This document shows positions 1 to 32,000 of a DNA stretch of 32,000 nt, piece by piece. The number at the start of each line of letters is the position of its first letter. The stretch's first letter is position 1. This DNA is from Vibrio alginolyticus NBRC 15630 = ATCC 17749 (lineage in GTDB: Bacteria > Pseudomonadota > Gammaproteobacteria > Enterobacterales > Vibrionaceae). Where the stretch lies: the NCBI RefSeq assembly GCF_000354175.2, contig NC_022359.1, forward strand, positions 420,001 to 452,000, given 5' to 3'. Below the pieces are notes generated by a model that saw nothing but the letters and a program-made list of their open reading frames with translations, did no database searches and was not told the origin of the DNA. Made by a program: the position numbers and the translations under genes.

Positions 1-222
1 CGTGCTGGTTATCGTTCTTTAGAAAATAGTGATGGTGACGAGCTAGAGCTGAAAGATACAACGCTAGAAGTGCAATACAAACTGACGCCTCGTTCTTCTA
101 TCTACACAAACTACGTTGATCGTAACGGCTCGCGTGGCTACAGCAATGGACAAGAAGTCTCGTTTGGCGGTGCACACGCAGACGAAAGCTACTACCACTT
201 AGGTCTCCGTTACGAGCTGTAA
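1..222 (+). CDS. porin-like outer-membrane beta-barrel protein, C-terminal fragment (5' end outside window)
   Basis: Frame 1 is open from the window edge to TAA at 220-222. The translation ends ...IYTNYVDRNGSRGYSNGQEVSFGGAHADESYYHLGLRYEL*, with the alternating aromatic/polar pattern typical of terminal strands of Gram-negative porins. Absent from the ORF track because it has no start codon in the window. Confidence 0.45.
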   Translation, partial: RAGYRSLENSDGDELELKDTTLEVQYKLTPRSSIYTNYVDRNGSRGYSNGQEVSFGGAHADESYYHLGLRYEL

Positions 223-311
223 GCACGATACTTAATGTAAGTTAGCTGAATCCATGAGCTTCTTCTATGTCCGGTCAGTAGTTATTGCCTTTAATGCTGA
301 TTTGAAGAAGC

Positions 312-977
312 TCACCCTCGCAATATGTTTTCTTCGTTACCTGTTTTAACCAACACGCCTGCATCAGGGAGGCTGGTGACAGTAGCTAACAATTTTCCAT
401 CAACAAAGTGCAATGCCGCATAATCGTGAATGCCATAACAAGTGATGCTCGGTTGAGAACGAGCAAAGGCTTGGAAAACCTCGAACTTCTCACCTACATG
501 AGAAAAATGTGCCGCAGCCAAACCGTCAATAAATCCAAGACAACGCATAACTTGGTATGCTTCGGGATCACTGTCTGTCACCGCAAACTCAAACCAACAA
601 ATTGCACCTGCGCTCATGCCACAAATGATGATGCCTTGTTCATAACACTGCTTGAGTATTCTATCGATTCCCCATTCGCGCCAAATGGCCAACATCGAAC
701 GCGTATTACCGCCACCTACGTAAATGATGTCTTGTTCAAATAGCGTTTCTTTCCAACCAGCTTCAAACTTAAACAGCGGAAAATGGGTCACGTTTTCACT
801 AAGCTTCGCATCGTAAAAACGTTCAATCACTTCATCAGCATCTCCCGTGGCTGTAGGTATAAAACAAATGTTTGGATTCTCCTTACAAGACAAAGACAAA
901 ATGTATTGATCGAGCGGGCTCGGATTCTCTCCCATCATCCAGCCCCCACCGCCAATCGCAATACAGTGTTTTCGCAT
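312..977 (-). CDS. peptidase S51 family protein (dipeptidase E / PepE-like)
   Basis: 221-aa ORF. Contains IYVGGGNT and CGMSAGA (Ser nucleophile context) motifs characteristic of S51 peptidases, and its length matches PepE-like enzymes. Confidence 0.7.
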   Translation of the reverse strand: MRKHCIAIGGGGWMMGENPSPLDQYILSLSCKENPNICFIPTATGDADEVIERFYDAKLSENVTHFPLFKFEAGWKETLFEQDIIYVGGGNTRSMLAIWREWGIDRILKQCYEQGIIICGMSAGAICWFEFAVTDSDPEAYQVMRCLGFIDGLAAAHFSHVGEKFEVFQAFARSQPSITCYGIHDYAALHFVDGKLLATVTSLPDAGVLVKTGNEENILRG

Positions 978-1014
978 TCCTTTGCTTCCTCAATTGTTGC
1001 TAAGTTTGTTGTCG

Positions 1015-1926
1015 CTATTCGCCGACAGAATATATGTTCCTAAAGTGTTCGATGAACGCTCGCGTTCTTCTTGGTAAGTGCTCACGTTTTGGGTAAAGCA
1101 GATAAAGCGGCAAAATCGCATCCGTTTGCCATTCTGGCAGCAAACTCACGAGTTGTTCTTTTTGTGCAGGGTCGAGTTTAGCCAGTGCAAATTCATCTAA
1201 CATGGCTACACCACAGCCAGTCAAAGTAGCATCCAACATGGACTGGACAAGATTAAAACTCAGCGTACTTTCTAACTCAATGCTGCACTGCTGTTGAGTT
1301 TGCTTATGCGTAAACGTCCACTTGTCTAACACCAAGTCACGACTTTTATAAAGGATGTGCTCTAAGTCACCAAGCTCCTCTGGCGTACTTACATTTGGTT
1401 TATCAGCTAAATACGAGCGATGAGCGATCGGTTTACAGTGTAAAGTGCGTAGCTGATGGCCGACGTATCCCTCTGGAGGAGTATCGGTAAAGTAGAATGC
1501 GATATCAAACCCAGCCTCAATCAAGTCGAGAGGCGTCTCTGTGAAGATCACTTCGACGCTCACTTGTGGATGTTGCAATCGAAACTCGATCAATGTTTGG
1601 CTGAGTAACGCAGATCCGAAAGAAGCGGACGCCGCTATTCTCAATTTTCCCGATACGATCTCGTTTGCCATGACTTGCTCATTGATCTGCTCAGCGCCTT
1701 CGAGCAGTTGCTTTACCTGCTGATAAAACCGCAAACCATCGTAGGTCAAATTAAACTGGCGCGTAGTTCGCTGAATAAGCTGCACCGACAATATGTCTTC
1801 AAGCTGTTTAAGTTGCCGACTTACATGCGCATTCGAACAATTCAGTCGCTTTGCTGCACCAGCAATACTCCGTTCCTCACACAAAGCGACGTAAAGTGGT
1901 ACGTAGCTGAGCCATTTTATTTCCAT
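1015..1926 (-). CDS. LysR-family transcriptional regulator
   Basis: N-terminal wHTH (SIAGAAKRLNCSNAHVSRQLKQLE) followed by a LysR substrate-binding domain. The track ORF starts at a TTG (1953), so the ATG at 1926 (MEIKWLSY...) is the more likely start. Divergent from the acetyltransferase gene. Confidence 0.85.
   Translation of the reverse strand: MEIKWLSYVPLYVALCEERSIAGAAKRLNCSNAHVSRQLKQLEDILSVQLIQRTTRQFNLTYDGLRFYQQVKQLLEGAEQINEQVMANEIVSGKLRIAASASFGSALLSQTLIEFRLQHPQVSVEVIFTETPLDLIEAGFDIAFYFTDTPPEGYVGHQLRTLHCKPIAHRSYLADKPNVSTPEELGDLEHILYKSRDLVLDKWTFTHKQTQQQCSIELESTLSFNLVQSMLDATLTGCGVAMLDEFALAKLDPAQKEQLVSLLPEWQTDAILPLYLLYPKREHLPRRTRAFIEHFRNIYSVGE
1432..1444. promoter_or_regulatory. parS2: parS2 centromere-like site (ParB2 binding), inside the LysR CDS
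   Basis: Exact TTTACAGTGTAAA, matching the published Vibrio chromosome-2 parS2 consensus NTTTACANTGTAAAN. Confidence 0.8.
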
Positions 1927-2014
1927 ACAGTAATTCTGAATCTCTAAAATCAAACTACTGGAAATAATAGAAAGCCTCTAAACTCTGTACAACCTAAATT
2001 TGAAAGGATGAGTT

Positions 2015-2674
2015 ATGAGTGTTTTCGACACGTGGTTAAAAGGTCAAGTCATTAAAGATCACATCACTAATCCCAATATCATCGTTGGCGATTACAGCTA
2101 TTACTCGGGCTTCTATCATCAAAAAAGCTTCGAAGAGCAAGCGGTACGCTACTTGTTGGGTGACCCCGTCACACTTCAAGAATGGCAAAGTAGAGAACCC
2201 GATAGCATCGACAAATTAATCGTTGGCAAGTTTTGTTCCATCGCTTCTGGAGCCACCTTCATGATGGCAGGAAACCAAGGTCATCGCATTGACTGGATTT
2301 CGACCTTCCCCTTCTCTCCTGAAGAATTTGGAGAAGGCGTACAAGACGGTTTCGAGCGTGCCGGAGACACAGTGGTGGGAAATGATGTTTGGATTGGCGG
2401 TGAGGCGATGATCATGCCCGGAGTAAACATCGGCGATGGAGCCGTCATCGGAGCACGCGCCGTAGTGACGAAAGACGTGCAACCTTATTCTGTGGTGGTT
2501 GGAAACAACCAAGTCGTACGTCAACGATTCAGCGATAAAGAGATTGAAACTCTACTCAATATCCAATGGTGGAACTGGCCAATAGAACACATTAAACAAG
2601 CAATGAAAGTAATGTGTAGCAGCCAAGTGGGTGCGCTTGCGGACTACTATCAAGAGCACATTGTCGATTTGTAG
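2015..2674 (+). CDS. xenobiotic acyltransferase (XAT) family O-acetyltransferase (CatB/Vat-like)
   Basis: 219 aa. Left-handed beta-helix hexapeptide repeats ([30 protein letters not shown]) and the XAT hallmarks [11 protein letters not shown] and [10 protein letters not shown], close to Vat/CatB-type enzymes. Confidence 0.85.
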
Positions 2675-2676
2675 AT

Positions 2677-2712
2677 AAAAAAAGCCCACACATATTGTTG
2701 CGACGTGTGGGC
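2677..2712 (-). terminator. Rho-independent terminator of fapA-like gene (hairpin also sits just after the XAT stop)
   Basis: GCCCACAC (2684-2691) pairs with GTGTGGGC (2705-2712). On the minus strand the hairpin is followed by T7 (plus-strand A-run 2677-2683). Confidence 0.75.
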
Positions 2713-2729
2713 TCAGTGAGTAAGAAAGC

Positions 2730-4409
2730 TTAAACCGCAGCGACGTCCTCTTCTTCCAAGTTCGCCGAGACTTTAATTTCGTATTGATTGAAACGGAACG
2801 AACAACCGCCATGAGTGCGCTTTGTCGTTACTTGTTCGTCGCCAAACTGCACCGTCACGCGAGTGAAGACACGCTCTTTGGCTTCGACAATATTTTCTTC
2901 TAACGCGACTTCAAAGTCATGTTCCGTTTGTTCTAGCTTTTGCTTTATCGCTTCAAGCTGCTCGTTGTTTTGTGTTTTCATCACGTCAATCTGAGCTTGT
3001 TCTTCGTCGGTACGTTCGGCTTTAGGACGTTTCTTAAATTCGAGCTCTTTACGAATCACATCCATCGTGCCTTCTTGAGCGCGTTTGTATTGATCTTTGA
3101 GCTCTGCTAATCGCTCCTTAAATGCAGAATAGCGCGCGAACGCTTCTACCTTAGTGGCGGTGTCGCCTTCTACGCCCAATTGTAAGCACACCACTTTGTC
3201 ACCGACTTTTGCATCTCCGCCGCTGAGCGTACCGTTCCTACCGTTCGCATCCAGCACCGTCAGATTGCGCCCACAAACAATATCGTTATTCATGCTGTGC
3301 ACCGCCAACTCAATATCTTCGCCAGCTTGCAAATCACAATATTGGGCGTAGCTGGCACGAATCGAACCTTTGGCTTTGACGTGACAACTCTTTGGCTGGC
3401 CATCACTCACGGTGTGGCCAATGATCCCTTTACCAACTTGAATGTCGTCTTGCGCTTGTACTTCAGCCGATTCAATGAAGCCGCCTACAGTAATAGAGCC
3501 CGTCGCTTTAACAATCATTCCGGATTCGATGTTGCCACCGATAATCACATTCCCTTTGAATTTCACGTGGCCTGTATTCACGCCAACGCTATTGAGGCAG
3601 AGTGCGTTATCAACTTCGATGGTTTTGTCTTTAATCAGAGGCGTACCGGATACCGATGCAATCAATAGGTTTGGGTCTTGCTTGCTTATCTCAGTGCCTT
3701 TGCCCGGCTTCATTGGGCTGTCTTTTCCGGCTTGCGGAGGAATCACTCGCCCTTGAACAGTAAAGCCAGGCGTGCCTTTGGTCGCAGGCGTGCGGCGCAT
3801 CACCTCATCGCCTACGTCAACCGCGATAGTTTCACCGAGGTTACGTAAATCAATTTTGTCGCTAGCAGATTGGCCGTCTTTGGGTTTGAGGATGCGTTTG
3901 GTGATGTCTTTAACAAGAGGAGTAAAAAGAGCGTCTTTGCCTTTGATAGGTTGCTTACCAACCGCTACAGGTTGAGAAAAAGTTTCGCCGGGTTTGAGCT
4001 GAGTGCTGACAACCAACACTTTCTTCAAAGCCAGTTTGTTGATGCCTTTCGAAACTCGCGCTTGAGCAAGGGCTTGAACAATCTCGGGGCCACGTAAACC
4101 TCGGCCTCCGTACGCGCCGACAACGTTCATGCTGGCGAGCATGTCATTATTCGATAATTCGACCTCAACTTGCGCGTTGCGTTTTTCCGCAATGACGATG
4201 CCTTCGTAAGCTTCGGCTTTACGTTCTTTGGCGCAGTTAATGAACCTAACGACTTCCCCCTCAACAACAAACATCCTTTCAGCGTTCATTGCGACGAGCT
4301 GCTCGTTTAATTCATTTTGATTTAGCTCACCACCGAGGTCCACTTCTCCCGGAAGACGGGCTATCACCTTGGTCTTATCTTCAGATAACTCAAGACACAG
4401 CTTCCACAT
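2730..4409 (-). CDS. fapA: FapA/DUF342 family protein (flagellar assembly protein A-like)
   Basis: 559 aa. Central beta-helix with repeated G-x-I/V motifs (GHVKFKGNVIIGGNIESGMIVKATGSITVGGFIES...) and a C-terminal charged coiled-coil, which is the DUF342 architecture. Confidence 0.7.
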   Translation of the reverse strand: MWKLCLELSEDKTKVIARLPGEVDLGGELNQNELNEQLVAMNAERMFVVEGEVVRFINCAKERKAEAYEGIVIAEKRNAQVEVELSNNDMLASMNVVGAYGGRGLRGPEIVQALAQARVSKGINKLALKKVLVVSTQLKPGETFSQPVAVGKQPIKGKDALFTPLVKDITKRILKPKDGQSASDKIDLRNLGETIAVDVGDEVMRRTPATKGTPGFTVQGRVIPPQAGKDSPMKPGKGTEISKQDPNLLIASVSGTPLIKDKTIEVDNALCLNSVGVNTGHVKFKGNVIIGGNIESGMIVKATGSITVGGFIESAEVQAQDDIQVGKGIIGHTVSDGQPKSCHVKAKGSIRASYAQYCDLQAGEDIELAVHSMNNDIVCGRNLTVLDANGRNGTLSGGDAKVGDKVVCLQLGVEGDTATKVEAFARYSAFKERLAELKDQYKRAQEGTMDVIRKELEFKKRPKAERTDEEQAQIDVMKTQNNEQLEAIKQKLEQTEHDFEVALEENIVEAKERVFTRVTVQFGDEQVTTKRTHGGCSFRFNQYEIKVSANLEEEDVAAV

Positions 4410-4598
4410 ACCCTTACCACTTTGCTTCCCATCAACACTTTCAGTCTAACCAAATCCGTTTTCTGAACAAACCTCGCATTTCTTATTATAGGGCTCACGT
4501 CACTAAAGAAAGTAATCCATCAATAACGGTTAAACAGCATATTAAGAGAAAACTCGATTTAACCTAAAGCTCAATCAAAATACACGCTGAAACAAAAA

Positions 4599-4629
4599 GG
4601 AGCTGGATTTACAGTGTAAAATCAGCTCC
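4599..4629 (-). terminator. putative tmcA terminator whose hairpin is built around a parS2 palindrome
   Basis: Minus strand reads GGAGCTGATTTTACACTGTAAATCCAGCTCC followed by TTTTTGTTT. The GGAGCTG/CAGCTCC arms extend the parS2 inverted repeat. Confidence 0.5.
4608..4620. promoter_or_regulatory. parS2: parS2 site 1 of a triple cluster
   Basis: Exact TTTACAGTGTAAA. Confidence 0.85.
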
Positions 4630-4640
4630 CAATAATTTCA

Positions 4641-4653
4641 TTTACAGTGTAAA
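4641..4653. promoter_or_regulatory. parS2: parS2 site 2 of a triple cluster
   Basis: Exact TTTACAGTGTAAA, 33 bp from site 1. Confidence 0.85.
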
Positions 4654-4660
4654 TTTCCCT

Positions 4661-6688
4661 TTATTGTTTACAGTGTAAATCGCTCCAAATGTGTCTTACT
4701 TCGTCCCTTAACTGCTGCTCAACTTGCCTTCTTCCAGGTAAACCAAATTGCTGAGCACATTCAGTCCAACTACGGTTAAGAAAAAGCTTACTAATCATCA
4801 AGTCGGAAACAGAGTTCAAACCTAAATTAAGTAACCACTGTTGAAGCCACACAGACACAGACTCATAACTGTTACCACCATCAGCATAACATTCAATTAG
4901 TAATAACTTAGCGGGATGAAGTGGACTCATTCCCAAAGGTTGCGGCAATAGAGCTCGAAAAATAGGGGCTTCTAATTTTGGATAGACGTCAGCCACATTG
5001 TTAGACAACATTTCTTCAAATAGCGCCTGAGATTGGTCGACCCAAGCCGTCTGTTGGGAATCACAAGGTTTGACCATCAAGACTGAATAACAACCGCTAG
5101 CAGCATCGCGCATTGACCCTAAGCGAATTGTACGGAAGTTCGATTGTCGCCAGAAATAGAGCAACTCTTCCGTCGCACCAAAACTCGTGGATAAGTAGGC
5201 AATGTGTTTAGCAGCCATTTGCTCAAGTTGCTGCAGAATTTTTTGACCAATGCCTTTGCCTTGCAATGCTGGATGAACCGCAATTCTCATGACTCGCAGC
5301 GTCGATAGATTCGCGACATTCGGGAATCCTAGGTGGTTTGCAATCGTAATTGGGGCTAAGTGTCCTTTAGGACGACGCTTACCAAGCTGGATTTCTTCAA
5401 TCAATTCATCGTCAAGGCCCCCCTCTTCGACCGCTAATATCACCCCCACAACCGCATTATCTTGCTTAGCAAAATAGAGCTGACTGTTGTCGTCTTGCAA
5501 AAGGTGAATCAAATCATTCGGCGAGGTCTGATAATGAGCATTCACCAAAAGAGCGAAGCACTCACGCAGCAAACTAGGCTGCGATATCAAATTGTTCTTA
5601 TCGGCTTTAGAAAGGGAAATTGAGTCGACCTGTTTAAGTTGATGGTGCGTTAACTCCGCATCCAACAAAAACGCGTCATAGAGCCATGATTCAAGCGCAT
5701 CATTCATGCTCCAGCGGATGGGCTGTGTCATGTGCCATGTTTTCATTCCCGAACGCTGTTTCTGAAGCCAATCAACAAATTTAATCGTAAAGCCCCGGCC
5801 ACAACCTTCATAACCATGAACAGTCGTAGAAAAAACGAGTCGATGATAATGTTCGGTAATGCTTTTGAGCATAGGAACTGGAATTGCAGCCGCTTCATCG
5901 ACAAGTAACAAATCACATTCAGGTCTGCTCGATAGAAGTTCGTCAGGAGCAATGAATTGAATGGCTCCCTGCCCTGATTCTAATCTGTCCTTCTTAATGC
6001 GCTGTGCGTTAGGGAGTAAACGTAAAGCATGTTGGTAAACAGGCTCAACGGCTTTTATAGATGGTGCCGTAATTAAGATTCTAAGTGGCTTCTGCTGTAA
6101 TAAGTTCGCACACGCAATGCCGAGGGCACTTGTTTTTCCGCGCCCACGATCAGCGGTCAAAATTAACGGTCGCTTTCGATGTCCTGTCACCACCTTTTCA
6201 ATTAGAGAAATGGCATGTTCTTGTTCCGTGTAGTGGCTTTCTTTTTCTGCTTGCTTGATGTCTGGAGCCGTTGGCAATGGTTTGTCTTGCTCAATAACAA
6301 CGAGCTTCTCCCACTGTTTGTGCATCCATTGCTGAGCAAAATTCGCATTTTGTCGCAGCTCAGTAATGACAATAAGAAAACCGCCGCCAACCAATGAGCC
6401 AAGCGCGGCGGTAAAACTATTGGCGTCAAAGCCATTTCGAGCATCAAACAATAGAACGTCACACTCTCTGCCTAGCAACATGTGTCCTTGTTTAGACGAA
6501 ACACTGGATACGTTTTTCAAACCAAAATCACCAACAGAAAACCAACGTTGATGGCGCTGCGTTTTATGGAACTCTGACATCAACGCATTTTGCCAAGAAG
6601 CCTCGCCTTGAATGACAACACCAATCCTTTGGAAAGATTGGTGAGCTTGATGTTGAAGTGATGAAAGGAAATCAGATTGTGTCTGCAT
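4661..6688 (-). CDS. tmcA: tRNA(Met) cytidine acetyltransferase TmcA
   Basis: 675 aa (I recall E. coli TmcA as about 670 aa). Helicase-like domain with Walker A (ADRGRGKTSALG) and DExx (LLLVDEAAAI), followed by a GNAT domain (RIAVHPALQGKGIGQKIL). Confidence 0.85.
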   Translation of the reverse strand: MQTQSDFLSSLQHQAHQSFQRIGVVIQGEASWQNALMSEFHKTQRHQRWFSVGDFGLKNVSSVSSKQGHMLLGRECDVLLFDARNGFDANSFTAALGSLVGGGFLIVITELRQNANFAQQWMHKQWEKLVVIEQDKPLPTAPDIKQAEKESHYTEQEHAISLIEKVVTGHRKRPLILTADRGRGKTSALGIACANLLQQKPLRILITAPSIKAVEPVYQHALRLLPNAQRIKKDRLESGQGAIQFIAPDELLSSRPECDLLLVDEAAAIPVPMLKSITEHYHRLVFSTTVHGYEGCGRGFTIKFVDWLQKQRSGMKTWHMTQPIRWSMNDALESWLYDAFLLDAELTHHQLKQVDSISLSKADKNNLISQPSLLRECFALLVNAHYQTSPNDLIHLLQDDNSQLYFAKQDNAVVGVILAVEEGGLDDELIEEIQLGKRRPKGHLAPITIANHLGFPNVANLSTLRVMRIAVHPALQGKGIGQKILQQLEQMAAKHIAYLSTSFGATEELLYFWRQSNFRTIRLGSMRDAASGCYSVLMVKPCDSQQTAWVDQSQALFEEMLSNNVADVYPKLEAPIFRALLPQPLGMSPLHPAKLLLIECYADGGNSYESVSVWLQQWLLNLGLNSVSDLMISKLFLNRSWTECAQQFGLPGRRQVEQQLRDEVRHIWSDLHCKQ
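4667..4679. promoter_or_regulatory. parS2: parS2 site 3 of a triple cluster, overlapping the last codons of tmcA
   Basis: Exact TTTACAGTGTAAA, 26 bp from site 2. It encodes the C-terminal ...LHCK residues of the 4661-6688 ORF. Confidence 0.85.
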
Positions 6689-6753
6689 TTTGTCTATCCA
6701 ACGTTGAACTGACGTAATGGTATCACATCTTTAATTTGACGCTTCTCAGATAT

Positions 6754-6775
6754 AAAAAAACCGCCCGGAGGCGGT
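6754..6775 (-). terminator. Rho-independent terminator of parA2-parB2
   Basis: ACCGCC (6760-6765) pairs with GGCGGT (6770-6775) around a CGGA loop. The minus strand continues with T7 (plus-strand A-run 6754-6760). Lies 19 bp after the parB2 stop. Confidence 0.8.
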
Positions 6776-6793
6776 TGATTCAATCATCATTTG

Positions 6794-7768
6794 TTATTGC
6801 AGTTTGGTTTGTACAAACGCAAGAATCTCTTCCATTAAGCTGTCGTCAACTTTCTTCAAGTTCAACGCCAGGCTGCTACCTTTTCGGCTATAGCTTGCTC
6901 GACCTTTAACTAAGTCGACTTTTTCCGTCTTCTTACCAGGTTTTGCTGGTGCAAGTTCAGTAATCCAATTTTCGATGCTTTCCGTGACTTCTTTTGTCAG
7001 ACGAGCAACGCCTTGAGCTGTGCTTCGCTGCCATAAAAACCCTTCGCTAGAGCGACATTTATCTAACAGCTCTTGCTGCTGCTCTGGCGTTAGCGTTGAA
7101 AACTGTTTGTGCAGTTTCACGATTGTTGGGCGACCGAGATCGCCAACATTCGGATACGCTTGAAGCAGTTCTAACGGTAATGCTGCGGCTTTTAAAGCGC
7201 CACTTACCAACGCTTCACTGCACTGGAACATTTTTGCCAATGCTTTCTGATCCTCAGCTTCACCACTATCAAGCTTAGCCTGCATCTCTTTACCTTTTTC
7301 GTATAAAGAGAGCGGTTTGTGAGCATTTGCCACATCAGACAAAAACTTAGCATGGTCAGTATTGATGTTGTCAGCAACATAAACCAAAAAATCTTGTTCA
7401 GCGAGGATACAAGACATGCGACGACGGCTACCATCTAAAACTTCAATCTTGCCATCTTCAGTTCTACGACCCACCGCTGGATATTGTTGGCCACGCTCTT
7501 TGAGTGTGACTAAAACATCAGATAAAGCATGTTCGTTTAAGAACGATTGCTCACGAGCGTTATCAACAAATACTGTTGTTTCTGTCGCAACTTTATTTGC
7601 AGGAATACGCACAAGTTCAAACTGAACAATATTTTCACCTGCAACTGCTAGTTCAATCGTTTGAGCTTTCTCTTTTGCCGCAGTTTGCGCCTCTTGCGGA
7701 GTCACAACACGACGCTTATTCGTTTTGCCAAATAATTTCGCGTTTAATTCAGACGTTTTCAAAGCCAT
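6794..7768 (-). CDS. parB2: chromosome-2 partition protein ParB2
   Basis: 324 aa. ParB N-terminal box (KIEVLDGSRRR), located directly downstream of the ParA gene, next to an RctB-type origin and surrounded by parS2 sites. Confidence 0.9.
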   Translation of the reverse strand: MALKTSELNAKLFGKTNKRRVVTPQEAQTAAKEKAQTIELAVAGENIVQFELVRIPANKVATETTVFVDNAREQSFLNEHALSDVLVTLKERGQQYPAVGRRTEDGKIEVLDGSRRRMSCILAEQDFLVYVADNINTDHAKFLSDVANAHKPLSLYEKGKEMQAKLDSGEAEDQKALAKMFQCSEALVSGALKAAALPLELLQAYPNVGDLGRPTIVKLHKQFSTLTPEQQQELLDKCRSSEGFLWQRSTAQGVARLTKEVTESIENWITELAPAKPGKKTEKVDLVKGRASYSRKGSSLALNLKKVDDSLMEEILAFVQTKLQ

Positions 7769-7775
7769 TTACTTA

Positions 7776-8993
7776 TTACCCCTGATTCAATGACGGCCAA
7801 TTAGAGTGCAGCACACGCTCTAATTCCAGTGCGCTTTTATGAACAGCGTCTTGCGCGGTAGCTAGTGTCTTCTTACCGCCTTCAAAATCGCTTACTGTCA
7901 GATCAAATACTGTGCTGTAGGTATCGGCACAGGTTTCAAACGCACGGCTACGAGGAATAGTAGCCATCATAACTTGGTCACCTAGAAGATAGTTCATTTC
8001 AGTTAAAACAGAAACTTGCTTCTTATTGTCGTCCTCAAACATGGTTGGCATCAAGCGAACAAACTCAAGACCATTCCAGTCCTCCGGGAACATTTCATAT
8101 ACCGTAGGCAAATGCTGGAAGAAGTTTACTGTTGAAGCCCAGTCCAGACGCTTAGCCGCACAAGGAATGAGCAAGGCATTTGATGCATACATCGCATTCC
8201 ATACTAATGGGTCAACGTGTGGACCGGTATCAATCATAATGATATCGAAGTCATCAGCAATTTTATCAATCAGTTGCTCTTTCAGCAGACGGACGATATC
8301 GAGTGATGGGTCTTCAGATAGCGTTTGCCATGCTTCCGCATTAAACATCGCGTCTTCTGGAAACGCTGAAATCGACTTTAAGTTCGGATATTGCGTTGGC
8401 AGCAATACGTTTTTACGTAAAAATTCACTGTCAATTTCCACACCATCAGGCACGTTACCCAACATAATGTCTACCGCAGAATAGATATTATCATGCTCTG
8501 CCATGCTGATTTGCGGGTTGAGGAATAAACGTAGCGAGCCTTGTGGGTCTAAGTCGATTAAACAAATACGGTATCGTTTATCCAAATTTAGCGCTAAACA
8601 TGCCGCTAAATGAACCGCGGTCATTGATTTACCTGTACCGCCCTTTTGGTTCTGCACATTAATAATCCAAGGTTTGTTACCTGAATTCTTTTTACGCTCA
8701 TGAAATTTAGGCACTTCAGCCGCATCCATGAGCATGTGTGCTTCTTCTAACGTAATTGAATAATGATTCGCGTTGTTTTTAGTAAATTGATGCCCAGCGG
8801 CTTCCATTTTACCAATCGCGTCGTCGAGCTTACGGCGAGTTAGACCAGAACGGGTTTCCATCATCGCTTTCGACATTGGTGGGAAGTAGTTATCGCTTCG
8901 CTCTTCTAAAACAATTTCAATACGGTCAGCTTGAACCTGCTGAGTCAGCTCCGCTAACTCAAGAAGGTTTTCAATCGTTTTTTCTCTTTTCAT
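7776..8993 (-). CDS. parA2: chromosome-2 partition ATPase ParA2 (type Ia, with N-terminal DNA-binding extension)
   Basis: 405 aa. Deviant Walker A (NQKGGTGKS). The long N-terminal extension is typical of plasmid-like type Ia ParA. Lies 7 bp upstream of parB2. Confidence 0.9.
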   Translation of the reverse strand: MKREKTIENLLELAELTQQVQADRIEIVLEERSDNYFPPMSKAMMETRSGLTRRKLDDAIGKMEAAGHQFTKNNANHYSITLEEAHMLMDAAEVPKFHERKKNSGNKPWIINVQNQKGGTGKSMTAVHLAACLALNLDKRYRICLIDLDPQGSLRLFLNPQISMAEHDNIYSAVDIMLGNVPDGVEIDSEFLRKNVLLPTQYPNLKSISAFPEDAMFNAEAWQTLSEDPSLDIVRLLKEQLIDKIADDFDIIMIDTGPHVDPLVWNAMYASNALLIPCAAKRLDWASTVNFFQHLPTVYEMFPEDWNGLEFVRLMPTMFEDDNKKQVSVLTEMNYLLGDQVMMATIPRSRAFETCADTYSTVFDLTVSDFEGGKKTLATAQDAVHKSALELERVLHSNWPSLNQG

Positions 8994-9213
8994 GCCAAAT
9001 TCCGTTGGAAGGATTTATAACTGCAATTGTACAGCAGTAAAGACCAAAAACAACAAAAAGGTGCACGAACATTTTGAATTACCATCACATAAAAAAACAC
9101 CCAAATCGACGCTTTTATGATTTATGGTCAAAAAGATAACTATTTTTAATCAAATAATCTTCTCATAAGTGGACACCTAAACTTAAAAATAAAAAGTGTT
9201 ACAGCGTCACTCA

Positions 9214-9226
9214 TTTACAATGTAAA
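9214..9226. promoter_or_regulatory. parS2: parS2 site inside the origin control region (position equivalent to parS2-B in rctA of V. cholerae)
   Basis: Exact TTTACAATGTAAA. Confidence 0.85.
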
Positions 9227-9238
9227 TCAATTTTCTAC

Positions 9239-9277
9239 CGGAACGATTATAATCTTAAGCTAAATTACGGATTATGT
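9239..9277 (+). promoter_or_regulatory. candidate RctB 39-mer (rctA-type), GATC-free
   Basis: CGGAACGATTATAATCTTAAGCTAAATTACGGATTATGT. It shares the CGGAAC head, an internal CT-AAG core and a distal GAT-A with the element at 9624. It lacks GATC, as described for 39-mers. Exact boundaries are uncertain. Confidence 0.4.
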
Positions 9278-9341
9278 TAGACCAACCTAATTTAAACGAA
9301 AAATAGTAAGTAATATCGGAACAATAAAGACCTGAACACCT

Positions 9342-9810
9342 TGATCATGTCTCCGAGCAAAATAGGGCAGTTCCAGCGAAACATCTATGGAAGTATGATC
9401 AAGGTATACTTATGATCATGCTTCCGTGTTAATAAACAAATCCGAAAGCATGATCATGGAAAAATTGAGCAGAGTACGGTGTAAACACGCAAATAAAATA
9501 AGATCCATTAGTCGGAAATATGATCAAGCCTTAAAATCTCTCGGAAGCATGAGTTTTCTTCTCTGATTTACGGTTGAGTGCAGACAGAATGGGGGATTGA
9601 GCAGAAATTGACGGTATAGAAGCCGGAACAATGAAATTGCTCAAGTTGCTATGATAAATCACACTCTCATGATCATGCTTCCTGTAAATAAGCAGAGACT
9701 AGGATTTACTTCTAAATATGAGCGACTTGAATGTATTTTAATCAGATGAGTGATATCTCATCAATATGGACGCCAGAACGATAGATATATTGGCTCTTGA
9801 TCATCGATCC
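9342..9810. repeat. seven RctB 12-mer-type iterons of the incII-like region, in mixed orientation
   Basis: Forward copies: 9342-9354 TGATCATGTCTCC, 9413-9425 TGATCATGCTTCC, 9670-9682 TGATCATGCTTCC, 9798-9810 TGATCATCGATCC. Reverse copies: 9389-9401 GGAAGTATGATCA, 9444-9456 GAAAGCATGATCA, 9514-9526 GGAAATATGATCA. A degenerate GATC-less copy GGAAGCATGAG lies at 9544-9553. Confidence 0.8.
9624..9662 (+). promoter_or_regulatory. candidate RctB 39-mer (incII-type), GATC-free
   Basis: CGGAACAATGAAATTGCTCAAGTTGCTATGATAAATCAC. Followed 8 bp later by a perfect iteron at 9670. Resembles the element at 9239. Confidence 0.45.
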
Positions 9811-9875
9811 GAGTATAAATAACATCACCAATGCACAATATAATCATCGTGAAGATCATTATTAAATACTGCATC

Positions 9876-9884
9876 TGTGGATAA
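9876..9884 (-). promoter_or_regulatory. DnaA box (perfect TTATCCACA on the minus strand)
   Basis: Plus strand reads TGTGGATAA, 16 bp left of the first of the six phased iterons. A single DnaA box at this edge is a known oriCII feature. Confidence 0.85.
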
Positions 9885-9899
9885 CCTGTAAAAACATCA

Positions 9900-10026
9900 T
9901 GATCATCGTTTCAAGACTCTTTTGATCATCTTTTCATAACCTTAATGATCATGCTTACGAATAAATATGATCATGCTTTCAGGTTATTGTTGATCATACT
10001 TTCAGACTTCTTATGATCATAGTTCC
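9900..10026 (+). repeat. six direct, phased RctB iterons (12-mers) of the minimal origin
   Basis: TGATCATCGTTTC (9900), TGATCATCTTTTC (9923), TGATCATGCTTAC (9946), TGATCATGCTTTC (9968), TGATCATACTTTC (9991), TGATCATAGTTCC (10014). Spacings are 23, 23, 22, 23 and 23 bp, about two helical turns. Each copy carries a Dam GATC site. Confidence 0.9.
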
Positions 10027-10188
10027 GAAATAAATGGAAATAATAGTCTTATAGAACAAAAGCTTAGCGAAAAATTTCAAGCCAGATCATTAGATCATAT
10101 AATCAATTAAGATCAGATTAATCAAAAAGATCAGTTATTTAAAAAACAATCTTTTTTCTTTATTTATGATCTGTTTTTCTTTATTCTT
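10027..10188. other. AT-rich region / probable DNA-unwinding element, with AGATCA repeats
   Basis: Strongly AT-rich tract between the last iteron and rctB. Four AGATCA motifs have their GATC at 10085, 10093, 10111 and 10129. Also contains A/T homopolymer runs. Confidence 0.7.
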
Positions 10189-10217
10189 CGGAACCATAGC
10201 ACAACTACGGCTAGTGT
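10189..10217 (+). promoter_or_regulatory. candidate 29-mer (truncated 39-mer) RctB autoregulatory site in the rctB promoter/leader
   Basis: CGGAACCATAGCACAACTACGGCTAGTGT starts with the same CGGAAC head as the 39-mer candidates, is GATC-free, and ends 15 bp before the rctB ATG. Confidence 0.35.
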
Positions 10218-10231
10218 GATCTGGATCTAAA

Positions 10232-12202
10232 ATGACGGCTGATGAAAAAATTCTGATTAAAGCACCGAGAAGCCACAAAGATGGCCATCTTTTTGAGGTA
10301 CATGAATCCTCTGCGGATTGGGTAGAGCAGTACCAACATTTCAAAGGGGTGACCAAAAGCATCTTAGAGTTGCTTAATCTGATCTCATTACGAGGCTTCA
10401 GCAGCAAGGATGGTTTGGTTTCAACCACAGAGATTGTGGAAGCAACAGATGGGCAACTCACACGTGCAGCCTTGCAACAACGTTTGCGCGCGGCAGTAAA
10501 TATTGGTTTATTTACTCAAACTCCAGTGCGTTTTGAAGAGGGACTTGCTGGTAAAACGATGCTACATAAATTTGTGAATCCCAATCAGCTTATATCTGTG
10601 TTGGGAGCAACAAGTCTTGTTACCGACAAAGTTCGCCAGAACGAAAAACAAAAACGTTCGAAAGCATTGGCTCAGACTCAAGTAAACAAACGTTTGTTGA
10701 ATGAGCACGGGTTAAACACACCTCCCACGATGAAAGATGAAGCCGATCAATTTGTTGTATCTCCAACAAATTGGGCTGGGATCATTGACCAAGCACTTGC
10801 GCCACCAAGAACTCGAAAAAGTTATCAGAAATCCATGGTGTCGATCTCTGGCACAAAAGCCGTTATTGAGACGCGATCATCCAAAAATATCATGACTGTG
10901 GATGATCTCATGACCCTGTTCGCTCTCTTCACGTTAACGGTTCAGTATCATGATCATCACAAAGATCAGTATCAGCTTGATGCTGCTCACGTACCAAACA
11001 AAACGCCGCTATACATCACTGATATTTTGTCGCTCAGAGGCAAAAAAGACAGTGGCCCAGCTCGTGATTCCATTCGCGATAGCATTGATCGCATTGAATT
11101 CACTGATTTTCAGCTCCATGAACTTACTGGACGTTGGCTAAGTGAAAACATGCCAGAGGGCTTCAAAAGTGATCGTTTTCGTTTTCTTGCTCGAACCATC
11201 ACAGCCTCTGAAGAGGCACCAGTGGAGGGAAGCGATGGTGAAATTCGTATCAAGCCAAACTTATATATTTTAGTTTGGGAACCTTCGTTTTATGAAGAGC
11301 TGTTAACGCGCGATTATTTCTTCTTGTTCCCACCAGAAATCCTGAAACAGCATACGTTGGTGTTCCAGCTGTATTCGTTTTTCCGTAGCCGTATGGTGCG
11401 CCGACACACAGATTGCATGCTGTTGAGCGAGTTAAATCAGAAGCTTGCACGTAACATTGAATGGCGTCGGTTCTCAATGGATCTGATCCGTGAGCTGAAA
11501 CGCTTGTCAGACGGCAAAGGGACAGACGATCTTTTTGTGGTGAACTTATGGGGCTATCACTTAACGATCGAAACTATGATCGAGAATGATAAAGTGATGG
11601 ATTACCAGATCGACATCAAATGTGACGTCGAAGAGGTGCTGCGTTACTCACGTGCTCGTACAACCAACGCAGGCAAGCGCAACATGGCGCCTACGCTGCC
11701 AAACCCGCTTCGTAATGAGATGGTAACCCGACAGCAGCTTGAGGAGCTCTCAGGCATCATAGACGGCGAATTTGAGCCCATTCAACGCAAAGCACCGTCT
11801 CCAAGAGGAAATTTAGGGCGACGCGTGAAGCAAAGAAAACATTTGGTAGAGATCAATGCTGATGAGATCACCATTACTCTATCTAAATATACCTCACCAG
11901 AGGCTCTAGAACGCAGTATAACGGCTTTATCTGCGATGACAGGGCACTCGTATGCCTCAATCAAAGAAGAGTGCTCAGATTACATAGAGAAGCTCGATTG
12001 GCTAAGGGTAGGGGATGAGCCGATTCCTTATGAGACATTAAGTAAAACCGTCGAGCTGTTTAACACCCAGAACGATGTCAAGCATCTTACCATCGAGCGC
12101 TTGATTGCGGGGTTAGCGGTGCGTCGGAAAGTTTGTCGTCAAATCTTCGATGGTCACATGGATGAAATGGTATTTCGTGCCTTGGATGAAATGGCGATTT
12201 AA
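10232..12202 (+). CDS. rctB: chromosome-2 replication initiator RctB
   Basis: 656 aa, which matches my recollection of V. cholerae RctB (about 658 aa). Placement directly right of the iteron/AT-rich origin and opposite parAB2 is diagnostic of Vibrionaceae chromosome 2. Confidence 0.92.
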   Translation: MTADEKILIKAPRSHKDGHLFEVHESSADWVEQYQHFKGVTKSILELLNLISLRGFSSKDGLVSTTEIVEATDGQLTRAALQQRLRAAVNIGLFTQTPVRFEEGLAGKTMLHKFVNPNQLISVLGATSLVTDKVRQNEKQKRSKALAQTQVNKRLLNEHGLNTPPTMKDEADQFVVSPTNWAGIIDQALAPPRTRKSYQKSMVSISGTKAVIETRSSKNIMTVDDLMTLFALFTLTVQYHDHHKDQYQLDAAHVPNKTPLYITDILSLRGKKDSGPARDSIRDSIDRIEFTDFQLHELTGRWLSENMPEGFKSDRFRFLARTITASEEAPVEGSDGEIRIKPNLYILVWEPSFYEELLTRDYFFLFPPEILKQHTLVFQLYSFFRSRMVRRHTDCMLLSELNQKLARNIEWRRFSMDLIRELKRLSDGKGTDDLFVVNLWGYHLTIETMIENDKVMDYQIDIKCDVEEVLRYSRARTTNAGKRNMAPTLPNPLRNEMVTRQQLEELSGIIDGEFEPIQRKAPSPRGNLGRRVKQRKHLVEINADEITITLSKYTSPEALERSITALSAMTGHSYASIKEECSDYIEKLDWLRVGDEPIPYETLSKTVELFNTQNDVKHLTIERLIAGLAVRRKVCRQIFDGHMDEMVFRALDEMAI

Positions 12203-12417
12203 AAATGTCGCTTGATGTGTATCAAGCTATAGGTGTGATGTATCGGTTTGAAATGTAACAATGTCTTTCGATGATAAAAAACAGACTTAACTCTTACAAA
12301 CCACTGACATTAGAAGCCAAGCCTAATACTACTATTTATCCCGAATAGACAACCTTTTGTCCTTTCTGATGATTAATAGATTGGCTCATATTGTTACATT
12401 CATTCTGAATAGACTTC

Positions 12418-12450
12418 GCGAGTTTCTCCTCAGGAAACTCGCTTTTTTTT
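12418..12450 (+). terminator. strong Rho-independent terminator about 215 nt downstream of the rctB stop
   Basis: GCGAGTTTC (12418-12426) pairs with GAAACTCGC (12434-12442) around a 7-nt loop, followed by T8 (12443-12450). Confidence 0.85.
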
Positions 12451-12475
12451 ACCTAAAATTCCGCTAATTAAGCCT

Positions 12476-12488
12476 TGATCATTTTTCC
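12476..12488 (+). promoter_or_regulatory. ectopic iteron-like 13-mer downstream of rctB
   Basis: TGATCATTTTTCC, preceded by CCT. Same motif and orientation as the minimal-origin iterons. Confidence 0.5.
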
Positions 12489-12491
12489 GGA

Positions 12492-12959
12492 CTAATGAGG
12501 CAAACCTTGATCATGCTTCTTAGGTTCATTCCAATGTAATGAACGCATCAACGCAACATGTGATTCGATTAAGCTATGGGCTTGTTCCTGCCACTTGTTT
12601 TGATCACACTGCTGATTACAAAACTCTAACGCCACAACGGTGAGATGCTGAAGTCGTCTCAAACACCAATCTTTGATCAGAATATCAGTCGAGACTTGGC
12701 ATGCTGCTTGTTCAAGCTTTGCACTCGTATAAAGCAAAGTTTGATATGCTTTCTGAGGGTCTTGGTACCTTGCATGTTGAAACACGCGTAAACATCCATC
12801 CAACCAGCAAGCAATCGCTTTACTTTGAAGATCACTCAATTCGGGTCCAAACACGTCATCAGGCACCTGATATAAGATCGTTTCCAATTTTTCTACTTGA
12901 TCATGTTTCCGCTGTTCGTACCACATGGCGATTTGATCTTGCCAAGTACTCAAATCCAT
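12492..12959 (-). CDS. hypothetical protein (predicted all-helical, Cys/Trp/Gln-rich), translationally coupled to the upstream ABC ATPase gene
   Basis: 155-aa ORF. Its ATG overlaps the TAA of the preceding gene (TAATG, shared A at 12959). I recognise no family. Confidence 0.55.
   Translation of the reverse strand: MDLSTWQDQIAMWYEQRKHDQVEKLETILYQVPDDVFGPELSDLQSKAIACWLDGCLRVFQHARYQDPQKAYQTLLYTSAKLEQAACQVSTDILIKDWCLRRLQHLTVVALEFCNQQCDQNKWQEQAHSLIESHVALMRSLHWNEPKKHDQGLPH
12508..12520 (+). promoter_or_regulatory. ectopic iteron-like 13-mer in the 3' end of the 155-aa ORF
   Basis: TGATCATGCTTCT, preceded by CCT. Lies 32 bp from the copy at 12476. Confidence 0.5.
12898..12910 (+). promoter_or_regulatory. 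ectopic iteron-like 13-mer in the 5' part of the 155-aa ORF
   Basis: TGATCATGTTTCC, a full match to the origin consensus TGATCATNNTTYC. Confidence 0.5.
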
Positions 12960-13891
12960 TACGCTGCCTCAGTCCATTGTTTTACATAGTGATTTGGTCC
13001 TATTTGATCAAATTCGTCGACAATTATGCTGCTACGTTGACGAATTTCATCGGCATCTATCGAATAGTTTGGTTCATTTTTCACTAAGTTACCAAAAGGT
13101 AAGTCAGGATCAGGAACGGCAGAAATCAACAGCTTAGTATAAGGATGCTGCGGATTCTTAAGTATTGAATGCGTGTCGCCCCATTCAACGATTTGCCCTT
13201 TGTACATTACTGCGGTTTCTTCCGCGATGTAGTGCGCAGTCGCCAGATCATGAGTGATGTATAAAAAACCAATTCCCAGTTCTTGCTTCATTCGTTGCAT
13301 TAAATTCAACACTCCCAAGCGAATAGAAACATCCAGCATAGACGTAGGCTCATCCGCAAGAATGATTTGCGAACCTACCGCTAAAGCCCTTGCTAAGTTT
13401 ACTCGCTGACGTTGCCCACCACTGAGTTCGTGAGGGAACTTATTCAATGTCTCTTCAGGTAGTTCCACCAGCTTTAGGAGCTCTTCCAAGCGGGCTGGGA
13501 TGTCGCGCTCGTTTTTGACTTGTTTATGAATTTTTAAAGGACGTGTTAGGTGATGGCGAATGGTATGAGTTGGATTGAGAGAGCCAAACGGATCTTGAAA
13601 CACCATTTGTACTTTACTGCGATATTCTTGTAGAGCCGATCGTGACGTGATCTCATTTATGTCAGTGCCATTGAAAAGGATCTCGCCTTCCGTTGCAGGA
13701 TAGACTTTGGTTATTAAGCGAGCGCAAGTACTCTTACCGCAGCCTGACTCTCCAACCAAAGCCAAGGTTTTTCCTGCGTACAGATCAAAAGTCACTCCTT
13801 GAAGCGCACGAAAGGTTTCCTCTTTCGCTAAACCACCGCCCACTTTGAATTCTTTAATCACATTTTTCATTTGGATGATAGGTTGACTCAT
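12959..13891 (-). CDS. ABC transporter ATP-binding protein, Dpp/Opp (DppF/OppF-like) family
   Basis: 310 aa. Walker A GESGCGKST, signature LSGGQRQR, Walker B ILADEPTSMLD and a C-terminal oligopeptide-type extension (NPQHPYTKLL). An AAGGAG RBS sits in the end of the upstream gene. Confidence 0.85.
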   Translation of the reverse strand: MSQPIIQMKNVIKEFKVGGGLAKEETFRALQGVTFDLYAGKTLALVGESGCGKSTCARLITKVYPATEGEILFNGTDINEITSRSALQEYRSKVQMVFQDPFGSLNPTHTIRHHLTRPLKIHKQVKNERDIPARLEELLKLVELPEETLNKFPHELSGGQRQRVNLARALAVGSQIILADEPTSMLDVSIRLGVLNLMQRMKQELGIGFLYITHDLATAHYIAEETAVMYKGQIVEWGDTHSILKNPQHPYTKLLISAVPDPDLPFGNLVKNEPNYSIDADEIRQRSSIIVDEFDQIGPNHYVKQWTEAA

Positions 13892-13893
13892 GG

Positions 13894-14742
13894 TTACGCT
13901 CCTTGTAACTCTGGTTGTTTGTGGACGTCATGGATGTTTGGGAAAGAAGCCCATAGCTTTTGCGTGTAAGGGTGTTGAGGATGATTGCGTATATCGTATG
14001 CTCGATTGACTTCGACGATTTCTCCGTGACGCATGATTGCAATTCGATCACATAGTTGGCTCATGAGTGCCAGGTCATGAGTGATAAAGAGGACTGAAAA
14101 ACCGAACTCATCTCTAAGCTGATAAATTTGCTGTAAAATTTCTCGCTGTACCACTACATCTAATGCTGTTGTGGGTTCATCCATAATGATCAGTTTTGGA
14201 TTTAGAGACAAAGCAATGGCTATCACCAACCGCTGACGCATTCCTCCTGAAAATTGGTGAGGATATTCTGCTAAGCGTTCTCGAGGAATATTGACCAAGT
14301 CCAACAACTTTTCTGCTCTATCTTTTGCTTGAGCGTTAGTGAGGCCTTGATGGTGTCGTAACACATCTGCAAATTGCTCTTGTATCGTTAAGACAGGGTT
14401 GAGTGAGTTCATCGCGCTCTGGAACACCATGGCGATTTCACTCCACCTTAGAGCGGTCAGTTCAGAGTCTGAGATACTAAGGATATCTTTGCCATCAAAC
14501 CATATTTTACCGCCAGAAATGAACGCTGGCGGCTTATGAAGACGATTTATTGAGAATGCAATTGTGCTTTTACCACATCCAGATTCACCGGCAAGACCAA
14601 ATACTTCGCCTTTGCCGATATCAAAGCTGACGGACTTTACCGCATTAAAATCACCATTATCAGTGATGTAATCGACGCACAAATCTCGGATCTGGATGAC
14701 CGGGTCATTGTGGTATGCATGACTTAAGTTAATACCATCCAT
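13894..14742 (-). CDS. ABC transporter ATP-binding protein, Dpp/Opp (DppD/OppD-like) family
   Basis: 282 aa. Walker A GESGCGKST, signature FSGGMRQR, Walker B IIMDEPTTALD and C-terminal NHPQHPYTQKL. It is the first gene of the operon, with no permease or binding-protein gene upstream. Confidence 0.85.
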   Translation of the reverse strand: MDGINLSHAYHNDPVIQIRDLCVDYITDNGDFNAVKSVSFDIGKGEVFGLAGESGCGKSTIAFSINRLHKPPAFISGGKIWFDGKDILSISDSELTALRWSEIAMVFQSAMNSLNPVLTIQEQFADVLRHHQGLTNAQAKDRAEKLLDLVNIPRERLAEYPHQFSGGMRQRLVIAIALSLNPKLIIMDEPTTALDVVVQREILQQIYQLRDEFGFSVLFITHDLALMSQLCDRIAIMRHGEIVEVNRAYDIRNHPQHPYTQKLWASFPNIHDVHKQPELQGA

Positions 14743-14765
14743 ATAAACACCTTACCAATCTAAAA

Positions 14766-14784
14766 GATAATTATTATCATTATC
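14766..14784 (-). promoter_or_regulatory. Fur box overlapping the promoter of the ABC-ATPase operon
   Basis: Minus strand reads GATAATGATAATAATTATC, an 18/19 match to the classical Fur consensus GATAATGATAATCATTATC. It lies 24-42 bp upstream of the ATG at 14742. Confidence 0.75.
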
Positions 14785-15103
14785 AGGTGTGGCGGTTTTT
14801 AGAAAGTATCAAACTATGAATCAGTGAAGTGACTCGAAAGTTAGGTGAAACAGGAAGTGGTGTAATGCGTCGTTGATAAAACTAAAGAAGAGCAGAATTG
14901 AGAGCTAGATCAGCACACTTTTCGTAGGGGGAATTACTCAAATTTAATCGTAAATTTGTCCCTTGGCAAAACTTAAATGATGAATCTATTAAGGAGTTAA
15001 CGAAAGGGCGGGAGGGGTCACATTTCCCTACAGTTTTTCTTACCACCTTGTTCCGGTTTTGCTATAGATTACGCATCGAAAACATGGTGTGTTCGGAGGA
15101 AAT

Positions 15104-15301
15104 ATGTCCATTAATTCTATCGACCATGACGAGATGACCAACATCGCTCACAAATGGGAATTACCTGATGAGGAAACCGTTGTGAAGCCAGAGAAAACAG
15201 TGAAATCAGCAGAAGCCAGAAGACGCATTGAAGCGTTACGTGAGATCCGTGAAAGTGGGTTGACCATTGAAGAAGCAAGGGAGCTTGGCTTGATACACTG
15301 A
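15104..15301 (+). CDS. small charged hypothetical protein (65 aa)
   Basis: The ATG at 15104 is preceded by GGAGGA (15095-15100), whereas the track start at 15089 is a GTG without an SD. The ORF is followed by a strong terminator. The ARRRIEALREIRE motif reminds me of small PA3496-type proteins, but this is unverified. Confidence 0.55.
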   Translation: MSINSIDHDEMTNIAHKWELPDEETVVKPEKTVKSAEARRRIEALREIRESGLTIEEARELGLIH

Positions 15302-15329
15302 TCGCCTCAGGTTGGTTTAGCAACCCATA

Positions 15330-15360
15330 GGGTAGTCGACGGACTGCCCTTTTTATTTTT
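15330..15360 (+). terminator. Rho-independent terminator of the small ORF
   Basis: GGGTAGTC (15330-15337) pairs with GACTGCCC (15342-15349) around a GACG loop, followed by TTTTTATTTTTT. Confidence 0.85.
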
Positions 15361-15452
15361 TCACTCTATTACTCTCTTATTCAAACTCTCCATTTATCTG
15401 TCTTGCGCCTCAAAAGCACGAGTTTCACACTCACGTCCCGTCCCGAAGAAGT

Positions 15453-15481
15453 TTGACAATCTGACCTTGTGTTACTAGATA
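15453..15481 (+). promoter_or_regulatory. putative sigma-70 promoter of the NADAR-ribA gene
   Basis: Perfect -35 TTGACA (15453-15458), a 17-bp spacer and -10 TAGATA (15476-15481). Confidence 0.5.
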
Positions 15482-15539
15482 TATCAGTAGCGATATGCTT
15501 TTTGTTGATTATCGCAACCACAAAGCAAGGAGCGCAAGT

Positions 15540-16601
15540 ATGGTTGATCAAATCCTTTTTTATGAGCCCGATGAGCCCCACGGTTTTCTCTCAAATTTTT
15601 GCCATGCCCCAGTCAATATCTCCTCCCAAACTTGGCCCACCAGCGAACATTATTACCAAGCCCAAAAGTTTCTCGATGCTCAGTTGCAAAGTAAAATTCA
15701 GCACGCAAGCACCCCTGATGAAGCGTTTGCTTTAAGCCGTAAATACGAACACTTTGTCAGAAGCGATTGGGACGATATAAAGTTGGCTGTTATGGCTTTC
15801 ATCGTTAGGGAAAAGTTTCTACAAAATCCACCATTAGCGCAGCAATTAATGAGAACGGGTAACGCTTGCCTAACAGAGCATTCTCATAAAGATGCCTTTT
15901 GGGGAGACGGGGGAGATGGTAAAGGAGAAAATCATCTAGGAGAGATTCTGATGAATGTTCGAGCAGAGCTGAGACATGTTGAGCCTTACAATCTCGTGAA
16001 GTTTATCGATAAAGCCAAATTGCCCACCCAGTGGGGCACATTTATGATGTACGGCTTTATTGAAGCCGCGACAAATAAAGAGCATCTTGCTCTGGTCTAT
16101 GGCGAGCCAACAAAAAGTGCAGCACCACTTATTCGGTTGCATTCGGAGTGTCTTACCGGAGATGCTCTATTTAGCACGCGTTGTGACTGTGGTTTTCAGC
16201 TTAATAGAGCGCTACAAAACATCGTCAAAGAGGGATGTGGCGTGCTGCTTTATTTACGTCAAGAAGGGCGTGGAATCGGCTTGATTAATAAAATTCGTGC
16301 CTATCACTTACAAGATGATGGCGCAGATACCGTGGAAGCAAATGAGCGTTTAGGTTTTGCCGCTGATATGCGTGATTACGCGTTCTGTAAAGGAATGCTA
16401 GAGCATTTGGGGATTGACGCTGTGCGTCTAATGACGAATAACCCACGCAAGCTCGCCGCCTTAAAAGCGGTTGATATTAACGTCATTGAACGAGTGCCAT
16501 TACAAGAAGGGAATAACCCAAGTAATCAACATTACCTGCAAACCAAGGCGAGTAAATTGGGGCACATGTTTGATCCTAAGTTTGTTAACCACACTAAGTA
16601 A
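15540..16601 (+). CDS. ribA: fusion protein: NADAR/YbiA-type N-glycosidase domain plus GTP cyclohydrolase II (RibA)
   Basis: The ATG at 15540 has an AAGGAG RBS 7 nt upstream, while the track start at 15495 has none. The N-terminal half carries YbiA/DUF1768 motifs ([27 protein letters not shown]). The C-terminal half is RibA ([35 protein letters not shown]). Confidence 0.85.
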
Positions 16602-16623
16602 GTTCTACAGATTTCTCAGAAAC

Positions 16624-16656
16624 AAAAACGCCAACGTATCATCGTTGGCGTTTTTG
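16624..16656. terminator. bidirectional Rho-independent terminator between convergent genes
   Basis: ACGCCAACG (16628-16636) pairs with CGTTGGCGT (16643-16651). Flanked by an A-run on the left and a T-run on the right. Confidence 0.85.
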
Positions 16657-16669
16657 TTAATGAGTTGAT

Positions 16670-17425
16670 TCATTGATACTTTTGAATGATTTCATCAATT
16701 TCCCCTGAGGTTTTTAATTCAACGAGTCGTGTATTGATGTAATTTTGAGTTTCTGGTTGCATTTGAGGTGAAAAAGCCAGGTAGATTGAGTAGTCAGGAA
16801 TAACCGAGCTGAAAGGCTGTATCTGAAAATTCTCTAACGGCAAATTGAGTCGCTTTAAGTTGTAAAGGACTCGGGATTCCATCTCGACAAAAGCTGTATC
16901 TCCAGGGGTTCGGCTTATCACTCGGTATGCGGCGTTGTAGTCTTTCACACGCATTTCATTGACACTGCCATTTTCAAAGAACGGTGTTAAATTTGGATAA
17001 TCAAACCCTAGCAGTAATACAATAGAACGACCATGCATGGTATCCATGTTTTTGAATTCTAAAGGCTTCTCGCTACTCGACACCAGTACATGTTTTACAG
17101 TGTAAATGGGCTCCTCAGATAAATTTTCCGACTGCACCTTGCCCCAGTTCGGGCTGCCATAAGTTAACCAGTTTGGCTCAGCGCCTTCTTCCAATATGGA
17201 AATCATACGTTTAAATGGATAAGTATGATAATTCACTTGGTAATCCGACTCCGCGAAGATAGCGCTGACGATATCGGTCACAATTCCGGAGTGCATTTGT
17301 CCCTGTTGTTCAATTTGAAATGGTCGAGCTTGTTCAGCAATGACGTAATAGTTCACTTGATTTGCGGTCACATGAGAACTTACAACAATTAAGCTAAAAG
17401 CCAATCTAAGTAGAAGTCTTTTCAT
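16670..17425 (-). CDS. periplasmic solute-binding protein (family-3 / amino-acid-binding-like)
   Basis: The ATG at 17425 (MKRLLLRLAFSLIVVSSHVTANQ..., a signal peptide) has a GAGGA RBS. The upstream extension of the track ORF is unlikely to be real. Size and pattern fit SBP_bac_3-like proteins. Divergent from the hybrid kinase gene. Confidence 0.65.
   Translation of the reverse strand: MKRLLLRLAFSLIVVSSHVTANQVNYYVIAEQARPFQIEQQGQMHSGIVTDIVSAIFAESDYQVNYHTYPFKRMISILEEGAEPNWLTYGSPNWGKVQSENLSEEPIYTVKHVLVSSSEKPLEFKNMDTMHGRSIVLLLGFDYPNLTPFFENGSVNEMRVKDYNAAYRVISRTPGDTAFVEMESRVLYNLKRLNLPLENFQIQPFSSVIPDYSIYLAFSPQMQPETQNYINTRLVELKTSGEIDEIIQKYQ
17094..17106. promoter_or_regulatory. parS2: parS2 site inside the solute-binding-protein CDS
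   Basis: Exact TTTACAGTGTAAA. Confidence 0.8.
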
Positions 17426-17493
17426 CGTATCCTCGATTATTATTTGTGCGTAGCTATATTTAGAGTAGCGCAAGTTTATCGGAGCGGTTTCAT

Positions 17494-19392
17494 ATGGATG
17501 AAAAAGAGCGATCTCAACGTCGTTTTAGTATCGGCAACCAACTTATGTTGGCGGTATTAACGTTGAGTTTAATCTTTACGGTCATCATTTCTACAGTGAG
17601 CTTATATCGAGTTTTTCACGAAGATTTAGCCCATTTAGATGTTGAATTAAAGCAGGTTGAGTCTAGCTATTTATCGAGCTTTTCTGCGAGTTTGTGGGTA
17701 GAGGATAGGGAGCTGTTGTTGACACAAGCTCAAGGTGCAATGCGTATGCCCTCGGTGGACTACTTACGTATTGCTAGTGAAGACGAAGTTATCATTGAAT
17801 TAGGTTCGGCGCTTTCTGAGGATGTTGTCGAGAGAAGCTGGCCGATGCAGTATCGGGTCGGCGATAAAACGTATGATCTCGCGATATTAACGGTTCAATC
17901 GGATCTTAGCGCGATATATGAAGATCTTTGGCAGCAGTTCTTTTTTCTACTTACGACAGAAGCGATCAAAATTCTTGTCCTCATCATTGGTGTTCTTTGG
18001 GTGGCGTTTCGCTTGTTGGTCAATCCGTTACAATTGCTGTCTGGTGCGGTGAGCGATTTTCGTGGCGGTACAGTGCCGAGTAAAGTGACTCTCCCTAAAC
18101 GATGGTGCTTTGATGAAGTGAGTGTTTTGGCAGAGAAATACAACCGAAGTGTTGAGAAAGTGAAAGAGCACCAGACTGAGTTAGAGGCTGAACGCGATAG
18201 GGCAGAAGTCGCTAATCGTAAAAAAAGTGAGTTTCTCGCCACTATGAGTCATGAGATCCGCACACCGATGAATGGCATTATTGGTGTGTCGTCGTTGCTC
18301 AATGACACCGACCTCGATCCCCAGCAAAAAGAGTTTGTAGAGATCATTGACAGTTCTTCTCACTCACTAATGACGATCATCGACGACATTTTGGACTTCT
18401 CTAAAGTTGAAGCTGGCAAAGTAGAGCTAGAATACACGAGCTATGATCTTCGCGAGCTACTTGACGATGTCATCAGTTTACATAGTGTCAAAGCCAAGCA
18501 GAAAAACTTACAGCTGCTCAGCGATATTGATCCTCACTTGCCAACGGAAGTGCAAGGTGATGCCACACGATTGAAACAAGTTCTGAACAATTTGTTGAGC
18601 AACGCGATTAAATTTACCGAGCGCGGCCATGTGAAGCTTCTTGTAGCGTTATCTCGACTTGATGGAGAGACCGCTCTTATCCGGTTTCGAGTTGTGGATT
18701 CTGGGATTGGTATTGCGAAAGAGCACCAACAAGCAATCTTCGAACGCTTCCAACAAGCTGATGGTAGTACCACCAGAAAGTATGGTGGGACAGGGCTTGG
18801 TTTGGCGATAGCTGCACAGTTGGTTAACTTGATGGGAGGGGAAATACAACTAACAAGTGAGCTTGGGCTGGGAAGCTGTTTTGAATTTTCGATTCCTGTT
18901 GCTGTAATAAATGCGCAATCGACCTATACCGACCAACTTAATGTATTAGATTTCCCGAAAGCGGAAGACAACGAAATCAGCCCTCAAGATAACGATAAAC
19001 CTTGGGTATTGGTTGTTGAAGATACCATCGTCAATCAGAAGGTAGTTCGCATCATGTTAGAAAAACTGGGTGTGCGAGTGAGTGTCGCCAACCATGGCGA
19101 AGAAGCATTGCAGCTGTGTGATCAGCAGCCTTTCGATTTGATTTTTATGGACTGCCAAATGCCTGTGATGGATGGGTTTATTGCTACGGAGCGAATTCGA
19201 AAAATGGGAGAGTGGGGGAAACACGTTCCAATTATTGCGCTAAGTGCCAATGTCATTAAAGAGGATCAGCGACATTGCTTCGATGTTGGGATGAACGAGT
19301 TCGTGGCTAAACCCGTTACCAAGAATCGATTACAACAAATATTCGAACAGCATTTACCAAAAGCACTGAAAATCAGCGCGGTGCCAAAATAG
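17494..19392 (+). CDS. hybrid sensor histidine kinase / response regulator (two TM helices, periplasmic loop, HAMP, HisKA, HATPase, REC; no HPt)
   Basis: 632 aa. H-box [13 protein letters not shown] boxes ([25 protein letters not shown]), and a receiver domain ([11 protein letters not shown]...[14 protein letters not shown]...ALSAN). Confidence 0.9.
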
Positions 19393-19492
19393 TTAACTTG
19401 AAATCGATCAAGTTAAGTGCGTTTCTATTCTGTAATTGTAACTCTGTGTGATATAGTGCCCGGCTAGTATTTAAAGTACCTTGAGGCTGTGA

Positions 19493-19701
19493 ATGTCGTT
19501 TAATCTATCCCTATTGCCGCCTGACGAAAAAACAAAATCGAACTGGATAAGCAGGCGTCGTTTTTGGTTTGGAAGCTCAGAGAGGCCAAATCTGGTCCTG
19601 AAGCAATAGAAGAACAGTTGTCCAAGATTAACGATGCTGATGAAAAGGCGTTTTTCCAGCAATCGGTCGAAAAGTACAAACGAGTAATGGGTGTCGCTTA
19701 A
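19493..19701 (+). pseudogene. small conserved-looking ORF (about 69 aa) interrupted by a 1-nt frameshift in an A6 tract
   Basis: GAGG RBS 6 nt before the ATG at 19493. Frame A reads MSFNLSLLPPDEK and then nonsense to a TAG at 19607. The -1 frame reads (R)KNKIELDKQASFLVWKLREAKSGPEAIEEQLSKINDADEKAFFQQSVEKYKRVMGVA* ending at 19701. The two frames join at AAAAAA (19527-19532). A terminator follows. Confidence 0.5.
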
Positions 19702-19765
19702 CGCGAACCGTGGCAATGGTTCAATCCAATGCGACGAATGAGGTAACCTCCCTATTCCTTTGCTA

Positions 19766-19792
19766 AGCGAAATTGAAAAGGTTTCGCTTTTT
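19766..19792 (+). terminator. Rho-independent terminator after the small frameshifted ORF
   Basis: AGCGAAA (19766-19772) pairs with TTTCGCT (19782-19788), followed by TTTTT. Confidence 0.65.
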
Positions 19793-19836
19793 GCTAAAAT
19801 CCTTCGCATTAAATTTGAATTTAGAGAGACATCCCG

Positions 19837-20553
19837 ATGGGAAGAAGTTTTGAAGTGCGCAAAGCCTCTATGGCGAAAACTGCAGGCGCGAAAATTAAAG
19901 TTTATTCCAAATACGGTAAAGAAATTTACATGTGCGCGAAAAACGGTGGTGGTGATCCAGACATGAACTTGTCTTTGAAACACCTGATCGCAAAAGCGAA
20001 AAAAGACCAAGTTCCTGCGCACGTTATCGATAAAGCGATCGACAAAGCGAACGGTGGCGGTGGTGAAGACTACACTCCAGCACGTTACGAAGGCTTCGGC
20101 CCTGGCGGTACTAGCGTTATCGTTGACTGTCTAACAGACAACGGCAACCGTACTTTCCAAGATGTACGCCAATGCTTTGTGAAAGTCGGTGCGAAAATTG
20201 GTGTTGAGGGCTCGGTTTCTCACATGTTCGATCACCAAGCGGTATTCCAGTTCAAAGGCGACGATGATGAAATCATCCTAGAAACGCTAATGATGGAAGA
20301 CGTAGACGTTACTGACGTTGAGCTAGAAGACGGTGTTATCACTGTATTCGCACCTCACACAGAATTCTTCAAAACAAAAACTGCGCTTAACGGTGCATTC
20401 CCAGATCTAACGATCGATGTTGAAGAAATCACATTCGTTCCGCAAACTCATACGCCTGTATCGGGTGAAGATGCTGAGAAATTCCAGAAATTCCTAGATC
20501 TTCTAGATGACTGTGATGATGTTCAGCAGGTTTACCACAACGCAGAGCTGTAA
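19837..20553 (+). CDS. YebC/PmpR-family DNA-binding transcriptional regulator (YeeN-like subgroup)
   Basis: 238 aa. The [15 protein letters not shown]... start, the [12 protein letters not shown] motif and the overall length are typical of the YebC family. Confidence 0.9.
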
Positions 20554-20574
20554 TTAATTCGCTCATATCGTTGT

Positions 20575-20603
20575 AAAAAGGCTTCCTTAGGGAAGCCTTT
20601 TTT
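20575..20603. terminator. bidirectional Rho-independent terminator
   Basis: AAAAA, then GGCTTCC (20580-20586), TTAG loop, GGAAGCC (20591-20597), then TTTTTT. Lies between the convergent yebC-like and SEDS genes. Confidence 0.85.
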
Positions 20604-20625
20604 GATCGCTTTTTCTCAAGCAACG

Positions 20626-21708
20626 CTATGCGTTACGATATTTGGAATAACACAGCGACATGATTACACCAAAACAGATACCTTGAGTTAGCATCGCCGT
20701 GCCGCCATAGCTAAAGAAGGGAAGTGGGCTACCCATTACTGGCAACAAGCCACTCACCATGCCCGTATTGATAAAAGCATACAGAAAAAAGCTCATCGCT
20801 AATGCGCCACTTACCAGCCGACTAAAAAAGTGGTCAGACTGACATGCAAGCAACATAACGCGTGCAGTAATAAACAAGTACAATGCGAGTAAGACTAAAC
20901 TGCCAACAAAGCCCCATTCTTCCGCATAGGTCGAAAAAATAAAGTCCGTATGACTTTCTGGAATAAAGCCAAGTGTTCCCTGCGTTGCATTCATCCAACC
21001 TTTGCCTTTCATACCGCCTGAGCCAATCGCAATCAAAGATTGGATGATTTGGTAGCCCGAACCCAGTGGATCGGACTCAGGGTGCAAGAACTGTGTTACA
21101 CGGCTCTTTTGATAGGTTTCCATAACGAAGAACCATAAAATAGGTGCTAACGTTAAAATGCTCGCAATAAACCCGCATATTATTTTCCAGCTCATGCCAG
21201 CCAAAAACAAAACGAACAATGCATAAATGACGGTAAAAACTGCACCGTCTAAATCCGGTTGTAGCGCGATTAACCCGGCAGGAATCATTGTAATAAGTAA
21301 GCAAAACGCAATTTTCCGACTGTCTGGTCGACCTCCTTCAATATGCAGCATCCAGGCGATCATGATTGGAATGGAAAGTTTGATTAGCTCAGACGGTTGA
21401 AAGCGGAAGAAGCCGATATCGAGCCAACGTTGAGAGCCATTGGTGCTATCACCAAATAAAGCGACAGCAAGTAGCAGAGCAACCGCAATAATGTAGAGAT
21501 ATGGAGCTGAGCGCTGATAGCTGGACGCTGGAATCGAGGACATGACCAAGATACAAACTAATGTCAGTCCGCAGCGCGCCAAATGTTTGAAGAGCATCGC
21601 CTCATTAAAGCTACTGGCACTCCAGAGAGTGAGCGAACTTAACAGCATGATCGGAATGATCGCCATTAGCAGTGGCAAATCAACTCTTGGGAAATAACGC
21701 TTATTCAT
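20626..21708 (-). CDS. SEDS-family protein (FtsW/RodA/SpoVE peptidoglycan polymerase paralogue)
   Basis: Likely start is the ATG at 21708 (MNKRYFPRVDLPLLMAIIPIM...), giving 360 aa. Contains about 10 TM segments and conserved SEDS motifs (RWLDIGFFRFQPSELIKL, PESHTDFIFS, GLLPVMGSPLPFFSYGGT). Confidence 0.85.
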   Translation of the reverse strand: MNKRYFPRVDLPLLMAIIPIMLLSSLTLWSASSFNEAMLFKHLARCGLTLVCILVMSSIPASSYQRSAPYLYIIAVALLLAVALFGDSTNGSQRWLDIGFFRFQPSELIKLSIPIMIAWMLHIEGGRPDSRKIAFCLLITMIPAGLIALQPDLDGAVFTVIYALFVLFLAGMSWKIICGFIASILTLAPILWFFVMETYQKSRVTQFLHPESDPLGSGYQIIQSLIAIGSGGMKGKGWMNATQGTLGFIPESHTDFIFSTYAEEWGFVGSLVLLALYLFITARVMLLACQSDHFFSRLVSGALAMSFFLYAFINTGMVSGLLPVMGSPLPFFSYGGTAMLTQGICFGVIMSLCYSKYRNA

Positions 21709-22101
21709 TTTCAACGACCTAATAACGCACCTATTTTGAGTGCGAAAACAACTAAAACTCGAAGAGTTCAAACTATTCCGATGCTAAGAATCTCGATTTC
21801 GAAACAACAGACACCATGCAAAGGTGTGTAAGAAAGGAGAGTGCGACACTGTCTGTTATGGGTAGCTGTGGGATGGATAAATACACTAGCCTCAGATTTT
21901 AAGCCAGTGCTTTTATTGTGACTGCCGTAAAAATGTAGAGTTACGAATGAGCGGAATTGTATTTTCTGTTTAAGTGAATGTCATTCATCCTCTCTCAATA
22001 CCATTCACTCTGCATAACTGCCATTGGTCGCATGCAAAAGCAGCGTGCGATCTTCTCCCTTAATCTGAAACCATCAAATCACGTTCAACTAAGGACAGTA
22101 C

Positions 22102-22770
22102 ATGATGGTTTCTCAATCTCGCTCAATCAAAGCTCTTAAACTGGCAAGTACGTTTATCGCCGCATTTGCACTTAGCAGCAATCTGGCTCTGGCTAACCCA
22201 AGCGAGCGCACACTCAGTCAATTCAACCAAGCAGCACAGGGTGACTCTGGCTTAGTTGATACTGTTTATGGCGAACTATCCAAACAACTCGAAGAGCAGG
22301 GCGCAACGCCGGTGACCTTGGTTTACTTGGGCAGTGCGGAGACGTTGCAAGGTCGTGAGGCGTTTATGCCTTGGAACAAGATGAAGTTCACCGAGCGCGG
22401 TCTTGCCACAATCCAAAAAGGCTTGGATTTAATGGCGAATCAGCCAGTACCACTGCAAGAGCAACAACGCTTACAAGGCTTGCCGGAATACCAGCTAGCT
22501 ACCGCCATGGCAGCTACTACGTTTACCTCTCTGCCTGACATGTTCAATCACTTTGAGCGTGGCTACGAGCTGTACCTTTCTCTGCTCGATGAACCGAGTT
22601 TTAGCCAACAACCTTTCGCGGCAACGTCTTGGATTTATCGCTACGCCATTGAAGCTGCATTGCGTGCTGAAGATGTTCAACAAGCCAAAATATGGTTAGC
22701 GCAAATGGAGCAGTTAGGTGATAGCAATCTAGAAACGCAAACCGCGAAAGCGTTGCTAGCCAAGTATTAG
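22102..22770 (+). CDS. secreted (signal-peptide) helical protein of unknown function, first gene of the envelope cluster
   Basis: 222 aa. AAGGA RBS, signal peptide ending ...LALA-NP, and a helical repeat-like C-terminal part. I recognise no family. Confidence 0.55.
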   Translation: MMVSQSRSIKALKLASTFIAAFALSSNLALANPSERTLSQFNQAAQGDSGLVDTVYGELSKQLEEQGATPVTLVYLGSAETLQGREAFMPWNKMKFTERGLATIQKGLDLMANQPVPLQEQQRLQGLPEYQLATAMAATTFTSLPDMFNHFERGYELYLSLLDEPSFSQQPFAATSWIYRYAIEAALRAEDVQQAKIWLAQMEQLGDSNLETQTAKALLAKY

Positions 22771-22779
22771 GGAGGCGTC

Positions 22780-23478
22780 ATGATCGTTTTTAATCAACTT
22801 AGCCGCGATTACGCCCTTGGTAGCCAAACCGTGCGTGCATTGCGAGACGTGTCTGGTGAAGTGTTTGCCGGCGAAATGGTGGCATTATGCGGGCCGTCTG
22901 GCTCAGGCAAAAGCACCTTACTTAATGTGCTTGGCATGCTGGATACTCAATACCAAGGTCAGGTGACATTTGCAGGCAGCCCATACCCAACCGGACAAAT
23001 GCAGGCGGCGAAAATGCGCCGTGAAAAGCTTGGCTTTGTGTTCCAAAAATTCAATCTTGTGCCTGTGATGACAGCGTTGGAGAACGTGGCGTATCCGCTG
23101 CATCTCAACGGTTTTTCAAAAGCGGAACAAACCGAGCTCGCCACACAAATGCTAGAGCACGTTGGCTTGGGCGAGTTTATTCATCATATGCCCGATAACT
23201 TGTCGGGCGGTCAGCAGCAGCGTGTGGCAATTGCACGCGCCTTAGTGCACAAACCAGCACTGGTGATTGCTGATGAGCCAACCGCAAGTCTTGATAGCCA
23301 AACTGCCAACAAGGTCATCGACATTATGAAAGGGCTCGGACACGAGCTAGGCACCACTTTTATTGTCGCCACACACGACCCTCGTATGGCATCCCGTTGT
23401 GACCGCACCATTGAGTTGGTGGATGGCAAAATCACCCAAACGCACGCAAGTGTGGAGGAGGTTTCATGGGCAAGCTAA
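22780..23478 (+). CDS. ABC transporter ATP-binding protein (LolD/MacB-type)
   Basis: 232 aa. Walker A GPSGSGKST, Q-loop, signature LSGGQQQRVAIARAL, Walker B VIADEPTASLD. GGAGG RBS. Confidence 0.9.
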   Translation: MIVFNQLSRDYALGSQTVRALRDVSGEVFAGEMVALCGPSGSGKSTLLNVLGMLDTQYQGQVTFAGSPYPTGQMQAAKMRREKLGFVFQKFNLVPVMTALENVAYPLHLNGFSKAEQTELATQMLEHVGLGEFIHHMPDNLSGGQQQRVAIARALVHKPALVIADEPTASLDSQTANKVIDIMKGLGHELGTTFIVATHDPRMASRCDRTIELVDGKITQTHASVEEVSWAS

Positions 23479-24734
23479 TTCCAGTTTCCGTTCGCCTTGC
23501 TTGGTTGAACCTGCAACGCAATCGCCGTCGCAGTTTGTTGTCGATGCTGATCATTGCCATTGCCGTGTTTGCGTTAACCAGTGCGGGCGGTTTTGGTCTA
23601 TACACCTACGACAGTTTGAAAGAGTCGACAGCGCGTGACACGGGGCATCTGACGTTAACCACGCCGGGTTATTTCGCTAAAGAAGAAGAGATGCCGCTGA
23701 GTAACGGGTTAACTCATGCCGACGACATCACCAAGCAATTGATTGGGTTGAATGAAGTGCGAGGCGTGCAGCCACGAGTTGAGTTCAGCGGTTTGATTTC
23801 CAACGGCAACAAGTCATCGATCTTTATCGGCATTGGTGTTAACGAGCGCGAATTCGATATGAAAGGACCGTTTTTGGATGTGCGCGAAGGGCAGACGTTG
23901 TCCAACATTCATGCATCGCGTTATGACTCAACAGAGCCAGAAGTGATGCTTGGCGTTGATTTGGCGAACAACCTAAGCGTGCACGTTGGCGATTGGATTA
24001 CCTTGCTGGCGACCACAACCGACGGTGCATTGAATGCGTATGACTTCAAAGTTCGTGGCATCTATTCAACCGGCGTGCCTGAGCTTGATAAACGCCAGTT
24101 GTACGTGCACATCAACAGCGCGCAATCGCTGCTCGGTTCAGACAAAGTCAGTGCGTTATCTGTCTTCCTATTCGATACCAGTTTAACTAACCAAGTCGAG
24201 CAACAAGTGGCTTCGGTTTTGAGTAAGCAAAAGCAGAACTTTGGTGACCAAGATATTGAGATTACGCCTTGGCAAGAACGTGCGTTCTTCTACCTCAAAG
24301 TGAAAGATTTGTACGACCGTATCTTCGGCATCATGGGCGCAGTAATGGCGTTGGTGGTCTTTGTTGCGCTGTTCAACACCATGACCATGTCGGTCACCGA
24401 GCGTACACGTGAAATCGGCACCTTGTCAGCACTTGGTAGCTACCCTCGCGAAATCATTGCTGGGTTCTTGCGCGAAGCAGGGTTGCTTGCGGTTATTGGC
24501 AGCTTAATTGGCGCTTTGTTTACTGGGTTAGTTACCGTCTTACTGATGGTCGTGGATGTGCAAATGCCGCCACCGCCAGGACGCACAGAAGGTTACCCAT
24601 TAACGATTTACTTCTCTTGGGAGCTAGTAGCTATAGCAGGATTTGCAGTATTGATGATTTGTTTGGTTGCGGCGTTTTTCTCGGCACGCAAAGGGGTGAA
24701 CAAGCCAATTACGGAGGCACTGATTTATGTTTAA
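23466..24734 (+). CDS. ABC transporter permease, FtsX/MacB-type (4 TM with a large periplasmic domain)
   Basis: 422 aa. One N-terminal TM, a periplasmic domain of about 240 aa, and a C-terminal FtsX-like 3-TM bundle. Overlaps the ATPase gene by 13 nt. Confidence 0.85.
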   Translation: MGKLIPVSVRLAWLNLQRNRRRSLLSMLIIAIAVFALTSAGGFGLYTYDSLKESTARDTGHLTLTTPGYFAKEEEMPLSNGLTHADDITKQLIGLNEVRGVQPRVEFSGLISNGNKSSIFIGIGVNEREFDMKGPFLDVREGQTLSNIHASRYDSTEPEVMLGVDLANNLSVHVGDWITLLATTTDGALNAYDFKVRGIYSTGVPELDKRQLYVHINSAQSLLGSDKVSALSVFLFDTSLTNQVEQQVASVLSKQKQNFGDQDIEITPWQERAFFYLKVKDLYDRIFGIMGAVMALVVFVALFNTMTMSVTERTREIGTLSALGSYPREIIAGFLREAGLLAVIGSLIGALFTGLVTVLLMVVDVQMPPPPGRTEGYPLTIYFSWELVAIAGFAVLMICLVAAFFSARKGVNKPITEALIYV

Positions 24735-25512
24735 TTTCAAATCACTATTACCAATTGCATTGCTGACGGTAACTGGCGTTGCAAGCATGAATGTCAGTGC
24801 GAATGAAACAGCACTAGATGCACAGCAAGTTGCGCAATTGATTGAAAAAGCCGACAGCTACCGCTTGCAAGATGATTCCTCCAAAGTGGTGTCACTGGTG
24901 CGCTTATATCAAGACCAAGAGTTAGATAAAACCCGTCTTTACCACGTGTACACGCGTCCAAATCGTGAATCGCTGGTGGTGTTCAAATCGGCGGTTGAAG
25001 CAGGGCAAAAGATGCTGATGATGGGCGACAACTACTGGCTGCAAATGCCAAAGAGCCGCCGTCCGATTCGCATTACGCCAATGCAGAAGCTGCTTGGTGA
25101 AGCGTCTATCGGCGACATCTCAACCCTGACGTGGAGTCAAGATTATCAAGGTGAATGGAAAGCGACAGAAACCGTTTCGGTGAACGGAGAGAGTGTTGCG
25201 GCTTATCACCTTGCCTTAACCGCGAAAACCAAAGGGGCAAGCTATCAGAAGATCGATTTGTGGTTGTCTGAGCAAGATGCGTTTCCAATTAAAGCTGATC
25301 TTTACTTGCGCTCTGGCAAACTCGCCAAGCAAGCGCAATACGGACGTGCAAGCGATAACGGTGAAGACTACGTCAGTGAGATGACCTTGCTTGATAGCAT
25401 TCAGCCGAGCAAAAAGACCGTTATCGAGTATCAAGAAATCGTGCCTTGGCAGCTGGATAACAAGTTCTACAACCCAAGTTATTTGCCAAAAGCTAACACG
25501 ACTCAGCTTTAG
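24727..25512 (+). CDS. LolA-like outer-membrane lipoprotein-sorting family protein (periplasmic)
   Basis: 261 aa with a signal peptide. The pattern (RLYHVYTRPN..SLVVF.....G.KMLMMGDNYWLQMPKSRRPIRI) is typical of the LolA_like family. Overlaps the permease gene by 8 nt. Confidence 0.7.
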   Translation: MFNFKSLLPIALLTVTGVASMNVSANETALDAQQVAQLIEKADSYRLQDDSSKVVSLVRLYQDQELDKTRLYHVYTRPNRESLVVFKSAVEAGQKMLMMGDNYWLQMPKSRRPIRITPMQKLLGEASIGDISTLTWSQDYQGEWKATETVSVNGESVAAYHLALTAKTKGASYQKIDLWLSEQDAFPIKADLYLRSGKLAKQAQYGRASDNGEDYVSEMTLLDSIQPSKKTVIEYQEIVPWQLDNKFYNPSYLPKANTTQL

Positions 25513-25557
25513 TCTGAGCTTCGTAAATAGAACCATAAAAACGAGCAAGGAAGTCAC

Positions 25558-26904
25558 ATGAAACCGCACCAGCCTAACCTTAACAAAAGCACCAGTTTGT
25601 TGATTGCTGCGTCGTTGTGTGTGGGCGCAGCAGCCCCAGTTTTTGCCAATGATGAGCTGAGTTTTGAGTGGGATTGGGCTGTCAGCTACGAAACTGCCAA
25701 GCAGCGTGATAGCGCATTTATGCAAGCGCAGGGCAGTTCTCGTGATTCACTTAATGCACTGTTGGATGTACAGGTGAATTATCACAACTTCAGTGGCTTG
25801 TTTGCTCTGTACAGCCAAGGTTTGTACCTCAATCAACAAGGAAAGAGTGATTGGTGGAGTGAAGCTGATAACCAATTGCTGATTCGAGAGCTGGCTTGGC
25901 TAGGGGAGTGGCAAGTCGGTGATACCACTCTTGATGTGAGCTTAGGTAAGTTGCGCGTGGATTGGGGCGTGGGTTATGGCTACCGACCTTTGGATCTGTT
26001 TAAGCCTTATCGACAAAATCCTGTTGGCATAGTCGCAGAAGAGGGTGCGGGTGTGTTTTCACTCTCTCGCTACGATATGGCAGGCGAGTGGACGGTGATT
26101 GCAACGGATTCAAGCTGGGGGCAACAAGACCAGAGTGCTCTTGATCAAGCCGCAGAGCAGCAAGGTGTTGGTATTCGTCGTTATGCACTGGTGGGTGACA
26201 CCGAGTATCAACTTATTGGTTATTACGATGATGTGCGCCGAGGTTTACTCGGAGCCAGTGCCATTGCCGTGTGGGATGAATCCATCGCTATGCACGGTTC
26301 CATGCTGTGGCAAAACCAAAGTGTCGGCTATCAGTTTCAGCAGGATGATCTTTACCAACCCGTTTCGGTTGAGGAGCTGGGCAGCGCATTCCAAGCCTTA
26401 ATTGGGTTGAATTGGGCAAACCAAGCCGGGCACAACGTGATTGCTGAATATTGGTACGACAGCCGTGCATGGTCGAAAAGCGAATGGCAACAAGCAATAG
26501 AGCGTGGCGAATTACTCTCTCAGATCCCTGATCCTAACAACTCTCTGTTGGCTAGCAGCGCTCTACTTGCGACAAGCTACGCCCAAGGGTTTCAGCATGC
26601 CAATATCGTTCAGCATAACGTAATGTTGCACTGGAGTTGGGATTTGGAAGCATGGGCTGCATGGAACGGCAAAGCGGATATGGGCTGGCTAAGTGATGTA
26701 ACCCCCACGTTGGATGTGATGCTGTCGCCACAAGATGGTGGTGTGATTGTCACGCAGTGGCTTAACTACCAATGGATTGATACTGGCGATCAAAGTGTAG
26801 AAGTGGAAGTTGCCGCACGCTTTTTAACCGGAGACGACCAATCTGCTTACGCACAAATCAATGATAAGCATATGATTGTATTTAACATCAAAGGGAAATT
26901 CTAA
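25558..26904 (+). CDS. predicted outer-membrane beta-barrel protein of unknown function
   Basis: 448 aa. Signal peptide (..AAAPVFA-ND), abundant aromatic/Gly alternating segments, and a C-terminal ...FNIKGKF with terminal Phe, a typical OMP signature. Confidence 0.5.
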   Translation: MKPHQPNLNKSTSLLIAASLCVGAAAPVFANDELSFEWDWAVSYETAKQRDSAFMQAQGSSRDSLNALLDVQVNYHNFSGLFALYSQGLYLNQQGKSDWWSEADNQLLIRELAWLGEWQVGDTTLDVSLGKLRVDWGVGYGYRPLDLFKPYRQNPVGIVAEEGAGVFSLSRYDMAGEWTVIATDSSWGQQDQSALDQAAEQQGVGIRRYALVGDTEYQLIGYYDDVRRGLLGASAIAVWDESIAMHGSMLWQNQSVGYQFQQDDLYQPVSVEELGSAFQALIGLNWANQAGHNVIAEYWYDSRAWSKSEWQQAIERGELLSQIPDPNNSLLASSALLATSYAQGFQHANIVQHNVMLHWSWDLEAWAAWNGKADMGWLSDVTPTLDVMLSPQDGGVIVTQWLNYQWIDTGDQSVEVEVAARFLTGDDQSAYAQINDKHMIVFNIKGKF

Positions 26905-27927
26905 ATGTGTTCAGCAAAATCAGTGGTGAAAAGTGGATGGCCGCGTAGCTTATTAGTGACCACGGCATTTTGTCTCTTTATCGCAGCAATGACGCTCTCG
27001 GTTTGGGGCGGTCCATTTTACATTCATGTAGCGGTTAGCTTTGGATTTGGCTATTCGGCTATCTTCTTCTCATGGTTGATTGACCGTTTGTTTCCAACCA
27101 TCCCGCGTATGATAGAAGTGGTGTGTTCGCTTGTTGCCTGTTTATTGTTTGGGGTGATTAATGCGCAATTTTGGCTCGGAGAGTATTTTGGTATCTCCGA
27201 TATGATCCCTGTTGGCTTAATGGGATTACTGTTTAGCGGTATGTGTTATTTCTATTTTTACTCGCGTGAGAAAGAGGCGGTTGCTCAACGAGAGTTGGAA
27301 GCCATCAAGCGCGAGAAAGCAGAGCAAGATCGTGCGCTGTTGCTGAGTCAGCTTAAGCAGATGCAAAGCCAGATTGAACCGCATTTCTTATTCAATACCT
27401 TGGCAAATATCAGTGCGCTCATGTCGCAAGATGTCGATAAAGCCAAGCTAATGCTAGAACAGTTAACCGCGCTGCTGCGTGCGACGCTCAAAAGCTCACG
27501 CGAAGAACACACCACCATAGACAATGAAACGGCGTTACTTGAGGCTTACTTAGGCATCCAACAAACTCGTTTGGGTGATCGACTCAGTTACAAGATTGAG
27601 GTGGAAGAAGGGCTAGGCAGAACCGAATTACCGCCGATGATGCTCCAACCTTTAATCGAAAACGCCATCATCCATGGTATTGAGCCGAAGCGAGAAGGCG
27701 GCGAAATCAGTTTGCTCATCAAGCGTGAACGACAGAACTTGAAGATTGAAGTCAGAGACACGGGTGTTGGCTTGAATCATGTTAGTGGGCACATGGGCTC
27801 TGGCGTCGGTTTAAGTAACCTCAAGCAGCGAGTTGAAGCTTTGTTCGCAGGGCAAGGAGAGGTTTCTATCAGTGAGTCTGCTCAGGGTGGTGTTTGTGTT
27901 CGCCTGAGTTGGCCAATGGAATCGTAA
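26905..27927 (+). CDS. LytS/AlgZ-type sensor histidine kinase (multi-TM input, His_kinase plus HATPase)
   Basis: 340 aa. Four to five N-terminal TM helices, then the IEPHFLFNTLANI H-box and a GHKL ATPase (PPMMLQPLIENAIIHG, DTGVG). Its ATG directly abuts the stop of the preceding gene (TAAATG). Confidence 0.85.
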   Translation: MCSAKSVVKSGWPRSLLVTTAFCLFIAAMTLSVWGGPFYIHVAVSFGFGYSAIFFSWLIDRLFPTIPRMIEVVCSLVACLLFGVINAQFWLGEYFGISDMIPVGLMGLLFSGMCYFYFYSREKEAVAQRELEAIKREKAEQDRALLLSQLKQMQSQIEPHFLFNTLANISALMSQDVDKAKLMLEQLTALLRATLKSSREEHTTIDNETALLEAYLGIQQTRLGDRLSYKIEVEEGLGRTELPPMMLQPLIENAIIHGIEPKREGGEISLLIKRERQNLKIEVRDTGVGLNHVSGHMGSGVGLSNLKQRVEALFAGQGEVSISESAQGGVCVRLSWPMES

Positions 27928-27942
27928 TCAAGGAAGAAAGGA

Positions 27943-28734
27943 ATGAATACAGGGTTTACTGCCATTATTGCTGATGATGAACCGCTATTGAGGCATCATC
28001 TTGATAAAAGCCTAGCTGAAGTGTGGCCAGAGCTAGAGGTGATAGCCAAAGTCGCCGATGGTGAACAAGCGTTGCAAGCCATTGAGCAAAGCCAACCTGA
28101 TATTGCGTTTCTCGATATTCGTATGCCAGTTTTGGATGGTATGACCTTAGCGCAAAAACTCAATCAACTCGCCAATCCACCTTTGATTGTGTTTGTCACC
28201 GCGTACGATGATTACGCCATCAAAGCTTTTGAGCAAAATGCTGCCGATTATTTGCTTAAGCCTATCTCGGATGAGCGCCTTCTGACGACGTGTGAAAGAG
28301 TGAAAGCACGCCTTGCCAAGCGAGAGCAAGAAAGCAGTAATGTGCAGATGAGCAGCCTATTGGAGCAGTTGCAGCAATTATCCGCGCCACAAACGCCGCA
28401 ATATCTTCAGTGGATCAAAGCGACGCAAGGGGAAGATATTCATCTGATTGCCACGTCTGATGTGTTGTATTTCAAAGCGGAAGAAAAATACGTTTCTGTG
28501 TATGCCCAACAAGGACAGGGTAAAGTGCAGGAGTATTTGATTCGCACATCGTTGAAAGAGTTGATAGGGCAGCTTAACCCAGAACAGTTCTGGCAAGTAC
28601 ACCGTTCAAGCGTGGTGCAAGTGTGCAAAATTAACAAAGTAAACAAAGACTTTGCTGGCAGAATGTTTGTTCACGTTGGAGAGAACAAGCTCCCGGTGAG
28701 CCGTGCATCTCAAAGTTTGTTCAAAGGGATGTAA
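27943..28734 (+). CDS. LytTR-family response regulator (REC plus LytTR DNA-binding domain)
   Basis: 263 aa. Receiver domain (IIADDEP...[14 protein letters not shown]...TAYDDYA...YLLKP) and a LytTR domain ([12 protein letters not shown]...HRSSVVQV). Confidence 0.9.
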
Positions 28735-28753
28735 TCGCTAGAACTGCTCACTT

Positions 28754-28766
28754 TTTACACTGTAAA
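28754..28766. promoter_or_regulatory. parS2: parS2 site, intergenic, 20 bp after the LytTR gene stop
   Basis: Exact TTTACACTGTAAA. Confidence 0.8.
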
Positions 28767-28790
28767 CTCGCTGCTCATTTTTTCAGCAAT

Positions 28791-28840
28791 AAAAACAAAA
28801 AGCGCCTAGGTCATAAGACATTAGGCGCTTTCTTCGTTTT
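28791..28840. terminator. bidirectional Rho-independent terminator between the LytTR gene and ppiB
   Basis: AGCGCCTA (28801-28808) pairs with TAGGCGCT (28822-28829). An A-rich tract lies to the left and a T-rich tract to the right. Confidence 0.8.
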
Positions 28841-28873
28841 ATAGCGACGATTTCTCCGAAGAGGCGAATGGGT

Positions 28874-29368
28874 TTATTCGCTGATCGTCACTTTCTCGAT
28901 AATGATTGGATCGCATGGCACATCATCGTGACCAAGCTTAGAGGTCGTTTTCACTTTCGCGATGCGATTTACGACATCCATACCCGCGGTCACTTTACCA
29001 AACACGGCGTAGCCCCAGCCTAGGTTGGTGGTTGCGGTGTGGTCTAGGAAATTATTGTCTTCCAAGTTAATGAAGAACTGTGCCGTTGCAGAGTGCGGTG
29101 CATCGGTACGCGCCATTGCGATAGTGCCAACAAGGTTCTTTAGACCACGGTTTGCTTCATTCGCGATCGGTGCGCGCGTTGGCTTTTCTGCCATGTCTTC
29201 GGTGTGACCGCCACCTTGGATCATAAAGCCATCGATAACGCGGTGGAAAATGGTGCCGTTGTAGAAGCCATCTTCACAGTATTTTTTGAAGTTCTTTGAG
29301 CTAACTGGCGCTCGTTCTAGGTTCAGTTCAATCTCGATGTCACCGAAATTGGTGGTCATAATAATCAT
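28874..29368 (-). CDS. ppiB: peptidyl-prolyl cis-trans isomerase B (cyclophilin-type)
   Basis: Starting at the ATG at 29368 (AAGGG RBS) gives 164 aa, the length I recall for E. coli PpiB. Cyclophilin motifs are present ([34 protein letters not shown]). The 90-codon N-terminal extension of the track ORF overlaps the MCP terminator and is rejected. Confidence 0.9.
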
Positions 29369-29429
29369 CTGGTTTGCCCTTGTAGGTGCTAAGTTGGCGG
29401 CATTATAGCTAAGTCGTATGAGGATAGCA

Positions 29430-29463
29430 GAAATAAAAACAGCGACTTTTTGGCGCCGCTGTT
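29430..29463 (-). terminator. Rho-independent terminator of the MCP gene
   Basis: On the minus strand AACAGCG pairs with CGCTGTT (arms at 29457-29463 and 29438-29444), followed by TTTTATTT. Confidence 0.7.
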
Positions 29464-29489
29464 TGCATGGTGAATGGGTGAGGAAAGCG

Positions 29490-31151
29490 TTAAACCGTAA
29501 AGCGACCGACCAAGTCGTACAGCTCGTTAGCTTTGTGGTTAAGGTTGCCACTGCCTGCGCGGTTTTGGTTGGCAAGGTGCGCCGATTGGCTGCTTTGTTG
29601 AGAGATGACTTCGATGCGTTGTGAAATCTCTTGCCCAACTTGGCTTTGCTCTTCGGTTGCCGTTGCGATAAGCGTGTTCATGTCCATGATGTTAGCAATT
29701 GCGGCTTGGATTTCTTGCAGTGCGGCAGAGGCAGCTCGTGCTTCCTCAACCGTTGCTTCACCACGCGCTTGGCTTGAACCCATGGCTTTCACTGCCGCAT
29801 CCGAGCCAGACTTCAACTGCTCAATCATTTGGTGAATTTCGCCTGTGCTGTCTTGAGTGCGACTCGCCAGTTTACGGACCTCATCGGCAACGACTGCGAA
29901 GCCGCGACCTTGTTCGCCTGCACGGGCTGCTTCAATGGCTGCGTTCAGTGCCAATAGGTTGGTTTGCTCGGCGATGTCTTGAATCACTTCTAGCGAAGAA
30001 GAAATGTTCTGTACATCGCTCTCTAAACGAGAAATCACCGTGCTGGCTTCCGACACCTCTAGCGCGAGTGCTTCGACAGAGTTCGCTGCCGAATCAACAA
30101 TGTGTTTTGCTTGTTGCGAGTTTTCATCGGCGTCTCTGGCTGATTGTGCTGCTTGGTTAGCGTTGTTTGAAATCTCGTGCGCCGTTGCTGTCATCTCGGT
30201 CATTGCCGCTGCGACTTGTTCGGTCTCTTCACGTTGACCAGAAGCTAATTCATCCACTTGCGATGCACGCTGTGACATCTCGTTGGTCTCTGAAACCACT
30301 TCTTGTCCTACGTGGCTAACGCTCTTAATGATGCCTTGCAGGCTTTCAACGAAGATATTGAAGTTACGGCTAAGTTGGGTGAACTCCGGCACGCTCGATT
30401 CTTCCATGCGCGCGGTTAAATCTGCATCGCCTTGCGCGAAAGAGTGAATTGAAGCATCAAACTGCTCAATAGGTTTCATGATGCTGCGGTTAACAAATAC
30501 GGCAAAGACTGCAACTATTGCTGTTATCGAGGCACAAAACAGGGCTATCGCAGTTAGTGTGGTGTTGAGATCTTCGTGTGCTGCTTTTTCCATGTCTGCC
30601 ACAATGGCGTCGATATCGTCAGTGTAGAAGCCCGTACCCAACATCAAGTCCCATTCAGGAATAAAGACTGAGTAGCTGAGTTTCGGTAGTGCTTCACTCT
30701 GACCGAGTTTCGGGAAGTAATAAGTCGTGAACTCACCAGTTTTGGCATTTTTTAGCAAATCCTGAATCAGGTAATTGCCTTTCTTGTCCTGCAAGTTATA
30801 GAAGTTTTCCCCGATGCCTTTGGTGTTTTTACCCACCACGACACGAACGCCTTTTGAATCATAACCAAAGATGTAGCCGGATTGACCAAACTCTAGTTGT
30901 TTCAAGATAGGCAGAGCCTCTTCCAGTGGGGCATTTTGTGCGAGTAGCGGTTCGACAGCGGAACGCGCCATTTGTACGTAACTTTTGAGTTCGGCTTTTT
31001 TCATCTCCATCATTCGACTTCGAGTTTGCTCAATCTCGTGCTCGTTGTAGGCCGTGGTTTGTACGTAGGTGAACCACATCATGCCTATTGCCATAGTTAG
31101 AATTGGAATTATTGAAAGGATATATAGTCGTTTTCTGATCGTCAGATTCAT
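29490..31151 (-). CDS. methyl-accepting chemotaxis protein with a periplasmic Cache-type sensor domain
   Basis: Likely start is the ATG at 31151 ([16 protein letters not shown]...; AAGGA RBS), giving 553 aa. Contains two TM helices, a Cache-like periplasmic region, HAMP, and the highly conserved signalling hairpin ([35 protein letters not shown]). Confidence 0.9.
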
Positions 31152-31326
31152 AGAGACGTCCTTCTCTCGGCGCAGCGTTACAAGTGACAAGCTGAATAAG
31201 CTTGCCTGATAAAAGTGTTAATACTTATTGTTGTAATGCTTAGAGATTAACCGAGTTAATCAATCAGAAGTACTGGAAATTTGTAAATCTAGACGAAGGT
31301 CGTAGCATTTTTAAGCGGGATCACAA

Positions 31327-31713
31327 TTAACGTGAACACGACCCACTATTGCAACGAGAAGTCCCTGTTAACCAATATGAGACGCGATACCTATTCTTTG
31401 CGAATTTGAGGTAAAGCCAGTCAGTAACAGGTTTAACGAGGCGCCAACGCAGTGGAGCGTAGAGCCAACCGCGACCAACTAATTGCCACGCACGATGAGT
31501 CACGTCCAACCCAAGCAGAAGCTCCCCCTTTTCGTTGAGGGCGTGCAAAATGGTGTTGGCTTGTTCAGGATCGATCTGCGGATAATCTGCGAATGTATCA
31601 CTATAGATATCGACGGTTTTGATGTGCTGCTTGGAATCGCGTTGTTTTAGCGCCTTCATCTCTTTGGCACAAAGCGGGCAGGTTCCGTCATAAAATATGG
31701 TGAGGTTTGTCAT
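31327..31713 (-). CDS. DCC1-like thiol-disulfide oxidoreductase family protein (DUF393)
   Basis: 128 aa. The N-terminal IFYDGTCPLCAKEM (CxxC) motif is characteristic of the family. Confidence 0.75.
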   Translation of the reverse strand: MTNLTIFYDGTCPLCAKEMKALKQRDSKQHIKTVDIYSDTFADYPQIDPEQANTILHALNEKGELLLGLDVTHRAWQLVGRGWLYAPLRWRLVKPVTDWLYLKFAKNRYRVSYWLTGTSRCNSGSCSR

Positions 31714-31737
31714 TGCGGTCTTCTTATTTGAGATTTT

Positions 31738-32000
31738 CTAATCGCTTTTACGTGGCGAATTTTCTTTTGGTTCATTGTTTTGCAAGTAATGCAGCCAATT
31801 GTCGCGAATGTTGCCGTAATTGAATTGGCAGAACTCTTTGCGATCACGCAGGTAGTCTTTTTCTACTTCATCGAGTAAGGCTTTGTATTGCTCAGGATCA
31901 CTACCGTACACCAAACATAACGTTGAAAAGTAACGCTGCAAATCAAAGCTGTGTTCGTCAATGTACTCGCCAAAATCGTAGTAGTCCGGTCTGTCGTCGG
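31738..32000 (-). CDS. hypothetical protein, C-terminal part (5' end outside window)
   Basis: The reading frame stays open upstream of the track TTG start to the window edge (...DDRPDYYDFGEYIDEHSFDLQRYFSTLCLVYGSDPEQYKALL...). It may be a DUF4344-like putative metallopeptidase, but this is not verifiable here. Confidence 0.45.
   Translation of the reverse strand, partial: DDRPDYYDFGEYIDEHSFDLQRYFSTLCLVYGSDPEQYKALLDEVEKDYLRDRKEFCQFNYGNIRDNWLHYLQNNEPKENSPRKSD

Follow-up and report, generated by a model that had tools for sequence, protein, structure and literature searches.

Gene content of the chromosome 2 origin region

The window, i.e., the whole 32-kb stretch of DNA analyzed here, is the chromosome-2 replication-origin region of a Vibrio of the Harveyi clade, with parAB2, the incII/ori2 iterons, rctB, vadR, and a convergent gene encoding 155 amino acids (Table 1). 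RctB shares 100% identity with the V. diabolicus protein and 85% with that of V. cholerae. The 13 TGATCA-core repeats of ori2 are arranged as incII plus a six-repeat ori2-min with 22–23 bp spacing, and these iterons were used as the reference set for classing the sites located downstream of rctB.

Table 1. Features of the chromosome 2 origin region, with positions given in the window.
Feature	Position	Strand	Evidence or remarks
parB2	6794–7768	−	ORF
parA2	7776–8993	−	ORF with ParA-type domains
ori2	9342–10026		inc-region iterons in both orientations, 9342–9810; six-iteron ori-min array, 9900–10026
rctB, chromosome-2 replication initiator	10232–12202	+	Pfam RctB_central (E 7e-219), HTH_55
vadR small RNA gene	12343–12450	+	between rctB and the iteron cluster; start coordinate inferred
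Site C, putative inc-class iteron CCTTGATCATTTTTCCGG	12473–12490	+	intergenic; exact TGATCATNNTTYC match
155-aa gene, vca0003 family	12492–12959	−	convergent with rctB; contains sites A and B; overlap between its start and the stop of the preceding ABC ATPase gene
Site B, putative iteron CCTTGATCATGCTTCTTA	12505–12522	+	last codons of the 155-aa gene; one mismatch at 13-mer position 13
Two bare TTGATCA cores	12601–12679 (12601, 12674)		inside the 155-aa gene; TGATCA scan
Site A, putative iteron ACTTGATCATGTTTCCGC	12895–12912	+	codons 17–21 (R-K-H-D-Q) of the 155-aa gene; exact match
Two oligopeptide/dipeptide-type ABC transporter ATPase genes	12959–14742	−	Pfam ABC_tran, oligo_HPY
Bare TTGATCA core	13005–13010		3′ end of the ABC ATPase gene, 107 bp from site A

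The conserved non-coding DNA separating rctB from site C does not represent a new small RNA, as it corresponds to the published VadR, an Hfq-dependent, VxrAB-activated sRNA of ∼85 nt whose plus-strand gene has been placed between rctB (vca0002) and vca0003 (PMC7695739). This block, for which there is no Rfam model, has a near-invariant 5′ part and a covarying terminator in 68 of 81 loci, and a terminator scan placed the Rho-independent terminator of vadR at 12418–12450. Given the published location of vadR (PMC7695739), we assigned the 155-aa gene to the vca0003 family. It is found on the opposite strand downstream of rctB in 68 of 80 loci. Its product, analyzed with 106 homologues, had no Pfam domain, no NCBIfam family, and no PDB sequence match, and its AlphaFold model (pLDDT 89) was all-helical, with only weak 14-3-3-like matches among PDB folds (E at least 0.09). 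The NCBI label of this protein as a transcriptional regulator is not backed by any domain that we found. The neighboring transporter genes had DppF/OppD-like NCBIfam matches below threshold. An ABC ATPase adjoins the 155-aa gene in 51 of 69 loci and is missing before it in the other 18, and the 155-aa gene remains near rctB even in loci without the transporter genes.

Iteron-like sites downstream of rctB

The motif TGATCATNNTTYC was found on the plus strand immediately past vadR, with exact matches at 12476 (TGATCATTTTTCC; site C) and 12898 (TGATCATGTTTCC; site A) and a match with one mismatch at 12508 (TGATCATGCTTCT; site B), each with CTT directly 5′. The positions, strand, and CTT prefixes given for these three matches in the initial annotation of this DNA were exactly those present in the sequence. 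The sites span 435 bp, with spacings of 32 and 390 bp, and the first is located 274 bp past the rctB stop codon and ∼25 bp past the terminator of vadR, just outside the 155-aa gene and 4 bp from the stop codon of the latter. The other two are within the minus-strand ORF at 12492–12959, in agreement with the two intragenic sites described initially. The minus-strand translation of site B, which is 32 bp away from site C, is K-K-H-D-Q-G.

A pattern scan of the 32 kb retrieved 12 exact matches to TGATCATNNTTYC against 0.08 expected, a number that none of 100 shuffles reached. Ten of these are in the origin region (9389–10026), so that 12476 and 12898 are the only exact matches outside it. Allowing one mismatch added 12508, while the remaining non-origin matches in the window, at 11570 and 28772, both lacked the TGATCA core. 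The bare TGATCA core was similarly concentrated, with six copies in 12476–13010 (12476, 12508, 12601, 12674, 12898, and 13005) and only seven in the ∼30 kb outside the origin and this stretch. The cores at 12601 and 12674 are without the TNNTTYC half and neither is broadly conserved, the latter being shared with locus L001, and it is uncertain whether they act as weak sites. The core at 13005 recurs with an unchanged offset in several loci, with the Asp codon in just 39% of orthologues; it is possibly a weak auxiliary site, and we left it outside the core cluster.

Iteron class and similarity to validated RctB sites

To class these repeats, we profiled all sites in 81 loci that had an unaltered TGATCA and no more than one mismatch. 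Repeats of ori-min (n = 474) had C at position −2 in 14% and T at position −1 in 31% of cases, compared to 93 and 72% for inc-region sites (n = 483) and 92 and 92% for sites downstream of rctB (n = 230). The inc and downstream groups also had in common a C at the Y position and a G after the motif. All three window sites had the CTT prefix immediately 5′ of GATCA, whereas the ori-min repeats had an A/T-rich prefix instead. Given that the CTT prefix is an inc-class signature, the three sites do not duplicate the six repeats of the minimal origin. Thus, the initial description of origin-type iterons resembling the minimal-origin repeats held for their orientation but not for their class, and we assign the downstream sites, as judged from their letters, to the regulatory inc class (“11-mer”, CTTGATCAT) rather than to the ori-min class. 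The complementary strand of inc and downstream sites reads ATGATCAAG..., a form seen in V. cholerae inc-region sites, and we infer from V. cholerae sequence and literature descriptions that the inc class defined here equals the published 11-mers. These bind RctB, occur only in the negative-control region, and cannot replace 12-mers in initiation (Gerding et al., 2015).

Sites of near-identical sequence have been validated in V. cholerae, where single 24-bp sites containing ATGATCATGCTT, TTGATCATGCTT, ATGATCAAGGT, or ATGATCAAGTG were bound by RctB in EMSA (Baek and Chattoraj, 2014, Table S1, PMC3937223). On a multicopy plasmid, these single sites decreased poriII copy number more than 10-fold, which was partially relieved by extra RctB (PMC3937223). 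Among the 11 origin iterons of V. cholerae, no part other than TGATCA is fully conserved (PMC3937223, Table S1 footnote), and this core, with its Dam GATC, is present in all three window sites. The site at 12508 matched the 12-mer TTGATCATGCTT (chrII-6/-11) at 12/12 positions and, on its complement, the 11-mer ATGATCAAGGT (chrII-5) at 11/11 positions. Corresponding values were 11/12 and 10/11 for 12898, and 10/12 and 10/11 for 12476, the complement of which is ATGATCAAGGC. All three sites fit the origin consensus of their own species. The single deviation first noticed at 12508 is indeed present, at position 13 of the 13-mer, but it falls outside the 12 bp that define the V. cholerae iteron, over which the site is perfect.

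Conservation across Vibrio

We compared 80 Vibrio rctB loci, one per species, with 6-kb flanks. Exact motif density was 6.8 per kb in the origin, 0 in rctB, 1.84 per kb in the 1.1 kb after rctB, and 0.019 per kb elsewhere and in the flanks, and therefore ∼100-fold higher after rctB than in the flanks. At least one exact site was present within 1.1 kb after rctB in 76 of the 80 loci. In the remaining four, the cluster was intact and had been moved 3–6 kb from rctB by inserted cargo genes, which in two species were a thiamine operon. Counting these displaced loci, the downstream iteron cluster was found in all 80 species. This ∼100-fold enrichment over 80 loci, together with the shuffles, rules out a chance or compositional artifact.

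The layout of the cluster was recurrent: within the 155-aa gene, site A falls at codon ∼19 and site B among the last codons, site C is intergenic, and the orientation is the same for all. Site A had the same codon position in most orthologues, and an intergenic orthologue of site C was present in most Vibrio loci. In many species, site C had an inverted partner at 15–19 bp (core to core), the same module as the inc-region pair. Distances between same-orientation neighbors were 32, 41–47, 52–55, and 62–65 bp, and the best-fitting period was 10.5–10.8 bp (R = 0.63, p ∼0.009 on 14 distinct values). The phase coherence over 38 distances (R = 0.75) is overstated, since related species are not independent. 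Neighboring sites B, C, and D are thus on one face of the helix.

Cluster composition varied in divergent species. Vibrio Of7-15 was missing the intragenic sites and had two inc-class sites in intergenic DNA, and V. cholerae had a single downstream site, CCTTGATCATCGTTCC, 260 bp past rctB. Outside the genus, the chromosome-2 records of one Salinivibrio and two Photobacterium had typical origin iterons, with no cluster and no 155-aa homologue directly after rctB; one Photobacterium had a lone site 1.2 kb downstream of rctB. Given this absence after rctB in Salinivibrio and Photobacterium, the cluster appears, from these sequences, to be an acquisition of the genus Vibrio and not a remnant of the ancestral plasmid. 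The same loci indicate that it is not essential to RctB-type replicons, a point against its reading as a control locus.

Selection on DNA within the 155-aa gene

Translation of site A and of site B gives (R/K)-K-H-D-Q in the same frame, and the K-H-D-Q peptide is conserved in most homologues. The motifs could accordingly be a by-product of coding for this peptide twice, with the intergenic site being one chance match. We evaluated synonymous codon usage in a codon alignment of 66 orthologues, counting usage among the sequences having the residue in question. The motif residues K18, H19, D20, Q21, D150, and Q151 used a single codon in 93–100% of orthologues (93–98% for the four codons of site A, and 98–100% for D150 = GAT and Q151 = CAA of site B). 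In contrast, the commonest codon of 16 equally conserved two-codon residues elsewhere in the gene reached 51–84% (mean 66%), and all six motif codons exceeded all sixteen controls (Mann–Whitney p = 1.3e-5). A comparison of conservation to synonymous divergence, proposed as a check in the initial annotation, thus came out in favor of the sites, their silent positions being 93–100% fixed versus a mean of 66%. Sites A and B are held by purifying selection at the DNA level inside a coding gene.

Protein-level evidence also argued against the coding by-product. In the AlphaFold model, residues 17–21 form a loop between helices 3–16 and 22–30, and residues 148–155 are disordered. Homologues encoded away from rctB (two Aliivibrio contexts and a third contig type) were without both peptides and had no matching iteron. 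Moreover, intergenic sites are conserved, and the sites outlast gene loss, as nine species without the 155-aa gene still hold one to three of them after vadR. Based on the codon test, the gene-less loci, and the motif-less homologues not next to rctB, we reject the coding by-product, which we regard as very improbable. It appears that the 155-aa gene was co-opted to carry two sites, and that the protein does not need the K-H-D-Q peptides. Presence in all 80 Vibrio loci, fixed silent codon positions, and helical-phase spacing together substantiate the early impression that the cluster is not a background effect.

Comparison to known RctB iterons and plasmid control loci

Several known systems resemble this cluster. 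The V. cholerae extra-origin iterons (chrII-1, -5, -6, -9, and -11; the “datA-like” locus, PMC3937223) are likewise single TGATCA-core iterons outside ori2, several of them likewise in coding sequences and near enough to ori2 for early replication. Their sequences are near-identical to those described here (TTGATCATGCTT, ATGATCAAGGT, and ATGATCAAGTG), and RctB binding and titration have been shown there. However, the datA-like locus is ∼40 kb to the left of ori2, extends over 74 kb, and includes a 39-mer, whereas the cluster is 0.3–0.7 kb to the right of rctB, compact, phased, and genus-conserved. It is not at the orthologous position of the datA-like locus and does not include a 39-mer; no 39-mer-like TTACGG/CCGTAA was found between 9568 and 15737.

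The inc region (ori2-inc/incII, with its 11-mers and a 12+11-mer pair to the left of ori2-min) has sites of the same class, with C at −2 and CTTGATCAT...TTCCG, and the same inverted-pair module with cores 15–19 bp apart. Inc-region sites bind RctB in a methylation-dependent manner and are regulatory rather than initiating, a likeness that for the cluster is suggested by sequence. Unlike the cluster, which is across rctB from it, partly intragenic, and without a 39-mer, the inc region consists of non-coding DNA flanked by parAB2/rctA and ori2-min, in which the iterons are interspersed with 39-mers and parS2-B.

A third parallel is found in plasmids. In P1 incA and F incC, a second set of the initiator's iterons follows the 3′ end of the initiator gene and restricts copy number, both through titration and through handcuffing or looping that involves the origin. 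These control loci have five to nine tightly packed iterons in non-coding DNA and are part of the basic replicon. The order of origin iterons, initiator gene, and second iteron set is the same here, and iteron-type sites of the replicon's own initiator follow the initiator gene in this locus and across Vibrio. In contrast to P1 and F, the cluster has three to four dispersed sites, of which two are intragenic, it is separated from the initiator gene by an sRNA gene, and it does not consist of five or more dense, non-coding iterons belonging to an ancestral replicon. A similarity of ori2 to F and P1 has been noted before (PMC8826520). A true incA/incC homologue surviving from the ancestral plasmid is not supported, given that Salinivibrio and Photobacterium are without the cluster right after rctB. 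Overall, the cluster would, as a set of motifs, belong among the known extra-origin RctB iterons, and be distinct by its position to the right of rctB, its genus-wide conservation, and its embedding in coding sequence.

The proximity of iterons to the initiator gene, in the orientation of the ori-min array, could also indicate an additional or backup origin of replication, whether intact or vestigial. This is extremely unlikely. A functional ori2-type origin has six head-to-tail 12-mers at 22–23 bp, an AT-rich element, and a DnaA box, whereas here there are three sites over 435 bp, within coding sequence, and neither an array nor an AT-rich unwinding element adjoins them. The sites are of the 11-mer class, which is no substitute for 12-mers where initiation is concerned (Gerding et al., 2015). 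Origin activity was likewise absent from a comparable iteron region of V. cholerae, and the cluster is missing in sister genera and so is not ancestral.

Discussion

We consider it rather probable, from motif class and conservation, that the three motifs are RctB iterons of the inc class forming a conserved auxiliary control locus to the right of rctB-vadR. RctB binds iterons only if they are fully Dam-methylated, and RctB-bridged loops within ori2 have been visualized. Inc-region iterons titrate RctB and modulate 39-mer handcuffing, and they also have a positive action, restraining 39-mers and relieving 39-mer inhibition; more RctB-titrating iterons are located ∼40 kb to the left of ori2 in V. 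cholerae (PMC3937223). Extrapolating from V. cholerae biochemistry, fully methylated sites in the cluster would bind RctB, probably cooperatively. The fork from ori2, 2.3 kb away, would hemimethylate the sites seconds after initiation, releasing RctB, and remethylation would then create twice as many initiator-holding sites next to the initiator gene. The net effect would most likely be a damping of ori2 firing by RctB titration, probably with a contribution from RctB-mediated loops to iterons or 29/39-mers in ori2, as in the case of inc-region iterons. By analogy to every extra-origin iteron tested, the net sign is probably negative, with some uncertainty, as inc iterons can relieve 39-mer inhibition. 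Given the phasing, fixed orientation, and inc-type inverted pair, an organized complex is favored over independent sinks, while the displacement of the cluster 2–6 kb from rctB in some species disfavors a strict adjacency requirement.

A further reading, which we offer tentatively and consider possible but doubtful, is that the cluster represents a right-hand control locus of chromosome 2 mirroring incII, with rctB and vadR enclosed in a loop that RctB would bridge to iterons or 29/39-mers in ori2.

The published V. cholerae ChIP-seq data bear on RctB binding. The peak table of that study has ori2 and five other chromosome 2 regions, and no separate peak at the single orthologous vca0003 site. 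This absence counts only weakly against binding at the cluster, because V. cholerae has one such site, known titration iterons were only two- to three-fold enriched, and the six-iteron ori-min array was not visibly occupied in the wild type. The published zoom views of ori2 are 2 kb wide and, by our estimate, stop short of the orthologous V. cholerae site. In the literature covered on RctB and ori2, which did not extend to older incII work, we saw no report of RctB sites on the right-hand side of rctB, matching the initial remark that none were known.

Sites of this kind could instead act mainly via Dam and SeqA rather than RctB, with a GATC-rich patch extending the sequestered hemimethylated domain after initiation. 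SeqA can bridge a 32-bp GATC spacing, which is the distance between sites B and C. SeqA also prolongs hemimethylation of oriII, as has been reported, and there are nine GATC in 12477–13006 (530 bp), at about the 95th percentile of 600-bp windows. However, this enrichment is modest compared to the origin (16 per 600 bp), the conserved unit is the whole 16–17 bp inc-iteron motif (CCTTGATCATNNTTCCG) and goes beyond GATC alone, and both the conserved orientation and the inverted-pair module are left unexplained. A mainly SeqA-dependent function is therefore unlikely. SeqA and RctB roles of the sites are mutually compatible.

Alternatively, the sites might regulate transcription, with RctB at the operon 3′ end blocking antisense read-through into vadR and rctB or, at codons 17–21, repressing the 155-aa gene in loci that provide it with a promoter of its own. 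Sites B and C are exactly where minus-strand transcription exits this gene, the first minus-strand terminator-like hairpin retrieved by the terminator scan is only at 12227–12210, beyond vadR, and the 155-aa gene is without a preceding ABC ATPase in 18 of 69 loci. RctB is, furthermore, a known autorepressor at the 29-mer. On the other hand, two V. cholerae genes whose promoters contain RctB sites responded minimally or not at all to RctB, and the conclusion of that study was that RctB controls no transcription other than its own. In addition, the sites outlast the loss of the 155-aa gene, and the cluster survives a 6-kb separation from vadR and rctB by cargo, which removes a protective role there. 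We thus regard a transcriptional function as quite unlikely. Control of the downstream operon by RctB, as suggested in the initial annotation, is unlikely given that the sites are at the 3′ end of that operon, that the operon is convergent with rctB, and given the V. cholerae data.

The conversion of a domesticated plasmid into a once-per-cycle chromosome has its main model in the control of chromosome 2 replication in Vibrio. Nearly all of the present map of RctB sites derives from V. cholerae and the DNA to the left of rctB, and the auxiliary control locus proposed here would add a component to it. It would explain the odd conservation of rctB-vadR-vca0003 synteny, and the behavior of minimal ori2 replicons and synthetic secondary chromosomes may depend on whether the cluster is included. 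As a candidate replication-control site inside coding sequence, it would be sensitive to synonymous recoding, which would remove the sites and leave the protein unchanged. If the cluster does mirror incII, it would have been overlooked because V. cholerae is reduced to one site and because mini-chrII constructs and ChIP views end short of it. The recruitment of a vca0003-family gene for two initiator sites would then be a case of dual coding, for a protein and for a replication-control site, and the cluster would help set the timing or once-per-cycle fidelity of chromosome 2 initiation genus-wide.

The region between rctB and the iteron cluster

We rejected the conserved block between rctB, the chromosome-2 initiator gene, and the three predicted inc-class RctB-type sites as a new element, since it corresponds to the published sRNA VadR, which is activated by VxrAB and encoded in the vca0002/vca0003 intergenic region (PMC7695739). 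VadR was undetected by any model in Rfam release 15, and in some species an extra hairpin with compensatory changes was inserted in the element. Given that the hairpin following rctB is terminator-like on the minus strand only, transcripts of the 155-aa gene (vca0003 family) are predicted to run antisense through vadR and to end at the end of rctB.

Insertions seem to recur at the junction of vadR with the iteron cluster. A ~6-kb operon for thiamine salvage/biosynthesis and ABC transport was inserted there in V. fluminensis and V. renipiscarius (L093 and L094; ~10.9–16.5 kb), V. galatheae (L095) had other cargo at the same place, and three further rctB loci (L021, L025, and L026) had inserts of 2–3 kb.

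Features in and downstream of rctB; L089 and L092 are Salinivibrio/Photobacterium chromosome-2 records
Feature	Position	Strand	Observation
Partial iteron match	10949-10963	+	Inside rctB
Hairpin	12210-12227		Directly 3' of rctB stop; terminator score for minus strand only
vadR sRNA element	12343-12450	+	Strong non-coding conservation; covarying Rho-independent terminator; between rctB and iterons
155-aa vca0003-family gene	12492-12959	-	Conserved across Vibrio and Aliivibrio
Near-iteron	L089 5003; L092 4997		~460 bp before rctB stop

Iteron-like matches inside rctB

The partial match ATGATCATCACAAA, listed at 10951 in the initial annotation, encodes H-D-H-H-K within QYHDHHKD, among the most conserved RctB peptides, and the match was kept in V. 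cholerae, Salinivibrio, and Photobacterium; it can be accounted for by coding constraint. A near-iteron, (C/G)CTTGATCAGCTTTCCG, was common to Salinivibrio and one Photobacterium in the 3' part of rctB, and TGATCA was absent at the corresponding position in Vibrio. In those genera, it could be an RctB site within the gene, or else reflect coding constraint.

The vca0003-family gene

RctB was 100% identical between the window and V. diabolicus (L001), whereas the 155-aa protein shared only 88% identity with L001 and 97% with a different 'MULTISPECIES Vibrio' cluster, which suggests either that recombination occurred at the rctB/155-aa-gene junction or that the downstream gene evolves much faster. 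Structure modeling confidently predicted an all-helical bundle (pLDDT 89); we found no relative in Pfam, NCBIfam, or PDB, and no support for the NCBI name 'transcriptional regulator'. In most Vibrio examined, the gene lies ~0.3–6 kb downstream of rctB, and it keeps this place even without adjacent ABC transporter genes.
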